From: a virus
Taxonomy: Duplodnaviria > Caudoviricetes
Reading direction: 5' to 3' (one strand)
DNA: 64,000 nucleotides
IMG/VR virus record: IMGVR_UViG_3300021425_003554
Part shown: piece by piece, positions 1-64,000 of the stretch
How positions within the stretch are numbered: position 1 is the first letter of the stretch
Layout: each line of letters begins with the position of its first letter
The notes under the pieces: generated by a model
The model's database searches: none
Seen by the model: the letters and a program-made list of their open reading frames with translations, nothing else
What the model was told of the DNA's origin: nothing
Program-made: the position numbers and the translations under genes

Positions 1-990
1 GAACAAGCACCACAAACAGAGTTTGTTTCAAATCCAACATTTGTGGGGTCGTTTAATGACTGTGTTGTACATAGTTTGCCTTTTTTGATTACAAATGATA
101 ACCATCTGATCACAAATCATGTATGGCCTTTATTAGATAAAGTAAGGAACAAACCAAATAAATCACATAATTTATGGACAAAATGGGGAGACAATGTTGA
201 CATAGATCTTCCGTCAGTCTCAAAAGTTTTCAACGAAGAGCAAACCTATGTGTGGTTGCCTATCGACGAACCCAGTTCAGAAAATCCATGGCACATCTGG
301 ATAGATATTGTATCTAAATTTAGATTGGTGTTAAATGTTTGTAACAAACCCTTAAAAGATTTTGTTTTCATTTTAAGTAATGAAAGCAAGTATTTTAATC
401 GTGTTGTAAAAGAAATTTTTCCCAATATAAAATATCATGTGATGCCTAAACAATCAGTTTGGAAATTTAAACATTTGATAGTACCAACAATGAGCAATCA
501 CAAAGACGGCATACTTGTGCCCGACATGGCGACCTGGATTAGAAAAAATATACAAATTAAAAGTAGTGCTAACAACAGAAAAATTTTTATATCGAGAGAT
601 GATGCAGTTATTAGAAAATTAACAAATTCCGAGGAGTTGTTCATGTTCTTGAAAGGATGGGAAATAGTGACCTTATCAAAATTAACTATCAAAGAACAGA
701 TGAAAGTATTCGCAGAGGCTTCACACGTAATGAGCACACATGGTGCCGGTTTGACAAATCTTTTATGGTGTCAACCCGGAACCAAAGTATACGAATTAAG
801 TGTTCCAGAACAGATAACAAAAAAAGTTTATCCAGTATTAAGTTATTGCTTACATTTGAAGCATAAAGTAATATTAGGTGAATTAGTTAAACTTAATTTT
901 GACAAAAAACCTTCTAATATAAAACGTTTGAGAAACGACGGAAATATTAGAATAAATGTAAAAGATGTATTAGAAAAAATAAATCAATGA
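1..990 (+). CDS. Glycosyltransferase family 61 / DUF563-like protein (5' partial)
   Basis: Frame open from base 1; KIFISR, LSKLTIKEQMKVFAEA and STHGAGLTNLLW motifs typical of GT61. Confidence 0.8.
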   Translation, partial: EQAPQTEFVSNPTFVGSFNDCVVHSLPFLITNDNHLITNHVWPLLDKVRNKPNKSHNLWTKWGDNVDIDLPSVSKVFNEEQTYVWLPIDEPSSENPWHIWIDIVSKFRLVLNVCNKPLKDFVFILSNESKYFNRVVKEIFPNIKYHVMPKQSVWKFKHLIVPTMSNHKDGILVPDMATWIRKNIQIKSSANNRKIFISRDDAVIRKLTNSEELFMFLKGWEIVTLSKLTIKEQMKVFAEASHVMSTHGAGLTNLLWCQPGTKVYELSVPEQITKKVYPVLSYCLHLKHKVILGELVKLNFDKKPSNIKRLRNDGNIRINVKDVLEKINQ

Positions 991-1802
991 TTTACTTGAG
1001 CAATACCAACCGGAAAGTTACTGAAAAGTATATTGAATTTTTTCATAAAGGAATAAAAGATTCCTTAATAATTCCAACCAACGAGATATCGTCAAAGAAA
1101 GATATTGACGCTATTTGTTTTTTTGGTATTTTAAGAGGAACAAATTTAATTTGGGAATTTTGTAAAAAGAATAAAATCAATTTCTTTTACATGGATAGAC
1201 CGTATTGGGGAGAAAGCAGAACATCACCTCACTGGCTAAGGATAGTAAAAAACAACCATGTTAAAAATATGTTAGAGCAAAGACCCGATGACCGTTTTAA
1301 ACAATCGTATAAAGGAGATATAAAACCTTATCATAAAAGCGGTAAAAAAATATTAGTTTGTCCGCCAACCGAATCAATTGGTATTTTTTTTAATTGTACG
1401 AACTGGCTAGATGATACGTTGAAAATTCTTAGACAGCATACCGATAGAGAAATTTTAATTAGAGATAAGCCTTACAACCCGTCAGCATTTTTAGGAAAAG
1501 ACGGAATAATACACACAGGAAAAAATACCACTATGACAGACAAGGAAAAGATCAACTGGAATGACATCCATGCTGTGGTAACTTTTAATAGTTCAATAAC
1601 ACTCAAGGCATTGGCTAATGGAGTTCCGGTATTTACAGATGAAAACAATTGTGCTTTTCCAATAGCAGAAAAAGACTTTTCAAAAATTGAAAAACCATTG
1701 TATCAAGATCCCAGGCCGTTGTTTTACAGTCTTGCTTATGGTCAGTTTAATGCAAATGAAATGTCGGATGGAACAGCATGGAGAACATTAAATGGATGTT
1801 GA
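987..1802 (+). CDS. KpsS-like / GT-B-like polysaccharide-modification protein (paralog 1)
   Basis: KILVCPP, IRDKP, HAVVTFNSSITLKALANGVPVF C-terminal motif shared with 1792 and 4471 ORFs. Confidence 0.6.
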   Translation: MIYLSNTNRKVTEKYIEFFHKGIKDSLIIPTNEISSKKDIDAICFFGILRGTNLIWEFCKKNKINFFYMDRPYWGESRTSPHWLRIVKNNHVKNMLEQRPDDRFKQSYKGDIKPYHKSGKKILVCPPTESIGIFFNCTNWLDDTLKILRQHTDREILIRDKPYNPSAFLGKDGIIHTGKNTTMTDKEKINWNDIHAVVTFNSSITLKALANGVPVFTDENNCAFPIAEKDFSKIEKPLYQDPRPLFYSLAYGQFNANEMSDGTAWRTLNGC

Positions 1803-2775
1803 AATTTTTAGAAGAACAGTAAAAGATAGGAAAAGAGGAGCCAGTTGGAAATTACTAGAAGACATGGCCGACGGAATTCGTGCTTGTGGAGATAATCCAA
1901 TTATTATAAACAAAAATAAAGAAGGACCCACAGAACCGGGAGAAATGGTTCCAACCACAAAAATCTGTTGTATGTTTGGCTATGGTGGCACAAATCAAAA
2001 ACATCACACAAAAGGAAGACGTCTCGAACTTGTTAATAATGCAAAATCTAAAGGATCTTATGTTATAACATTCGATGGAGGAATTCTTTCTAGTTTTGGA
2101 AATACTATAACACACCCCGAACATCATTGGCGAGTATCTTTATTCAGTCCAATGAATAATGGAAATTTTTTATCGGATAATTCACCAAAGGACAGATGGG
2201 AAAATATGTGTAAAATTTGGAATGTCAAATACGAACCATGGAGAAAATCTAATACAAACGATCCAATATTGTTTGTTCTTCAGCCACAAGACAACTGGTC
2301 GATGAACGAATTAGATCCTATTAAATGGCTTAATGACGTGTATAATAAAATCAGACCGTTAACAAATCGACCGTTGATGGCTAGGCCACATCCAAATCAT
2401 ATGGCACAAATGATCAAAAGAAAAAACGAACTACCTAAAGATGTAGAACTATTAAGTGGACCGACTAGTTGGTCTGGGGATAATAAAAAATATTATAGAT
2501 TTAATTTTCAAGACGTAATTGCAAACTGTCATGCAGTAATAAGTCATAACTCAACTGCAACTGTTGATAGTTGTATTAGAGGAATTCCAACATTCTGTAC
2601 TTCGGATTTAGCATTATGTTGGCCTGTAGCAAATAAAGATCTAACAATGATAGAAACCCCAGAACTTCCTGATCGAACGCAATGGGTATATGATATAGGC
2701 TATAAGATGTGGAGTACTGAAGAAATCAAAAGTGGAAAAGTTTTTAAAAGATTCAAGGAAAAATTAGGATTATGA
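1792..2775 (+). CDS. KpsS-like / GT-B-like protein (paralog 2)
   Basis: RPHP, HAVISHNSTATVDSCIRGIPTF, W(S/T)xEEIxxG motif. Confidence 0.6.
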   Translation: MDVEIFRRTVKDRKRGASWKLLEDMADGIRACGDNPIIINKNKEGPTEPGEMVPTTKICCMFGYGGTNQKHHTKGRRLELVNNAKSKGSYVITFDGGILSSFGNTITHPEHHWRVSLFSPMNNGNFLSDNSPKDRWENMCKIWNVKYEPWRKSNTNDPILFVLQPQDNWSMNELDPIKWLNDVYNKIRPLTNRPLMARPHPNHMAQMIKRKNELPKDVELLSGPTSWSGDNKKYYRFNFQDVIANCHAVISHNSTATVDSCIRGIPTFCTSDLALCWPVANKDLTMIETPELPDRTQWVYDIGYKMWSTEEIKSGKVFKRFKEKLGL

Positions 2776-3551
2776 AATTTGCTAGATTCACTAGAATAGA
2801 ACAGGAATTAGAAAGTTGTGCTTTCTTAATTTTAAGTTTTCCTCGTTGTGGAAGAACATGGATGAAACATTTACTTGGTTATTATATTGAAAAAAAATAC
2901 GAAGTCCCTTTTACTAAATGGTTAGATAGACCTAGGAAAGGAATACCTCGTATTAGTTTTCGACACGATTTTATGAGCACCACAGGACATATCCCATGGG
3001 ACGTGTATTTTGAAATACAAGATAATAAAAAATTTATTTTTACGGACAGCATGAAACATAATAAAATTGTTTATCTTTTTAGAGATCCGTTGGATGTGTT
3101 ATTCAGTTATTGGCCTTACTTGCAAAGTATTCCATATAAAAATTTTACACCACCACAATATGAAAATATTTTAGACTTCGCACACGATAAAAAATGGGGT
3201 TTGAATATCATAATAAATTTTATGAATATGCAAGTTGAACACTATAAACAAAATACCAATAATAAACTTGTTATCAATTACGAAAATATGAAAAACAAAG
3301 ACACCGAATGGGAAAAATTAATCACTTTTATTTTTGGGGATTTTGATAAAAATATATTTCTTTATGCCAACGAACAAACGAAATTTTCTAAAATGCAAGA
3401 AAAAAATGATAAAAATAAGCCAGAAGATATAAGATTTTATAGACGCGGAGGTTCAAACTATATTAATGAATTACCAATATCACAACAAGAAATTTTAAAA
3501 AGTTGGCCGGGACTAAATCAAATTAAAAATAATATAAAAAATATAAGTTAA
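2772..3551 (+). CDS. Sulfotransferase domain protein
   Basis: 5'-PSB SFPRCGRTW, 3'-PB YLFRDPLDVLFSY, C-terminal FYRRGG. Confidence 0.85.
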   Translation: MKFARFTRIEQELESCAFLILSFPRCGRTWMKHLLGYYIEKKYEVPFTKWLDRPRKGIPRISFRHDFMSTTGHIPWDVYFEIQDNKKFIFTDSMKHNKIVYLFRDPLDVLFSYWPYLQSIPYKNFTPPQYENILDFAHDKKWGLNIIINFMNMQVEHYKQNTNNKLVINYENMKNKDTEWEKLITFIFGDFDKNIFLYANEQTKFSKMQEKNDKNKPEDIRFYRRGGSNYINELPISQQEILKSWPGLNQIKNNIKNIS

Positions 3552-3565
3552 ATATAAAAATCATA

Positions 3566-4474
3566 ATGAAAATTAAAGTAATAACATCGTACAAACCGGG
3601 TACCTGGGAACAATATTCTCGTAAAGGAATTGAAAGTATGGCTCATAATTTCCCGGCAGACGTTGATATAGTAGTATATGCAGAAGAACCAAAGCCTCAA
3701 TGCAGTTATGAAAGAATAAAATGGATTGATTTAAACTCCGCCGAACCAGAATTATTTAATTTTAAAAACAAACACAAACACGATCCTGTCGCCAACGGAG
3801 AACTTCAAGAGATACCAGGCGGTGTAAGAAGACCAATTGAGCTGAAAGACAAAGGTGGAAAAGATGCTACCAAAGGATCATTTTTATGGGCGGCTGTTCG
3901 ATTTGCTAACAAAGTGTTCTGTGTTATTAACGGTGTAAGAAATTCTAAAGATTACGATTATGTCATATGGGTCGATGCAGATACTTTTACATTTAGACCT
4001 GTACCAAAAAACTTTTTTGAATCTTTATTACCAGAAAACACCATGGTCACTTACCTAGGAAGAGAAAATCCCAATTTAAAGGATGGCGGAAAATATCCGG
4101 AATGTGGTTTTGTTGGTTATAATTTAAAACATCATGAGATACAAAATTTCGTAAACGAATGGGAACAACTTTATGTGACCGACGAAGTATTTAAATTATT
4201 GGAATGGCATGATTCATATGTGTTTTGGCATCTTGTAAAAAAATATCAAAAAGAAAAACATATAGCAGTCAACGATATAGGATACTGGAAAGGCATAAAA
4301 GGTCATCATGTTTTTGTTAATAGCGAACTTGGACTTTACATGGATCACATGAAAGGAAAAAGAAAAAAATTAGGGAGCAGTGCCAAAAATGATTTTAGAC
4401 AACAAAAATTAACAGATGTAAAAAACTTAACAGAAATAGAATACTGGACAAAAGTTCCACCAACATTAAAATGA
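3566..4474 (+). CDS. GT-A-fold nucleotide-diphospho-sugar transferase-like protein
   Basis: IWVDADT DxD motif, ECGFVGYNL, WHDSYVF, DHMKG. Confidence 0.7.
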   Translation: MKIKVITSYKPGTWEQYSRKGIESMAHNFPADVDIVVYAEEPKPQCSYERIKWIDLNSAEPELFNFKNKHKHDPVANGELQEIPGGVRRPIELKDKGGKDATKGSFLWAAVRFANKVFCVINGVRNSKDYDYVIWVDADTFTFRPVPKNFFESLLPENTMVTYLGRENPNLKDGGKYPECGFVGYNLKHHEIQNFVNEWEQLYVTDEVFKLLEWHDSYVFWHLVKKYQKEKHIAVNDIGYWKGIKGHHVFVNSELGLYMDHMKGKRKKLGSSAKNDFRQQKLTDVKNLTEIEYWTKVPPTLK

Positions 4475-5346
4475 AAATAGCAATCTTTCCAGAATACGGT
4501 AGTTTAAATTCAAAGCCTGTGTTTGATGCATTCATAAAACATCTACAAGAAAAAAATGAAAAGATTATGATTAACAAGTACGATAACACTTGTGATATTG
4601 CTGTTATATGGAGTGTGCTTTGGCGGGGAAGAATGGAAAAAAACAAGGAAGTTTGGGATTTTTTTAAAAAACATAATAAGCCAATAGTAGTATTAGAAGT
4701 GGGTGGAATCAAAAGAAATGTCACATGGAAAATGGGAATAAACGGAATTAATAGAGACGCCGATTTTGCCAATCATGTTTTTGATGACAAGAGATGGCCA
4801 AAATTTAATATAGAAATGAAACCATGGAAGAAAACTGGAAATGTCATTGTAATATGTGGACAACACGATACTAGTAACCAATGGGTAGGGCAACCCAAAA
4901 TGAATGTGTGGGTTGAACAACAAATAAAAGAAATAAGAAAATATACACAACGCCCGATCTTGGTTAGACCGCATCCTAGAAATCCTTTTGAATTAAAAAA
5001 TAAAACATGGCCCGCTGTAAGAATCAAACGTCCTATAAGAGATTTATCAACATACGACGATACAGATTTTAAAAAAACATTGACATCCACGTGGGCAGTT
5101 ATTAATCATTCTTCTAATCCTGCCATGGAATCTGTATTCAATGGTATACCTGTGTTTGTATCGGAATCTAGTTTATGTTATGACGTAGGAAATAGTTCAA
5201 TCACAGATATAGAACATCCGGCTATGCCAAACAGACAACAATGGGCAAATAAATTAGCATATACAGAATGGACAACTGACGAAATTAGAGACGGTATACC
5301 ATGGAGAAGAATTAGAGAAAGGTTGTTAGAAAAATACATTAAATAA
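4471..5346 (+). CDS. KpsS-like / GT-B-like protein (paralog 3)
   Basis: RPHP, WAVINHSSNPAMESVFNGIPVF, WTTDEIRDG. Confidence 0.6.
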   Translation: MKIAIFPEYGSLNSKPVFDAFIKHLQEKNEKIMINKYDNTCDIAVIWSVLWRGRMEKNKEVWDFFKKHNKPIVVLEVGGIKRNVTWKMGINGINRDADFANHVFDDKRWPKFNIEMKPWKKTGNVIVICGQHDTSNQWVGQPKMNVWVEQQIKEIRKYTQRPILVRPHPRNPFELKNKTWPAVRIKRPIRDLSTYDDTDFKKTLTSTWAVINHSSNPAMESVFNGIPVFVSESSLCYDVGNSSITDIEHPAMPNRQQWANKLAYTEWTTDEIRDGIPWRRIRERLLEKYIK

Positions 5347-5350
5347 AATT

Positions 5351-6094
5351 ATGAAAATAGTACATGATAAAAGAAAAGGTGTTATTGATCCGATTGAATG
5401 GGAACCTTATACAGGTGAAACAGTTATTGTGAGGACCGTGATAAAAGGTGGAAAGAAAACTCAAGAAACTGCTTTTTTTGAGGACAAAGTCAAAGCGGTT
5501 CCAACGGGAAATGCTTATTGTATCGGTAACGGACCAAGTCGTAAAAATTTTGATTTAACCTTATTAAAATCTACCGGACAAACGTATGGGTGTAATGCAT
5601 TATATAGAGATTTTACTCCAGACTATTTGTTTACAGTTGATAGACAAATGACAAAAGAAATTGTAGAAAATGAAGTTGATAAAAAAACTGTGTGTTATGC
5701 TCCTAGTTTGGAAGTAAATGCATATCCAGAAGCAAAATTAAATCTTATCCCGTACAACCAACACTATACCAGTGGTAATCAAGCCATATGGACAGCGGCC
5801 ATACACGGTCATAAAAATATCTACCTAATTGGATTTGATTTTAGAGAATACGGTAAGGGAGAACTAAACAACATTTATCAAGATTCAAAAAACTATGGAG
5901 AAAGAAATAGTGATATGATCTTTACCGAATGGTACAGCACTTTTCGAAAAATAATTAAACAACGACCTTATTGTAATTTTATAATTGTTCATGACAATCC
6001 TCCAAACTACTTGTACAATACTCAAACAGGAACAGATCTAGGCAATACTAAATTAATAACTTATAGAGAATTTACAGAGTCAATCCTAAATTAA
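5351..6094 (+). CDS. DUF115 / Maf / MptE-like protein
   Basis: IGNGPSR, YGCNALYRD, TSGNQA, IYLIGFD motifs. Confidence 0.65.
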   Translation: MKIVHDKRKGVIDPIEWEPYTGETVIVRTVIKGGKKTQETAFFEDKVKAVPTGNAYCIGNGPSRKNFDLTLLKSTGQTYGCNALYRDFTPDYLFTVDRQMTKEIVENEVDKKTVCYAPSLEVNAYPEAKLNLIPYNQHYTSGNQAIWTAAIHGHKNIYLIGFDFREYGKGELNNIYQDSKNYGERNSDMIFTEWYSTFRKIIKQRPYCNFIIVHDNPPNYLYNTQTGTDLGNTKLITYREFTESILN

Positions 6095-6548
6095 GTTTTT
6101 GTAGTTTGCTACGCCAACTGTAAAAGGATTTATTATGATTTGCTGTCTTGTCTTTTTTTATGGTCATTTGCCATAAATGAATCATTTCGTGTGCTAGTGT
6201 TTCAACAAAATCTTTCCAGGTAGGATACTTATAATTCATGTCTATATAATACTCGATAGAATGATGTTCTATATGAGGTATGTTTCCTTCCGGTACTTTT
6301 ACTACCCGAGCGTCCCAGGCACAGATACACTGCCCCCAGCAATCCTTTAATCTTCTTATGTAAAAAGGAGGCATTTTTAATGAGTTCTCAAATAGTCCTT
6401 TGTTTAATATATTGAACCAACTCTGACATTGTGCCACTGTTGGTCTATGATCCGTTACTTTGGCTCTTTTTTCTAGAGCATTTTTTACCTGATATCGCAC
6501 TTTTTTGAGTGCTAATTTTGATACTTTTTTTTGTTTTTTTAACTTCAT
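6072..6548 (-). CDS. SprT-like zinc metalloprotease
   Basis: TLAHEMIHLWQ (HExxH) and downstream HNKSF; start refined to ATG at 6548. Confidence 0.75.
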   Translation of the reverse strand: MKLKKQKKVSKLALKKVRYQVKNALEKRAKVTDHRPTVAQCQSWFNILNKGLFENSLKMPPFYIRRLKDCWGQCICAWDARVVKVPEGNIPHIEHHSIEYYIDMNYKYPTWKDFVETLAHEMIHLWQMTIKKDKTANHNKSFYSWRSKLQKLNLGLTL

Positions 6549-6570
6549 ATAAAGTACGCACATAATGGGT

Positions 6571-6600
6571 GGTTGACTTTATTACCATATGTGCTATAAT
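6571..6600 (+). promoter_or_regulatory. Early sigma70-type promoter
   Basis: GGTTGAC-N17-TATAAT with TGn extended -10. Confidence 0.8.
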
Positions 6601-6619
6601 ATAATTATCAAAAATTACC

Positions 6620-7945
6620 ATGCGTAAAACAACTAACATTTCTATATCAACAATTGAAGCCGCTATACGTGTTTTAGCGTATAATGAGTATTTTTGGGAA
6701 GGATTTCAACCTCATCATAAAGACAAAAAAACGGTGATAAGTTTAGCCGACTCGCCTTATACTTGGACAGAGAAACAGGCAAAACTGGCTTTGGCAATAC
6801 TAAAAAGATATCACACACTTTTTCAAAAATACCAAATTGACCTTTCTGACTTATTAAACAATCCCATATACGAAAATCCTTTTAGAATAATTGACTTTGT
6901 TAAATCAGTTGATGTTTATGTCGATGAAGAATTAAAGAAAGAAATTATTGAATTAAAATTTCCGTACGATGAAAAGATTATTAGACTGATAAGGTGCTTA
7001 AAAAATCATAAAACAGAAAGTCTATTACCAATGAGTTACGACGGAGAATCAAAAAAATGGATCATACCTTACACCGAAGTTACTTGTTATTATGTAACAT
7101 TGATAGCAGTGAGATATGACTTCAAAATTTTGAATACTGTTTTACTAGACGATTACGAGGAAATAAAAAAAGAAAAAATTTTATATAAAACTCCTTGTAT
7201 TAAATTTGAAAATAAAGAATTATCTATAGTAAACGGTAATGAAAATTTAGTAGACTGGTGGAACGAATATCAAAAGAAAAATATTTTACATCAATTTGAC
7301 GTAATAAAAAACTTACAAATTGATTCCTTAATACCTAAAATTGATTTAACCAATAACAAATTATCAGAAAAAATTGCTTTATCGATGAAAACAGATTTGT
7401 GGATAGATAGAACAAAATATTCAAAAGTAGATTTTTTAAAAGCATTAGAAGAATTAGATATGTTTCCAGCAATAGCACCCATGAGCGGACTTCTTGAAAA
7501 TTTTAAACAAGTAACCGAATTTGAAGAATGGTATGAAGCATTTTATAAAATGAACTATGATGTAAATCAAATAGCCTGGGGAGTAACACTAGAAGATCCG
7601 CCAGATGTTTATAATTCACAAAGAGAAAAAGATTTTGTGTATGCTGGAGACCCAGATTACATTTATGGTAAAGATACATCATTGAGCGATAGAATGTTGA
7701 TGCAGGATAGGTGGTTTAATATAGTGTTAGAATCTAAAGCATCAAAATACATAGACAAAAATACCAAAATTATAATTATTCGAAACAGAATACCAAGAAC
7801 ATTAATCAAATCAAAAGTAAAAATAAAATGTAGTTTTGCTTTACAAGATACCGTATTTTGGCCAACATCGTCGGAATCTATTAAGAGAATGGTTGATAAC
7901 CTTCCAAAAAGATTGTATTATATTAGTACAAAACCAAGTTTTTAA
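6620..7945 (+). CDS. Hypothetical phage protein (441 aa)
   Basis: Long ORF directly after a consensus promoter and before the helicase. Confidence 0.8.
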   Translation: MRKTTNISISTIEAAIRVLAYNEYFWEGFQPHHKDKKTVISLADSPYTWTEKQAKLALAILKRYHTLFQKYQIDLSDLLNNPIYENPFRIIDFVKSVDVYVDEELKKEIIELKFPYDEKIIRLIRCLKNHKTESLLPMSYDGESKKWIIPYTEVTCYYVTLIAVRYDFKILNTVLLDDYEEIKKEKILYKTPCIKFENKELSIVNGNENLVDWWNEYQKKNILHQFDVIKNLQIDSLIPKIDLTNNKLSEKIALSMKTDLWIDRTKYSKVDFLKALEELDMFPAIAPMSGLLENFKQVTEFEEWYEAFYKMNYDVNQIAWGVTLEDPPDVYNSQREKDFVYAGDPDYIYGKDTSLSDRMLMQDRWFNIVLESKASKYIDKNTKIIIIRNRIPRTLIKSKVKIKCSFALQDTVFWPTSSESIKRMVDNLPKRLYYISTKPSF

Positions 7946-7963
7946 AACTGATATAAAACAATT

Positions 7964-9433
7964 ATGAGTTCATGTAAATTAGTAATTAAGGATGAAGTGA
8001 ATGTTAAATTTGAAAATTTATCATTAGAGTTTCGTAAAAAATTACACAATAAATTTAAATTTGAGATTCCATATGCCCGTCATCTACCAGCAGTGAAATT
8101 AGGAAGATGGGATGGAAAAGTTAGTTTTTTTGGTTTGGGAGGTACCAGTTATCTAGCATTAGTGCCTCAAATTTTACCAATACTTGAAGAACATAATGTT
8201 TATGTCGACCTTAACGACGAGCGTGAAAATCATAATTTTGAATTTAAACTGATAGACAAAAATTATTTAAGTGATATTACTTGGCCCACAAATCATCCGT
8301 GTGGAGGACAACCGATAGAATTACGAGACTATCAAGTCGAAATAATTAATAAATTTTTAGAAAATCCTCAGTGTATACAAGAAGTTGCCACCGGTGCAGG
8401 TAAAACAATTATCACTGCCGCACTATGTAAACTAGTCGAAGATTACGGAAGAACATTAACAATAGTTCCAAATAAAAGTTTAGTAACACAAACCGAGGAC
8501 GATTTTCTTGCTTGTAATTTAGATGTGGGAGTTTATTATGGAGATCGCAAAGAACTAGGAAGACAAAACACAATAGCCACTTGGCAATCTCTTAATGTGC
8601 TAGAAAAAAGAAGTAAAGACGATCACTCTACTGAATTTTTAGAAGCAATACAAAATGTCAATACAATTATAGTTGACGAGGTACATATGGCCAAGGCCGA
8701 TGTTTTAAAAAGAATGTTGACGGGACCATTTGCTCATTGTGGTATACGTTGGGGTCTCACAGGAACAGTGCCTAAAGCAGATTTTGAATTTTATGGATTA
8801 AAATGTTCAATTGGTGAAGTTGTAAATAAAATACCCGCTAAAGAATTACAAGATAAAGGAGTGTTAGCAAAATGTGATGTAAATATTTTACAAACACAAG
8901 ATCATCCTGCATTTAAAAATTATCAAGAAGAATTAAAATGGCTGACAACAGATGAAACACGAATGGAATGGATTGCTAAAACTGTTGACAGTATAGCAAG
9001 TTCAGGTAATACATTAATTTTAGTTGATAGAATATCTGCTGGAGAGATTTTAGAAAAAAAATTGAAAGGATCAACTTTTATTTCGGGAGCAACAAAAAAT
9101 ATAGATAGAAAGGAACACTATGATGAAGTATCTACTGCAACAAATAAAATTATTATTGCCACATATGGAGTTGCCAGTGTTGGCATTAATATCCCTCGTA
9201 TTTTTAATTTGGTTCTTATAGAACCTGGTAAATCGTTTGTCAGAGTAATACAATCGATAGGACGAGGAATAAGAAAAGCCGAAGATAAAGATTCAGTACA
9301 AATCTGGGATATAACCAGTTCGTGTAAATTTGCAAAAAGACATTTAACTGAAAGAAAAAAGTTTTACAAAGAGGCAAATTACCCTTATAATATAGATAAA
9401 ATAAATTATGAAAATCCTTACATTAGAAAATAG
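7964..9433 (+). CDS. uvsW: SF2 DNA helicase, UvsW-like
   Basis: LRDYQ Q-motif, ATGAGKT Walker A, DEVH, GLTGT, QSIGRGIR motif VI. Confidence 0.85.
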   Translation: MSSCKLVIKDEVNVKFENLSLEFRKKLHNKFKFEIPYARHLPAVKLGRWDGKVSFFGLGGTSYLALVPQILPILEEHNVYVDLNDERENHNFEFKLIDKNYLSDITWPTNHPCGGQPIELRDYQVEIINKFLENPQCIQEVATGAGKTIITAALCKLVEDYGRTLTIVPNKSLVTQTEDDFLACNLDVGVYYGDRKELGRQNTIATWQSLNVLEKRSKDDHSTEFLEAIQNVNTIIVDEVHMAKADVLKRMLTGPFAHCGIRWGLTGTVPKADFEFYGLKCSIGEVVNKIPAKELQDKGVLAKCDVNILQTQDHPAFKNYQEELKWLTTDETRMEWIAKTVDSIASSGNTLILVDRISAGEILEKKLKGSTFISGATKNIDRKEHYDEVSTATNKIIIATYGVASVGINIPRIFNLVLIEPGKSFVRVIQSIGRGIRKAEDKDSVQIWDITSSCKFAKRHLTERKKFYKEANYPYNIDKINYENPYIRK

Positions 9434-9911
9434 AACATATACCTTAGAAAAAATACCAGAGTATGTTGACGATAATTTGAGATTTGCAGTTTTAGATAAT
9501 AGCAATCCTGCTGATCCAGATTATTTTTATGTGCCTTTAATTTTTTTAGAATCTTTTAATGCTCCGGCGGCTGTTTTGTCTATCGGAAACTACAAGATCA
9601 AAATGCCGTTAGATTGGAAAATGATTGTAGGTGATCCAGAGGAAGGCGAATTATTTGTTATGCCTATCACTAGTTTAAATGATAGAGGCTTTGAAGCATT
9701 TGTGTTTAATCCCATGACTAGTGCCAAACCCGAGTTTATGCTAGTTGATATAGAAGATATCTATCAAGAAGTAAAATGGTACTTTCCAAAGTTAAAATCA
9801 GGACAGATATTAGCAGTTCCGTTGGAGGACGGCAAGGATCCCAAGTGTGCTTATTTTGTTAAAGATATATCAAGACAGTCTGAACAACTGGATTATGGAT
9901 CGGTATGGTAA
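9408..9911 (+). CDS. Stand-alone degenerate Hint (intein-like) domain protein
   Basis: Beta-strand pattern resembling Hint blocks (MPLDWKMIVG, ITSLNDRG, IEDIYQEVKWYFPKL) without Cys1, block-B His or terminal Asn. Confidence 0.5.
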   Translation: MKILTLENRTYTLEKIPEYVDDNLRFAVLDNSNPADPDYFYVPLIFLESFNAPAAVLSIGNYKIKMPLDWKMIVGDPEEGELFVMPITSLNDRGFEAFVFNPMTSAKPEFMLVDIEDIYQEVKWYFPKLKSGQILAVPLEDGKDPKCAYFVKDISRQSEQLDYGSVW

Positions 9912-10357
9912 AAGAAAAAAATAGAAAATTTTTTGAGCTCAGGAATGGCATGAAAGCCGTTGATTTTCGTAATAAGGATTATTATGATCGTATCGATGAT
10001 AAAGAAAAAAGTTTATATTCTCCATATATGATCATGAGATATGCTAGTTCTGTATCCGGCGATAAATTTTATCAAGAACACTATGTTGAGATGATTAACG
10101 AGTGTGTTAACAAACATCTTTTTACGTTGTCCAGCAAACACAAAAAACTCTGCTGGATATTGACTGCCATGTGCGGTGGATTAAAACAACAGTTTCATCC
10201 ATGGGTCAAACCAATGAAGAAGACAGTTAATAAAAGTATGCAACAACTATTAGAAATATATCCTCATATGAAGGAAGACGATATTGAAACTCTTGACAAG
10301 ATATTAACCGATGCCGAGCTCGAAGAAATATTAGAATCATATGGAAAACAATCTTAA
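9905..10357 (+). CDS. Clamp-loader small subunit, T4 gp62-like
   Basis: YSPYMIMRYAS, VNKHLF, QFHPWVK pattern; replication-gene context. Confidence 0.6.
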   Translation: MVKEKNRKFFELRNGMKAVDFRNKDYYDRIDDKEKSLYSPYMIMRYASSVSGDKFYQEHYVEMINECVNKHLFTLSSKHKKLCWILTAMCGGLKQQFHPWVKPMKKTVNKSMQQLLEIYPHMKEDDIETLDKILTDAELEEILESYGKQS

Positions 10358-11027
10358 TACTTGTACATACTGTAATAAAACTTTTCAAAAAGAAAGAACA
10401 TTACAAGTTCATGTATGCGAACCCAAAAGAAGACATTTGCAAAAGGACGAAAAATGGGTTAAAAATGGATTCCTTGTTTTTCAAAAATTTTATGAAGTTC
10501 ATCAAAATACCGGAAAGCCAAAAACATATAAACAATTTTGTGACTCGTCCTATTATAATGCATTTGTAAAATTTGGTAGGTATCTTATGTACATCAATCC
10601 TTTATATCCAGACAAATATATAGATTTTATTGTAAGATCAAAAGTTAAATTAGATCATTGGGCAAGAGATGAACTATATGAATCTTACTTGATTGAAACT
10701 TTAAAAACAGAACCTTTAGAATCTGCTCTACAAAGATCTATTAAAACAATGATGGAATGGGCCGACGAACAAAAAGTACAATGGGCAGATTATTTTCGTT
10801 TAGTTAGTACCAATAGAGCAGTTTCACATATACAAAAAGGCAGTATATCTCCATGGTTGATCCTCGGATGTCCTGCGGGTAAAAAAATGTTGAAATCTTT
10901 TTCGGATGAACAATTACAAATGGTACAACGATTTATAAATCCCGAATTTTGGTCTAACAAATTTAGATCAAATCCGGCCGATGCAATTTTTGTAAACGAA
11001 ACAGCCAAGGAGGCAAGAATTGAGTAA
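10341..11027 (+). CDS. Zinc-finger-containing phage protein
   Basis: N-terminal CTYCNKTFQKERTLQVHVC C2H2-like finger. Confidence 0.7.
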   Translation: MENNLNTCTYCNKTFQKERTLQVHVCEPKRRHLQKDEKWVKNGFLVFQKFYEVHQNTGKPKTYKQFCDSSYYNAFVKFGRYLMYINPLYPDKYIDFIVRSKVKLDHWARDELYESYLIETLKTEPLESALQRSIKTMMEWADEQKVQWADYFRLVSTNRAVSHIQKGSISPWLILGCPAGKKMLKSFSDEQLQMVQRFINPEFWSNKFRSNPADAIFVNETAKEARIE

Positions 11028-11244
11028 AGTAGATATTGCTATTGATGATCATTTAGATATTGAAGCGGGCGACAGTGTTGTTGTAATAAAAGCCGACGGG
11101 TCGGTAGGCAAAGTAATTTTACCCGAAATGAATCAAGAAACTCAATACAGCAAAGGTTATAAAAAAATGTTACAAGTTTTAGACTTACTTAAACCCGGGA
11201 TCAAAGAAAAGTTTAACGATTATAATAAAGGAAAATTACACTAA
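11020..11244 (+). CDS. Hypothetical protein
   Basis: Coupled to both neighbours (TTG start, TAATG junction). Confidence 0.6.
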   Translation: MSKVDIAIDDHLDIEAGDSVVVIKADGSVGKVILPEMNQETQYSKGYKKMLQVLDLLKPGIKEKFNDYNKGKLH

Positions 11245-11843
11245 TGCCTGATGTAGATATAGATTTTTTTGATAGAGAAAATGCGTTGAAGTTATTCAAA
11301 CATATTCCGGCTTCTATAATAAAAAAAGAAAATGCCGAGAAACATAAAACAGGAATATATTTTCACGATGCTCCGGTTGACCCATTGAGAGGTTTTTGTA
11401 GTTTAGATTATAAAAGAGCAGAAGATAGAAAATATTTTAAGATTGATTGTTTAAATGTTAGTGTTTACGAAAAAGTTAAATCCGAAGAACACTTAATTGA
11501 ATTAATGTTGACAGAGCCCGACTGGAATATGTTATTAGATATAAATGTTGTAAATCAATTGTTCCATTTGAACGGACATTTTGACATTGTCTCAAAACTT
11601 GAGCCTAAAAATATTGAACAACTTGCGGCTGTATTGGCAATTATAAGACCAGCAAAAAGAGGATTGATGTATAAAGACTGGAACACGATATTAACCGAGG
11701 TCTGGACACGTCCAACAGACGGTAGTTATTTTTTTAAAAAATCTCATGCGATTGCTTATGCCCAGTTGATAGTTGTGCAGATGAATCTAATTTCAAATGA
11801 TAAATACATTTTTGATGCACCATCAAAAAAAGAAAAAACTTAA
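11244..11843 (+). CDS. Miniature DNA polymerase III alpha (DnaE/PolC palm)-like protein
   Basis: PDVDIDF, KIDCLNV, LAAVLAIIRP, FKKSHAIAY correspond to DnaE motifs; only 199 aa. Confidence 0.8.
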   Translation: MPDVDIDFFDRENALKLFKHIPASIIKKENAEKHKTGIYFHDAPVDPLRGFCSLDYKRAEDRKYFKIDCLNVSVYEKVKSEEHLIELMLTEPDWNMLLDINVVNQLFHLNGHFDIVSKLEPKNIEQLAAVLAIIRPAKRGLMYKDWNTILTEVWTRPTDGSYFFKKSHAIAYAQLIVVQMNLISNDKYIFDAPSKKEKT

Positions 11844-11944
11844 AAAATCAAAAAAAAGAAATCAACAAACATCAATAGAGTATAGTTCGTATCAGCCAAA
11901 TAATCCACTGACTATATATTACTTGAAATACATTGAGAAAAAAC

Positions 11945-12328
11945 CTAACTAGGTCTTCTCATTAATTGAATTGTTCTTCTTTTAATTCGTTTTTTAGATA
12001 TCTCATCGAGCCTAAGCACAGGACCGTGTACAACTTCGATATCTTTAGTGGTAAGTGTTACCAGTGTAGATCTAAAGTATTGGAAATCTTTTTTTAAAAA
12101 TATGTTAATAGGTATTTTTCTATTTGATTCCCACCACCATATTTCACCATATTTCAAAAAATCCATTTTATCTTCTGGAGACATGATTCTACCATAATCA
12201 TAAAAACTTGTCACTTGATTATCTTGGTTTTGCACGATCCCCACAAACTCCATATCTCCCTTTCGTATAAGAGATAAAAATGGAAATTTCTTTCTTAATG
12301 TTTCAAAAATTTCATTCATATGTTTCAA
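11945..12328 (-). CDS. Hypothetical phage protein
   Basis: 127-aa ORF divergent from 12351 ORF. Confidence 0.7.
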   Translation of the reverse strand: MKHMNEIFETLRKKFPFLSLIRKGDMEFVGIVQNQDNQVTSFYDYGRIMSPEDKMDFLKYGEIWWWESNRKIPINIFLKKDFQYFRSTLVTLTTKDIEVVHGPVLRLDEISKKRIKRRTIQLMRRPS

Positions 12329-12350
12329 TAAATACTGTTAAATATGTGTT

Positions 12351-13166
12351 ATGCAAACAGTTACAAGGTATTTAATAAACAATGTGGTAATAGCCTACAT
12401 TAATGGTTATAATGGAAGGAACTCAAAAGTGTACGATAGACGTCTAAAAGTGTATAAAGGTGTATCAAATCCAATAACATTTGTATTCAAAAACGAAGAT
12501 CAAGCAGTACAAAGCATTACGACCAAAGAATTTGAATTTGATCTGATCGACACAAAAAACGACAGATCGGTCATTAAAAAAACATTAACACTTGTAGACG
12601 ACGGGTCAACTGTTAGCACGAGAGGAAAAGCAACAGTAACATTAACCGACGGAGATTTATTAGATCTAGAGCCGGGATTTTACAATTACAGTATTAGAGA
12701 AATTGCAATAGGAGATGATTCTACTGTGACTTATACTGTGACCTATGCTAATACCTCATATAATTCTGAAGGGACACTTGAGATACTAGACGGTGCATTT
12801 CCAAAATTTGTGCCTAGCAATGAAACAATCACATGGCCTGTAACAACAGGACCATATTCAAAAACATCTGCTTACATCGACGGTAAGTCTAGTCAAAATG
12901 GTAATAACTCTTTGCACACGATCGCTGTTTATACCAACGGATTTACTGGAACATTTAAGATACAGGGCACATTGGTCACAACAGCAGTACAAGACTCGGA
13001 CTTCGCAGACATCACAGCAACTGATCAAACCAACCCAATTACATTTACCAATTCAACTGGAGTCAAATACTTTAATTTCATTGGAGTTTGGGAAAACATC
13101 AGATTCAGTTGGCAAAACACCGGCAGTAACAACGGTGTGATTGACAAAATCTTATATAGACAGTAA
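12351..13166 (+). CDS. Virion structural protein, BppU-like N-terminal domain
   Basis: Thr/Gly-rich beta protein, GKATVTLT..DLEPGFYNYSI; late-promoter motif TTAAATA 6 nt before ATG. Confidence 0.5.
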   Translation: MQTVTRYLINNVVIAYINGYNGRNSKVYDRRLKVYKGVSNPITFVFKNEDQAVQSITTKEFEFDLIDTKNDRSVIKKTLTLVDDGSTVSTRGKATVTLTDGDLLDLEPGFYNYSIREIAIGDDSTVTYTVTYANTSYNSEGTLEILDGAFPKFVPSNETITWPVTTGPYSKTSAYIDGKSSQNGNNSLHTIAVYTNGFTGTFKIQGTLVTTAVQDSDFADITATDQTNPITFTNSTGVKYFNFIGVWENIRFSWQNTGSNNGVIDKILYRQ

Positions 13167-13169
13167 AAT
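13141..13169 (+). promoter_or_regulatory. sigma70 promoter for primase-helicase
   Basis: TTGACA-N17-TAAAAT ending 7 nt before ATG. Confidence 0.7.
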
Positions 13170-13176
13170 ATAGAAT

Positions 13177-14193
13177 ATGAATTTAATTCAGTCTACTATT
13201 CTGAATTCTCTTCCTAGCGGAAAGAAAAAAACACCCTCTGGTTGGTTATCTTTTAATGCTCCGTGTTGTATACACAACGGCACAGGTGCTGATAAAAGAA
13301 AACGTGGAGGCATCATGACTTCTGCCGACGGTACTTTAAGTTATCATTGTTTTAATTGTGGTTATAAAACTTCGTATGTTGTTGGAAGAAAACTCAATGC
13401 GAAAACAAGACAACTCATGAGCTGGTTAGGAATTAGTGAAGAAACTATAAGAAAATTATCAATAGAGGCCATGCGTTATGAAGAATCCGGCAATACATTT
13501 GAAACAAAAAAAAATATAAATTTTGCTATCAAGACGTTGCCAAAAAATTCACACACACTAGATTATTGGTTGGAAAAATATATTGCAAAAGATCTAACAG
13601 AAGTTCAATATAAAAAAATTGATCAATTATTAAACTACTTAAAAAAAAGAGGTATTTCTCCCGATTGGTATAAATTTTATTATAGTCCGGATCAAACAGG
13701 AGATTTCCATAGAAGAGTAATTGTGCCTTTTTATTGGAAAAATAATATAGTAGGACACACAGGAAGAATTTTTGATACAAGAAACAAGGAAGTTAAATAT
13801 TGGACAGAAACACAACCGGGTTATGTGTTTAACATAGATGTCCAGGATTGGAAAAGAAAGTTTGTGATTGTGACCGAAGGTCCTTTTGATGCTATCACTG
13901 TTTCGGGTGTGAGCATTTTAGGTTCAGAGGTCAATGATACGCAGAAAGATATTATAAACAGTTTGAATAGACAGGTAATTGTAGTGCCGGATCAAGACAA
14001 AGCCGGAGAAAAACTAATAGACCAAGCAATAGAGTTTGGGTGGTCTGTATCTTTTCCAGAATGGCAAAAAGGAGTTGATGATGTGGCCGAATCTGTGTTA
14101 CAATATGGAAGATTATATACAATACAGTCGATACTAAAAGGAACAGAAACTAATAAACTTAAGATCGATTTAAAAAGAAAAATAAATGGCTGA
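13177..14193 (+). CDS. DNA primase (gp61/DnaG-like)
   Basis: Zn-binding CCIH..HCFNC; TOPRIM EGPFDA and PDQD. Confidence 0.9.
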   Translation: MNLIQSTILNSLPSGKKKTPSGWLSFNAPCCIHNGTGADKRKRGGIMTSADGTLSYHCFNCGYKTSYVVGRKLNAKTRQLMSWLGISEETIRKLSIEAMRYEESGNTFETKKNINFAIKTLPKNSHTLDYWLEKYIAKDLTEVQYKKIDQLLNYLKKRGISPDWYKFYYSPDQTGDFHRRVIVPFYWKNNIVGHTGRIFDTRNKEVKYWTETQPGYVFNIDVQDWKRKFVIVTEGPFDAITVSGVSILGSEVNDTQKDIINSLNRQVIVVPDQDKAGEKLIDQAIEFGWSVSFPEWQKGVDDVAESVLQYGRLYTIQSILKGTETNKLKIDLKRKING

Positions 14194-15616
14194 ATATACA
14201 TTTGACGTACAAAAACTTTATTTAGAAATGCTAATGGCAGATGCTGAATCATTTGCTAGGGCACAAAATATTTTTGAACCTGCAAATTTTGACAGGAAAC
14301 TACAACCAATTGCAAAATTTGTTAAGGATTATGTCGATGAATATAAAGTCATGCCCGACGTTGAACAAATTAATGCTGTACATGATACAAAATTAAAAAC
14401 TGCAAAGGATCTAGATCCGGCACATTTTAATTGGCTACTAGATGAATTTGAAACATTTTCTAGGCACAAATCAATGGAGAGAGCAATATTGGAGTCTGCA
14501 GATTTGCTCGAAAAAGGAGATTATAATCCAGTAGAAGACAAGATCAAAGCGGCTGTTAGTATAAGTCTTACTAAAGATCTAGGAACAAACTATTTTGAAA
14601 ACCCTAAAAAAAGATTAGAGGATCTTAAGAGTGCCAACGGACAGGTTAGCACAGGATGGATAAACGTAGATAAAAAATTGTTTGGTGGATTTAATAAAGG
14701 AGAATTAAACATTTTTGCTGGAGGATCGGGTGCAGGTAAATCTATTTTCCTACAGAATCTTGCTGTGAATTGGGCAACTGCCGGGTTGAATACTTGCTAT
14801 CTTTCATTTGAATTAAGTGAATCATTGGTGGCAATGAGACTCGATGCCATGATGTCTGGCATAGCAACAAGAAGAATATTTCCAGAAATTGACAACGTGG
14901 AAATGAAAGTAAAAATGATTGAGAAAAAATCCGGTGCTTTACAGATAAAATATCTACCAAGTGGCAGTAACGTAAATGACATTAAAGCGTATCTCAAAGA
15001 ACTTGAATTGAAAAATAAAAAGAAATTTGATTGTATATTGATTGATTATTTGGATCTGATGATGCCTAAAAGTAAACGTATCAGTCCTGCAGATCTTTTT
15101 ATAAAAGACAAATATGTATCGGAAGAACTTAGAAATTTCGCAACTGAATCTCAGATGATCATGGTAACGGCATCACAATTGAATAGAGCATCGGTTGAAG
15201 AAATCGAGTTTGACCATTCACATATTTCGGGCGGGTTGAGTAAGATTCAAACAGCAGATAACGTGATTGGTATCTTTACAAGTCGTGCAATGAAAGAGCG
15301 TGGACGTTATCAAATACAGTTTATGAAAACAAGAAGTTCAAGCGGTGTGGGACAAAAAGTGGATTTAGAATTTGATTTAGATACTCTTAGAATAAAAGAT
15401 TTACTCGAAGAGGAAGGCGATCATTCACAATTTAAAAAACCAGCAACAGCAATGTACGATTCTTTAAAACAAAAAAGTAAAATTATTAATGATAGTAACA
15501 AAAATATTACTATCGATCCTACAAAAGGAAACGATATAGGTAAAGTTAAAGCCACAGTTGAAGGGGCCAAATTGAGACAATTATTAAATGATTTACACTC
15601 AGATGAAGAGCAATAA
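14186..15616 (+). CDS. Replicative SF4 helicase (gp41/DnaB-like)
   Basis: GGSGAGKS Walker A, SFELSE, IDYLDLM, TASQLNR, MKTR. Confidence 0.9.
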   Translation: MAEYTFDVQKLYLEMLMADAESFARAQNIFEPANFDRKLQPIAKFVKDYVDEYKVMPDVEQINAVHDTKLKTAKDLDPAHFNWLLDEFETFSRHKSMERAILESADLLEKGDYNPVEDKIKAAVSISLTKDLGTNYFENPKKRLEDLKSANGQVSTGWINVDKKLFGGFNKGELNIFAGGSGAGKSIFLQNLAVNWATAGLNTCYLSFELSESLVAMRLDAMMSGIATRRIFPEIDNVEMKVKMIEKKSGALQIKYLPSGSNVNDIKAYLKELELKNKKKFDCILIDYLDLMMPKSKRISPADLFIKDKYVSEELRNFATESQMIMVTASQLNRASVEEIEFDHSHISGGLSKIQTADNVIGIFTSRAMKERGRYQIQFMKTRSSSGVGQKVDLEFDLDTLRIKDLLEEEGDHSQFKKPATAMYDSLKQKSKIINDSNKNITIDPTKGNDIGKVKATVEGAKLRQLLNDLHSDEEQ

Positions 15617-15767
15617 TAGACATAGTTTATGATAAATAGTGTCTGTAAAAAAAATGAAAAAACAACATTTCATAAAAGTTACCATATAGAAAAAATCAAT
15701 TAAAATTCCCAGAAGTTTAAAGAATTTGTGAATGGCTTTACAGCCACACAAAAATAAGGAGAAAACT

Positions 15768-16706
15768 ATGAAAATAACAAAGAAAAAAATAGGCCTAGGT
15801 GTAGCGATTATTATTGCACTTGGCATATTATGGTCGGTTTTAAAACCGGCTCCAGCAGAAGCGGCTGATATGAAAGTTTATGGTTCATTAAACTATATGC
15901 TTTCTAATAACGAGGACGCTAACGGCGTGGCGACATCGAAAGCGGAGAACAACGGTTCTTCTATCGGTGTTGATTTCTCGAGCAACCTATCAGAAGGTAT
16001 CGACGGCTTTGCCAAATTAGAAGTGGACATCGATGCAGATGATTCTGGCTCAACACCATTTGATTCAAAACTAGCATATGCTGGTGTTGACATGGGCGAT
16101 GCAGGTATGCTGTCAGCAGGTAGACAAAACTCTGTATTCAAAGGTGCAGTAACATCTAAAACAGATGTGTTCCCAGAATATGGTAATAGTGCATCACAAA
16201 AACTGTTCAGTAGAGATTCACACACAGTAATCTACTCTAACACATTTGGTGCAATACAGTTGGATAACTTGATCAAAGTTGACGGAACAACTGGTAAATC
16301 AGGTGTTGATGTTTATGAAACTGCGGCTTCTATGGATGTAAGTGATGAACTAAACGTAGGTATTGCTTACTCAGATGACAAAGTAAATTCGATCGAGTAC
16401 AAAGGTGCGGGTTTAAATTTTGATTTGAACGATGCTGTTACAATTGGTTACAATTATACAATTAAATCAGTTGAGTCAACATCATTAGACACTACTGCGA
16501 ATGAACTAGTTGGTTCATACACCATTGGACAAACAACATTTTCAGCAGGTTACGGTGAGATCGAAGATGGTAACAAGTATCATACGTATGGTGCCGAGAA
16601 AAAAATTGGTAGCAACTTTAGTATGTACGCCGGTTACGAAATCACTGACGTACCATCAGGTACAGACACAAACGACATGGCAGTAGGAATGAAATTTACA
16701 TTCTAA
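15768..16706 (+). CDS. Gram-negative porin
   Basis: AAGGAG RBS, signal peptide ending AEA, VYGSLN, amphipathic strands, terminal Phe (GMKFTF). Confidence 0.85.
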   Translation: MKITKKKIGLGVAIIIALGILWSVLKPAPAEAADMKVYGSLNYMLSNNEDANGVATSKAENNGSSIGVDFSSNLSEGIDGFAKLEVDIDADDSGSTPFDSKLAYAGVDMGDAGMLSAGRQNSVFKGAVTSKTDVFPEYGNSASQKLFSRDSHTVIYSNTFGAIQLDNLIKVDGTTGKSGVDVYETAASMDVSDELNVGIAYSDDKVNSIEYKGAGLNFDLNDAVTIGYNYTIKSVESTSLDTTANELVGSYTIGQTTFSAGYGEIEDGNKYHTYGAEKKIGSNFSMYAGYEITDVPSGTDTNDMAVGMKFTF

Positions 16707-16718
16707 TTGTTATTTTTT

Positions 16719-16747
16719 ATGTTTGCCTGTGTAATGCAGGCAAACAT
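16719..16747. terminator. Hairpin between convergent genes
   Basis: ATGTTTGCCTG-TGTAATG-CAGGCAAACAT inverted repeat. Confidence 0.65.
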
Positions 16748-16748
16748 A

Positions 16749-18305
16749 TTATAAGAATTTTTCTTTTACTTTCTTAATATAATCATCCAAAAAAACTTTT
16801 TTATAATTCTTATACTCATCTGACAGTAGATCTGTATGATATTTTGTCAATGCTTCTTTATACGATATACCATAATTTAAAATCGAAGCCATACGCCAAG
16901 CATCTAATTTAGATTTATTATTTGTTCTAGCGTATTCGTTCCATTGTCTACTTAACCTGTCTGTCATAAAACTGTCCCAGTGTTCGTTCTTCCAAGCATC
17001 TCCGTTTCTACCGGGCATATTATTTTCAAATACATCGTAACCGTAATCTTTGTAATTCCTATCAAACTCACTTGAAAAACTTCTGGACTTACCTCTGTTT
17101 CTGACTATGCTTAGGCTATGCCATGTATAACTGTCTAATCCTATTGTACCATCCAACAATTCTTTATTATTTTGTTCAATGGTGTCTATTGTTTCATGAG
17201 GTAATCCCACAACAAAATTTCCGTGTAGGTGTATGTCATTGTGCCATTCTTTCTTCATGAGAGACAACGCTTTTATTGTTTTTTCTTTACCCAAACCTTT
17301 TCCGATTGCTTTAGATGAGGGATCGTGTAAACTTTCTATTCCAAAATTGGCGAAACGTAATCCAACCTTTTTTAACAACGGTATTTGTTTTTCTTGATGT
17401 GCATGAACTAGATCTAATCTAATATATGCAGTCAAATTTAATTCAAGTTTGAGATCGTCAACAACATCTGCAAGTGTTTGTAATTTTTCAGTTGTTTCAT
17501 TAAAAGTATCACACAAGACAAAATAATTAGTAACTCCCCATGTGTCGTAATTAAATTTAAGTTCTTCCTTAATACTATTTTTACTTCTTAGATATCTATG
17601 TTCTTTTGGATTTTTTCCTAACAGAGGATATGAACAAAATTTACATTTGAATCTACAACCTCTGCTTAATTCTAAAGGTAATGTTTCGTTTGGAAGTATT
17701 ACATCGTTTTTTGAAAACATGGGTGGACAATTATGAAAATCATATAATAAACCTAAAGGATCTCCGGGTAATATTTTTTCAACAGGATTTGATTTATTTG
17801 ATTTACAATTATTTAAAAATTGAATCATAGAACTTTCACCAAAACCTTTTATCCAGTAATCAATAAAGTTAAAAGGCAAATTTCCAAAAATGTTATAAAT
17901 GGCGACAGACCCGGAACTGTGTCCTCCTAACAATATTTTTAGATTTGGATGATTTTTTTTGATGTATGTAAAAAGTTTATAAAAACAATTGAACCATTTG
18001 GCATCTGAATATTGTCCGGTACCTTCATATGTGATGCTATCATTTATTGTGACTTTTTTGTGATCAAAGTCTAAACTAGAAAACCAAGTTCCGCTAATTG
18101 CTAAAGCATAAGTTTCTTTGGTAATTTGCTTGGATAAGATATTGAAAAAAGATACCGGGTCTTTATCTACAAAATAACTGAAATGATCTAAAACATTTAC
18201 AGAGTGTCCGTGCTGTCTGCAAGATGAGGCTATCCTATATGCACCAGCAGTTTTTGATGGTACATCGTAAGTTGGTAAATCATTTAAAATTATAAGATTT
18301 GTCAT
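16749..18305 (-). CDS. B12-binding-domain radical SAM enzyme
   Basis: ELSRGCRFKCKFC CxxxCxxC, ILLGG, FGIESL, NFVVGLPHET. Confidence 0.85.
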   Translation of the reverse strand: MTNLIILNDLPTYDVPSKTAGAYRIASSCRQHGHSVNVLDHFSYFVDKDPVSFFNILSKQITKETYALAISGTWFSSLDFDHKKVTINDSITYEGTGQYSDAKWFNCFYKLFTYIKKNHPNLKILLGGHSSGSVAIYNIFGNLPFNFIDYWIKGFGESSMIQFLNNCKSNKSNPVEKILPGDPLGLLYDFHNCPPMFSKNDVILPNETLPLELSRGCRFKCKFCSYPLLGKNPKEHRYLRSKNSIKEELKFNYDTWGVTNYFVLCDTFNETTEKLQTLADVVDDLKLELNLTAYIRLDLVHAHQEKQIPLLKKVGLRFANFGIESLHDPSSKAIGKGLGKEKTIKALSLMKKEWHNDIHLHGNFVVGLPHETIDTIEQNNKELLDGTIGLDSYTWHSLSIVRNRGKSRSFSSEFDRNYKDYGYDVFENNMPGRNGDAWKNEHWDSFMTDRLSRQWNEYARTNNKSKLDAWRMASILNYGISYKEALTKYHTDLLSDEYKNYKKVFLDDYIKKVKEKFL

Positions 18306-18419
18306 TGATTATCTTTTTACTTATTGCGTAAAATTTACAAAAAATTATTTTAGCGAAGCGTAAATTAGCGTAAGATTTATTTGACCTTTATGTTTTTACC
18401 ATTAAATATATCTATCAAG

Positions 18420-19706
18420 ATGAATCAAAATCAGCACAGACGCGAACTAAACATCTCTTCGAAGCCAGGAAAACTTTGCGAGTTGCCATGGTCGGGTCTC
18501 ACGATCAACCCGGACGGAAATTTGGTTGTGTGCTGTTCTTCCGTAAATCCTATAATCAAACATATTAGCAAGGTCGACGACTTACAAAAGTTTTTTACTA
18601 ACTCCATCGAGTATAATAGTATGAGACAGAAATTTAAAAACAACGTATTTCCTGAATATTGTTTCACATGTGAATTTAAAAAAAGTAGAGGACTTTCTGC
18701 ACCCATTGATACCTGGACTGCGGACGTTGTTCCAAACAACAATCCTCCCAAAAACTTATCTAACAAAGATATGCCAATACTGTATTTAGATCTTTCGTTA
18801 TCAAATGTTTGCAATCAAACTTGTATCATGTGTGGTCCTCTTTATAGTTCAAAATGGTATGATCTAGAAAAAAAGATACAAAAGGAACAAACAGAAATAG
18901 AAACCATGGAAGGCAGAGAAGGAAGACTGATCGAGGGAAAGAGATTGTTCATGAACAAATTGTCCGAAGAAGATTTCCAAAAAATTTTAAAAGTGTTGCC
19001 TACTGTGGAAGTAATACAATTGAAAGGTGGAGAACCGTTGGTAGAAAAAAGAAACTTTATAGTGATGTCCGAAGCGGCCAGGCAAAAAAGACCACCTCGT
19101 ATAGTCATGACCACAAACCTCAGTTTGATATCAAAGGATGCATGGAAAGCCGTTGAAGAATATCCTCGAGGAAAGTTAGGAATCAACATCAGCCTAGACG
19201 GTATAGGTAAGCAATATGAATGGATCAGGGGCGGTGATTATTCTAATACTATGAAAAACATAGAAAGGTTGTGTAAGAGTGGACACAGTATATGTGTACG
19301 TACATCCTTGACGTTACACTCGTCTTTTAACGTTCCGGAACAGATACAAGTAATACATGACAACACAGACATAAGAGAAATGGATATAGGACTTGTGACG
19401 TCGCCCACGTATACTTCTAATCGTTTGATACCTCAACCCATGTTAGAGGAACAAAAATCTCGCACCGCGGATGCAGTAAATCATTATACCCAAAAAGGAA
19501 TGAAGTTTCACGAATTGGAAAATTTTTACAACGTTAGATGTGTTAACACACTGGCGGATGTACTTAAAATGACACAAGGAGAAACGGAAATTTTCTATCA
19601 ACAAAAATTACACCAAGCCAAACTGTGGACTGATTTTTTTAACAAACAACGTGGTATTGCAATACAAGATCATGTTCCGGAATTAAAACGGTTGTTTAAT
19701 TATTAA
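18420..19706 (+). CDS. Radical SAM enzyme with N-terminal SPASM/twitch domain
   Basis: CELPW..NPDGNLVVCC, CNQTCIMC, KGGEPL, ISLDG. Confidence 0.85.
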   Translation: MNQNQHRRELNISSKPGKLCELPWSGLTINPDGNLVVCCSSVNPIIKHISKVDDLQKFFTNSIEYNSMRQKFKNNVFPEYCFTCEFKKSRGLSAPIDTWTADVVPNNNPPKNLSNKDMPILYLDLSLSNVCNQTCIMCGPLYSSKWYDLEKKIQKEQTEIETMEGREGRLIEGKRLFMNKLSEEDFQKILKVLPTVEVIQLKGGEPLVEKRNFIVMSEAARQKRPPRIVMTTNLSLISKDAWKAVEEYPRGKLGINISLDGIGKQYEWIRGGDYSNTMKNIERLCKSGHSICVRTSLTLHSSFNVPEQIQVIHDNTDIREMDIGLVTSPTYTSNRLIPQPMLEEQKSRTADAVNHYTQKGMKFHELENFYNVRCVNTLADVLKMTQGETEIFYQQKLHQAKLWTDFFNKQRGIAIQDHVPELKRLFNY

Positions 19707-19725
19707 AAATATTATATAATGAATT

Positions 19726-20271
19726 ATGAAAACAATTAAAACATTTAAAAGAATAGTAACAGGAATCAACGAACAAGGCAAATCAACAGTAATGTCAAAC
19801 GATATTGCCAAGGGAGTTTTAGATTTTGGCGACGACCGACCGTTCCATACGCACACGTATCTCTGGAAAACCAAAAACGAAAAACAAGATTTCACAGGAT
19901 TCAACGATCCAATTGATTCTAATTTCAAAACCTTTCCGGCACCGGGAGGTACAACTTTTTTGGTTGTACAGTTTGATCCACAAGACGACGAAGTACTGAA
20001 AAAATTAAATCCCCAGGACGGTTTTAAAAAAATGAATGCCTTAGAAAATCTTAAGCCTAGCAAGAGACATCCTTATATGCACACAACACCAACTGTTGAT
20101 TATGGATATGTTATTTCTGGAAAAATAAAACTACTGCTCGACGAAGGAGACGAAGAAGTTGAATTATCACAGGGAGATGTTTTAGTACAGCGAGGAGCTC
20201 GCCATGCCTGGTATAATCCTTTTAATGAACCTTGTGTGATAGCATTCACACTAGTCGACGGACAGCAATAA
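19726..20271 (+). CDS. Cupin_2 domain protein
   Basis: MHTTPTVDYGYVISG and GDVLVQRGARHAW. Confidence 0.85.
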   Translation: MKTIKTFKRIVTGINEQGKSTVMSNDIAKGVLDFGDDRPFHTHTYLWKTKNEKQDFTGFNDPIDSNFKTFPAPGGTTFLVVQFDPQDDEVLKKLNPQDGFKKMNALENLKPSKRHPYMHTTPTVDYGYVISGKIKLLLDEGDEEVELSQGDVLVQRGARHAWYNPFNEPCVIAFTLVDGQQ

Positions 20272-20276
20272 TTTTT

Positions 20277-21101
20277 TTAGGCAAGTGTGTGTCTGGCATT
20301 CAAACGCCAGAGTAATCGTTCGTGTTTTGGGTCTAGGCTATCTACTGTTCCTCTAGCCGAATGTAGTAAAGAAATATTATCCCACATTAAAAAATCTTTT
20401 TCTTCCCAATGGTGCTCATAAACATAATTTTCGTTTATTGCGTGTTCTTGTAACGTCTTCATGAGTGCATCACTTTTGTCTTGTTCCATTCCCAATATTT
20501 TTCTAATATGACCAAACACAGAAAATAAACAATTTTCACCTGTCGTCCAGTGTGGCATAACCAGTGGATGATATACAGGTTCTCCCCCACCAATTCCTTT
20601 TAGTTCATCCGGATTGGGTACAGCCGCTAGATGATAGTCAGTAGCGTGTTCGTGTACACAAACTTTTCCTGTAATTTTCTTTTTTAAATCTAGGGGAAGA
20701 TCTCTATACACAGCCGATTGATCAGAGAACACAGTTGTTCCACCTTCCTGAGCCACTTTTAATGAATATAAAAAACTATGCGTAGGAGGATTTTGTAAAA
20801 ATGATTGATCGATATGCCAAATCTCTGGACTCAATTGTCCTTTGGTTTTGTCATTTGTGAGCACATATATTTCTGGATGACTCTGCAATGCATTGGTTCT
20901 CCATTTTGCATGTCTGACTGGCTCACCCACTTTTTTTATAATCGATACCAGTTGATCTGCTGAAAGATCAATGTTCTTAAAAATAAGTAATTTATACTGA
21001 TCTTGCAGTTGAACTATCTCGTCAAAGTTCTCGATCATCTCATCATATGATGTTTTAATTTTTACACCGTAACTACTGTTTTCTAAATTTTCAATTTCCA
21101 T
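20277..21101 (-). CDS. TauD/TfdA Fe(II)/2OG dioxygenase
   Basis: WHIDQSF HxD, GGTTVFSD, HPLV, WDNISLLHSA, LWR. Confidence 0.9.
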   Translation of the reverse strand: MEIENLENSSYGVKIKTSYDEMIENFDEIVQLQDQYKLLIFKNIDLSADQLVSIIKKVGEPVRHAKWRTNALQSHPEIYVLTNDKTKGQLSPEIWHIDQSFLQNPPTHSFLYSLKVAQEGGTTVFSDQSAVYRDLPLDLKKKITGKVCVHEHATDYHLAAVPNPDELKGIGGGEPVYHPLVMPHWTTGENCLFSVFGHIRKILGMEQDKSDALMKTLQEHAINENYVYEHHWEEKDFLMWDNISLLHSARGTVDSLDPKHERLLWRLNARHTLA

Positions 21102-21152
21102 ACTCTTATTTAATTACAAAAATAAATGGCTATTAATTTTGTGACTAATTAA

Positions 21153-22157
21153 ATGTGCATCATGATAAATCAACGTTTATTTGACTGGTATAACATAGAT
21201 ACAAGCAAAGATCTTAAGTTTAACTCTTACTGTACTAGACCTTTTGATACTGTTTTAATTGATAAAAACGGTTCCTGTTATCTTTGCGAATGCCAGGCCT
21301 GGTTACCACAGAGTGTTGGTAATATACAAGTACAACCTTTGGAAAAAATTATTACTTCAAACACAGCAAAAATACTTCAGGAATCTATTGCGGACGGATC
21401 GTACCGTTACTGCAATAATCATCAATGCACATTTTTGTTAAAAGACAGAGACCTAGGATGGCCGGAAACAGTACCAAATGTGAAAATAAAAAATATTAGA
21501 TTGGCCATTGATGAAAGTTGTAATTTATTTTGTCCAAGTTGTAGGAACAAACAGATATTTTACAAATCCGGACCCGAACTCAAAAAAAGAATGTCTATAG
21601 CAGATAAGATTATAGATTATTTGAAAAAACAACAGACTAATACAAATGTACACATCGGTAGTGACGGCGATCCTTTCGCAAGTTTGGTCTATAGATATTT
21701 TATAAAAAACACCAAACACCTTGAGCATCTGAAATTTAGCCTTCAAACTAACGGACTGCTTGTTAAAAAAATGTATATAAAAAACAAAGAGATGTTTGAT
21801 AGATTGACTGTGCTAGGCATCAGCATCGATGGTGCCACTAAAAATACATACGAAAAACTTCGACTGGGAGGCAACTTTGAAAAAATTCTAGAGAACCTCG
21901 AATTTATCAAGCACATCAAAGACAAATTTATTTTTAATTTGCACATGGTCGTACAAAAAGACAACTGGCACGAAATGCCTTTGATGTTAGATATCGCTCA
22001 TAGATATGATGTTGATAAAGTTTATTTTAACAAAATACAAAACTGGAACACCGCTCTAAATTTTTCTGAACAACAATTTACAGACATGGAAGAGTTTAAA
22101 AAAATATATTCTAAAATAAAGAAAGATACCAAAAGCCGTTTGTGGGCATTGACCTAA
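21153..22157 (+). CDS. Radical SAM enzyme with N-terminal SPASM/twitch domain
   Basis: CTRPF..GSCYLC, CNLFCPSC, GDPF, QTNG, SIDG. Confidence 0.85.
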   Translation: MCIMINQRLFDWYNIDTSKDLKFNSYCTRPFDTVLIDKNGSCYLCECQAWLPQSVGNIQVQPLEKIITSNTAKILQESIADGSYRYCNNHQCTFLLKDRDLGWPETVPNVKIKNIRLAIDESCNLFCPSCRNKQIFYKSGPELKKRMSIADKIIDYLKKQQTNTNVHIGSDGDPFASLVYRYFIKNTKHLEHLKFSLQTNGLLVKKMYIKNKEMFDRLTVLGISIDGATKNTYEKLRLGGNFEKILENLEFIKHIKDKFIFNLHMVVQKDNWHEMPLMLDIAHRYDVDKVYFNKIQNWNTALNFSEQQFTDMEEFKKIYSKIKKDTKSRLWALT

Positions 22158-22159
22158 AA

Positions 22160-22873
22160 TTATTTTATTTTACTACTAAAACGATTATAGATATTCTCAG
22201 CAAATGTACGGTGATGTTTTGTGCCATAGTGTATTCCATCCCTGGCCAGATCTGGTTTTTCTTCAATGGTTCTCCTAGCATCGGCACCATGGTGATTGTC
22301 CCACACAGGCCAACAAGATCTCAATGAACTGTCGTTGAGGACATATCTAGTATCGGGTATCATGTAGATATCTTGAGCAAAACAATGAAACACAACAGCA
22401 TTATTATATTCGGCAAATTTCTCAACCTGAAACACACACTTTAAAAAATTGTTTTGATCTGTGACACTGGTTTCATATTTCAGGGAATTGTCATCGCTTG
22501 TTATAGAAATTGGATATATGTCTAAACGTTCTCTTCTGCTCCATGCTGGCCAACACACTATAATAATTTTAGGAAACAACACTTTTTCAGATGCATACAA
22601 CATCCTTACACACATATCGGGAGATGCTCCGGGTTGTGCCAGATTCCAAAATCTTAACCTTTTATTATTCAATAATTTTTCTAACTGTGAGATCCAAATT
22701 TCGGGTTGTTCCAGACCTTCGCCGAAAGTATGAGAACATCCTAGAACTGCTATATTTTTTCCTCCGTCCGGCAGAGGAGAAAATTCTGGACATCTAAAAC
22801 CGTGTGAATTTGTTTTGTAATCTTTGTGATTAAATGTCGGAAATTGATTATCTGAATAATGTCCGTATTTCAT
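22160..22873 (-). CDS. SGNH-hydrolase-like phage protein
   Basis: GCSHTFG block I, NLAQPGAS, DGIHYG (DxxH). Confidence 0.7.
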   Translation of the reverse strand: MKYGHYSDNQFPTFNHKDYKTNSHGFRCPEFSPLPDGGKNIAVLGCSHTFGEGLEQPEIWISQLEKLLNNKRLRFWNLAQPGASPDMCVRMLYASEKVLFPKIIIVCWPAWSRRERLDIYPISITSDDNSLKYETSVTDQNNFLKCVFQVEKFAEYNNAVVFHCFAQDIYMIPDTRYVLNDSSLRSCWPVWDNHHGADARRTIEEKPDLARDGIHYGTKHHRTFAENIYNRFSSKIK

Positions 22874-22888
22874 GTTTGTATTTAATGT

Positions 22889-22963
22889 TGGCGGTCCCTA
22901 GGGGAATCGAACCCCTCTTTCGAGGATGAAAACCACGTGTCCTAACCGATAGACGAAGGGACC
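22889..22963 (-). tRNA. tRNA-Glu(UUC)
   Basis: GGTCCCT/AGGGACC acceptor, TT-TTC-AT loop, GTTCGATT T-loop, encoded CCA; T.T mismatch in anticodon stem. Confidence 0.9.
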
Positions 22964-22966
22964 GTT

Positions 22967-23042
22967 TGGTGGAGGTAGAGGGATTCGAACCCACGACCCC
23001 TTGAATGCAAATCAAGTGCTCTCCCAACTGAGCTATACCCCC
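22967..23042 (-). tRNA. tRNA-Ala(UGC)
   Basis: Canonical cloverleaf, G3.U70 identity pair, TT-TGC-AT loop, CCA. Confidence 0.95.
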
Positions 23043-23051
23043 ACATCGATG

Positions 23052-23127
23052 TGGTGCCCCAAGTCCGATTCGAACAGACGACCTACTGATTACAAATCAG
23101 TTGCTCTACCAACTGAGCTATTGGGGC
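23052..23127 (-). tRNA. tRNA-Thr(UGU)
   Basis: GCCCCAA/TTGGGGC acceptor, ACTGA-TTTGTAA-TCAGT anticodon arm, CCA. Confidence 0.95.
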
Positions 23128-23723
23128 CAAATACCGTATTCAATTATTTCTGAAATACCTGTATATAGAAAGTATACAGCAAGTATGCTAAAAATCCAAC
23201 GACTAATTTTAAAAATATTTTTGATGGGTAATTTTGTTATTTGATTATAGATTATTTTTGATACAGTCACCAATATTACCAAACCAGCCAAAATACCCAA
23301 ATATACCATTTGAATGTCCTGACTATCGATGATTATGCCTGTAAGAAATATAACCACTTCGACCCCTTCTCGAAACATTATACCAAAAACAGCAAGTCCT
23401 AATAACAAAGAGTTTCCAAAAGGTAAGGCTTTAACGTGCTGGCTGGCACTATGGCAGAACCATGCCACCCAGGCTAGTACAACACCCGTAATGACCCCTA
23501 TAAACCCTTCAAATCGCTCTGTATTTGCGTGATTGCCTAATAACTGGGCAGTTGTAGTGCCCAAAGCAATAGTGGCCAAAATAGACCCTAAAACTGCCCA
23601 TATAATGACTTTTATATGTTTGGGATTGTTGTTGGCCGCTGTGATGGCCAGCACCGCTATCAGCCATGCTTCAAGTCCTTCTCTGGCTATTACAAACGTG
23701 GTTGCTAGTAGAGTGGTAATCAT
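23118..23723 (-). CDS. FTR1-family iron permease (compact)
   Basis: Two RExxE motifs (REGLE, REGVE) and about six hydrophobic helices. Confidence 0.85.
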   Translation of the reverse strand: MITTLLATTFVIAREGLEAWLIAVLAITAANNNPKHIKVIIWAVLGSILATIALGTTTAQLLGNHANTERFEGFIGVITGVVLAWVAWFCHSASQHVKALPFGNSLLLGLAVFGIMFREGVEVVIFLTGIIIDSQDIQMVYLGILAGLVILVTVSKIIYNQITKLPIKNIFKISRWIFSILAVYFLYTGISEIIEYGIWPQ

Positions 23724-23807
23724 AATTTTATTAGTTGCGAATAGTTATTATTTGCATTTACTTATATCACACTATACACTATCAAACAAATTCGGTCAAC
23801 GATCAAC

Positions 23808-23871
23808 TTGACTTTTTTTGTTTTGGGTTGTAATATAAACATAGGTGATATGTGCTATTTGCATATAAATA
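23808..23871 (+). promoter_or_regulatory. Tandem sigma70 promoter and T4-type late promoter
   Basis: TTGACT-N17-TAATAT (23808-23836) and TATAAATA (23864-23871). Confidence 0.65.
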
Positions 23872-23876
23872 CTGAA

Positions 23877-23925
23877 CCATCCACATGGACATAAAGTGGC
23901 TGATCCACATCAGTTAAAAGTGGCC
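23877..23925 (+). ncRNA. Tandem CCAC-loop hairpin/pseudoknot leader RNA
   Basis: CCAT-CCAC-ATGG-ACATAAA-GTGG then CTGAT-CCAC-ATCAG-TTAAAA-GTGG; stems covary, loops conserved. Confidence 0.55.
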
Positions 23926-23951
23926 AACTTAAAGAAAAAAGGAGGTTACTT

Positions 23952-24152
23952 ATGTACACCAAAGATAGACACACTTATATGATGTCCTCATATTACAAAA
24001 AAAAAGACATCGAGCACAAAGAGAATGCTATGAAAAGAGCAGTTCAATCCGTTGACACATACGGAAACGGAACAACTGGCTACATGATCAAGCATGGATC
24101 AAATGCTGGCAAAATATTAAAACACATCAAAGTAGATCCGTCCAACTTCTAA
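23952..24152 (+). CDS. Small basic hypothetical protein
   Basis: AAGGAGG RBS, downstream terminator. Confidence 0.75.
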   Translation: MYTKDRHTYMMSSYYKKKDIEHKENAMKRAVQSVDTYGNGTTGYMIKHGSNAGKILKHIKVDPSNF

Positions 24153-24170
24153 ATTATTTGTGTATGGTAA

Positions 24171-24200
24171 CAACCGGTGAGCAGATTTGTTCACCGGTTG
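24171..24200. terminator. Stable hairpin / terminator
   Basis: CAACCGGTGAGCA-GATT-TGTTCACCGGTTG. Confidence 0.7.
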
Positions 24201-24249
24201 AAATTGTATTGACATATCGATATCAATCTATTATAAATATGGCGTAATT

Positions 24250-24498
24250 ATGAAATTTTTAAAAATTCAAAAAATATTGATATTATTTTTATTCGCCATT
24301 CTTTTGACAAGTTGTGCGTCTAAAAACAAAGACGTAGCAAGTAACAAAGAGCCGAACATATATGACGGATCTATTGGATTGGTCCTAGGTTGTATGTTCA
24401 ACCCGGCTGAATGTAACAAATTCAAGCAACAGGTTGAACAAGACGAGATAACCAAAGATTTTGAAGAGGTTGACAAAGCAACAAGCTCATCAAAATAA
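24250..24498 (+). CDS. Small lipoprotein
   Basis: Signal peptide with lipobox LLTSC; TTGACA-N17-TATAAATA upstream. Confidence 0.7.
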   Translation: MKFLKIQKILILFLFAILLTSCASKNKDVASNKEPNIYDGSIGLVLGCMFNPAECNKFKQQVEQDEITKDFEEVDKATSSSK

Positions 24499-24503
24499 TA
24501 GTA

Positions 24504-24704
24504 TTACTTCTTTTTTTCTATCAATTTACAATCTTCGGTGTTGGCCGGCAAACCAGAATTTTTGTCATATATCCATACATATGAATACGTGACCTTATCT
24601 GTAGACGCCAAACATTTTTTACCAAAAGAAACTTTTGGTGAAGTCGGCATAGCCGTGCATGACACGAGCATTACCGCGGTTGCTATCATTATCAAATGTT
24701 TCAT
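24504..24704 (-). CDS. Small lipoprotein
   Basis: Signal peptide with lipobox LVSC, further Cys pair. Confidence 0.65.
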   Translation of the reverse strand: MKHLIMIATAVMLVSCTAMPTSPKVSFGKKCLASTDKVTYSYVWIYDKNSGLPANTEDCKLIEKKK

Positions 24705-24718
24705 GTAAATACTTTCCT

Positions 24719-24994
24719 ATGCGTTATTTTTTTGTTATTATTATAACTGCTATTATATATATGTCGATCGGACACACCGATCATAAAAAATTTGAATTAG
24801 AATTTGAGGAGTTTCTGGCACGAGAGGAACTCATGACTTTTCAAATGAACTTGTGGGAGTTATTACAACAACTGGAATACACACACGGGGAACAACGTTC
24901 GGTTGTGAAGGATGAAATAACTGTGATGCGAGAAAATATTAATAAACAAATTATCAAGATATTAGAATTAGATTTTAAACATCATAAAGATTAA
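24719..24994 (+). CDS. Membrane-anchored hypothetical protein
   Basis: N-terminal hydrophobic helix MRYFFVIIITAIIYM; start refined. Confidence 0.55.
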   Translation: MRYFFVIIITAIIYMSIGHTDHKKFELEFEEFLAREELMTFQMNLWELLQQLEYTHGEQRSVVKDEITVMRENINKQIIKILELDFKHHKD

Positions 24995-25632
24995 ATTTTT
25001 TCTTCAAATATCTTTTTCCATGGTTCTACATTCCAATCAACAAAGATACTGACAATAATTCTTTCTTCTTTGCTGTCATTAATGACCGAATGTATATACT
25101 CTCCGGAATTTATAATTTTTGGTTTAAGATCAGAAAAGTCTACTAATCCGTTTTTGTAAATTTTAAAATAACAACCACGTGGCCAATTCAACGGAAAATA
25201 TATTTTGTGTGCAACAAAATTTGAATCTTTGTGTGGATATATGAATCCACCCGGACTCATTTTACTCATAGTTATAAGTAGAACACCGCCTAATAATTTT
25301 ATGTTTTTTAAAAAATTATTCCATTCAGGATATGATTCTGTATTGAAACACACCTCTTCTTTTTCGTCATGCTTCTGCTGTACAATAGGAATACCTATGA
25401 TATTACTTTCTGATTTAGATTTGTATAATAGAATGCGATCAATTTTTTCTAAACTCTTTGTTTTTCCAGGCCCGATCCAATCAAAACTAGATGCTTCTTC
25501 ATAAAGTTTAGATAGATCATAATCAAACGGGAAGTTTAAATTTTTGAAACTATTCGATGGTCCAAAATTGTTATCATAACGGAATAAATCCCGAATGATC
25601 TTTGGATATTTGTCTGAAAGATGAATTGTCAT
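24991..25632 (-). CDS. Aspartyl/asparaginyl beta-hydroxylase-like Fe/2OG oxygenase
   Basis: MSPGGFIYPHKD and HSVINDSKEERI. Confidence 0.7.
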   Translation of the reverse strand: MTIHLSDKYPKIIRDLFRYDNNFGPSNSFKNLNFPFDYDLSKLYEEASSFDWIGPGKTKSLEKIDRILLYKSKSESNIIGIPIVQQKHDEKEEVCFNTESYPEWNNFLKNIKLLGGVLLITMSKMSPGGFIYPHKDSNFVAHKIYFPLNWPRGCYFKIYKNGLVDFSDLKPKIINSGEYIHSVINDSKEERIIVSIFVDWNVEPWKKIFEEKI

Positions 25633-25960
25633 TGTTTATCCAATCTATATACCATTTCCATATGGGTGTATAAAAATAAAATTTTACGAAAATAGAATCT
25701 GCATTTCCTCTATTTTTATTACTAGTGAATCCATGATGAATAAAATAACGAGTGTCTATACCATCAAGTTCCAAACGATTTACTACAACGTTACCTTTTA
25801 TAGTTATTGAATTAAATTTATGTTTGATTGCATGAACGTCAAATTTATTAACCTTAACATCTGATGTTATGTCTTCGAATAGTTTTTTTTCATTAAACAA
25901 TATACTGTATTTAGAATTTTGTTGTGCATCTATTTCTAGAACAACTGGAATACTATCCAT
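25574..25960 (-). CDS. Hypothetical protein
   Basis: 128-aa ORF between clpP and the oxygenase. Confidence 0.55.
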   Translation of the reverse strand: MDSIPVVLEIDAQQNSKYSILFNEKKLFEDITSDVKVNKFDVHAIKHKFNSITIKGNVVVNRLELDGIDTRYFIHHGFTSNKNRGNADSIFVKFYFYTPIWKWYIDWINNDNSSFRQISKDHSGFIPL

Positions 25961-25972
25961 AAATCAAAATTT

Positions 25973-26578
25973 TTAAATTGTTTCTGGACTTGGTCTCTTT
26001 GTTACTATTTCGTCGGCAAGTCCGTATTCTACTGATTGTTCGGGAGTCATAAAATTATCTCTTTCCATGTCCGCGGCCAACATTTCATAAGTTTTATTTT
26101 TGGTGTTGTGCTTAACATAGATTTCAGTAAGATACTTTTTCATTCTAGATATTTCATTGATGTGTATCTGTAGATCTGTGACTTGTCCTCTTGCTCCGCC
26201 TAATGGTTGATGTATCATGTGTCTTGCGTGTGGCAGAATAAAACGTTTACCGGCCGTGCCTGCTTGGGCTAACAATGATCCCATGGAACAGGCCTGTCCT
26301 AAAACCACAGTTCTTATATCACATCTGATGTATTGCATGGTATCATAAATTGCCATACCGGCTGTAACTGATCCTCCGGGAGAATTGATATACAGTGTAA
26401 TATCTTTGTCTGCTGATTGTGACTCTAGAAATAAAAGTTGTGCTGTTAGCACCGATGCTAGTCTTTCATCAACTACATCGTCCAGCATTATAATTCTATC
26501 TTTTAAAAGACGAGAAAAAATATCATAACTTCTTTCGCCTTTTGATGTTTGTTCAATAACAATTGGTGTAAGTGGCAT
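25973..26578 (-). CDS. clpP: ATP-dependent Clp protease proteolytic subunit
   Basis: [26 protein letters not shown] catalytic Ser, MIHQP, ERDNFM; TTGACA-N17-TACAAT promoter upstream. Confidence 0.97.
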
Positions 26579-26640
26579 AATACTCTAATTGTAACATTTT
26601 TTTTCTCACCTGTCAACACACAACTTAAATATAACTACTA

Positions 26641-27492
26641 ATGAAAACAATTATAACCTGTGCTGTAACTGGTGGTAAAACTGATCCAAACTCCACACCA
26701 TACTTGCCAATAACACCGGAACAAATTGCACAATCCTCGTTGGATGCCGCGGCGGCGGGTGCTTCCATAGTACACATACACGTTCGAAATCCAGATAACG
26801 GTAAACCGTCTATGGACAAAGATCTTTACCAAAAAACTGTTGACTTGATAAGAAACAAGAACGAAAATCTTATTATTAATCTCACAACAGGCCCGGGTGC
26901 TGTGTATAAGCCATTAACAAATGATAATTCTGGATTAATGGATGCTCAAACAAGAGTGGAACACATAGATAGTATACGTCCTGATATATGTAGTCTAGAC
27001 TTTAACACCATGATGCAAGATGACGACGGTGTTAGGATAAACTCTATTCCTGTCGTTGCTGAGATGCTTTTGAAAATACAGTCATATGGCACACTTCCGG
27101 AATTTGAAATTTTTGACAGCGGTGATCTCAGAATTGCAAAAAAACTCATTAGTGACGGACTTACGAGCAGACAACCCATATGGCAAATAGTGACGGGAGT
27201 CAAATACGGATGGGAGTCTTCCATCAACACAATTGATTATGCGTTAAAAATTTTACCGGAAGACTCAATTTGGTGTGCTCTGGGAGTAGGCAAGATGTCT
27301 TTGCCTATAGCAGAATATGTTCATCAAAAAGGTGGCCATGTTAGGGTTGGCATGGAAGATAACATCTACCTCGAAAAAAATGTGCTCGCGAAATCAAATG
27401 CAGAGCTAGTAGAACAATGCGTATCTTCGATAGAAAAAACAAATGGCTCTGTGGCTTCCGTCTCTGAAGCAAGAACAATATTAAAAATTTAG
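26641..27492 (+). CDS. Beta-keto acid cleavage enzyme (BKACE/DUF849)
   Basis: IITCAVTG, AGASIVHIHVR, PEFEIFD, GGHVRVGMED. Confidence 0.92.
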   Translation: MKTIITCAVTGGKTDPNSTPYLPITPEQIAQSSLDAAAAGASIVHIHVRNPDNGKPSMDKDLYQKTVDLIRNKNENLIINLTTGPGAVYKPLTNDNSGLMDAQTRVEHIDSIRPDICSLDFNTMMQDDDGVRINSIPVVAEMLLKIQSYGTLPEFEIFDSGDLRIAKKLISDGLTSRQPIWQIVTGVKYGWESSINTIDYALKILPEDSIWCALGVGKMSLPIAEYVHQKGGHVRVGMEDNIYLEKNVLAKSNAELVEQCVSSIEKTNGSVASVSEARTILKI

Positions 27493-27494
27493 TC

Positions 27495-27526
27495 AAAAAA
27501 AAAGGGCCGCCGAAGCGACCCTTTTT
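27495..27526. terminator. Bidirectional intrinsic terminator
   Basis: A-run, GGGCCGC-CGAA-GCGACCC, T-run between convergent genes. Confidence 0.85.
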
Positions 27527-27546
27527 AAAAGTTGATTTAAAACTAA

Positions 27547-28035
27547 CTAGGCTTTCTTGATTCTATCAAGTAATCCAGGTGAAAATGTTGGTTCGAACTT
27601 TTCGTACACCGTTTTAGTCTTTTCCTTGAACTCTGCTGTTTCTTCCGGGGTAAGCTCGTGAACGTTAACACCCTCTGATTTCAATCTAGCCTTGGCTTCT
27701 TCTCCATCAGCGATCGTTGTTTCACGTTCTTTTCTTCCGGCATCAATTGCGGCCGCTTTTAAAACAGCCTTGACTTCTGGAGATAATTTCTCATAGAAAT
27801 CATTACGCATGATCATGGTTGTTAAGAACAAACTGTGTTTCGTATCAATAACCGATTTGGTCACTTCGTTCTGGTCCAAAGGGTAAACTCTAGAGTAAAC
27901 TCCTTCTCCGCCTTCACATTTTCCTTCTTCGATTGCACCTTTTAGATCTTCTATTTCACAAACGTGTCTATCTGTGACACCTAGTGCTTTGAAGGTTTCT
28001 TGGGCAACCGGGTTTCTGTTAGTTCTAAGTTTCAT
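27547..28035 (-). CDS. TRAP DctP solute-binding protein, C-terminal half
   Basis: KLRT conserved Arg strand, HSLFLT..M, FYEKLSPEVKAVLKAAA. Confidence 0.8.
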   Translation of the reverse strand: MKLRTNRNPVAQETFKALGVTDRHVCEIEDLKGAIEEGKCEGGEGVYSRVYPLDQNEVTKSVIDTKHSLFLTTMIMRNDFYEKLSPEVKAVLKAAAIDAGRKERETTIADGEEAKARLKSEGVNVHELTPEETAEFKEKTKTVYEKFEPTFSPGLLDRIKKA

Positions 28036-28038
28036 TTA

Positions 28039-28509
28039 TTACGCAGTTAAGTCACCTAGTTTGCTAACTTTTTTGTTAGAAACTACGTTTCTGAAACCAC
28101 CTGAGTAAGTAAATGCCATACCTCTAACGTTAGATTTTTCAGTGATTTTATTTAATAATTCTTCACCTACTTCACCTTCTAACACTCTAGTTGCATGATC
28201 ATGATCTGCAAATATGAAAGGCATTTCTAATGCTAACATATCTTGTTCATAATGCTCTGCTAACCATGTAGTGTACATTTGAGACATTTCAATTTTACCT
28301 TGTTCCATCAAGTCTAATAAGTCGTGTTTAGTAACTAATACACCGTTGTTGTATTTGTCACTGTACTCTCTTAATGTCATGATTTCAACTTCGATTTTTT
28401 CTGCAGTCTGAGCTCTGTTCACGAAATCTTGGAAATCTTTAGCCGCTCTTACGAATAAAGATAAAGGCTCGTGTGCAATAACCCATCTGATTTTAGTTGT
28501 TTTTGTCAT
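28039..28509 (-). CDS. TRAP DctP solute-binding protein, N-terminal half (no signal peptide)
   Basis: LEMPFIFADHDHA..LEGEVG, YSGGFR, DL; ends TAA TAA in frame with next ATG. Confidence 0.8.
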   Translation of the reverse strand: MTKTTKIRWVIAHEPLSLFVRAAKDFQDFVNRAQTAEKIEVEIMTLREYSDKYNNGVLVTKHDLLDLMEQGKIEMSQMYTTWLAEHYEQDMLALEMPFIFADHDHATRVLEGEVGEELLNKITEKSNVRGMAFTYSGGFRNVVSNKKVSKLGDLTA

Positions 28510-28637
28510 TGTGTTTCTTCCTTTTTATTTAACGTTAAATCAAGGCTGTGTTTACATTCTTGACTTACTGATATTTACCAATTAAATCAATGATAATATG
28601 TGTTTTCTGGCTAGTTTTAAATAATATACGCATATAA

Positions 28638-29903
28638 CTATCCTTTGTACTCGCTCAGCATTTTATCATAAAAATTATCAACATCATGATTTGGTTGCCA
28701 ATATTGATCAAATAAGAGGTCCGGTTGTGTTATTTTTAATGCCGGTTGTTGTCCAGCAATCTTATTTTTATACTTGTAATACTCGGTCATCTTAGAATAG
28801 TCGAAAATATATTTTTTAACCAAAGATTTGTGTTTGGTCATGTCTGCTGTTGGAATAAGTGACTTTAAATTAGTATAGGACCACTGCTGGAACTTGTCTG
28901 TGTTGAAAAAAGTATTTTTAGAGAAAAATTTTTGTTTTTCAAAAGATATATGTTCTCCGCTGTTATTGTATAAAAACGGTCGTTGGCAACTGAACTCCCA
29001 TTTGAAATTGAAATATGTCCACCAATACCAATCTGCTATACTAGTGAGATAATCATTGTGTTTGTTTTCAATAATATTATTCGAGAGTTTTTCACAAAAC
29101 CAATCAACGCAGTTTTTTGAAAACTCCGAGATATGCTTGTCAGAAAGATAGTTTTCTGGCAAACTTATTTTATAAAAATTGGTTTTGTTTTCTAGAATTT
29201 GTATCAATGGTTTTTTTATTAGATCCATATTTTTTTGCCAGGATTCGTGGTGAACTCCTTGACGTATAGCCATTTTCATTCTGCTTATGCTGGGACCAAA
29301 CAAGCAGTCGGCTGGGTCTCCGTGTAATAGAATGTACTGATCTAGAAACTCGTTTGTGACTAAAAAGAAAACAGAACTTCGAATTGCTAGTTTTCTGTAA
29401 ATAAATTTCATAAAAAATTCTGGATGTTCAAAAATAGAATCGGTATTACAAATGACCTCTATCATGTCGTGTTCGTTGTTGGGTATGTTTTTCAACAACG
29501 AAACCAATACTGATGTGGAATCAATTCCACCACTCCACATCACTGCCAGTTTCTTGTTGGAGTTCTTGGCCTCGTTGTACAACTCCATGGCTCGTGAATC
29601 ATAAATGTCCTCTAATTTATCATCGATGAATTTCAATTCGGGCATGGCATACAGTGGATTGCTGGGTGCGTTCCATGGATTATTAAAAGTACCCGATCGG
29701 GCTCGCCAGTCTGAAATACCTTGCATTAATTTATAAATCTGACCCCAGTACATACCATAAGGATTTTCTGGATACACAGACCTACTCAAAGGAAGATCAT
29801 ATCCCATGCTTAAAAAATTTGATACTGTATTAGATTTTGCAAATTTGTCTTTGACAGATTTGGGTAATGGAGAATTTTGGAACTTAACGATCTGTAATTT
29901 CAT
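28638..29903 (-). CDS. Asparagine-synthetase-like PP-loop amide ligase, paralog A
   Basis: MWSGGIDST PP-loop, HGDPADCLFGP (cf. SGEGADELFG), QRPF; no Ntn glutaminase domain. Confidence 0.7.
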   Translation of the reverse strand: MKLQIVKFQNSPLPKSVKDKFAKSNTVSNFLSMGYDLPLSRSVYPENPYGMYWGQIYKLMQGISDWRARSGTFNNPWNAPSNPLYAMPELKFIDDKLEDIYDSRAMELYNEAKNSNKKLAVMWSGGIDSTSVLVSLLKNIPNNEHDMIEVICNTDSIFEHPEFFMKFIYRKLAIRSSVFFLVTNEFLDQYILLHGDPADCLFGPSISRMKMAIRQGVHHESWQKNMDLIKKPLIQILENKTNFYKISLPENYLSDKHISEFSKNCVDWFCEKLSNNIIENKHNDYLTSIADWYWWTYFNFKWEFSCQRPFLYNNSGEHISFEKQKFFSKNTFFNTDKFQQWSYTNLKSLIPTADMTKHKSLVKKYIFDYSKMTEYYKYKNKIAGQQPALKITQPDLLFDQYWQPNHDVDNFYDKMLSEYKG

Positions 29904-30732
29904 TTAATTTCTTGCTCAAAAAAAATCTTATATGTTCTATCATGCTGTGCTCTTGGATTAAGTCTTTATATAGATTTGGATTTTTTTGAAAAGAACTCAA
30001 ATTGTCAAATCCGTCTTCTAATAAAAAATATCGATAACGCGGACTCGTTGTGTTTTTTGTTTTTGATGTTTTATCTATCATGTCGTTAATAAAGTCTAGA
30101 ACACAGTCGTTGTTTGATATGTCTATTTTATTAAAAGAGTCGATTAATGATTTTGTAACATATTTTTGGTATTCGTGTAAATCTGCACTATGTCTATCGT
30201 TTAAATTTAGCTCTTGTTCAAATATTTTTTTTAATTCCTCACTATGATCTGGTGTGTCCACTAATAGTTTTAAAAAATTAAAAAATTCTTTTATTCCATT
30301 ATCTTTATCTCTAGTTGAATCTATTTTAAAATTTTTTATTGAATCTAACTGTATTTGAACAATTTCAAAAATTTCTAATATTATTTCTAATACGTCTTTC
30401 AATTTATAGGAAATATCTATGTCAGTTGGTGAAATCATGATACCGGATTCTTTGGCATTATGCAGTGACACTGTTTGCTCTAGACTTTGAATCATGGTAG
30501 TGTTGGCACCATATTTTACACAATTGGTATTGTCTATGTTATCTAATATTATATCTCTATACTCAGTATTATATTTTTTTTGGTAATCTATTGTTTGGGT
30601 TATGTTTAATACCGGATAGAAATATTTTTGCATTATGACAAATTGTACTTGTTTAATAGCAGAAAAATTTGTTGACACCACAACAAATTTATTAGCGGCC
30701 GGGTCTATTAATCCATATAACTCGTTTGACAT
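29884..30732 (-). CDS. Hypothetical protein
   Basis: 282-aa AT-rich ORF between paralogs A and B. Confidence 0.7.
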   Translation of the reverse strand: MSNELYGLIDPAANKFVVVSTNFSAIKQVQFVIMQKYFYPVLNITQTIDYQKKYNTEYRDIILDNIDNTNCVKYGANTTMIQSLEQTVSLHNAKESGIMISPTDIDISYKLKDVLEIILEIFEIVQIQLDSIKNFKIDSTRDKDNGIKEFFNFLKLLVDTPDHSEELKKIFEQELNLNDRHSADLHEYQKYVTKSLIDSFNKIDISNNDCVLDFINDMIDKTSKTKNTTSPRYRYFLLEDGFDNLSSFQKNPNLYKDLIQEHSMIEHIRFFLSKKLNEITDR

Positions 30733-30743
30733 AATGTTAATTA

Positions 30744-32006
30744 TTACCCTTTATAACGATCCAGAAGCAATCTGGAAGTTTTAGCGACCCTATGATCGTC
30801 TTCATTCCAGGCGTGTCCTACCCACTCGTCGTCATAATAAAAAGGATTTATCGTGCCGTCACTATTCACATTCACAGTTCTCAAAACATTTACCGGAGTT
30901 TTGGTTCCTACTTTTGTTTTTGTACTGAAGTAAATTTCATTGTGATCAAACTCGTACACATATTTTTTTAAATCTATTTTGTGTTGTGATACATCTTTAG
31001 GTATCAAATTTTTTAAATTGGTGTAGGACCATTGCTGGAACTTGTCTGTGTTGAAGAATGTGTTCTTGGCAAATTGCTCTTGATGTCCGTGTGGTATCGA
31101 TTTCTTGTGCATGGGTATTCTTTTGCTATCTTGCTGTAAAGATCTCATATAAAAGAATGGACGTTGGCAACTGAATTCCCACTTGAAGTTGAAGTATTGC
31201 CACCACCAGAAATCTGCAACAGTTGATACATAATCAGATTGTCCGGCCTGTTGTATTGTTTGATTTATCTTGTCATAGTACCATTGATTGAAATCAAAAC
31301 CTAATTGATATGTTGACAGCAAAGGGTGTTTGATGTTTATTTTATGTATGCTGTGTGGTTTTAAATGGATGCCCGATGACTCATAATTTTTAACAGTTTG
31401 ATTATTGCTCGACGGCATATTGGGACCAAACAAGCAGTCGGCTGGGTCTCCGTGTAATAGAATGTACTGATCTAGGAAATCAACATCTAGTTTTATGTCT
31501 ATGTAATTTTTTTGTTTTAACTTGTTACTGATGTGTTTAAAATAAAAATTAACATTCTCATATATCGAGGAAGTTGTCATGATGACCTCTATCATGTCGT
31601 GTTCGTTGTTGGGTATGTTTTTCAACAACGAAACCAATACCGCAGTGGAATCAATTCCACCACTCCACATCACTGCCAGTTTCTTGTTGGAGTTCTTGGC
31701 CTCGTTGTACAACTCCGTGGCTCTCTCGTCCAGCAAGTCACTCATTTTGTCGTTGATGAATTTCAATTCGGGCATGGCATACAGTGGATTGCTGGGTGCG
31801 TTCCATGGCGTGCTGAACGTGCCTCTGCGAGGACGAGTGTCATGAATTCCTAGCAATATCCTCGGAATAAGAATCCAAGCAACGGCAAAATTGTTTTTTT
31901 TCATTTCATTTAGGTATTGTTGGACCTCCCAGTTATCGACCATTCGAGATGATTTAATTTTTTTCACATGATCAACTGGATATTTTTTGCTGTGATAGTT
32001 TTCCAT
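30744..32006 (-). CDS. Asparagine-synthetase-like PP-loop amide ligase, paralog B
   Basis: Same motifs; shares exact DNA blocks with A and C. Confidence 0.7.
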   Translation of the reverse strand: MENYHSKKYPVDHVKKIKSSRMVDNWEVQQYLNEMKKNNFAVAWILIPRILLGIHDTRPRRGTFSTPWNAPSNPLYAMPELKFINDKMSDLLDERATELYNEAKNSNKKLAVMWSGGIDSTAVLVSLLKNIPNNEHDMIEVIMTTSSIYENVNFYFKHISNKLKQKNYIDIKLDVDFLDQYILLHGDPADCLFGPNMPSSNNQTVKNYESSGIHLKPHSIHKINIKHPLLSTYQLGFDFNQWYYDKINQTIQQAGQSDYVSTVADFWWWQYFNFKWEFSCQRPFFYMRSLQQDSKRIPMHKKSIPHGHQEQFAKNTFFNTDKFQQWSYTNLKNLIPKDVSQHKIDLKKYVYEFDHNEIYFSTKTKVGTKTPVNVLRTVNVNSDGTINPFYYDDEWVGHAWNEDDHRVAKTSRLLLDRYKG

Positions 32007-32021
32007 ATCTTTAATGTGTTG

Positions 32022-33245
32022 CTAACCCTCGTACCTTTCTATGAGATATCTCATACTTTTATCAACCGTGCTGTTGTCTTCGTTTCCACTATAACCTATC
32101 CAGTTGTTGTCATAATAAACTGGTCTATCGATATCTATGTGTTGTATGGGATTTTTGACTCCCACTTTTGGTTTTTCAACAAAATAAATTTCATTGTGAT
32201 CAAACTCATACACATATCTTTTTACATCTATTTTGTGTTGTGACCGGTCATCGTCAGGAATTAATCTTTTTAAATTGGTGTAGGACCACTGCTGGAACTT
32301 GTCTGTGTTGAAGAATGTGTTCTTGGCAAACTGTTGTTGATGCTCATATGATATTGGTTTCTTGTACAAGGGCATTCCGTCTTTGTCGCCGGTAGATCTC
32401 ATATAAAAGAATGGACGTTGGCAACTGAATTCCCACTTGAAGTTGAAATAGGTCCACCACCAGAAATCTGCAACAGTTGATACATAATCTTGCTGATCAA
32501 TCTCGCCTATGCTTTGACTTATTTTGTCATAGTACCATTGATTGAAATCTACTGCTAGATCGTCTGTCAAATAGTTTTTAATTTTTATTTTGTGTATGCT
32601 ATGCGGTTGTTTGTGCAGACCTTTGAGAAAATAATCTTTATACATGGGCATACTGGGACCAAACAAGCAGTCACCCGGATCACCGTGTAGTAAAATGTAT
32701 TTGTCAAGAAAGTATGTGTTCAAACTTATATCAAGATAAAAAGATTGTTTGATCTTTCCATTGATGTGTTTTTTCCAATATTCAACATTCTCATATATCG
32801 AGGAAGTTGTCATGATGACCTCTATCATGTCGTGTTCGTTGTTGGGTATGTTTTTCAACAACGATGTCAGCACTGCTGTGGAATCAATTCCACCACTCCA
32901 CATCACTGCCAGTTTCTTGTTGGAGTTCTTGGCCTCGTTGTACAACTCCGTGGCCCTCTCGTCCATTAGATCTGACAGCGTGTCGTTGATGAATTTCAAT
33001 TCGGGCATGGCATACAGTGGATTGCTGGGTGCGTTCCATGGCGTGTTGAACGTGCCTCTGCGAGCTCGCAGATCTTGTACTCCGATCAATATTTTTGGAG
33101 TTCGTCTCCAAACTTCGGCAAACTTGTTTGCATAGGTTCCGTTATTTTTCAAATCGGTTTTTGCACTGGGATAGGGTATCCAGTGGTTGTCGACCATCCG
33201 TGATGAACGTATTCCTTGTATGTGTGCCTGTGGATGATGTTTCAT
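32022..33245 (-). CDS. Asparagine-synthetase-like PP-loop amide ligase, paralog C
   Basis: Same motifs; TTAAATA 7 nt upstream of ATG. Confidence 0.7.
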   Translation of the reverse strand: MKHHPQAHIQGIRSSRMVDNHWIPYPSAKTDLKNNGTYANKFAEVWRRTPKILIGVQDLRARRGTFNTPWNAPSNPLYAMPELKFINDTLSDLMDERATELYNEAKNSNKKLAVMWSGGIDSTAVLTSLLKNIPNNEHDMIEVIMTTSSIYENVEYWKKHINGKIKQSFYLDISLNTYFLDKYILLHGDPGDCLFGPSMPMYKDYFLKGLHKQPHSIHKIKIKNYLTDDLAVDFNQWYYDKISQSIGEIDQQDYVSTVADFWWWTYFNFKWEFSCQRPFFYMRSTGDKDGMPLYKKPISYEHQQQFAKNTFFNTDKFQQWSYTNLKRLIPDDDRSQHKIDVKRYVYEFDHNEIYFVEKPKVGVKNPIQHIDIDRPVYYDNNWIGYSGNEDNSTVDKSMRYLIERYEG

Positions 33246-33275
33246 TTTTGTTTATTTAAATAAACAAAAAAACTT

Positions 33276-34019
33276 TTAAAAAATAGTGAGTATATCTGGT
33301 AAATGAAATATTACCAAAATGTAATCTTTGTTTTTTCCGGATTTGAAAAAAGTGTTTGCCAAAAATTTGTCGGGTGTCACTTCCAGCATGGTACCAGGTA
33401 CATGATCATATACTTTTTCCACGGTTAAATTGTCTAATCGATTATACGGATAACCGTTGTTCTGAATCACTGTGTGCCGTAGGTCATATCTAAAACTGTT
33501 GCTGTTTTCTGTTGGCGATATTGGTTGAGAACATCGTTCTAACATTTCCGTGTGATTGGAAGCCGTGTCCGAAAACACCAGTGTCTTGTCCGATGACGGG
33601 TCGGTGTTTATTGGCATTAAAAACATTTTAGTGACCTGCGTCGTATCATGACTAGAATGATGGTATAGGCCGTGAGGTGCATGGCATTCTTGTAGGAACA
33701 TAAAACGAGGCTGGGCAACTTTTAGTTCACTTTTGAAATGCTGTATCTTGTTGATCACTGCCTGTCTTATGCCGTTGCTTGGATCCACGTTGACAAATCT
33801 GGAAAGTGGTTGTAATCGTTCTACTGGTTTGAAAGGAAAGACCGATTCGGGCCTAGAACCGTTGCCGGGATCTACAAAGTTTTTGAAGTCATACGGTTTG
33901 CGTGCCGATGCTTTCAACTGTTTGATCTCGTGTCGTAGCCATTTCAACTGATTGCTGTTCCACACGTCCTTGTGTACATTTGCTACATTCCTGAAAGTGT
34001 CGTTTATATTGTTGCTCAT
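33276..34019 (-). CDS. Degenerate Fe/2OG-oxygenase-like protein
   Basis: Aligns by eye with 35811 ORF but lacks HxD and distal His. Confidence 0.5.
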   Translation of the reverse strand: MSNNINDTFRNVANVHKDVWNSNQLKWLRHEIKQLKASARKPYDFKNFVDPGNGSRPESVFPFKPVERLQPLSRFVNVDPSNGIRQAVINKIQHFKSELKVAQPRFMFLQECHAPHGLYHHSSHDTTQVTKMFLMPINTDPSSDKTLVFSDTASNHTEMLERCSQPISPTENSNSFRYDLRHTVIQNNGYPYNRLDNLTVEKVYDHVPGTMLEVTPDKFLANTFFKSGKNKDYILVIFHLPDILTIF

Positions 34020-34075
34020 ATATCTGTATTTAACTAATTTTCGCCGACTATTCTATGATCATTAAATAAAACATC

Positions 34076-34849
34076 ATGCAAAACATCAAAGAAGCCAGAC
34101 AACTGATACGTGCCGGGGAATACACTGGATATACCAGTGGATGGTGTAGAGACTATGTTCAGGGTAACTTGTGCATAGTGGACAAGTCGGATGCCGAGGA
34201 TTTCGCAGAGTTCTGCAGATTGAATCCAAAACCGTGTCCGGTGTTGGCACAGGGAGATCCCGGAGATCCAGTGTTGAAGTCATTGGGGGATATCAACATA
34301 TGTACCGATCTTCCCAGATATCGCGTGTGGCGTAAAGGTAAATTAGTGGACATAGTTTCTGACATTTCGTCATACTGGACCAACGACATGGTGGCCTTTG
34401 TTCTCGGATGCAGTTTCAGTTTTGATCAACTGTTCTTGGATGCAGGACTGCCGTTGCCTCATCTCAATGATGGTTCGATGGTGGCCATGTACCGCACCTG
34501 GAACGAATGCGAGTCCGTGGGCAAATTTCGAGGACGACTGGTGGTGAGCATGAGACAGTTCCGTGCGGACCATGCCATAGAATCCATAGCGATATCGTCA
34601 AGGTATCCACTGGCACATGGAACTCCTGTACACATCGGAGATCCCACACAGATAGGAATACGAGACCTAACCAAACCCGATTACGGAGATGTGCCCAAAG
34701 TTGTGCAGGGACATCTGCCTGTGTTCTGGGCCTGTGGTGTGACGCCACAGAGCATATTGACCACATCGCCGGATGTGGAGATAGCGATCACACACCAGCC
34801 TGGTTGTATGCTGTTGACCGATATACCTTATTCAAAAATAGCAGTGTGA
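34076..34849 (+). CDS. D-glutamate cyclase family (DUF1445/UPF0317)
   Basis: FCRLNPKPCPVL, TDLPRYRV, GCSFSF, HGTPVHIG, FWACGVTPQ, THQPGCML. Confidence 0.92.
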   Translation: MQNIKEARQLIRAGEYTGYTSGWCRDYVQGNLCIVDKSDAEDFAEFCRLNPKPCPVLAQGDPGDPVLKSLGDINICTDLPRYRVWRKGKLVDIVSDISSYWTNDMVAFVLGCSFSFDQLFLDAGLPLPHLNDGSMVAMYRTWNECESVGKFRGRLVVSMRQFRADHAIESIAISSRYPLAHGTPVHIGDPTQIGIRDLTKPDYGDVPKVVQGHLPVFWACGVTPQSILTTSPDVEIAITHQPGCMLLTDIPYSKIAV

Positions 34850-34857
34850 TAGATCTA

Positions 34858-35493
34858 TCACTGATCGATCATCAGATCATGTATTTGTTGGAAGTCATGA
34901 TCTTTTCTCATTTTGTTTTCTAATCGCAAACTCATGATTATCCTCTCATGTGTGGTAGAGGTGTTCCCCCAGTAATGCCACTCGCCGGTGTTTATCAACA
35001 TTGCCTGGTCGTTCTGTAGCACAGTGGTACAGGCCCGAGGTGTCTGTAGTTGACCTTGCATGTCCCACCATTCATCGTCCACGTTGTGTACATCGCTATA
35101 GATTGTCCGTGGATCATTCTTCAACACTTCATCATCCACCCAGTAGGTGTTGCAACATTGGTCCAGCACCTTTATGGGGAAATTCAATCCCACCAGGTCG
35201 TCGGCACCTGGGCCTTCGGTCCTGTCTCTGTGCAGTGAGGAATAATCTCCGGGCTGTGATATCAGAACACTTCCGATTCTTTGCCACGATATGCTGTCCG
35301 GGCCGGGCAGGCAATGATATATCTCTGACAGATCTATGCTTTTGCGAGTGTGCTTCCGGGCTGTCGGGAATGTGTGTGGTTGACAAACCCTGTCGTCATT
35401 GACGTGTGCCTGTAGCCAAGATATTATTTTGGGCAATCCGGGCCAGGTGATCGTGGTGTAATAGGGAGAGTGATCTGAGATGACTTTCATCAT
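34858..35493 (-). CDS. Fe/2OG-oxygenase-like protein
   Basis: SLHRD, LINTGEWH, ERIIMSLR; start refined to ATG behind GATAAATA. Confidence 0.65.
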   Translation of the reverse strand: MMKVISDHSPYYTTITWPGLPKIISWLQAHVNDDRVCQPHTFPTARKHTRKSIDLSEIYHCLPGPDSISWQRIGSVLISQPGDYSSLHRDRTEGPGADDLVGLNFPIKVLDQCCNTYWVDDEVLKNDPRTIYSDVHNVDDEWWDMQGQLQTPRACTTVLQNDQAMLINTGEWHYWGNTSTTHERIIMSLRLENKMRKDHDFQQIHDLMIDQ

Positions 35494-35562
35494 GTGCTGA
35501 TATTTATCGGCATGGATCAAACAGCATATTATGGTGACACACGCGATATTAAGTATTTTTGT

Positions 35563-35817
35563 ATGTACACCATAGAGCAGAGGAAGACCATATACCTCAT
35601 GACACGCAAACCGGTGTGGTATCACACTCACTGCCTCACACCGGGACCGGGCAAACCCCTGTGGTACGATCCCACGTGGGTCATAGGCGAGTGCGAACTG
35701 TGCCGCATGGACATAGCCGGCCAGGACTGGTGGAACGGTTGCAGTTATCGACAATCACAGAGAAAGGTGTACGACGGCCTGATCAATCAACGCCACTGGT
35801 TTGGTGTTGATCAGTAG
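35563..35817 (+). CDS. Small Cys/Trp-rich hypothetical protein
   Basis: MYTIEQRK..CELC..; fills the gap between minus-strand genes. Confidence 0.45.
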   Translation: MYTIEQRKTIYLMTRKPVWYHTHCLTPGPGKPLWYDPTWVIGECELCRMDIAGQDWWNGCSYRQSQRKVYDGLINQRHWFGVDQ

Positions 35818-36500
35818 GACTCGTTGCGGAACTGTCGGGCGAAGGGTCCTTGTTTGATGGTGGTGTGTATCAGCAGATAGTCCTTGTGTTGGCGTTCCGG
35901 TGAGTGCCTCTGCCAATCAGATCCAGCGTGTATGGCGTGTGCATCAAAACACACAGCATCTCCCAACCTGTACTCGAACACACCGGCCACTGTCATGTGA
36001 TCCACCACTGATTCACAGTGTTCCAGTTGATAGCGTAGTCGGTGATCACCCCTGTGGGGCCATGTGCTCGCACTGTGTATTATGCGTTGTTGGGCCTGGT
36101 GTGCATCGATCTGTTCCTGTCGTAGGTCAGTGATGGTGCTGTGATCAAACACCACTGTGCGATCCACGCCGGGGGTGACGTGTCGCAACGGCAACAGTAT
36201 GCTGTGTCCACGACCCTGATTGGGATGGTTGTCGGTGTGCAGGCTATTTGACCGGTGCTGTTCCACGAAGGCCATGAATGTGAGCTTCTCGTCGGGCAGG
36301 TCCTCCATGACACGCATCGCGAACTGCTGTGTGATGGGATAGAGGTGCTGTTGGGCATTGATCCTGTATCTCCGGGCCATTGCAGTGCGTCCCATGTCGG
36401 GCAGGGGTTCACGCTCCAGGCACTGATCCATTTCCGCACAGATCTGCTCCAGCTCTGCTGTGCTGACCACATCGTGCAGTACTCGGAAATCCACTGTCAT
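35811..36500 (-). CDS. Fe/2OG-oxygenase-like protein
   Basis: SLHTD HxD, distal HAGS; TATAAATA 5 nt upstream of ATG at 36500. Confidence 0.65.
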   Translation of the reverse strand: MTVDFRVLHDVVSTAELEQICAEMDQCLEREPLPDMGRTAMARRYRINAQQHLYPITQQFAMRVMEDLPDEKLTFMAFVEQHRSNSLHTDNHPNQGRGHSILLPLRHVTPGVDRTVVFDHSTITDLRQEQIDAHQAQQRIIHSASTWPHRGDHRLRYQLEHCESVVDHMTVAGVFEYRLGDAVCFDAHAIHAGSDWQRHSPERQHKDYLLIHTTIKQGPFARQFRNESY

Positions 36501-36524
36501 GCTGATATTTATAGGGTGATTGTT

Positions 36525-36570
36525 TGACCCGGCTCCGCTGTGGACGAAACCGGGCGGATCCCACAGTCCC
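36525..36570 (-). ncRNA. Pseudoknotted trailer RNA 3' of the atypical tRNA
   Basis: CTGTGG/CCACAG, TCCG/CGGA, CCCGG/CCGGG pairings in A-C-B-A'-C'-B' order. Confidence 0.5.
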
Positions 36571-36572
36571 TT

Positions 36573-36669
36573 TGGTACGGTCAACAGGACTCGAACCTGT
36601 AGTGCCCTCTCGAGCTCCAGCGTCAAAACACCGGATGTGTCTGGATACTCCTGATTTCACCATGACCGC
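36573..36669 (-). tRNA. Atypical class II (Leu-like) tRNA-like RNA with non-canonical D and anticodon arms
   Basis: 7-bp acceptor GCGGTCA/TGACCGT, A73, CCA, T-arm ACAGG-TTCGAGT-CCTGT, variable arm GCTC-GAGA-GGGC; TGTTATAAT just upstream. Confidence 0.75.
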
Positions 36670-36765
36670 ACACGCATTATAACATGGCCCCGATGGTAAT
36701 GCTAGACCTTTTTTTTCTGCTGTGCAAATTTTTTTGATCTGAGGAACACCGGGTGTAGGCAGTTT

Positions 36766-36936
36766 TTACAACAGCAATCGCCTGTCCACTTCGCTCGCGG
36801 GCACATCACACACCTGTACCAGATCATATCGCTGTTCCAGTGAGTCATGCAGTATGTCAGCGGATTCCCGATCCAACTGCACATAGCAACGATGTAGTAT
36901 ACGGCCCTTTTGACACATAACGTAGTAGTACTTCAT
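36766..36936 (-). CDS. Small hypothetical protein
   Basis: 56-aa ORF MKYYYVMCQKG.. Confidence 0.4.
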   Translation of the reverse strand: MKYYYVMCQKGRILHRCYVQLDRESADILHDSLEQRYDLVQVCDVPASEVDRRLLL

Positions 36937-37170
36937 GTAGGTTATTATACGTTCAAACGACACAGTTGTCAAACCTGGGTATGCAGGGTAAAAAAATCCG
37001 CTGTGCATTTTTTTTAATATGGGGGTATTTTAGCACCACCCCGGTCCTTTTTAGGCCATGGGGCTTACAAATTGCCAAATTTATTACCAAAATAAAAATG
37101 CTATGCGACCGGGGCCAGATCTTTTTCTTTCTGGGTCCAGCCGGCCGACCCTGATTATTAAATATAACAT

Positions 37171-37842
37171 ATGGACAGGATGCAGAGATTGGTGGCCTTT
37201 GGATGTAGCAACACCCTGGGCGAGGGACTGGAGGGCTTCCAGTGGCGACAGCCTCACCCACGGGCATGGCCGGCCGTGTTGGGTCAGCAACTGGACCGAC
37301 CGGTGTTGAACCTGGGCCACTCGGGCGCCAGCAACAGGTACATAATGGATCGTGTGTTGAACACACCGCTCACACGCACCGACACAGTGGTGATCATGTG
37401 GACCAGTTTCGCCAGGCACTGTTGGTTCGATGCGGGGGGACAGGTGCGGCGTGCATTGCCACACGACATAGGAAGGCCACACGAATGGCCACACGACGGA
37501 CCCGAGATCGATGGTCGGCTCAGCGAGCTCTATTACCAACACATATGGTCGGCGCACGATGCCTGGCACGCCAGCATGACACAGATCAACTGGACACAGG
37601 CCTACCTACAGCGGCTGGGCGTGAGATGCCTGCACCTGCTGTGGTGGGAGGGCGATCATCACCGGGACAGGCCCTCATGGAACCAGACCCTGATACACAA
37701 CCTGCCGTTCAGCCAGGAGGACCGTGCACCGGACGGCCACCATCCGGGCGTGAACTCACACCACACACAGGCCCTACGCATCCGGGAACTGCTGTTCCGC
37801 ACACACCCCAACCACCCGGCCACCCTGCGATCCCACAGTTGA
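37171..37842 (+). CDS. SGNH-hydrolase-like phage protein (paralog of 22160 ORF)
   Basis: GCSNTLG, NLGHSGASN, DGHHPG; TTAAATA 6 nt before ATG. Confidence 0.7.
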   Translation: MDRMQRLVAFGCSNTLGEGLEGFQWRQPHPRAWPAVLGQQLDRPVLNLGHSGASNRYIMDRVLNTPLTRTDTVVIMWTSFARHCWFDAGGQVRRALPHDIGRPHEWPHDGPEIDGRLSELYYQHIWSAHDAWHASMTQINWTQAYLQRLGVRCLHLLWWEGDHHRDRPSWNQTLIHNLPFSQEDRAPDGHHPGVNSHHTQALRIRELLFRTHPNHPATLRSHS

Positions 37843-38107
37843 TCTCTCCTTAGATGTGCCTCAATTACCAATAGATCGGGTTGATCTCTCCGTGTGCCCA
37901 CTCGGCACAACGAAGCTCACTGTGCGAACACTTGGTCAAAATGGTCCAAAATGGTACGCCAGGCCCGCCGCCAGCCCTGTGGTTATTGCATAGATTTTAC
38001 CAGATCAACTCGGTAATTGGATTGGCTATGTGGTTATCGCATGGCACTCGGACCGGTCGGGATCGCCCTTTACCACCACCAATCCGGCTGGGGATAAGTA
38101 CTCATAT

Positions 38108-38311
38108 ATGTTCAAGATGATAGTGGTGATATGTGCCCTGGGCAATCCCTGTGTGCAATTCGTGGAGAACCAACACCGGGTGTATGCCACACAAAACCAG
38201 TGCCTGGATCGTGCGGAGATCAAGTACCAACAGCTCACAGCAACACTGATCCAAGCGGGTTATCGACTGGCCGATTCCGGCTACTACTGTGTGAGGGACG
38301 ACAGCATATGA
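38108..38311 (+). CDS. Small Cys-containing, possibly secreted protein
   Basis: MFKMIVVICALGNPC..; GATAAGTA 7 nt before ATG. Confidence 0.55.
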   Translation: MFKMIVVICALGNPCVQFVENQHRVYATQNQCLDRAEIKYQQLTATLIQAGYRLADSGYYCVRDDSI

Positions 38312-38636
38312 TCTGGGATCTAGTGATAATAACGCTGTCAATGGTGGCCTATGCCTACATGGCCTGGTCACTGCATAAGTGAACCAACACACCCCCCACC
38401 GACCCCAAGGCATATTGTTCGCAGATCAGTACCGCTCCCTACCTTTGCACACGGTGGCCAATCGGTGGCCCTCACCCCGGCCAGATCAACCCCAACACGC
38501 CTTTAGGCGTTTGCGACCCAGATTTGCGTATCGAAGGTCACAATTCTTTTGGTAAGATCCTAAGGATGGGGCACTATGCTAAAATACGGCAACCGCTTTT
38601 AGCCACCATACGACACGATCCCGCATACATACTCGT

Positions 38637-38765
38637 ATGCCGTTTAGATACTATTGGGAATGGTTCCTGTTCTGGGTCACTGGCTATCCCTGTTGGGACT
38701 GTGTGAGGATACGCCTGATCATCCTGGTCCTGCTCGTCATCGTTGCCCATTTTTTGCTAGCCTAA
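38637..38765 (+). CDS. Small membrane protein with CxxC (not in ORF track)
   Basis: MPFRYYWEWFLFWVTGYPCWDCVRIRLIILVLLVIVAHFLLA. Confidence 0.5.
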   Translation: MPFRYYWEWFLFWVTGYPCWDCVRIRLIILVLLVIVAHFLLA

Positions 38766-39243
38766 ACAGCCTCCACCATAAACGACCCACGGTGCTCTAC
38801 CATTCCAATTGTGCTTCACACACTGAACTCGCAGGCGATCTAGCCAAGAGGAGTCAGGGTAGATCACAGTTGGGATTATCAGCAGGCACTCTAGGTTAGG
38901 ATAGGGCTCGGTGTCAAAAATTGCTGTCGCGATATGCCTGTAAGGCATATAATGGAAACAAGCATTTGGTAAAATTTTTGCGGCGCACCGCTTCGCGGAC
39001 AGGGCCTATGGCTTCCGGTTGGTAATACCATGTCTGTGTGCTCTGGGGGTGGCTAGGTTAGGGATTGGATGGACTATGGATTCACATACTGGCCACACTC
39101 AAAACCGTGATGGTCGTGAGGTAAGTGATCAGTAGGGTGTATATGGCTATCTTGAGCTTCAGCATCTGTTCCTTGTTGTTGGGATTGTTGAACCTAGACT
39201 ATATATCTGTGGTTGGTTTTTTTTGGGTGGATATGCGAGCCTA

Positions 39244-40134
39244 TTACTGTTGACCCGCATACTTGATTATGAACTTGAGAACTTCCTGTGTGAATACATC
39301 CTTGACTCCAGTGAAACCATGTGCGTCTGCCTGTACTCCGCAACCTCTGGGATCCTTGCCCGGTCCCTTCCAAGTTTCCTCACCGCCTGTTATCTTGACC
39401 AAATATGTGGGTCCGGCGTTCATGCCCTTGTCGGTGTATTTCTTGTATCTGTTCTTGGCCGCCCTGTAGGATGTGCTGGGACACTTGTCCTTCTCGTGGT
39501 GTATGATCAGGGCCGGTATGTTGAATTGCTGGACCTCCAGTCCTCGTTTGCCCGGATACGGAGCCGATTGATTGCCCCCGGACCATATGGCACCCGACAC
39601 CAGGGTTTGGTTCTCTTCCTGCATCAACAGATAGCCCGAGACTCCCTGGGCACCCGCCGAATGACCCATGATGAACACGGGTTTTCCAAATTGCTCGTGA
39701 GCCCACAGCACCACTGACTTGACTCTGGCCACATAGTCCTCGGACCATCTGCCCGGACCACCCCAATCACCGTTGGGCATCTTCTTGTCGTTCCTGATCT
39801 CATAGCCCACGTCAACACCCACGGTGGTAATGATGTTGGAAAGGTGTTCTATGGGACCAAAGTTCAGTGAGTTGACACGACCCCTGCCACCCTGCAACCA
39901 AACGATCACGGCCGGCGAGTCCTCAACGGCACTCACCACCATTTTGGTGAAGAGACCGGTCTGTCCCTTGTCTTTACAGTCCTCGGACACACACTCCACG
40001 AATCTGATGGAATCACCCGCCAAACCATGATGTGCCTTGGCCGGCAACGAAACCACGCCCAATAGCATCAACACCGCTATGGCACCACCCACGGTGCCCA
40101 CGGTCAATTTGACAAAATCAATGATGTTCCTCAT
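39244..40134 (-). CDS. Exported alpha/beta-hydrolase-like protein
   Basis: N-terminal hydrophobic segment, GHSAG nucleophile elbow, IIHHEKD, distal HGF. Confidence 0.7.
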   Translation of the reverse strand: MRNIIDFVKLTVGTVGGAIAVLMLLGVVSLPAKAHHGLAGDSIRFVECVSEDCKDKGQTGLFTKMVVSAVEDSPAVIVWLQGGRGRVNSLNFGPIEHLSNIITTVGVDVGYEIRNDKKMPNGDWGGPGRWSEDYVARVKSVVLWAHEQFGKPVFIMGHSAGAQGVSGYLLMQEENQTLVSGAIWSGGNQSAPYPGKRGLEVQQFNIPALIIHHEKDKCPSTSYRAAKNRYKKYTDKGMNAGPTYLVKITGGEETWKGPGKDPRGCGVQADAHGFTGVKDVFTQEVLKFIIKYAGQQ

Positions 40135-40358
40135 TGGGCCATCTCCCTCTCTGGATCGTATTCCGATATCTCGTAATTGTGGATCTCCAGAACCCGCTTC
40201 ATGTTCTCAACGGCCTCCAACCTATTGGTCCTTGTTGGAAAACCCGTGTCCGACAGGTCCAACTTGATCTTGTCAAACAGGTCCATCAACTTCGCCACTT
40301 CCTTGTCCGTCAGGTAGTCCTTGATATTGTATCTCATTTTATCTCCGATCTTTGACAT
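40131..40358 (-). CDS. Early hypothetical protein
   Basis: Coupled ORF starting MSKIGDKMR. Confidence 0.65.
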   Translation of the reverse strand: MSKIGDKMRYNIKDYLTDKEVAKLMDLFDKIKLDLSDTGFPTRTNRLEAVENMKRVLEIHNYEISEYDPEREMAQ

Positions 40359-40650
40359 TAGGCAACCGCCTTTCTAATACCATAACCCTCTGGTGGGTGG
40401 CAACCATCTACTGGATAAAACTTGTAAAAATATTCTGCCGGATCCAATCCTAACTCATAGGCATCCTTGACTAATTCTCGGATTCGTTCTCTGTGAGCGG
40501 TACCACTCTTCCATACACCTTGATCATCACTCATCTCATAGGTCCAATCGTGCTTCTTCAATTCGTGTGTGATCAACTCACCTAGAAAATGTCCTTTTAG
40601 TTCTGTTCTCATTTTATCTTCGATCTTTGACATTAGGCAACCGCCTTTCT
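40332..40650. repeat. 44-bp direct repeat spanning two gene junctions
   Basis: 40332-40375 and 40607-40650, one mismatch. Confidence 0.9.
40358..40633 (-). CDS. Early hypothetical protein
   Basis: Starts MSKIEDKMR, ends RKAVA. Confidence 0.65.
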   Translation of the reverse strand: MSKIEDKMRTELKGHFLGELITHELKKHDWTYEMSDDQGVWKSGTAHRERIRELVKDAYELGLDPAEYFYKFYPVDGCHPPEGYGIRKAVA

Positions 40651-40935
40651 TGTCACATTGTCCAACAGGATGTTCATCTGTTCTTCCACCGCGATCGCTT
40701 TTTTGAATAATTTTTTGGCATCACCGTCTCTCTTGAAACCGTACTCACTGGCGAAATCCATGGATGAAGAAGCCATCAAAGTGTCCTCAACACCGATCTC
40801 TGCCAGCATTCTGCCCAGTATGTTTGGATCCTCAGAAGCAACTTCTTTTCTCACACCCAATTCTGTGTAAGTGAAAACCAGTTTACCGTCTTCTGCGGAT
40901 ACGAAATTTATTTTTGTATTTTTTAATTGTGCCAT
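40633..40935 (-). CDS. Early hypothetical protein
   Basis: AGGAGGTGT RBS, promoter upstream; ends RKAVA. Confidence 0.7.
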   Translation of the reverse strand: MAQLKNTKINFVSAEDGKLVFTYTELGVRKEVASEDPNILGRMLAEIGVEDTLMASSSMDFASEYGFKRDGDAKKLFKKAIAVEEQMNILLDNVTRKAVA

Positions 40936-40954
40936 TAACACCTCCTATATAATC

Positions 40955-40984
40955 ATAATAACACGAAACACTATACGGTCAACC
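40955..40984 (-). promoter_or_regulatory. Early promoter
   Basis: GGTTGAC-N17-TATTAT with TGn. Confidence 0.75.
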
Positions 40985-41029
40985 ACCCAAAAAGTCGCAT
41001 AAAATGGAACTTTTTTACACCTTTTATGT

Positions 41030-41088
41030 GGGTAGACTCCAAAGAATCTACCCCATCTTCACTTACAGGGAGGTGTAAGATAGTGAAG
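41030..41088 (-). ncRNA. Two-hairpin element with CCUCCC anti-SD loop
   Basis: CTTCA..CTTACA-CCTCCC-TGTAAG-TGAAG followed by GGGTAGATT-CTTTGG-AGTCTACCC. Confidence 0.45.
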
Positions 41089-41090
41089 CC

Positions 41091-41165
41091 TTAAAACCTG
41101 TTTGTCCAATATGGACCTAGCAACAAGATCAATACCAAGATCACTGCGAATACCGGATCCATCAT
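41091..41165 (-). CDS. Small membrane peptide (24 aa, not in track)
   Basis: MMDPVFAVILVLILLLGPYWTNRF; ATGA coupling. Confidence 0.45.
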   Translation of the reverse strand: MMDPVFAVILVLILLLGPYWTNRF

Positions 41166-41263
41166 ACCGTGTTGGCCATCCAATACAATAACCAGACTGC
41201 CATGGGCAATAAATGGTAAAGTACAAAAACTGACAGAGCAATTATCACGGACGCCTTGATCAT
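41162..41263 (-). CDS. Small membrane peptide (33 aa, not in track)
   Basis: MIKASVIIALSVFVLYHLLPMAVWLLYWMANTV; coupled on both sides. Confidence 0.5.
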   Translation of the reverse strand: MIKASVIIALSVFVLYHLLPMAVWLLYWMANTV

Positions 41264-41442
41264 CAAACCACTTTCAGTTGAACATCACTTAGGTACAACT
41301 CCTCTTTCTGTGCCATCACTTTTGGATAACACTTCTTACAGAATTGAACCGGTATGATGCCCAACATTCCCACCAATGTGTCGTTGTCCTTGTGTTGGAA
41401 GGACACGGAACACACGGTGCATCTATGTTTCTTATTTCTCAT
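41263..41442 (-). CDS. Zinc-ribbon protein
   Basis: CTVC..CKKC; start refined to coupled ATG. Confidence 0.6.
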   Translation of the reverse strand: MRNKKHRCTVCSVSFQHKDNDTLVGMLGIIPVQFCKKCYPKVMAQKEELYLSDVQLKVV

Positions 41443-42494
41443 CAAGACCCCGCTCTCATACAGGTCTGCTCGGCCAACTGCTGGTACCTGTCCGGAGCCA
41501 TCTTCCAAAGATCTGCTATCTTCAATACCATCCTCAAAGATATCTCTCTCAGTCTTGTACGATTATCAAATATGAAATTGACCAATTGATCCTCGACCTC
41601 TTGTGACATCGAGTATTTGGATAATAGACCTTCACGACATATCTGTTTGATACGAAGCATTCTATCTCTCATGGAATCAATTGTGAGATCCAGGTAGTGA
41701 CATCTTGATTGTAATGCCTCTAGATGGTCTCTCAACTTCTTGGATTTGACATTATCAAATTTGACGTTAGTGATGAATATGATACCAGCATTGAAGTCAA
41801 ATGAGTTTGGAACTCCCTCGGCGTGTAGGAATCTCGATTCCGTGCCCCATTGTAGAGTTCTCTTCCTACCTGTGTCCAGTGCGGCCTTCAATAGGTTAAG
41901 TGCTAGGTCATCGTAAAGGATAACGTCACAGTCATCAAAACATACCACATGACCTGGATCCGCGTGTTCGTATAACTTCTTATACAGACCTATGGCACTC
42001 ATGGCACCTTTCACAACTTCAAACTTTCTTCGGTTTCCTGCTATGTCATCAAATGTGGAATACTTCATCAAAGAAGTTTCAACACCGTAAGACTTACCAA
42101 TGCCCGGAGGTCCCGAAACGATCATACCTTTGATCTGTTTCTGTGCTATGGCCTCGGTCATCTCATTCAAGATGGCAAAACGATCTCCAATTCTTTTGAT
42201 CGCTTGTTCATCACTTTCTGATTGAGGCTTTGGATCTGTCTGAGCCGAATCATTCAGTTCTTCTTTGAACTTCACATACTCGCCCTCCGGCACTATCTTG
42301 ATAGATTGGATGTTGGGTACATTTACTCTGACCTTGTCCAGACCTTCGTAGCCGTTCAGTTCCGTTGTGGTCACTGTGACGAAGCCACCCTCTCGGTTGC
42401 TGTGTTTTTGATAGTCCTTGAACAACGGAAACACTCTACCTGATTGGTCTATGTTTCTGTAGGACCCTTCTTCTATTTTAATGTATTTCTTCAA
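41442..42494 (-). CDS. AAA+ P-loop ATPase
   Basis: GPPGIGKS Walker A, VCFDDCD Walker B, FITN sensor 1, ALQSR Arg finger. Confidence 0.85.
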   Translation of the reverse strand: MKKYIKIEEGSYRNIDQSGRVFPLFKDYQKHSNREGGFVTVTTTELNGYEGLDKVRVNVPNIQSIKIVPEGEYVKFKEELNDSAQTDPKPQSESDEQAIKRIGDRFAILNEMTEAIAQKQIKGMIVSGPPGIGKSYGVETSLMKYSTFDDIAGNRRKFEVVKGAMSAIGLYKKLYEHADPGHVVCFDDCDVILYDDLALNLLKAALDTGRKRTLQWGTESRFLHAEGVPNSFDFNAGIIFITNVKFDNVKSKKLRDHLEALQSRCHYLDLTIDSMRDRMLRIKQICREGLLSKYSMSQEVEDQLVNFIFDNRTRLREISLRMVLKIADLWKMAPDRYQQLAEQTCMRAGS

Positions 42495-42513
42495 ATTAAC
42501 CTCCCGTTTTGAT

Positions 42514-42669
42514 TTAAAGATATGTTATGTTTTTAATTGATACTCTCATTCCAGGATATCTTGCCTCACACAATGATTGAGCCATGGTCGATGATATGGC
42601 CTCGATCGTGTCAAACAACATACCTTTGGGTGAATTTATTATAAATTCTACTCTAACTTTGTTTTGCAT
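42514..42669 (-). CDS. Small hypothetical protein (51 aa, not in track)
   Basis: GGGAGG RBS, promoter upstream. Confidence 0.55.
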   Translation of the reverse strand: MQNKVRVEFIINSPKGMLFDTIEAISSTMAQSLCEARYPGMRVSIKNITYL

Positions 42670-42704
42670 TTTACCTCCCAATAAAAGTTTTTTTTAACTT
42701 CTTA

Positions 42705-42734
42705 ATTATAACACAGGTCTGTCTAGAGTCAACC
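42705..42734 (-). promoter_or_regulatory. Early promoter
   Basis: GGTTGAC-N17-TATAAT with TGn. Confidence 0.8.
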
Positions 42735-42743
42735 TGATGGTAA

Positions 42744-43289
42744 TTATTCATTTTCAATAGGTTTCCAATCTTCCACATAAACTTTACCATACTCTTTCTT
42801 ATCAACGATGTCATACCGTACTTCTCCGTCAATGATCAACTGCTCATCCTCTATCTGCCAGGTGTCCTGGTAATCATAGACCCAACCCATGCCCGATCTA
42901 CCTTCATCGTCGTTTGGATCTCCGTTGTACCATTTGTTTGAAAAATCATCCATGTCTTCATCGGTCCAATCACCATCAAAGTCAAAGTCCACGGCACAGA
43001 GATCATCTAGATCTGCTCCATGACCCACAGTTGGATCACAATAGGTCTGACCGTTCTGTGGCAGTATCAAATTGGGCCAATCTAGGTTGTCCCCATCCAT
43101 ATAACCATAACCCCAACGATAGGTTTCTCTCACTTCCACAAATCTATGTCCTGGTTCATTCACTGGTACATTGTAGAGTTGGATCATCTGTGTGATACTT
43201 TTCTTGTTCTTGGGTGTGAGCCTCACAAACACATCTTCCTTGGTGAAACCGTGTTTGAGATAATTAAATGTCTTCTGTTTGTCGTCCAT
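42744..43289 (-). CDS. Acidic hypothetical protein
   Basis: Coupled ORF, 181 aa. Confidence 0.7.
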   Translation of the reverse strand: MDDKQKTFNYLKHGFTKEDVFVRLTPKNKKSITQMIQLYNVPVNEPGHRFVEVRETYRWGYGYMDGDNLDWPNLILPQNGQTYCDPTVGHGADLDDLCAVDFDFDGDWTDEDMDDFSNKWYNGDPNDDEGRSGMGWVYDYQDTWQIEDEQLIIDGEVRYDIVDKKEYGKVYVEDWKPIENE

Positions 43290-43495
43290 TATTTCACACT
43301 TCGTTTTAGGTCATCTCGATTGTTCACAAAAACTCTTACCAACCTAGAAACATCTACTGTTTCTTCTTTGAGTGTTTTTGGATTAGTGAAGATCACTCTG
43401 CTTGAATTTACTTTTAAAATTTTGTCACCTGTGTCGTCTACTACAACGGCATCGTCGGTGTTCTTTCTCCAATCGTGTGATGAATATGCTGTCAT
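43289..43495 (-). CDS. Hypothetical protein
   Basis: Coupled ORF. Confidence 0.6.
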   Translation of the reverse strand: MTAYSSHDWRKNTDDAVVVDDTGDKILKVNSSRVIFTNPKTLKEETVDVSRLVRVFVNNRDDLKRSVK

Positions 43496-43872
43496 TTATT
43501 TCCTTTCATGAGTGAGATTTCTGTGGCCGCTTTTCTGCCCGACACATCATCATCGTCGGCAAATACCGGAACCTGGTTGCTCTTGTGCATGGTCGCGATA
43601 CCCACTAATTTTCTTTTACCGGAATAGGTCATGGGTTGTCTTTTACTGCCCACACCCGGAGTCATGACCGGGATCTTGTCACCGCAAGGTACTCCTTGTC
43701 TGTCCTCCAACCTTTCAGGTTCATAGTCGCCCGACGTGTCCTTGGGTTTAAGGTCATGGAGATTGTTCTTCTCTAACCATGCCCTGTGTTTGGCTCTTGC
43801 TTCTCTCAATCTTTTCGTGTTGCTCAATTTGATCCTAATCCTTTTCCGTTGTGGTATCTGAATGAATCCCAT
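43492..43872 (-). CDS. Basic hypothetical phage protein
   Basis: GIATMHKSNQVPVF C-terminal motif; coupled. Confidence 0.7.
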   Translation of the reverse strand: MGFIQIPQRKRIRIKLSNTKRLREARAKHRAWLEKNNLHDLKPKDTSGDYEPERLEDRQGVPCGDKIPVMTPGVGSKRQPMTYSGKRKLVGIATMHKSNQVPVFADDDDVSGRKAATEISLMKGNK

Positions 43873-43882
43873 GACAAATAGA

Positions 43883-44122
43883 TTATTTCTCCTGTTCCGC
43901 GATTGCTTCTTTTAGTAGGTTGTTCATAAATGTCTTTATATTATATTCTAGATCTATATTTGAGTCAACCATACCCATCAAAGGTCTCATCTCACCTTCC
44001 GTCCATATGACCCTTTTCTGTAGGTCTTTCACGGCCACGGCCAGGTAAATCAACAAACCTAATATGGCGAGATTAATCGCCATATTAACCAATCCAGAAT
44101 TTTCAGATATCTTATTCTTCAT
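43883..44122 (-). CDS. Membrane-anchored hypothetical protein
   Basis: One TM helix. Confidence 0.6.
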   Translation of the reverse strand: MKNKISENSGLVNMAINLAILGLLIYLAVAVKDLQKRVIWTEGEMRPLMGMVDSNIDLEYNIKTFMNNLLKEAIAEQEK

Positions 44123-44390
44123 TGTTCTTTTTTCCTGTTGTTAGGTTACCAAAAAATTTCTTGATCGTGGCAATATTTTTTGCTGTCTGCTCCTTGCCCG
44201 ATTCCCAACTTGTTTTTTGGTATTCTTTGATGTCTGTCCATTCGTTTTTGATATGTTCAGATATCTTGCCCGGTACAGCCACTACCGTGTCCGCAAATTC
44301 TTTTGTGGTCACTGTCTTGGTCTGTTCTGCCATTGCCTGTCCAGATAATGTAATCATACATATCAAAACAAGTGTCTTTATCTTTGCCAT
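44112..44390 (-). CDS. Secreted hypothetical protein
   Basis: Signal peptide ending AMA. Confidence 0.6.
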   Translation of the reverse strand: MAKIKTLVLICMITLSGQAMAEQTKTVTTKEFADTVVAVPGKISEHIKNEWTDIKEYQKTSWESGKEQTAKNIATIKKFFGNLTTGKKNNEE

Positions 44391-44391
44391 A

Positions 44392-44589
44392 TTATCCTCC
44401 TATTTGGTTTTTATAAAGTTCAAGTTCATTTGGTCTATACACCAGTTCATCGTCCGGAGACTCATATTCAGAGTACAAGTCTTTGATAACGATCTCATTG
44501 GTGTCATAATGAATTCTCAAGATTTCTCCAATTATATCTTGTTCAATATGTTTGACCATGTCTCCGATTTCAAATTTTCTGTCCGACAT
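44392..44589 (-). CDS. SH3/KOW-like small protein
   Basis: FEIGDMVKH..IGEI. Confidence 0.6.
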   Translation of the reverse strand: MSDRKFEIGDMVKHIEQDIIGEILRIHYDTNEIVIKDLYSEYESPDDELVYRPNELELYKNQIGG

Positions 44590-45017
44590 TAAAATGGTAC
44601 CTCCATGTTATCTTTTTTGTCTTCGGTAGATGCCTTGTTCTCATCGACCTGCCATTCGAACTCACTCTCGGTCCAATTGGGATCATCAAAATAGATGCCG
44701 TCGGAGTCTTCGTATGGAACACACTCTGCGACTTTTTTCACCAATGGACCTCTATACTTTTTATAGTCCTGATCATCCTGATCCGACCAATCCCAATCTG
44801 TGGCATACACTTCCACGGGCTCGTCTTTGTGATAACCGTCTTTCCATTCGATCTTTTCAATACCACCTTGATCAAATACCACATCTTGAGCCTCATCCTT
44901 GTTGTCGGCCACCACATCATATTCCACCCAGACCGAGTAGTGTTTTCTCACTCTGAATTTCTGTTTGCCGATGTCCTTGTGTGGATTATCTTTTGAATAT
45001 ACTTGTCTCTCTGACAT
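44589..45017 (-). CDS. Acidic hypothetical protein
   Basis: GGAGG RBS, coupled. Confidence 0.65.
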   Translation of the reverse strand: MSERQVYSKDNPHKDIGKQKFRVRKHYSVWVEYDVVADNKDEAQDVVFDQGGIEKIEWKDGYHKDEPVEVYATDWDWSDQDDQDYKKYRGPLVKKVAECVPYEDSDGIYFDDPNWTESEFEWQVDENKASTEDKKDNMEVPF

Positions 45018-45018
45018 A

Positions 45019-45276
45019 TTATTTTCCTCCCTTTTTCAATTTATTGATAATATCCTTCTGTTCCATATCATAACTCATTGAATACCAGTGCCATAACATA
45101 CCGATTGGAACCAGCAATCCAACGAGTGGTAAGAACAAATCTCTCACATCAAAGTAGATCAAGACCTTGATCAACAGTATCATTGCCAACACCAGTCCTG
45201 CTCCCTTCAATAACCATTTAAAATTTTTCTTACCGTCTTTGTAGATTTCTCGAACTATCCAATTTAATCTATTCAT
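45019..45276 (-). CDS. Two-TM membrane protein
   Basis: Two hydrophobic segments. Confidence 0.6.
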   Translation of the reverse strand: MNRLNWIVREIYKDGKKNFKWLLKGAGLVLAMILLIKVLIYFDVRDLFLPLVGLLVPIGMLWHWYSMSYDMEQKDIINKLKKGGK

Positions 45277-45277
45277 A

Positions 45278-45640
45278 TTATCTGCCCTCTATCGCATCGT
45301 TTTCCAGGTCCATCAATATTTCTGCTTCTGCCTCTTCCTGTTCTGTCAATTTGATTTCTTCTTCCTCGTCCTGGTCCTCGTCCTCGTGTATGAACACAGG
45401 AGCCTCTCTGTCTGCTGGAACGAAATCAAAACAGAATTCGTCGCCTAGGGCATACATATTCACGCCACCTGCTGGGTTGATATTGTCCTTGTAAAAAGTT
45501 CTGATAACTCTGTGGAAATGATCAAACTTTTCCGGTTGTACCAATGTCACATATAAAGTTCCATGAACCATTTCGTGTCTTTCTGTTAGACCTGTTAATC
45601 TTGTAAAGTCTAAAATTCTTTTTTCTATTGAGTTTAACAT
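45278..45640 (-). CDS. Early hypothetical protein with acidic tail
   Basis: AGGAGGTGT RBS after promoter cassette. Confidence 0.7.
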   Translation of the reverse strand: MLNSIEKRILDFTRLTGLTERHEMVHGTLYVTLVQPEKFDHFHRVIRTFYKDNINPAGGVNMYALGDEFCFDFVPADREAPVFIHEDEDQDEEEEIKLTEQEEAEAEILMDLENDAIEGR

Positions 45641-45675
45641 TTTAACACCTCCTATATTAATTAAATGTATAATTC

Positions 45676-45705
45676 AGTATAGCATGGAACGAATATGCGT
45701 CAACC
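45676..45705 (-). promoter_or_regulatory. Early promoter
   Basis: GGTTGAC-N17-TATACT with TGn. Confidence 0.8.
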
Positions 45706-45771
45706 ACCTAAAAGTTTCCATTTTATGCGACTTTTTAGTCAGATCAACTATTTTTTTCACAATATCTTGTG

Positions 45772-45993
45772 TCATTTTCTTTTTTTGGTATATTTTTCAG
45801 GATTGGTGTAGGGTTCTATCATTTTATCAAACTGATCTTTGGTAATCATCTCCAACTCCACTGCGTCGGCTCCATCCTTGTAGAGTTGTTTCACATCATC
45901 CATTACCATCTTATATGGAAAATATCCCCAATGACGGATATCAATTTTCTTGCCTTTGGTTATCTTGACCTTGTAGAAACAATCATCCTTCAT
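45772..45993 (-). CDS. Hypothetical protein
   Basis: Coupled ORF. Confidence 0.6.
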   Translation of the reverse strand: MKDDCFYKVKITKGKKIDIRHWGYFPYKMVMDDVKQLYKDGADAVELEMITKDQFDKMIEPYTNPEKYTKKRK

Positions 45994-46331
45994 CGGTCTG
46001 TTTTCTTTTCAGAGAAATCATACAACGGAATCCACTTCTTACACACGGTCTCAACCCCGCCATCCAGTAGTCGTTTCAATTTACAGTCATAACCGGTTAT
46101 GGAAGACAGGAACATATCATCTGTGGTTTTTTTATCCTTTGATGCCAAACCTATATCAACGGCACTCTTCACATAGGATACAGATTTATAAGATTCATAC
46201 CCCGCCGTTCCCGAGCCTATGAACCCGCCAATGGATCCACAGGCCGTCATGAAAGATAATGAGATTATTAATGAGATCCTAGTAATATTTCTCATAATAT
46301 TCTGTATCGATCGCCTCACCGTTCTCGTCAT
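45990..46331 (-). CDS. Putative lipoprotein
   Basis: Lipobox-like MTAC after hydrophobic stretch. Confidence 0.55.
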   Translation of the reverse strand: MTRTVRRSIQNIMRNITRISLIISLSFMTACGSIGGFIGSGTAGYESYKSVSYVKSAVDIGLASKDKKTTDDMFLSSITGYDCKLKRLLDGGVETVCKKWIPLYDFSEKKTDR

Positions 46332-46497
46332 ACTCTACATCGTCATCGTCTTGATGCATACCTGTTCTTGGTGCCTTACATCTAGGACACTTGGTCTTCT
46401 CTCCATCGATGTCGTCCATATTACATTCGCCACATATCCAAGGCTTCTCTGCCTCATCACTCTCTGCGTCAAACATAAAATCATATAAGTCGTCCAT
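46279..46497 (-). CDS. Zinc-ribbon acidic protein
   Basis: WICGEC..CPRCKAP (RanBP2-like); AAGGAG RBS. Confidence 0.6.
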   Translation of the reverse strand: MDDLYDFMFDAESDEAEKPWICGECNMDDIDGEKTKCPRCKAPRTGMHQDDDDVEYDENGEAIDTEYYEKYY

Positions 46498-46794
46498 ATT
46501 TCTCTCCTTTGTTGATTGTTAGACTTTTATACAAATTCTTAACCATACCTCCACCATAACCATATCATAGCGATAACGGCAATGGTCAGATATTGCCATA
46601 AAGTTGGTTCCGTTGATACTTCTATCATCTGTTCTCCTTTCAGTCATCTGTCAATTTAAAATAATTTTATCAAGATTATAACCTGTATCACAAGGATGAA
46701 GAATGGTACGATCGTTCTAATCAATTCCATTGTGTGATTGTATTCATCCAACTTCCTCTCAAATTTATTTCTTTTCTTTTTTCTCATATTCCTC

Positions 46795-47367
46795 CTATTC
46801 CGGTTTCATAAATGTGTGATTGCCTATCACTTCTATCAATTCAAATTCTTTGGCCCAATGTGGATACACAAGGTTATGGTTATAATAGTATGTGGCTCCT
46901 TGAGTGTTATCATATAGATGTCCTGATATGGTGTCCAGAGCAATATGCACCGAATCTCTCCATGCTGTCATATTGGCTTCTATGGTCGTGCCATCCATAT
47001 ATTGGATCCAAATAGTGTCCTTCTCTCCATCACACCACCATGAAAATTGGCATCTGTGTTTCCTAGGAATATACACTCTGTCTTCTTTAGACAATGTGGG
47101 ATCCTTCTTTGTCTTCCAACTTTCTCTCACTGGACCTTCCTTGACCACTTCACAATATGTGTTGGGGTGTGCCTCACTCTTAACTCTATTACGGGTCACA
47201 TTGGCCACCGCCTGTTTGCCTGAATGCGATTCTGCTCTGGCTTCGAAATATATGTTCTGCGATAGACACCATAATTCTTTTTGATCAATCTGGATATGGT
47301 TGTCTGCCCCAAACTGGGTCATTAGACTGATCATCAGTGCCATTGCCGCTTCGTTGATTATATTCAT
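46795..47367 (-). CDS. Cell wall hydrolase (Hydrolase_2/SleB/CwlJ family)
   Basis: CLSQNIYFEARAE, VANVTRNR, CQFSWWCDG, GATYYY, IGNHTF. Confidence 0.92.
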   Translation of the reverse strand: MNIINEAAMALMISLMTQFGADNHIQIDQKELWCLSQNIYFEARAESHSGKQAVANVTRNRVKSEAHPNTYCEVVKEGPVRESWKTKKDPTLSKEDRVYIPRKHRCQFSWWCDGEKDTIWIQYMDGTTIEANMTAWRDSVHIALDTISGHLYDNTQGATYYYNHNLVYPHWAKEFELIEVIGNHTFMKPE

Positions 47368-47528
47368 TTCATATCCTTCCAATCCATAGTAGGATCTGTG
47401 TCTAATTTTGTAATATCAGTCACAGTATAATCCGGAAATCTAGAAACGATATCCTCGCCTGTGTCTGAATAGACATGAGTTGTAATAGTTCTATCTGTCA
47501 TCTTCAATGTAAAACTCCATGCCTGCAT
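47364..47528 (-). CDS. Small hypothetical protein (54 aa, not in track)
   Basis: Coupled to both neighbours. Confidence 0.55.
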   Translation of the reverse strand: MQAWSFTLKMTDRTITTHVYSDTGEDIVSRFPDYTVTDITKLDTDPTMDWKDMK

Positions 47529-47851
47529 TATTCGTCCTTTGCCAGAGCATCTGCCATATGGTCTGCTCTGCCCTGTTCGTATTCGTCGTTTTCGTCATTG
47601 TTAAAATAGTCTTCCCAAAACTCATCTGTCTCTTTCTCCCTTAACAGGTTTGAGTGTAATTGGCTCTCCTCGTCGATCAAGCCCAGCTCTCTGAAATCAT
47701 GGAGCATATCTTCAAATGGTATTTGGTCATTGCTATTCCATCTGACCACGCCTTCATGATCAATATGGGCACCTGTGTGACCGTTGGTACCAAACCAGTT
47801 GTCTCTGATCTGGTCTTCGTTGTATCTACAATCGTTGATCAATTTAACCAT
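47528..47851 (-). CDS. Hypothetical protein
   Basis: GGAGG RBS, TAATG junction. Confidence 0.65.
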   Translation of the reverse strand: MVKLINDCRYNEDQIRDNWFGTNGHTGAHIDHEGVVRWNSNDQIPFEDMLHDFRELGLIDEESQLHSNLLREKETDEFWEDYFNNDENDEYEQGRADHMADALAKDE

Positions 47852-48231
47852 TAAGCCACCTCCTTTAAAAGTTCTGTAGCCGGTTCCCAATCAATACCGT
47901 TGTCTGAATATTGCCAAGTACCCTTCATGAATAAAAATAAATGACCGATGTGTTTTCTCATTTCTTCCTTGTTCCAAGAAAGATTAGATTCAATAACATC
48001 ACCAAATCCATCCACATACCAATAATCATCTTTTCGGAAAGTTGGCATCAGAGTAGGTGAGTCCACCGCTTTCATGGCATCTTCTTTAGTTGGATATTTG
48101 TTCAAAAGTATTTGAGCCATAGCCGTATAACTTACATTCCAACCTGTTTCGATGGCAACCACATTTGACGAAGCGTCAATGTATCCTACCATGATACCGT
48201 GTTTATTTGTATAATCAATTTTGTTTAACAT
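47851..48231 (-). CDS. Early hypothetical protein
   Basis: AGGAGGTGT RBS after promoter; distantly resembles 49741 ORF. Confidence 0.7.
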   Translation of the reverse strand: MLNKIDYTNKHGIMVGYIDASSNVVAIETGWNVSYTAMAQILLNKYPTKEDAMKAVDSPTLMPTFRKDDYWYVDGFGDVIESNLSWNKEEMRKHIGHLFLFMKGTWQYSDNGIDWEPATELLKEVA

Positions 48232-48262
48232 TTTTTACACCTCCTGTTTAAATGTATAATTC

Positions 48263-48362
48263 AGTATAACACGGAACCAAATACGGTCAACCTGGTGATC
48301 TTGCTAAAAGATACTATATCTAGTGCCACCCTTCCGAGCTCGATACTACATCTAGTATCTTT
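48263..48362 (-). promoter_or_regulatory. Early promoter plus upstream stem-loop cassette (copy 1)
   Basis: GGTTGAC-N17-TATACT (48263-48292) plus imperfect ~19-bp IR with 20-nt loop (48307-48362). Confidence 0.8.
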
Positions 48363-48387
48363 CTAAAAAACCTATATTTTTTGGAAA

Positions 48388-48618
48388 TTATTTGGTGATT
48401 TTTTTGTAGATCGAATGTAATACATAAAACCAAACACCGTTGATCGCGGGTTCTATCAAGGCCACTGCTCCCGACTGCCATAGACTGGCTCCGGTCATCA
48501 CACTTACCACAATCATGGCGATGCAGATGTGTCCTATGGTGTAAATGATCGCCAACATAAGGCTGGATCCCTGTAGGAGTCGTTTCAGAAAATTAAATGC
48601 GCCTTCGTTTATTTCCAT
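48388..48618 (-). CDS. DUF2061-like membrane protein
   Basis: YTIGHICIAM, ALIEP..WFYVLH. Confidence 0.65.
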   Translation of the reverse strand: MEINEGAFNFLKRLLQGSSLMLAIIYTIGHICIAMIVVSVMTGASLWQSGAVALIEPAINGVWFYVLHSIYKKITK

Positions 48619-48634
48619 ATCAATCTATAATTAG

Positions 48635-48677
48635 CAACCAGCAAGGTGAGGTGTAAAGTATGAATCCTTGCTGGTTG
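48635..48677. other. 12-bp perfect hairpin with SD/anti-SD loop
   Basis: CAACCAGCAAGG-19 nt containing GAGGTGTAA-CCTTGCTGGTTG. Confidence 0.6.
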
Positions 48678-48838
48678 TATTCCCTACGGAATTCTTTAAT
48701 CCTTTTCCTCCCACCAAAGTTTTTCTGATTTTTTCTCTTCATCATTGAAATATTTTGGTAAAATTTTGAGAGCGAGGTAAAAACCCCCCACGGTCAATAT
48801 CATGCCCAAGGCGAACAATCCAAATCCTGCTTCTACCG

Positions 48839-49072
48839 TCATTGTTCTAGATACACTCCGTTCTCCTCCAATGCTTTCTCAATGATGCCCCTGTCTTTGT
48901 AGGTCCAAACCTCGAAACCGGCCGAGTTCATCTCGTCACCGTCCACCACACAATCAATACCTTCTCCTGATAGGATTGATTTTATGCTCGGAACAATGCT
49001 CCTGTCCTCATCCAGATCCCAACTTCCTATGTCAGCGACTTGGAAATAATGTTTTTTAGTTTTATCAGTCAT
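48839..49072 (-). CDS. Hypothetical protein
   Basis: Start refined to coupled ATG. Confidence 0.6.
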   Translation of the reverse strand: MTDKTKKHYFQVADIGSWDLDEDRSIVPSIKSILSGEGIDCVVDGDEMNSAGFEVWTYKDRGIIEKALEENGVYLEQ

Positions 49073-49073
49073 T

Positions 49074-49271
49074 TTATTTTCCAACCATCTTTTTGAAATT
49101 TTGATTGATAAGATGATGATCTCTAGCATCGGCCACCGTCTCCGGTTTTGGGGTGTCGTGGTCTATCAATTGGTTGATCATATCGATCGCCAGATCATTG
49201 TTCCCATCCTGGATACTTTCTTTTATGGCAGTCAATACCTGCAACTTATCGGTCATTCCGTTTATGTTCAT
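49074..49271 (-). CDS. Hypothetical protein
   Basis: GGAGG RBS. Confidence 0.6.
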   Translation of the reverse strand: MNINGMTDKLQVLTAIKESIQDGNNDLAIDMINQLIDHDTPKPETVADARDHHLINQNFKKMVGK

Positions 49272-49501
49272 TATGCCTCCTCCTTCACTAAACCTAAGTC
49301 ATAAAGCCTATCGGCTATCCACACTTGGGGATCTCCGTCTCTGGCTTTGGCTGTACCATATGGCATCTCTCCTGATCCCACATAGTAATCATATAAATCA
49401 TCATACAACGGTCCTCCCACATCGGCTAGATCGTCTAGATCTCCGCCCAGAGCATCGTGTTTGATCAATATGTTTTTCACTTCATCGTATTCACTTGTCA
49501 T
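49271..49501 (-). CDS. Hypothetical phage protein
   Basis: GEMPYGTAKARDGDP motif; coupled. Confidence 0.7.
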   Translation of the reverse strand: MTSEYDEVKNILIKHDALGGDLDDLADVGGPLYDDLYDYYVGSGEMPYGTAKARDGDPQVWIADRLYDLGLVKEEA

Positions 49502-49741
49502 CTATGCTACCTCCCTTTCTAAATGATTTATGGGTCTACCATACTTTGTGAAAAGATAATCATTGGCTTGGCAATGTTCATCAATTTCAATATCAGTCAT
49601 ATCTGAAAAATAACGGAACTCAAATTCTCCTTTGTCATTCTCCACTTCGATGGGTACTTCATCCAACCAAATCCTCACAGAAGCCTTGCCTGCTTCATCC
49701 AAATCATTGTAATCGTATGCCTCAATCTTGATTATTTTCAT
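49502..49741 (-). CDS. Hypothetical protein
   Basis: Coupled ORF. Confidence 0.65.
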   Translation of the reverse strand: MKIIKIEAYDYNDLDEAGKASVRIWLDEVPIEVENDKGEFEFRYFSDMTDIEIDEHCQANDYLFTKYGRPINHLEREVA

Positions 49742-50259
49742 TATGCCACCTTCCTTTCCTTCTTGTCATTGAGATATCTCTGTAGGCTCTCGATGTGTTC
49801 CTGGATGGCCTTTTCTTCCACAGGATTGAAACCCGCGGCATCTGAATAATGGGCATAGAACCAAGTCATACAAGGTTTGCCCAAGAAATCCTTCTCGCCC
49901 GCATCCTTCATTAGGTAGATGTATTCCTCACCAGAGTTGAATCCATCTTTGAGATACTCTGCTTCATTTTTGAATATCCTAGGGCCTTGATCCCGCTCAC
50001 CTCGGTCTCTCATATAATAACAATTCATATGCTCAAAGTCCGATCCAAACCTTGCCTTGTCGAAGTCGTGCTTCTCACCTATTGTGACGCCCCACTTGGA
50101 TGAATTGCCCAGTTTGATCGCCTTTAATACCTTTTTGGAATCTGTCCAGTTTTCACATAGGTTGTAGCCTAGACCCGAAAGGTATCCATCCCAATGTTGA
50201 TATGCGGAAATGATTGTTCCGTTTTTTTGTTTTATTCCTATTCTTGCTCTTGTTGCCAT
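49741..50259 (-). CDS. Conserved phage hypothetical protein
   Basis: MATRARIG..YQHWDGY..GEEYIYL pattern. Confidence 0.75.
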   Translation of the reverse strand: MATRARIGIKQKNGTIISAYQHWDGYLSGLGYNLCENWTDSKKVLKAIKLGNSSKWGVTIGEKHDFDKARFGSDFEHMNCYYMRDRGERDQGPRIFKNEAEYLKDGFNSGEEYIYLMKDAGEKDFLGKPCMTWFYAHYSDAAGFNPVEEKAIQEHIESLQRYLNDKKERKVA

Positions 50260-50333
50260 TATGCCACCATCCCTTCTTTTAGTTTGTCGTTGATTTTCAT
50301 ATATGCTCTAACAGTTTCAAATTTTGGTTCTTT

Positions 50334-50651
50334 TTACAATTGATTGATTGCCACCAACTCTGCTTCTGCCTTGTGATATGCTCTTTCATTGTCGATAGTT
50401 TTTTTAATATCGTTTAGGTAATATGATCTATCTGATGAACCAAAACCTTCCTCTTCTGGCCAATCGTTCAAAGACCAAAGACATTCATTGGCAACTCCTA
50501 ACTCGTGTCTAGTTTTAACCCAACCTTCTCTAACGGCACTGATCATCAATGATCGAACTAGATCTGTTTCACCTGTATAATTTTCAATTATTTCATTTTC
50601 TAACTCTGATTGAGTAAGATTTTTGGTATAGTGTTCACATTTTTTATACAT
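50334..50651 (-). CDS. Early hypothetical protein (possibly nonsense-truncated)
   Basis: GAGGTG RBS; stop followed by 24 in-frame sense codons. Confidence 0.6.
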   Translation of the reverse strand: MYKKCEHYTKNLTQSELENEIIENYTGETDLVRSLMISAVREGWVKTRHELGVANECLWSLNDWPEEEGFGSSDRSYYLNDIKKTIDNERAYHKAEAELVAINQL

Positions 50652-50677
50652 TTTCACCTCTCCTTTGTTCATAATTC

Positions 50678-50778
50678 AGTATAGCATGGATGGTAATAGC
50701 GTCAACCTGGTGATCTTGCTAAAAGATACTATATCTAGTGCCACTCCTTCGAGCTCGATACTACATCTAGTATCTTTT
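50678..50778 (-). promoter_or_regulatory. Early promoter plus upstream stem-loop cassette (copy 2)
   Basis: Near-identical to 48296-48362 across the hairpin; promoter part identical to 53786-53825. Confidence 0.8.
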
Positions 50779-50806
50779 AAAAAAATCATATTTTCTAAGG
50801 GTTTTT

Positions 50807-51025
50807 TCATCCAAATATCAAACCTGCCACATAGATCAGAGTTAGACCAGCATTCAGAACGATCAAAGAGTTCTCTCTCCAAAGTATGCCTATTACCACC
50901 CATATGCCATTTGCCACACAGAACAGATACACATACCAAGGATACAAGTTGAATGCCGCCAGTGTGGCCGCCATGATCAGTATGACTGTCCCAGTCCATG
51001 CCAAGGGTTGGTAAGGTTTAATCAT
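50807..51025 (-). CDS. Three-TM small membrane protein
   Basis: LAWTGTVIL..NLYPWY..GILWRE..LNAG. Confidence 0.65.
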   Translation of the reverse strand: MIKPYQPLAWTGTVILIMAATLAAFNLYPWYVYLFCVANGIWVVIGILWRENSLIVLNAGLTLIYVAGLIFG

Positions 51026-51302
51026 TGGTTCTTTCATATAAAGTAAATCTATCTGCGAATTTTTTGTGGCAATATGCCGACGGTCTCGAATAAACACATA
51101 CCCTACCCTCTTCTATGAATACCGATGATCCACGGTACTTTTTTCTGATCTTAACAACCTTTGCCAGTCTACTCGCCATGTAATGATTATACCAATTGTT
51201 AGGTATGTCTTTGGCAAAAGCCGATTCAGACTCTGGTGCCTTGTATTGTTTCAACCATACCTGTATATCTACGGGCAGACAAAATTTAACTAAACTGTCC
51301 AT
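51018..51302 (-). CDS. Hypothetical protein
   Basis: Coupled ORF. Confidence 0.6.
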   Translation of the reverse strand: MDSLVKFCLPVDIQVWLKQYKAPESESAFAKDIPNNWYNHYMASRLAKVVKIRKKYRGSSVFIEEGRVCVYSRPSAYCHKKFADRFTLYERTND

Positions 51303-52051
51303 TAGACGTCGTCACCCTCCATCACATAGAAACTTGATGACTTACCGGTGCTGTCTTCTTGAAGGTAATGAATTTCACCATCATACTCGATCTCATTGAA
51401 ACACTTGAATCCATCACAATTTTCATAGGCTATCTTCATCCTCTTGAAGTCAAACCCATCTGGTCCGGTCTTGATAACGCCTTCGGTACCCCAACCACCT
51501 TTGTTGAAATACTGGCCGAACAGGTAATACTTGTCCTTGCAAGAGTCAGATCCGGAATGATGTTCTGCCAAACAATTGACCTTGACACCAAGTTTCTTGA
51601 ACTTCTCCATCTCGACCTGTTGATCCTCAACGAACCCACCATCGTCGTCTCGTAGGGCATTGCCGTCTTTGTCCGTCTCCGTTATCGTCACATACTGACC
51701 ATCAGAGAACTCCGGTCCGCTCATATGGCAGATGTCCTCGTACTCGTAGAACTCCTTATCAAATCTTGCATTTTCAGGCACACCATATTTCTCATTGGCC
51801 TCCGCTGGATCGAATCCTCTGTCGTTTAGGTATTGTGCCAGGTCATCCTTGCCTTCCCAGAAGTCAAATTGCTCCTTGGTTATCGAACCCATTGCCACTT
51901 CTCCTCCGTACCTACCAAAGTCCAACTTGAAATACCTTTCCGGTGTCTTGATTGCTTTTATCAATCGCTTCTGTTCCTTGATCTTCTTGGCTGTTTTCTT
52001 CACAGCCTTCTTGGTCTTCTTGGGTGTTGCCTTTTTCTTTTTCTTCGCCAT
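51302..52051 (-). CDS. Hypothetical protein with Lys-rich N-terminus
   Basis: AAGGAG RBS, 249 aa. Confidence 0.75.
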   Translation of the reverse strand: MAKKKKKATPKKTKKAVKKTAKKIKEQKRLIKAIKTPERYFKLDFGRYGGEVAMGSITKEQFDFWEGKDDLAQYLNDRGFDPAEANEKYGVPENARFDKEFYEYEDICHMSGPEFSDGQYVTITETDKDGNALRDDDGGFVEDQQVEMEKFKKLGVKVNCLAEHHSGSDSCKDKYYLFGQYFNKGGWGTEGVIKTGPDGFDFKRMKIAYENCDGFKCFNEIEYDGEIHYLQEDSTGKSSSFYVMEGDDV

Positions 52052-52063
52052 AGTCTCTCCTTG

Positions 52064-52327
52064 TTATCCGTTTAAGAAATGCCCCAGGTGATCTGGTTGT
52101 CTGTTCTTGGCAGGTGTATGACCCAGGTAATTGTGGCCTTCGTTGACCACTTGGGGTCTACCACCACCTATGTCAATCACCCAACCTGCAGGCCCTTGCA
52201 TAACTGCCTTGCCTTTGCAGACTTGACCAACATTGTTTTTATACCAAACCCGGTCGCCCTTCTGGATCTCGTCAAACAATTCGTCCTCCCATGCTTCGTC
52301 CTTTAATGGAAAATATTTTTCTGGCAT
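52064..52327 (-). CDS. SH3-like small protein
   Basis: IQKGDRVWY..GKAVM. Confidence 0.6.
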   Translation of the reverse strand: MPEKYFPLKDEAWEDELFDEIQKGDRVWYKNNVGQVCKGKAVMQGPAGWVIDIGGGRPQVVNEGHNYLGHTPAKNRQPDHLGHFLNG

Positions 52328-52665
52328 TATACCTTCTCCTTTTCAAGTTCGTGGATAGGGTCTTCTTGGTATGGTTCAAAGTCCAATGACGCCGACTCAT
52401 ACAATTCGTACCATCTATCCTCTATCTGTTTATATTCCTCTATCAGCTCGCTCGGTTCCATGTTATGGAAACCCTTGAAACCACCTTCCAAGATGTGGGT
52501 CAGTGTAGAGTAATCACCCTCACGATAATCTGACATGATGCCCGCGAACTCCGCCTGTAGGCATCTCTCTGCCATCACATAGGGTGTCAGTTTCATAGCA
52601 CGATTGTCTTCGTATAAGTGATCCTCGTGTCTGTCCATTATGATGTCTGCCAGTCTAGTTCCCAT
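52327..52665 (-). CDS. Hypothetical protein
   Basis: Coupled ORF. Confidence 0.65.
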   Translation of the reverse strand: MGTRLADIIMDRHEDHLYEDNRAMKLTPYVMAERCLQAEFAGIMSDYREGDYSTLTHILEGGFKGFHNMEPSELIEEYKQIEDRWYELYESASLDFEPYQEDPIHELEKEKV

Positions 52666-52835
52666 TATATTTCCTCCGTTTCAATATGTTCTCTATATTC
52701 CCAATCTTCATTGTCGACTTCGCCCTCACCGTTGTGGGCCATTTGGTAGGCCTCATCTTCGTCCTTGGCTTCTACTATGAAAGTCTTTTGAACATCATAA
52801 CTCAGAACGACTGAGAATTGTTTTTTGTCTGCCAT
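52665..52835 (-). CDS. Small acidic protein (56 aa, not in track)
   Basis: MADKKQFSVVLSY..VEAKDEDEA; coupled both sides. Confidence 0.6.
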   Translation of the reverse strand: MADKKQFSVVLSYDVQKTFIVEAKDEDEAYQMAHNGEGEVDNEDWEYREHIETEEI

Positions 52836-53470
52836 TATGCCTCCTCACCTATGTTGATCGCATTGCCTTTCACATACTCCGTGACATCTTCTTTCTCGGC
52901 TTCCTGTTCGGCTTCCCATTCTGCCATGGACTCTGTGATATTGAACATCTCGTCCAGTGTGGAACCAACGCCGTCCTGCCAAAAGTCATCTGTGGATTCG
53001 TAATCGCTGGGTTTATAACAATCATCTGCTCCATTGTCCCACTCACCCATGAAGTCACATCCACCTTCATAGTAGTATGCCTTCAATGAACATTCCTCGT
53101 TCTTGGCAAGGAAGTATTCATAAGCACCGATGGGTGGTGACCAGGCCGATGAGAATGCGAACGAAATAGTTGATTCGCCCTCACTCTGTTCTGTTAGATA
53201 TTGTCTGTCCACTCCGTAGAACTCATTGACGTCCCACTTGGTGCTCCAATTATCGCAGGCCCAACTGTACCAGTCTGAGTAGCCATACTTGGCCTTCAAC
53301 TTCTTGTTTTCTGAACCATCCGCCGTTGTGTTTCTCAACTCCTCAGGCATTGGATGGAAGAAGTTCAGAAGTCCACCACTATCTTTTTCTTCCTTTACTA
53401 TCTTCTCGATCTTGTCTATCACGGAGTTTGGCCCCGTGATAGTGACTTGATTATCGCACCAATTAGGCAT
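52835..53470 (-). CDS. Api92-like / DUF1281 ferredoxin-like domain protein
   Basis: MPNWC N-terminus, WYSWACDNWSTKW, FSSAWSPP, YYEGG. Confidence 0.8.
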   Translation of the reverse strand: MPNWCDNQVTITGPNSVIDKIEKIVKEEKDSGGLLNFFHPMPEELRNTTADGSENKKLKAKYGYSDWYSWACDNWSTKWDVNEFYGVDRQYLTEQSEGESTISFAFSSAWSPPIGAYEYFLAKNEECSLKAYYYEGGCDFMGEWDNGADDCYKPSDYESTDDFWQDGVGSTLDEMFNITESMAEWEAEQEAEKEDVTEYVKGNAINIGEEA

Positions 53471-53759
53471 TGATCGCCTCCTTGGTTTTGATTGGCGTTA
53501 AGTGAGAACCAGGTACATTCCATCTAGTTCCACTATCAGTTCTTACCAACACATATTTGATCTTGATCTTTTCAACAGTACCTTTTTCTGTTCTGCCGTA
53601 TCTGCCTTGGAAAGACACCCTGTCACCAACTTTCAATGAACGAGCATCCAATGAGTGTAATTGATTTCTTCTCAATTTCACCGCATCTATAACTTGATTC
53701 AATTCATCCGTGTTCAAAGTGTAGATGTCTTGGATCATTTTGTTTAGTTTTATATACAT
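53463..53759 (-). CDS. Early SH3-like protein
   Basis: LKVGDRVSF..GTVEK..WNVP; AGGAGGTGT RBS. Confidence 0.7.
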   Translation of the reverse strand: MYIKLNKMIQDIYTLNTDELNQVIDAVKLRRNQLHSLDARSLKVGDRVSFQGRYGRTEKGTVEKIKIKYVLVRTDSGTRWNVPGSHLTPIKTKEAINA

Positions 53760-53792
53760 ATTCTTAACACCTCCTATTAATGTTTATAATTC

Positions 53793-53854
53793 AGTATAGC
53801 ATGGATGGTAATAGCGTCAACCTGGCAAAAAGTCGCATAGAATGGAAGGTTTTT
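53793..53854 (-). promoter_or_regulatory. Early promoter plus upstream TCGCATA(G/A)AATGGAA element
   Basis: GGTTGAC-N17-TATACT; motif at 53827-53854. Confidence 0.8.
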
Positions 53855-53893
53855 AATTATTTTTGGTGTGAAATATATAGAAATAATTACAGT

Positions 53894-54781
53894 ATGCCTG
53901 ATTTGATAGTGAGACTTGATAAAAATAATGATCATAATGACACATACGATTTAAACTATAATTTTTTGGATAACTCTTTTGTATCAAAATGGATAGATCG
54001 TTATCGTTTTTCACAGAGCCGAGGCGATGACATATCCACCCGGGATCAGTTCTATGGATTGAATTCAGAATGGACCGCGGAAAAGACCATATCGATCATC
54101 AACGAACGAGTGGATCAAATTAATCAATTGGTACCCGGTCTCATAGATAAAAAAGTGAATGATATAAATGATCAAGACACTCTCAATTATCTACACTCTT
54201 TCTTTGAACGATATCACGGCAAAGTAGATGCATGGTTGTCCGACCCGTGGTGGCAGGATAAACCTCGTGAATTAAGACCCATATGGTCAGACCTAAACAA
54301 TTACATTCACAGGTTGGAAGGATACAGGAACGGCAATCCAACACCCAGGATCAAGGTGTGTTGGTATGACACTCCCAAGATCAAAACATTTGATCCGGAA
54401 GACTATGCTCTGTTTGAAACAGGACATCGTTTTGGTTATATGTATTCGCTCTATGCTGATGTGGGCAAGGACATCAGATCATTGGCCTACGACGATGACG
54501 ATCACCATTTGGATTTTGTTCCACCCACTTACTACTCGGCCGACTTCCATTTGAGATTTCAAACTGAATCACAGGAAAAGATAAATGAGGTAGAAACTCG
54601 TTGTCGATCTTTCTACAATCAGAATAGCAACTATTTCATATCAAAAGGATTTGATGCTGATGATCCTAGATTGGTCATGGGATCCATACCCATTTCAAAA
54701 TTAGACTATGATGGTGACCAAGATCAATTACTGAAAGATTTAGGCAATTACAATCGTATCCAAGGTGTGTACCTTGTTTAA
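53894..54781 (+). CDS. Hypothetical phage protein
   Basis: Long plus-strand ORF; start refined since the track start overlaps the promoter repeat. Confidence 0.7.
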   Translation: MPDLIVRLDKNNDHNDTYDLNYNFLDNSFVSKWIDRYRFSQSRGDDISTRDQFYGLNSEWTAEKTISIINERVDQINQLVPGLIDKKVNDINDQDTLNYLHSFFERYHGKVDAWLSDPWWQDKPRELRPIWSDLNNYIHRLEGYRNGNPTPRIKVCWYDTPKIKTFDPEDYALFETGHRFGYMYSLYADVGKDIRSLAYDDDDHHLDFVPPTYYSADFHLRFQTESQEKINEVETRCRSFYNQNSNYFISKGFDADDPRLVMGSIPISKLDYDGDQDQLLKDLGNYNRIQGVYLV

Positions 54782-55002
54782 TTGATGCTTTCTCTTTCTT
54801 TTTGTAATTCGTGTTCAGACACATCTTCAAACCAAACACCGTTGGTTATCTTGTCCAGTGTGTCTTTGACCTCATACAGATCGTCTTCCAACTTCTTTAT
54901 TTTTTCAGATCTTGTTTCAAATTGAATTTGATCCTCTAAAGAAATCTTCTGCCTGATCAACTCTCTTATCTGTCTTTTTTTATCGTCTGTCATGATTTCC
55001 AT
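54778..55002 (-). CDS. Coiled-coil hypothetical protein
   Basis: GGAGG RBS; start refined. Confidence 0.55.
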   Translation of the reverse strand: MEIMTDDKKRQIRELIRQKISLEDQIQFETRSEKIKKLEDDLYEVKDTLDKITNGVWFEDVSEHELQKERESIN

Positions 55003-55009
55003 ATGCCTC

Positions 55010-55240
55010 CTAGTCCAATAGTACCATGTATTCTTTGGGATAGTATTTTTGGAACCAGGCGATGCCTTTTTCCATGTGGTCATAATTGCCCAACATCTCC
55101 GCACCCTTGATAGTATCATAGACTGCCACCGCATCGGGTGATAGTTCAACTTCCTGACCCGAGTATGGATTTTTTATCGTTTCCGGTTTGTCTCCCACCA
55201 CACATTCGAATGGTAAGACCGGTGCCACTGATTTACTCAT
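55010..55240 (-). CDS. Hypothetical phage protein
   Basis: NPYSGQEVEL..YDTIKG..WF..Y..EYMVLLD; promoter at 55262-55291. Confidence 0.7.
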   Translation of the reverse strand: MSKSVAPVLPFECVVGDKPETIKNPYSGQEVELSPDAVAVYDTIKGAEMLGNYDHMEKGIAWFQKYYPKEYMVLLD

Positions 55241-55261
55241 ATCATCTCCTTTGTTAATTTG

Positions 55262-55291
55262 ATTATATAATAGATTACCATACGGTCAACC
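55262..55291 (-). promoter_or_regulatory. Early promoter
   Basis: GGTTGAC-N17-TATAAT. Confidence 0.7.
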
Positions 55292-55559
55292 TTGCCTCTT
55301 TGAGTGCCCGTTCTATGGCTGTTCTCCTGCCCTCTTCGGTGTTGGGCGAGGTATATCTGTATGTCCAATCGGGTGATCCATCGCCATCGGTGTGACCCCT
55401 GGGATATTTCTGGCCGTTGATCCTGACCAACCACCCTGCCACATTCACACACTCCAGTTCGTCGGAATCCTCATACTTTCTATTCCAATAATCGTTGTCG
55501 GTCCACTCGGTCTGTATCTTGAGTGGGATACCCTCATTCGCTATCGCTCTACTGATCAT
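55275..55559 (-). CDS. Hypothetical protein
   Basis: AAGAGG RBS. Confidence 0.6.
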   Translation of the reverse strand: MISRAIANEGIPLKIQTEWTDNDYWNRKYEDSDELECVNVAGWLVRINGQKYPRGHTDGDGSPDWTYRYTSPNTEEGRRTAIERALKEARLTVW

Positions 55560-55749
55560 CTTTTATCCTCTTTATTATTTTGGGTTTTCTTGGAGCCAAT
55601 TGATTCCTGATATGTTCCTCGTCAAAACCCATCATCCTTTTGAATTTTCCGTTTACCTTGACTGAATAATTGTATGGTGGTCCGGACCACGGAGACAACT
55701 CTATGTTCTCGTATCCGACCACCATCTGCTTTTTGGATTTTTTTACCAA
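55549..55749 (-). CDS. Hypothetical protein
   Basis: Coupled basic ORF. Confidence 0.55.
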   Translation of the reverse strand: MVKKSKKQMVVGYENIELSPWSGPPYNYSVKVNGKFKRMMGFDEEHIRNQLAPRKPKIIKRIKDDQ

Positions 55750-56133
55750 TTAGTCCGCTCTACTTTCTGAATAAACCCTCATTCCATATTTTTCAAGTTC
55801 ATTGGCAAAGGCATCACAGGCTATTTCTTTTATGCTCATCGATTGAGTCATTCTGTATTGATGATCTTTTGGCATGATGTCATAGTAAGATATCCTGTAT
55901 CCACCTCTGAAACCCGAATCACCTATTCCGTTGTTCTTACAGAACTTGACGAATCGTCCTCTCGCCGGATGTATTGAAACATTGGCGAAACCACAGTATA
56001 ATGGTTCACCGTGTTTGGCTGTATAGGCATCAACAGCCTCAATCGCTCGGTTTCTGGCATTATCAAACATAACCCCAGGTTCAATACCTTCTGCATTAAA
56101 TTTTAATAAAGTTTTATTGTCTTCTGTAATCAT
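55750..56133 (-). CDS. Early hypothetical phage protein
   Basis: CGFANV..QSMSIKE..AFA..L; AGGAGGTGT RBS. Confidence 0.7.
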   Translation of the reverse strand: MITEDNKTLLKFNAEGIEPGVMFDNARNRAIEAVDAYTAKHGEPLYCGFANVSIHPARGRFVKFCKNNGIGDSGFRGGYRISYYDIMPKDHQYRMTQSMSIKEIACDAFANELEKYGMRVYSESRAD

Positions 56134-56163
56134 TACACCTCCTGTTTTAAAAATTACTCTTTC

Positions 56164-56290
56164 ATTATAACATGGATGGTATTATGGTCAACCTGACTAA
56201 TAACTCGCATAAAATGGAAGTTTTTTGTTCGGCTTTATATATTATAATATAACTTTACCAGGTTGACCGTATTTGGTTCCGTGTTATAAT
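56164..56290. promoter_or_regulatory. Divergent early promoter pair with shared upstream motif
   Basis: Minus 56164-56193 and plus 56261-56290, both GGTTGAC-N17-TATAAT; motif 56202-56226. Confidence 0.8.
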
Positions 56291-56296
56291 GACAGT

Positions 56297-56572
56297 ATGA
56301 TATATTTGGAAACAAAAAACGGTCAAATGGTCAAATCTTTGGAAACCTTGTATGAAGAATTCATAGATGGATACATCCAAGGCAATTTCATCGAAGGGGT
56401 CTGCTCTTGGAACGGAGACGATGCTTTGATGGGACCTAGATCATTCTCACATAAATTCAAAAAAGAAGCATCCAAATTGGGATTTGGTTATGAAGAATAC
56501 ATTGGTTTCGCCAATGAGTTGGAAGAGTGGTGCCAATCATATCTAGGTAATTTGGAGATGAAATTTAGATGA
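56297..56572 (+). CDS. Hypothetical protein (leaderless)
   Basis: ATG 6 nt after TATAAT. Confidence 0.6.
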   Translation: MIYLETKNGQMVKSLETLYEEFIDGYIQGNFIEGVCSWNGDDALMGPRSFSHKFKKEASKLGFGYEEYIGFANELEEWCQSYLGNLEMKFR

Positions 56573-56775
56573 GTATAGAAGGATTGATAGGCGGAGTGAT
56601 GATGTTGATGGCATCTGTGTCAAACACGGGCACGGTGGATTCAAAAACTGTCTGGAATGCTGTGGTACTTGCGGACAAGGCCATGATCAAGACCGAACAA
56701 GGCACTTGGGGTGATTCGATCCACGAGGAATCATATCAGATAATCAAGGATACCATTAGGAAAATTGGTAGATAG
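56569..56775 (+). CDS. Small exported hypothetical protein
   Basis: GGAG RBS, hydrophobic N-terminus. Confidence 0.55.
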   Translation: MSIEGLIGGVMMLMASVSNTGTVDSKTVWNAVVLADKAMIKTEQGTWGDSIHEESYQIIKDTIRKIGR

Positions 56776-56776
56776 A

Positions 56777-57250
56777 TTATTTAGGCTTAACTATTTTAGA
56801 CTTCTGTAATTTCTTTTTAGAGGCGAGACCCTTACCTTTTTTCAACTTCTTGCCTTTTTTCATTTTGGCAGTTCCGGTCTTCCTTTGCCCGATCTGTATG
56901 TTTTTCAATCTAGTGGATGCTCCACCTGACTTTATTGTTCTTGCTCTCTTCTGGGCGGTCTGCTTGGCTTTGGCCAATCGTTTCTGTGAAATCTTGGCAC
57001 CTGTTTTTGGTTTCAAAGGTGCGGAACAGGTATCCTGGTTGGCCACGATACGACCTTTCCTAGGACCTGCTATACATCTAAAACCTCTTTTCAAACCCTT
57101 GCCTTTGGTTCTTCGGAGGATTTGACCTATGCCTTCTGCTATGGCCGAATGGTCCGATGATGATACTATATCTTGTGCCACAATATCTTGTGCCTTTGAT
57201 TCGGTTATGGCACTAGAAGATTTGATTTGGATGATTTCGTTAATTCTCAT
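56777..57250 (-). CDS. Lys/Arg-rich late protein
   Basis: ATAAATA upstream; FRCIAGPRKGRIVA motif. Confidence 0.65.
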   Translation of the reverse strand: MRINEIIQIKSSSAITESKAQDIVAQDIVSSSDHSAIAEGIGQILRRTKGKGLKRGFRCIAGPRKGRIVANQDTCSAPLKPKTGAKISQKRLAKAKQTAQKRARTIKSGGASTRLKNIQIGQRKTGTAKMKKGKKLKKGKGLASKKKLQKSKIVKPK

Positions 57251-57447
57251 TATGACACTATTTATGGATCTTACACACCTTACAACCCGCTTAAGAACTT
57301 AAACACTCTTATAACTTAATCGCTTATAGGTTATAACTTAACCGCTGAACTGTTCTAAAACTGACACTATTACATGACAATGACAAAGTTGATCTTGCTC
57401 TTTTGTAACAATGATATAAGATCAACTTTAGACGGTTAAATACACAT

Positions 57448-57684
57448 ATGCGAATATTTGAAGTGATACAACTCAAAGACAACATAGGACCCGCACCGCG
57501 TGGCGTGTGTTCCAAACCCACATCATCACTGCCGGCATCGTGGGTGTCATCTTGTAAATCACAAGGTAAACGAAAAAGAACCGGTGCTAGGAAACAAAAA
57601 GTCAAAGGAAAAACCATCAAGGTTGCCAATAAAAGAATCAAGGGCAAGAAATATGGCGGCCCTCTGCCCGATTACTCCGCTTAA
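57448..57684 (+). CDS. Small basic late protein
   Basis: TTAAATA 5 nt before ATG; GPAPRGVC..SCKSQG..YGGPLP. Confidence 0.65.
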   Translation: MRIFEVIQLKDNIGPAPRGVCSKPTSSLPASWVSSCKSQGKRKRTGARKQKVKGKTIKVANKRIKGKKYGGPLPDYSA

Positions 57685-57757
57685 CATCAAAAAATTAAAA
57701 ACCTAATAGCGAGCCAAACTGCTATACAAAACCTAATAGCGAGCCATAATTAACTGT

Positions 57758-58897
57758 ATGCGTATAGGATTTGTAGGACTTGGTAAATTGGGTATGCCTT
57801 GTGCGGAAGCCATGGCCGAACGTGGTACCACAGTGAGTGGCTATGACATAGTGCCAAAAGTCAGTGAATACATTGATATAAAGTCTAACATCAGAGAAGC
57901 AGTGGAAGGGCAGGACATAGTGTTCGTGGCCACACCCACTCCACACACAGAAGGCTATGATGGTAGGAATCCAACCAGTCATCTAGAGCCACGTGACTTC
58001 AATTACGACGCCGTGATAGAAGTTCTGAAACAATGTGATCAACACATGAACAAAGATCAGATACTGGTATTGATATCAACGGTGTTGCCTGGAACCACTC
58101 GCAGAGAGTTTGATCCTTTGATAAAAAACACTCGCTTTGTATATAATCCTTATTTGATCGCCATGGGAACAGTGAAAGCAGATTTCCTATCTCCAGAGAT
58201 GTTGATAGTGGGCACCAAGAATGGTAGCATGACAGAGGAAGCAAACACCCTGATCAATTTTTATCAAAAAGTTTTGGGATATTTTCCCAGGATAGAAACA
58301 GGCACATGGGAAGAAGCGGAAGCCATAAAGATATTCTACAACACATTCATATCCACAAAGATCGCTCTGGTCAACATGATACAGGACGTGGCACAGAAGT
58401 TGGGCAACACCAATGTTGATAGAGTGACCACAGCATTGGCCAACAGCACCAAACGTATAATAAGTTCAAAGTACATGAAAGCAGGCATGGGAGATGGTGG
58501 AGCCTGTCATCCCAGGGACAACATCGCCCTGAGATGGTTATCCAAAGAACTGAAATTGGGTTATGATCTTTTTGATGCTGTGATGACTGCTCGTGAACGT
58601 CAGGCGGAAAACATGGCATTGGAAATATTGAAGTATGGAAACAATATACATTTCACTTCCGACAGTTACAAACCCGGAACAAATCTCACCGATGGATCAT
58701 ACAGTATTTTGGTTCAACATTATGTAAATAAACACGGAGGACAGTTGGTTAACGGATTTGATAATGTTGTGGAAGTAATTGTGAGAGTGCATGAGTCAGA
58801 TCAATTCACAACAGACGACAAAGTGATTATCTTCGATCCATGGAGGACATACCCCAAAGCAGACAACGTGATTTATTATGGCGAGACTACCCAGTAA
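57758..58897 (+). CDS. UDP-glucose/GDP-mannose 6-dehydrogenase family
   Basis: GFVGLGKLG, FVATPTP, STVLPGTT, KIFYN, GDGGACHPRD, YKPGT. Confidence 0.92.
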   Translation: MRIGFVGLGKLGMPCAEAMAERGTTVSGYDIVPKVSEYIDIKSNIREAVEGQDIVFVATPTPHTEGYDGRNPTSHLEPRDFNYDAVIEVLKQCDQHMNKDQILVLISTVLPGTTRREFDPLIKNTRFVYNPYLIAMGTVKADFLSPEMLIVGTKNGSMTEEANTLINFYQKVLGYFPRIETGTWEEAEAIKIFYNTFISTKIALVNMIQDVAQKLGNTNVDRVTTALANSTKRIISSKYMKAGMGDGGACHPRDNIALRWLSKELKLGYDLFDAVMTARERQAENMALEILKYGNNIHFTSDSYKPGTNLTDGSYSILVQHYVNKHGGQLVNGFDNVVEVIVRVHESDQFTTDDKVIIFDPWRTYPKADNVIYYGETTQ

Positions 58898-59255
58898 AAC
58901 GGTAATGAGAAAGTTCGGAACTTTCAACAAGATGAGTAAGATCTATTCCCCACACAGAAAAAGTTTCATATTCGAAGGCAGAGTTTACTGGATACATTTC
59001 AAAACAGTCGAGGAAGCATTAGATTATTTTTTTACTCCAAAGGCACTGGCAAGTTACAAATACTGTCATAGATTTGAAAAAAAGTTGATTGACAATTATT
59101 CATTACACTGGACCATTGATTTTGGTGTGCCCGAAAATCCCAATGAAAAACCCTGGGCCGACCGCTGGAAAGATATCAAAGAGATGTTGACAGATCGGGG
59201 TTTGTGGTTCAATCATCCAACAACAATCACACACGACGCTCCTCATCTATTTTAA
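58878..59255 (+). CDS. Hypothetical protein
   Basis: GGAG RBS, overlaps upstream gene end. Confidence 0.6.
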   Translation: MARLPSKTVMRKFGTFNKMSKIYSPHRKSFIFEGRVYWIHFKTVEEALDYFFTPKALASYKYCHRFEKKLIDNYSLHWTIDFGVPENPNEKPWADRWKDIKEMLTDRGLWFNHPTTITHDAPHLF

Positions 59256-59261
59256 AGTCAT

Positions 59262-59297
59262 AAAAAAAGGGCGACACATTTCTGTACTGCCCTTTTT
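59262..59297. terminator. Bidirectional intrinsic terminator
   Basis: A-run GGGC..GCCC T-run between convergent genes. Confidence 0.8.
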
Positions 59298-59308
59298 ATA
59301 CTCTAAAT

Positions 59309-59509
59309 TTATGCTACTGATAGATTCACAGCACTAGGTCCTTTTGGACCATCCTGTGTTTCAAACGTAACCGTGTCGCCTTCGTTCAACGAGTTTAGGC
59401 CTGCGGCCTCCACTGCTGAGATGTGTACGAACACATCCTTGTCTTCGCTGGCGATGAATCCAAAACCCTTGGAGGCGTTGAACCATTTAACTGTTCCTTG
59501 ATTGCTCAT
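59309..59509 (-). CDS. cspA: Cold-shock protein
   Basis: GTVKWFN..KGFGFI, DVFVHIS, GPSAVNL. Confidence 0.97.
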
Positions 59510-59628
59510 GTTTGCTCTTTCTTTATTGTTTATGTTATGAGGTAGTCTGTATCTAAAATAGGGCGGGAGGTTTGTTATATCTTCTGCGTCTTGTCTTGTT
59601 ACTCTTGTCTCATCTTTACTTATGCCTT

Positions 59629-59660
59629 AAAAAAAGGGCGATAGTTTCCTACCGCCCTTT
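59629..59660 (-). terminator. Intrinsic terminator
   Basis: AAAGGGCGGTAG-GAAA-CTATCGCCC followed by T7. Confidence 0.85.
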
Positions 59661-59684
59661 AACAACTAAATCTAAACGATTAGA

Positions 59685-59999
59685 TTATGCAGAAAAGTTA
59701 ATTACTTTTCTTCCAGACTTTTTAAGTAATGAAATAATGTTTGATTTCATTTCTAATGCTGATGATTGAGGAGCAACTCCTAATACATTAACATTAAAGT
59801 CAATACCTTTAGATAACAACTTGTTAGTCGCTGTTTTTCTTGCAGTGTTTTTAACTGCTAGGTTTTTGAACTTGATTTTACCACCATGAACTGAACCGTT
59901 CACTGTGTAAGCCTTAGCCGGCTCCGCGAATACACCGATTTGTTTAGCTCTTGATTTGAACTCTCTAGTGTATACAACGTATTGTGTGCTTTTTGCCAT
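59685..59999 (-). CDS. Small basic host-like hypothetical protein
   Basis: AAGGAAG RBS; biased codon usage (AAA, GCT, AAC); own terminator. Confidence 0.7.
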   Translation of the reverse strand: MAKSTQYVVYTREFKSRAKQIGVFAEPAKAYTVNGSVHGGKIKFKNLAVKNTARKTATNKLLSKGIDFNVNVLGVAPQSSALEMKSNIISLLKKSGRKVINFSA

Positions 60000-60174
60000 T
60001 TTCTCTTCCTTTGTAGTTTTAGAAGAGGTTGTTTTTTTACCAAATAGATTAAAAAACATAGTTGCCTCTTTCTGTTAATTTAGATGAAGAATTTATTTTC
60101 AACATCATATTAAAATATATTTTACACTAAAAAGTTGTTTTGGTCAACCTTTAAAAAAGGCTGTAAAAATGGAA

Positions 60175-60630
60175 TTAATTGTCCTTGACTTTGGGCACAT
60201 GAAATAAATCTATGCCTTTATCTAGCAATTTGTTTGTTTCTTCTTCTGTGGCTGTGCCAAAAAACTGATCATTTCTTTCACCTTGATCACATTTGATGGC
60301 TTCCTCGTAGAATCTATTGCCCACGTTCTCAAAATTTTTGGTAATGTATTTGCCAATACGTCTCAGTACATTGGAAGCCTGTGAAGCCGGCATCATTTGT
60401 TCAGAAGACAGAGATTCCTCTCTCATTTGTTGTAGTCTTTCTTTCTTGGATTCAGATCTTGTTTTTGTTTTCTTGACATTGGGCGCCATGATGGCCTTGT
60501 TGACATAGGGACTGTCGCACACAGGACAAAGCAGTTGTCCTTTTTTCTTTTGTTTGGTAAATTCTTTACTATCTGGAAACCAACCGTCAAACTCGTGATC
60601 CAAATCACAGATAAGTCGATATTTTATCAT
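60175..60630 (-). CDS. DUF1178 family protein
   Basis: MIKYRLIC..HEFDGWF..LLCPVC..KAIMAP..NFENVG.RFYEEA. Confidence 0.9.
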   Translation of the reverse strand: MIKYRLICDLDHEFDGWFPDSKEFTKQKKKGQLLCPVCDSPYVNKAIMAPNVKKTKTRSESKKERLQQMREESLSSEQMMPASQASNVLRRIGKYITKNFENVGNRFYEEAIKCDQGERNDQFFGTATEEETNKLLDKGIDLFHVPKVKDN

Positions 60631-60689
60631 ATACATACTTATTATAAAAGCAATTTGACAACAAGTCAATATTGTATTAGTATTATTAC

Positions 60690-61235
60690 ATGAAGTATAA
60701 AATTGAGGACACAGTAGACAAAACAGGAGAACCTGTTTCGATATGGCATTCTGATTGTTTCGTACAAAACAAAGAACTTTACACGATATATGAAAAATCA
60801 ATAGCCTTCATGATGGAGAAAGGCTGGGCAATGAATCCATCAGGACTCATAAAGTCCGATCACAAGGTTATATTTGCAGAGAACAAGGATGGACGACCCA
60901 TGGGAGGAGTTGTGTATGAATACCATCCATGGAATAGGCAAGGATGGATCGTGTTAATTTTCACAGCGGACGAATTCAGAGGCAGACATATTTACAGTCT
61001 ACTACAAAAAGCACTCGAAGATGAGACCATCAAGTTGGGTGGTACCAGCATAGCCAGTCTGGCACACAAGGACAATGAACCCAGAATCAAGGCAGGAGCC
61101 AGGGAAGGAATGCATCCACAATATCTTCGATTGTACAAAGATCTTTCCAATGAGTTAGAAAAAAGAAAAACTTATATGCAAATCAAATTAAAAAAAGAAT
61201 GGAAAGACATCACTAAAGAAAGATGGAGAGGCTAA
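60690..61235 (+). CDS. GNAT-family acetyltransferase-like protein
   Basis: IFTADEFRGRHIYSLL acetyl-CoA motif A variant. Confidence 0.65.
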   Translation: MKYKIEDTVDKTGEPVSIWHSDCFVQNKELYTIYEKSIAFMMEKGWAMNPSGLIKSDHKVIFAENKDGRPMGGVVYEYHPWNRQGWIVLIFTADEFRGRHIYSLLQKALEDETIKLGGTSIASLAHKDNEPRIKAGAREGMHPQYLRLYKDLSNELEKRKTYMQIKLKKEWKDITKERWRG

Positions 61236-61236
61236 C

Positions 61237-61422
61237 ATGGCGTTAGAAATCAAACACAAAAACAAAATCGAAGAATACACACTGACCAATGAAGAACTAC
61301 AAATACAAATTAAATTATTATCGGCACAGATAGGTAATCTAGAAGTTCAAATAGCAGATTATAAACAGATTGTTGTAGAACTTTCACAAAAAATTAAAAA
61401 TTTAGAGGCACAAATAAAGTAG
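61237..61422 (+). CDS. Coiled-coil small protein
   Basis: Heptad pattern, GAGG RBS. Confidence 0.55.
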   Translation: MALEIKHKNKIEEYTLTNEELQIQIKLLSAQIGNLEVQIADYKQIVVELSQKIKNLEAQIK

Positions 61423-61475
61423 ATATCAGTTAAATATATAGACAACAAGCAAAAATGTGTTAATATATTAAAATT

Positions 61476-61781
61476 ATGAAAAGAAGAACAAAAAGTATCC
61501 TCGAAGAATTAAGTTCAGTAAGAATTAACAAAGATGAATCTGAGCATTTTGTGGAGTCTAGAGCATCGCATATCATCGACTCTGCCATAAATTTGATATA
61601 TTTCATAAGAGAAAATTTTACCCCGGAGACTGCTTACATCCTAGAAAAAAAGTTTAATTCGTCGATAAAGAACCTCGATGCCAGTAAGTTCACAAGAGGT
61701 GTCAACAAACTAAAAGATCTAAAAGAAGTCAAGAAGTCTTTAACTATCAAAGAGGGTGAATTACAAGAAGAGGACGACTAA
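61476..61781 (+). CDS. Hypothetical phage protein
   Basis: Coupled to 61781 ORF. Confidence 0.7.
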   Translation: MKRRTKSILEELSSVRINKDESEHFVESRASHIIDSAINLIYFIRENFTPETAYILEKKFNSSIKNLDASKFTRGVNKLKDLKEVKKSLTIKEGELQEEDD

Positions 61782-63001
61782 TGTTAATTGAAGAAGTCCT
61801 TAGAGAGTTCAAAAGAACACACCTAGAGCACATTGAAGATATTATCCTCACATCCGGATATCAAGGAGGTGAAGCAGTAGTCGGCTATTTCACTGACATA
61901 TATAATATGCTGAAAGGACAGAGTTCAACAGCATTACAGATGTCAGTGAAATGGGATGGTGCTCCTGCTGTTATTTGTGGCATCAATCCTGCAAATGGAA
62001 AATTTTTCGTTGGTACCAAATCAGTATTTGCCAAATCACCAAAAATAAATTATACCAAAAAAGATATCGCAACAAATCACGGAACTGGAGATTTGGGAGA
62101 GAAACTATTAAAATGTTTGGTGCATTTGTCCAAATTGAACATACAAGGAGTTGTACAGGGAGATATGATGTTTACCGACAACGATCTTGTGAGACAAAAG
62201 ATCAACGGAGAAAACTTTATCACATTCAAACCCAACGAAATTGTTTATGCTGTTCCCGAAAATTCCGAAATAGGCAAAACGATATCACAAGCAAAAGTAG
62301 GAATTATTTTTCACACAACATACACAGGTGAATCATTGGGAGAAATGAACGCCCAAGCAGGCGCAGATATATCTTCTTTCGTTAAAACTAACGATGTATG
62401 GTATGACAACGCCACTTATAAAAATGTTTCGGGCTCGGCCACTTTTACAGCATCTGAATCTAAAAGTTTTGCCAGTGGTATCCAAACACTAAAAAAACTT
62501 TTGTCAAACGTTCCACAAAATTTATCAGCCATGTTATCAACCAACAAAGAGTTCATTCCGATGTTCCAGATGTTTATAAACTCAGAAGTCAAACAAGGAC
62601 GTTTGCCTGATAACGTCAATCAATTTCTAAAAGGTTTTCAAGAATTCTATGTTGCAAGAATGAATCAACAAATGGCTGGACTGAAAGCACAAAAGGCCAT
62701 TCAACTAAGACAACAAAAAATGAAACAGATGCCGGCATTTATGAACACAATAAAAAAACCATTACAGGTCATGCTGACTTTTTACAAACAAGTGCAAATA
62801 CTAAAAGCAGAAGCACTCCAAAAAATGAACCAAGCCATGCAGGTTGGCACATTTGCTCAGACTGAGAATGGTTTGGAAGTCACAGACCCGGAAGGTTTTG
62901 TTGCTGTTGGATCGGACGGTGGTGCAGTCAAATTAGTGGACAGGCTCACATTCTCAAGAAGAAACTTGAGTGCCATCAAAAAATTTGATAAAACCCAATA
63001 A
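61781..63001 (+). CDS. DUF6267-like protein with ligase-superfamily motifs
   Basis: HLEHIED, VKWDG (KxDG), VQGD, PEGFV, KLVDR. Confidence 0.7.
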   Translation: MLIEEVLREFKRTHLEHIEDIILTSGYQGGEAVVGYFTDIYNMLKGQSSTALQMSVKWDGAPAVICGINPANGKFFVGTKSVFAKSPKINYTKKDIATNHGTGDLGEKLLKCLVHLSKLNIQGVVQGDMMFTDNDLVRQKINGENFITFKPNEIVYAVPENSEIGKTISQAKVGIIFHTTYTGESLGEMNAQAGADISSFVKTNDVWYDNATYKNVSGSATFTASESKSFASGIQTLKKLLSNVPQNLSAMLSTNKEFIPMFQMFINSEVKQGRLPDNVNQFLKGFQEFYVARMNQQMAGLKAQKAIQLRQQKMKQMPAFMNTIKKPLQVMLTFYKQVQILKAEALQKMNQAMQVGTFAQTENGLEVTDPEGFVAVGSDGGAVKLVDRLTFSRRNLSAIKKFDKTQ

Positions 63002-64000
63002 GGTTTTGTTTATTTCATTCTGTAGAGCAGACCTATTAAAAAAATGTTTTGAATTGTGGTCTCTGATAAGTGTTGACTCTTTGTATAACTCTTCGGCTTT
63101 CTGATCTTTCAAAAACTTACACAACTTAACAATGGCATCAATTCTTTTATCACTGTCATTTTCTTTATCATAACTCTCGTCGAACAAGGTACTGAAAGTT
63201 TTAAATCCCATCTCATTTAACTCCTGTAGATAATTTGGTTTGCTGTGTACTATGAATATCTGTTTCATTAATATGGGTTTCCATATTTTTTCTGTTATGA
63301 ATGTCTCACCAAAGTCGTGTGTTTCCGAAACTATATTGTAGGAAGAATGATTGTACGGAAGTTCATAGATGTCTCTATCTTTTCCGTACTTTGGATAATT
63401 GTTGACATCCACCCATGGTAATTCATATTTTGGATCTAAGTTTTTGTTTTCGCTAAGGAAACTGTACAAACTATCGGCCAATAATCCCTCTGACTGTAAC
63501 TTTTTAAACAGTTTTATCCTGTGAGGTCTTTCCTGTTTGTTTAGATAAAAAAAATCAAATGTTTTTTTTGAATGATCTATGTCAAATTTCTGATCTTTGT
63601 ACCTTTCAAACATCATCCACCAAAACCAACTTGATCCCCCGGTCCAGTAGGTATATCTGTTTTCTTCTATGACGATTTTTCTTAATTGCTTTATGATTGT
63701 GTGCTTGGACTCCCAGGGATTTGAAATTATCATAACAAACTTGTTTTTGACAAGATATTCGATTCGATCGTACAAGTCTTTCCAATAAAAATCATTTTCC
63801 CATAATTTGTAGTTTCCTATTCGATGATCTATCACAGCAAACTTTCTTTTATACTTTTTTAAATCATAAGAGGGTATGGAGTACCAATCACTGGTGCATT
63901 CAAATGTTTGATCATTCAACGAATGCATATCGATAAAAGATTGTAACTGTTGATGGTTTCCAGTCTTGAGTATATCGGTTAATATTAAGTTGTGTTCCAT
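62954..64000 (-). CDS. Glycosyltransferase-like phage protein (GT10/exostosin-like C-terminus)
   Basis: YLNK..RPHR, NIVSET..FITEKIWKPI, GFKTF..FDESYD; may extend beyond the window. Confidence 0.6.
   Translation of the reverse strand: MEHNLILTDILKTGNHQQLQSFIDMHSLNDQTFECTSDWYSIPSYDLKKYKRKFAVIDHRIGNYKLWENDFYWKDLYDRIEYLVKNKFVMIISNPWESKHTIIKQLRKIVIEENRYTYWTGGSSWFWWMMFERYKDQKFDIDHSKKTFDFFYLNKQERPHRIKLFKKLQSEGLLADSLYSFLSENKNLDPKYELPWVDVNNYPKYGKDRDIYELPYNHSSYNIVSETHDFGETFITEKIWKPILMKQIFIVHSKPNYLQELNEMGFKTFSTLFDESYDKENDSDKRIDAIVKLCKFLKDQKAEELYKESTLIRDHNSKHFFNRSALQNEINKTLLGFIKFFDGTQVSS

Follow-up and report, generated by a model that had tools for sequence, protein, structure and literature searches.

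A conserved phage RNA with a tRNA-Leu-like body and a hairpin at the anticodon position

Introduction

Several relatives of tRNA are known that do not decode, among them pseudo-tRNAs, the staphylococcal cell-wall tRNA-Gly, and the tRNA-like domain of tmRNA. The 97-nt cloverleaf RNA described here, encoded in a 64,000-nucleotide stretch of phage DNA (the whole of which we call the window), resembles bacterial tRNA-Leu (E. coli leuV, CAG) in an acceptor stem that begins GCG, C2–G71, a 3-bp D stem, a UUCRAGU T loop, a class-II variable arm with U48 at its end, A73, and an encoded CCA. Unlike tRNA-Leu, it carries a 7-nt insert after G19 and a hairpin for an anticodon arm, has G73 in one class of homologs, and is flanked by a promoter directly at G1 and by a conserved 3′ trailer and hairpin. 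Engineered minimalist tRNA-Leu molecules stripped of both the anticodon arm and the variable arm (Larkin et al. [quoted passage not shown] The same elements are retained here; those molecules are laboratory constructs, whereas the phage RNA is a natural conserved gene, known from sequence.

Natural RNAs offer further points of comparison. Like the phage RNA, tRNA-Other of Bacillus cereus (PMC3399842) is derived from a tRNA, lies in a genomic island, and is not used for translation, with an apparent non-decoding role; it differs in keeping its anticodon arm, in being chromosomal and of another isotype, and in having neither a D-loop insert nor a conserved 3′ hairpin, and the two RNAs share no sequence relationship. 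The non-proteinogenic tRNA-Gly of Staphylococcus aureus (PMC7826273) sets a precedent for tRNA paralogs that feed a non-ribosomal transferase. Its anticodon loop is normal and it escapes translation through weak EF-Tu binding (PMC7826273), whereas the phage RNA has an ordinary predicted affinity for EF-Tu (about −9.7 kcal/mol, from A49–U65, C50–G64, and A51–U63; Table 2 of PMC3239215) and its escape would rest on the missing anticodon. The tRNA-like domain of tmRNA (PMC3985003), an aminoacylatable mimic without an anticodon, likewise has an acceptor stem, a T arm, and CCA, and it draws its alanine identity from G3·U70, has a D arm that is reduced, and contains pseudoknots and a reading frame for the tag (PMC3985003); the phage RNA has instead G3–C70, a full cloverleaf, and no tag, and neither ARAGORN nor Rfam calls a tmRNA at the locus. 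The stable RNAs C and D of phage T4 (PMC3014915) are also small stable phage RNAs tied to tRNA genes, a likeness of description only, and they lie inside the tRNA cluster, whereas the phage RNA stands by itself, 13 kb away from the tRNA cluster of its phage. An assignment to YrlA or another bacterial Y RNA was rejected, since the termini form an acceptor stem plus CCA and not a Ro-binding stem; no Rfam Y-RNA family matches, and no Ro/TROVE protein was matched among the scanned neighbors. Our survey of the literature found no described natural RNA that joins the complete class-II body of tRNA-Leu, with its identity set, to a plain hairpin in place of the anticodon arm.

Results

The RNA occupies positions 36573 to 36669 on the minus strand of the window, with G1 at 36669 and the terminal A of CCA at 36573, as delineated by ARAGORN, the Rfam tRNA model, the minimum-free-energy fold, covariation, and alignment with leuV. 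All features of the original prediction, a tRNA-like RNA with a Leu-type body, a long variable arm, and A73-CCA, are found there. The parts of an elongator tRNA are present (an acceptor stem of 7 bp with its discriminator and CCA, and a T arm whose loop is GTTCRA), and in the window copy the acceptor stem reads GCGGUCA/UGACCGU followed by A73 and CCA, the T arm ACAGG-UUCGAGU-CCUGU, and the variable arm GCUC-GAGA-GGGC; the real tRNAs of this phage likewise encode CCA. ARAGORN returns a 97-nt call that it names tRNA-Gly(tcc) by way of a forced alternative fold, and misses the RNA in two of the four homolog classes introduced below (B and C). The Rfam tRNA model (RF00005) reports the RNA in sensitive mode only, at 30.9 bits against a gathering threshold of 29 and with large insertions in the D and anticodon loops; a default gathering scan leaves it unreported. 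The minimum-free-energy fold is the cloverleaf, with a modest z of −1.75.

We recovered nine distinct homologs that fall into four sequence classes (A–D), all on phage-like contigs of marine or estuarine origin. The acceptor stem, the core of the D stem, the T arm, and CCA are almost invariant among them, as are U8, A14, A15, G18G19, A20a-G21, and U48. In the segment that holds the T arm, the 3′ strand of the acceptor stem, A73, and CCA (36573–36600, minus strand), the T stem and CCA do not vary at all, and the acceptor end and T arm, which are of elongator type, are either invariant or changed with pairing kept; the changes at 5:68, 6:67, and 1:72 preserve pairing in every case. Classes A, B, and D have A as their discriminator, but class C has G, and either U or C occupies position 72; on these points the original prediction needs correction. 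The class-II variable arm (36601–36615, minus strand) has a stem of 4 to 5 bp that differs between classes with pairing kept, a GAGA tetraloop in all of them, and an invariant U48 after it.

Two regions depart from the canonical cloverleaf. A 7-nt insert, AGUAUCC (36643–36649, minus strand), opens a 7-column gap in the leuV row of the alignment exactly after G18G19. In the window copy it can fold as a GGA-GUA-UCC mini-hairpin and in class D, where the insert is AGUACCAC, as UGG-AGUA-CCA; one compensatory pair was counted in this region. G18G19 is present in all classes and the adjacent insert could pair with this GG (GGA/UCC or UGG/CCA), the sequence by itself being compatible both with this hairpin and with a tertiary contact of G18G19 to U55/C56 at the elbow. 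At the anticodon position (36616–36635, minus strand) stands a hairpin without an anticodon, with a stem of 7 to 8 bp and a loop of 4 to 6 nt. The window copy reads UCCGG-UGUUUUGACG-CUGGA and can be extended to 7 to 8 bp with a loop of 4 to 6 nt, and the loops of the homolog classes are UUUUGA, CCAGA, CCAGU, and UUCG. Neither a 7-nt anticodon loop nor the U33-anticodon-purine37 pattern occurs in any of the four classes, which bears out the earlier reading of an arm without a standard loop on an RNA that very probably does not decode.

The paired regions are maintained by compensatory change. Over the nine distinct homologs 99.3% of structure cells are paired, six pairs are changed on both sides, and in 500 column shuffles the observed value was not once attained for any of five measures. 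In the hairpin at the anticodon position, class D has changed five of the seven pairs on both sides and all cells stay paired. The RNA is very probably a selected, non-decoding tRNA-like RNA, because its top half and CCA are near-invariant, the stem at the anticodon position covaries, and the loop on that stem varies; this comparative pattern, amid flanks that cannot be aligned, agrees with the selection claimed in the original prediction, and the homologs give no sign of random decay of all arms. Indels from class to class rule out coding through the RNA itself.

Searches beyond these homologs returned little. A covariance model (R1) found no second copy of the RNA in the window, and BLAST of the surrounding island against phage and plasmid records gave no match. 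A distant search with the RNA matched only 31-nt T-arm stretches of tRNA-Arg. Pattern scans of IMG/VR yielded two close relatives as the only real matches, the others being chance: seven matches to the 5′ pattern, which lie inside ORFs (L019–L025), one to the 3′ pattern (L018), and one to the D-arm pattern (L048). A scan of a genome collection turned up no bona fide tRNA with the same T arm and acceptor stem, its sole match being a tRNA-like minihelix in a Polyangia MAG. A metagenome scan gave a second group of nine bacterial contigs with CCGGTTTCGTCCAC after a T-loop-like motif, which we judged unrelated, since the hairpin of the RNA does not form in them and the best model score was 14.3 bits (E 0.025) over 25 positions.

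We then compared the pattern of conservation with what LeuRS reads. [quoted passage not shown] The phage RNA shares with leuV GCG1–3, U8, G10, G12, A14, A15, G18G19, A20a-G21-A22, U48, and the T loop. A15–U48, U8–A14, A20a, and U54–A58 of the T loop are all present, aligned with leuV, and invariant in the family, and C2–G71, an antideterminant for SerRS, is present as well. All E. coli LeuRS identity elements are thus kept, with the exception of A73 in class C, and judged from sequence, what is conserved and what varies in the family matches the published leucine identity list (PMC9976931). Charging by LeuRS is plausible on these grounds; given the G73 of class C, it would not be family-wide unless the host enzymes differ. 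Pairing of the D-loop insert with G18G19, which may occur, would break the elbow contacts that LeuRS needs.

An extended −10 box, TGTTATAAT (36676–36684, minus strand), lies 6 nt 5′ of G1. Every class has a match to the consensus TGnTAnAnT at a distance of exactly 6 nt on this side of G1; the TG, T-12, A-11, A-9, and T-7 are invariant in 11 of 11 aligned loci, and the spacer is constant in length and variable in sequence. The box is conserved in all four classes while the flanking sequence diverges, and the predicted promoter spacing is thereby retained throughout. Farther upstream (36686–36734, minus strand), A-tracts and a weak −35-like CTAGCA mark the left boundary of the conserved unit; a two-hexamer sigma-70 scan called no promoter in this segment. 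At one locus (L031) the sequence 5′ of about −65 is unrelated and everything downstream is conserved. The upstream AAAAAAAGGTCTAGCAT is shared by class B, where the upstream gene lies on the opposite strand, and the RNA of this class therefore needs its own promoter. In the window, a perfect sigma-70 promoter (36972–36944, a 12/12 match) and a 56-aa ORF without a Pfam match (36936–36766) lie upstream on the same, minus strand (within 36766–36972) and are a possible source of read-through transcripts.

The module was found as assembled contigs in 19 metatranscriptome runs, and in two sparse runs was among only 2 to 5 pieces recovered out of 18 kb. These RNA-library contigs reach 50 to 270 nt upstream of G1 and span the upstream promoter and ORF region into the RNA. 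Contig ends occur at 36935/36936 and, in one contig each, exactly at the CCA end (36573) and exactly at 36500. These ends fall where the conserved module begins and stops, for which strain variation may be the cause.

On the 3′ side, a single-stranded trailer, GGACUGUGG(G)AUCC (36556–36569, minus strand), is nearly invariant in all classes and is followed by a 12-bp hairpin, GCCCGGUUUCGU-CCACA-GCGRRRCCGGGU (36527–36555, minus strand), that is predicted in every class, and then by an A-rich tract. Variation in the hairpin is limited to three purines opposite UUU and a change of the basal G·U to A-U, and all 12 pairs are 100% paired across the homologs. The trailer and hairpin are conserved to the same degree as the tRNA body. 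This strong conservation of the trailer falls outside the model of LeuRS binding off the ribosome that is set out in the Discussion. We rejected the hairpin as an intrinsic (Rho-independent) terminator, since the U tract is missing (the next nucleotides are CAAACAA, UAAAAAG, or similar), and terminator prediction over 36300–37300 made no call. The trailer is also not an N-terminal extension of the downstream dioxygenase: class-specific indels shift the frame, the frame has no consistent start codon and in class D stops after 17 codons, and the dioxygenase homologs begin at a conserved ATG. The trailer contains CUGUGG, the complement of the loop of the hairpin, and a CUGUGG/CCACAG pseudoknot is possible; the modeled cost is about 11 kcal/mol (−11.1 kcal/mol with this pairing forced versus −22.1 for the hairpin fold), and the two pairing blocks are without variation among the homologs.

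A pseudoknot in this position recalls the HDV-like theta ribozymes (PMC10879173), which also lie directly 3′ of a phage tRNA-type gene. [quoted passage not shown] The blocks of the phage element can be drawn as a pseudoknot; however, only 5 nt separate the 3′ strands of the would-be P2 and P1, which leaves no P3/L3, P1 would begin with C-G and not with G1·U, and cleavage would land 6 nt past CCA. We rejected the ribozyme on this geometry and on finding no Rfam ribozyme match at E ≤ 10, and the comparative data favor a plain 12-bp hairpin.

The element that hosts the RNA is a marine jumbo phage with a genome of about 33% GC, and the RNA sits in the middle, not at the edge, of an island of 49 to 55% GC. 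Downstream in the window (35811–36500, minus strand) is a 229-aa Fe(II)/2-oxoglutarate dioxygenase with an invariant HxD...H motif, whose AlphaFold model matches AsqJ, OkaE, FtmOx1, SnoN, and PhyH (Foldseek probability 1.0). A T4-type late-promoter motif, TATAAATA (36506–36513, minus strand), lies outside the RNA and 5 nt before the ATG (36500–36498). The RNA lies 72 nt 5′ of the dioxygenase start in classes A to C, and a different gene lies downstream of it in class D. The RNA travels with the dioxygenase cassette, and the cassette, with the TATAAATA motif and its spacing retained, is also found without the RNA (L010–L014). Searches of the neighboring proteins against Pfam, PHROGs, and PDB profiles found no tRNA-related function, and no enzyme that uses aminoacyl-tRNA was found beside the RNA in any locus. 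We know of no use of aminoacyl-tRNA by the neighboring PP-loop enzymes.

Discussion

The RNA described here very probably descends from tRNA-Leu and has lost the capacity to decode, as its body and the missing anticodon suggest. The best explanation of its role, which we hold tentatively, is that it mimics tRNA-Leu, is recognized by LeuRS, and does its work away from the ribosome. In such a scheme host sigma-70 RNA polymerase would start at or beside G1 to give a leaderless early transcript, RNase P would trim any transcripts that read through from farther upstream, and the 3′ hairpin would bound or shield the primary transcript before its 3′ end is processed to CCA. The mature 97-nt RNA would then take up the tRNA L-shape and be bound by proteins that read its acceptor end and elbow. 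LeuRS, which would do so independently of an anticodon, is the leading candidate. Host LeuRS would bind and probably leucylate the RNA, which could not be selected on any codon and would do its work off the ribosome, either as a Leu carrier reserved for a transferase that depends on aminoacyl-tRNA or as a competitor for LeuRS. Provided that the RNA is charged, it would represent in nature what the engineered minimalist tRNA-Leu represents in the laboratory, and would be a viral means of holding an aminoacyl carrier or a LeuRS ligand apart from translation.

A stricter form of this proposal, that of a natural anticodon-less tRNA-Leu charged by host LeuRS and serving solely as a leucine donor off the ribosome, is doubtful. 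The user of the leucine could possibly be an aminoacyl-tRNA-protein transferase of the ATE/Bpt type; PF04377, which represents that family, was not found in genome fragments G001 and G002. The suggestion in the original prediction that the RNA donates an amino acid to nearby ligases lost ground, since the RNA tracks the dioxygenase cassette, itself also found without the RNA. Were the RNA a leucine donor, the phage could rewrite protein N termini or drive another aminoacyl-tRNA-dependent reaction, and would own a private aminoacyl pool beyond the reach of any codon.

A different, somewhat unlikely role is that of a decoy or sponge for tRNA-directed defense or toxin proteins of the host that read the acceptor end, elbow, or class-II body, such as nucleotidyltransferase or HEPN toxins acting at the 3′-CCA and acceptor-stem nucleases; made early in infection, the RNA would soak up these effectors and leave decoding undisturbed. 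A decoy would accommodate a promoter of the early sigma-70 type, the conservation of the top half and CCA next to a freely varying loop at the anticodon position, and the good representation of the module in RNA libraries; phage tRNAs that counter tRNA-cleaving defenses are also documented in the literature. However, the product of one gene copy would face competition from an abundant host tRNA pool, and we found no defense or toxin partner and no tRNA-repair or counter-defense gene in the neighborhood. A decoy of this kind would represent an RNA-based counter-defense aimed at the acceptor end of tRNA.

The conserved 3′ element and its position bear on a third explanation, in which the RNA acts in cis: “tRNA punctuation” and the 3′ hairpin would cut or insulate early read-through transcription ahead of the dioxygenase gene with its late promoter, or form a protective structure at the 5′ end of an early mRNA for that gene. 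We consider this unlikely. The 72-nt distance to the dioxygenase start in classes A to C, the perfect same-strand sigma-70 promoter and small ORF upstream from which RNA-library contigs span into the RNA, the contig end exactly at 36573, and a trailer and hairpin as conserved as the tRNA body are all consistent with it, but a processing signal needs no full LeuRS identity set, CCA, or U48, and the hairpin lacks a U tract. Moreover, the dioxygenase cassette keeps its TATAAATA-ATG junction in loci without the RNA, the class D RNA precedes a different gene, and the class B RNA is served by its own promoter only.

A decaying tRNA-Leu pseudogene or integration-site remnant that travels with the GC-rich island and is functionless as an RNA is very improbable: the contrast in GC content between island and genome, the frequent use of tRNA genes as recombination targets, and an Rfam score just at threshold would fit it, but stem changes are compensatory and substitutions concentrate in a single loop, flanks that cannot be aligned surround an invariant acceptor stem, T arm, and CCA and equally invariant key −10 positions, the RNA sits in mid-island, and indels among classes exclude a coding explanation. 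A role in decoding or for the anticodon loop, either as an expanded-loop frameshifting tRNA or as a decoy for anticodon nucleases that recognize the “UUU/UUG-like loop,” as first suggested, is scarcely credible, as only the window copy can be drawn with a 10-nt U-rich loop, and the 7-bp stems of the homologs, with CCAGA, CCAGU, or UUCG loops that lack the anticodon pattern, exclude the former because the loop varies and leave the latter without a conserved target.

Two practical points follow for work on this family. Annotation misreads the locus, in that tRNA finders label the RNA as Gly or Ser and gene callers extend the dioxygenase ORF through it, with public gene calls wrongly stretched into the RNA at 271 aa (P0001) and 252 aa (P0002). 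Finally, the hairpin at the anticodon position, which tolerates any sequence, is an obvious site for an affinity tag.

Anatomy of the tRNA-like RNA

The RNA is encoded on the minus strand at positions 36669-36573 and forms a 97-nt cloverleaf. The acceptor stem pairs GCGGUCA with UGACCGU and is followed by A73-CCA; enclosed by it are UG at positions 8-9, a 3-bp D stem (GUG/CAC) that closes an 18-nt loop, A26, an arm in the anticodon position (UCCGGUG(U)-UUUG-(A)CGCUGGA), a variable arm (GCUC-GAGA-GGGC, then ACU), and a T arm (ACAGG-UUCGAGU-CCUGU). Alignment with Escherichia coli leuV reveals a tRNA-Leu body, with GCG1-3, U8, G10, G12, A14, A15, G18G19, A20a-G21-A22, U48, and the T loop common to both RNAs, whereas the phage RNA has a 7-nt insert directly after G19. 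The original prediction had proposed a Leu-type body with rebuilt D and anticodon arms, and its description of the arms, insert, and promoter box is accurate, coordinates included.

The cloverleaf is the minimum-free-energy fold of the window RNA, with a modest z of -1.75. ARAGORN reports the window copy as a 97-nt "tRNA-Gly(tcc)" via a forced fold. A default Rfam scan does not report it, and a sensitive scan returns a tRNA match of 30.9 bits (gathering score 29) that needs insertions of 13 nt in the D loop and 12 nt in the anticodon loop.

Homologues and conservation of structure

Relatives were sought by DNA pattern scans and by tracing relatives of the dioxygenase encoded downstream to their own contigs. 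This gave nine distinct RNA sequences, which fall into four classes and come exclusively from metagenomes of marine, estuarine, or marsh origin. Class A comprises the window RNA and those of contig loci L026, L027 (= L001/L003), L031 (= L034), L040, and L002 (= L004); class B, L005-L007; class C, L015-L017 and L039; and class D, L008 and L009. Class D is called "tRNA-Ser(aga)" by ARAGORN, which makes no call for classes B and C. With R1, the covariance model of the family, no additional copy is detected in the window, three further patterns gave chance matches only in IMG/VR, and none of 185,579 species-representative genomes has a bona fide tRNA with the same T arm and acceptor stem.

In the structure-guided alignment A4, standard pairs fill 99.3% of pair cells and both sides have changed in six pairs; on each of five measures, 0 of 500 column shuffles reach the observed value, and pairing falls to 35-49% when the 3' partner is slid. 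In the stem that occupies the anticodon position, five of seven pairs show compensatory change. This stem reads UCCGGUG/CGCUGGA in class A, UCCGGUG/CACUGGA in classes B and C, and GCCAGAA/UUCUGGC in class D, with loops of UUUUGA, CCAGA, CCAGU, and UUCG in classes A to D, respectively. The variable-arm stem varies with pairing kept around a constant GAGA tetraloop, and the D-loop insert retains a GG...CC hairpin option (GGA-GUA-UCC in class A, UGG-AGUA-CCA in class D), by which it may sequester G18G19. The T stem, D stem, and CCA are invariant across classes, and acceptor-stem changes are limited to G-U/G-C or U-A/U-G exchanges. Position 72 is U in classes A and D and C in classes B and C, and the discriminator is A in classes A, B, and D and G in class C. 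Flanking DNA is largely unalignable between classes, and a coding explanation is excluded because indels separate them.

Promoter, 3' element, and expression

The extended -10 box TGTTATAAT lies at 36684-36676 (minus strand), 6 nt upstream of G1. Its TG, T-12, A-11, A-9, and T-7 are invariant in all classes, and its distance to G1 is exactly 6 nt in each, while the spacer and the sequence farther upstream vary. Class B has a divergent gene upstream, so its RNA requires a promoter of its own. The -35 is weak, and the site is not called by a two-hexamer scan. A perfect TTGACA-17-TATAAT sigma-70 promoter (36972-36944, minus strand) precedes a 56-aa ORF, which is encoded upstream of the RNA in the same orientation, so transcription may continue into the RNA in the window's phage. 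Most class A loci retain this Cys-containing ORF (MKYYYVMCQKGR..., region 36766-36972, minus strand), which has no Pfam match.

The CCA is followed by 3-5 variable A-rich nt, the invariant GGACUGUGG(G)AUCC, a 12-bp hairpin (GCCCGGUUUCGU-CCACA-GCGRRRCCGGGU), and an A-rich tract, a trailer conserved as strongly as the tRNA body. Hairpin variation is confined to three purines facing UUU (GAG, GGA, GAA, AGG, AGA) and a basal G.U to A-U change, and all pairs stay paired in every homologue. The full 150 nt folds as cloverleaf plus hairpin (-56.7 kcal/mol), the trailer as a hairpin reaching -22.1 kcal/mol versus -11.1 for an alternative CUGUGG/CCACAG helix. The hairpin has no U tract and draws no terminator call. 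An HDV-like theta ribozyme was considered and rejected: 5 nt leaves no room for P3/L3 (motif per PMC10879173), P1 would not begin with G.U, and Rfam reports no ribozyme.

The 191-nt module containing the RNA is present in 19 metatranscriptomic runs from 19 studies. Runs X27 and X31 are sparse, yielding just two to five pieces of an 18-kb stretch, yet the module is among them, which speaks against uniform DNA carry-over. The RNA-library contigs reach 50-270 nt upstream of G1, with ends that coincide with the conserved-module borders; some end at suggestive sites, namely 36573 (the CCA end), 36500 (the ATG), and 36935/36936 (the start expected from the upstream promoter). Transcription of the module is likely, as judged from assembled contigs, and G1 and the CCA end are putative ends of the RNA.

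The dioxygenase gene and genome setting

The window appears to derive from a large phage related to T4 and PA5oct. One of its proteins (350 aa) has a match to phrog_1250 and shares 51% identity with proteins from PA5oct-like jumbo phages, and close fragments of 37-40 kb have CheckV-type completeness of 6-11%, implying a genome of several hundred kb. GC content is ~33% overall, and the RNA sits in the middle of an island at 34-40 kb (about 34000-40200) of 49-55% GC. Island genes by Pfam encode a D-glutamate cyclase, DUF6071, an alpha/beta hydrolase, and two proteins without a match; the island includes two 2OG-oxygenase-like genes, and L031 carries the same gene kinds arranged differently. The ordinary tRNAs of this phage (Thr, Ala, and Glu, 22.9-23.1 kb) all have an encoded CCA.

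The gene 72 nt downstream of the RNA (35811-36500, minus strand) has an invariant HxD...H motif, and the model of its product matches the Fe/2OG dioxygenases AsqJ, OkaE, FtmOx1, SnoN, and PhyH. Five nt before its ATG (36500-36498) is TATAAATA (36513-36506, minus strand), which we take to be the T4 late-promoter motif; its spacing would put the mRNA start at or next to the A of the ATG. No Shine-Dalgarno sequence precedes this ATG, and one RNA-library contig ends exactly at its A, which suggests that late mRNAs of this phage group are leaderless or near-leaderless. Loci L010-L014 have the dioxygenase and D-Glu-cyclase cassette but lack the RNA, and they retain the TATAAATA-ATG junction; in class D, the RNA is followed by another ORF, of 212 aa. 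The RNA thus forms a unit of its own and is not an obligatory dioxygenase leader. Public dioxygenase gene calls wrongly run through the trailer into the RNA, with starts inside either. Protein clusters P0001-P0003 are thus 271, 252, and 251 aa versus a true length of ~229-231 aa, and P0002 and P0003 begin 'MDPPGFVHS...', a spurious N-terminus translated from the 3' hairpin.

Proposed function

As read from the sequences, the parts kept are those recognized by proteins on the tRNA acceptor end and elbow, and the parts freed are the codon-reading ones. Determinants of E. coli-type LeuRS are A73, A15-U48, G18G19, A20a, and D/T-loop contacts, and include neither the anticodon nor the variable-arm sequence; tRNA-Leu variants without an anticodon arm are still chargeable, and C2-G71 blocks SerRS (PMC9976931). 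By the leuV alignment, these determinants and C2-G71 are present in the window RNA, although G73 replaces A73 in class C and pairing with the D-loop insert may occupy G18G19. The T stem predicts ordinary EF-Tu affinity (~-9.7 kcal/mol; Table 2 of PMC3239215), so exclusion from translation would stem from the missing anticodon and not from weak EF-Tu binding. Our best reading is a tRNA-Leu mimic that would be made early in infection, be bound and probably charged by host LeuRS, and act off the ribosome.

Two rivals to this mimic are a decoy for toxins targeting the tRNA acceptor end or class-II body and a cis-acting element for processing or insulation. An anticodon-centred role is very unlikely: comparison of structures and loops among the classes rules out decoding or frameshifting, and a function dependent on the sequence of the loop in the anticodon position is ruled out by its differing among them. 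A pseudogene is likewise very unlikely, decay being ruled out by kept pairing, compensatory pairs, and invariant parts within largely unalignable flanks.

Literature searches returned no description of a natural anticodon-less class-II tRNA mimic of this architecture; the nearest systems are tmRNA, pseudo-tRNAs, non-proteinogenic tRNA-Gly, T4 RNAs C and D, and theta ribozymes. The phage RNA belongs with the known group of non-decoding tRNA-like RNAs.

Additional observations

Window positions 28000-28550, covering minus-strand ORFs 27547-28035 and 28039-28509, have contigs in four of four metatranscriptomes examined and the highest depth of 18 kb, and probably represent a highly expressed or widely shared gene. 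Directly ahead of a class C RNA copy, a glutamine riboswitch (RF01739; gathering score 35) precedes a 64-aa ORF at L015:892-948 and L016:1-48; the L016 copy, truncated at the contig end, reaches 46.3 bits, and the complete L015 copy, at 28.1 bits, is below gathering score.

Bacterial metagenome contigs of ~60% GC (L028:7200-7400, L029, L030, L032, L033, and L035-L038) share a structured-looking conserved region of ~190 nt that matched a search pattern through a common 14-mer only. It is closed by UGCAGCGGCGA...UCGCCGCUGCA and includes repeated CGGCGAATGCCGG..GGAACTACAG units and a T-loop-like GGTTCGACTCC, in many cases right behind a tRNA-like T arm. In L028, L029, and L036, the three contigs compared with Rfam, no family attains its gathering score, and ARAGORN calls tRNAs in 0 of the 9 contigs. 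Finally, a Polyangia bacterium MAG (DATFWX010000158.1; L041:707-779, plus strand) encodes a tRNA-like minihelix with acceptor stem and T arm as in class C (GCGGUCA...ACAGGUUCAAGUCCUGU UGGCCGC G CCA), one long hairpin in place of the D, anticodon, and variable arms, and a TAGAAT box upstream; its R1 score is 21.6 bits.
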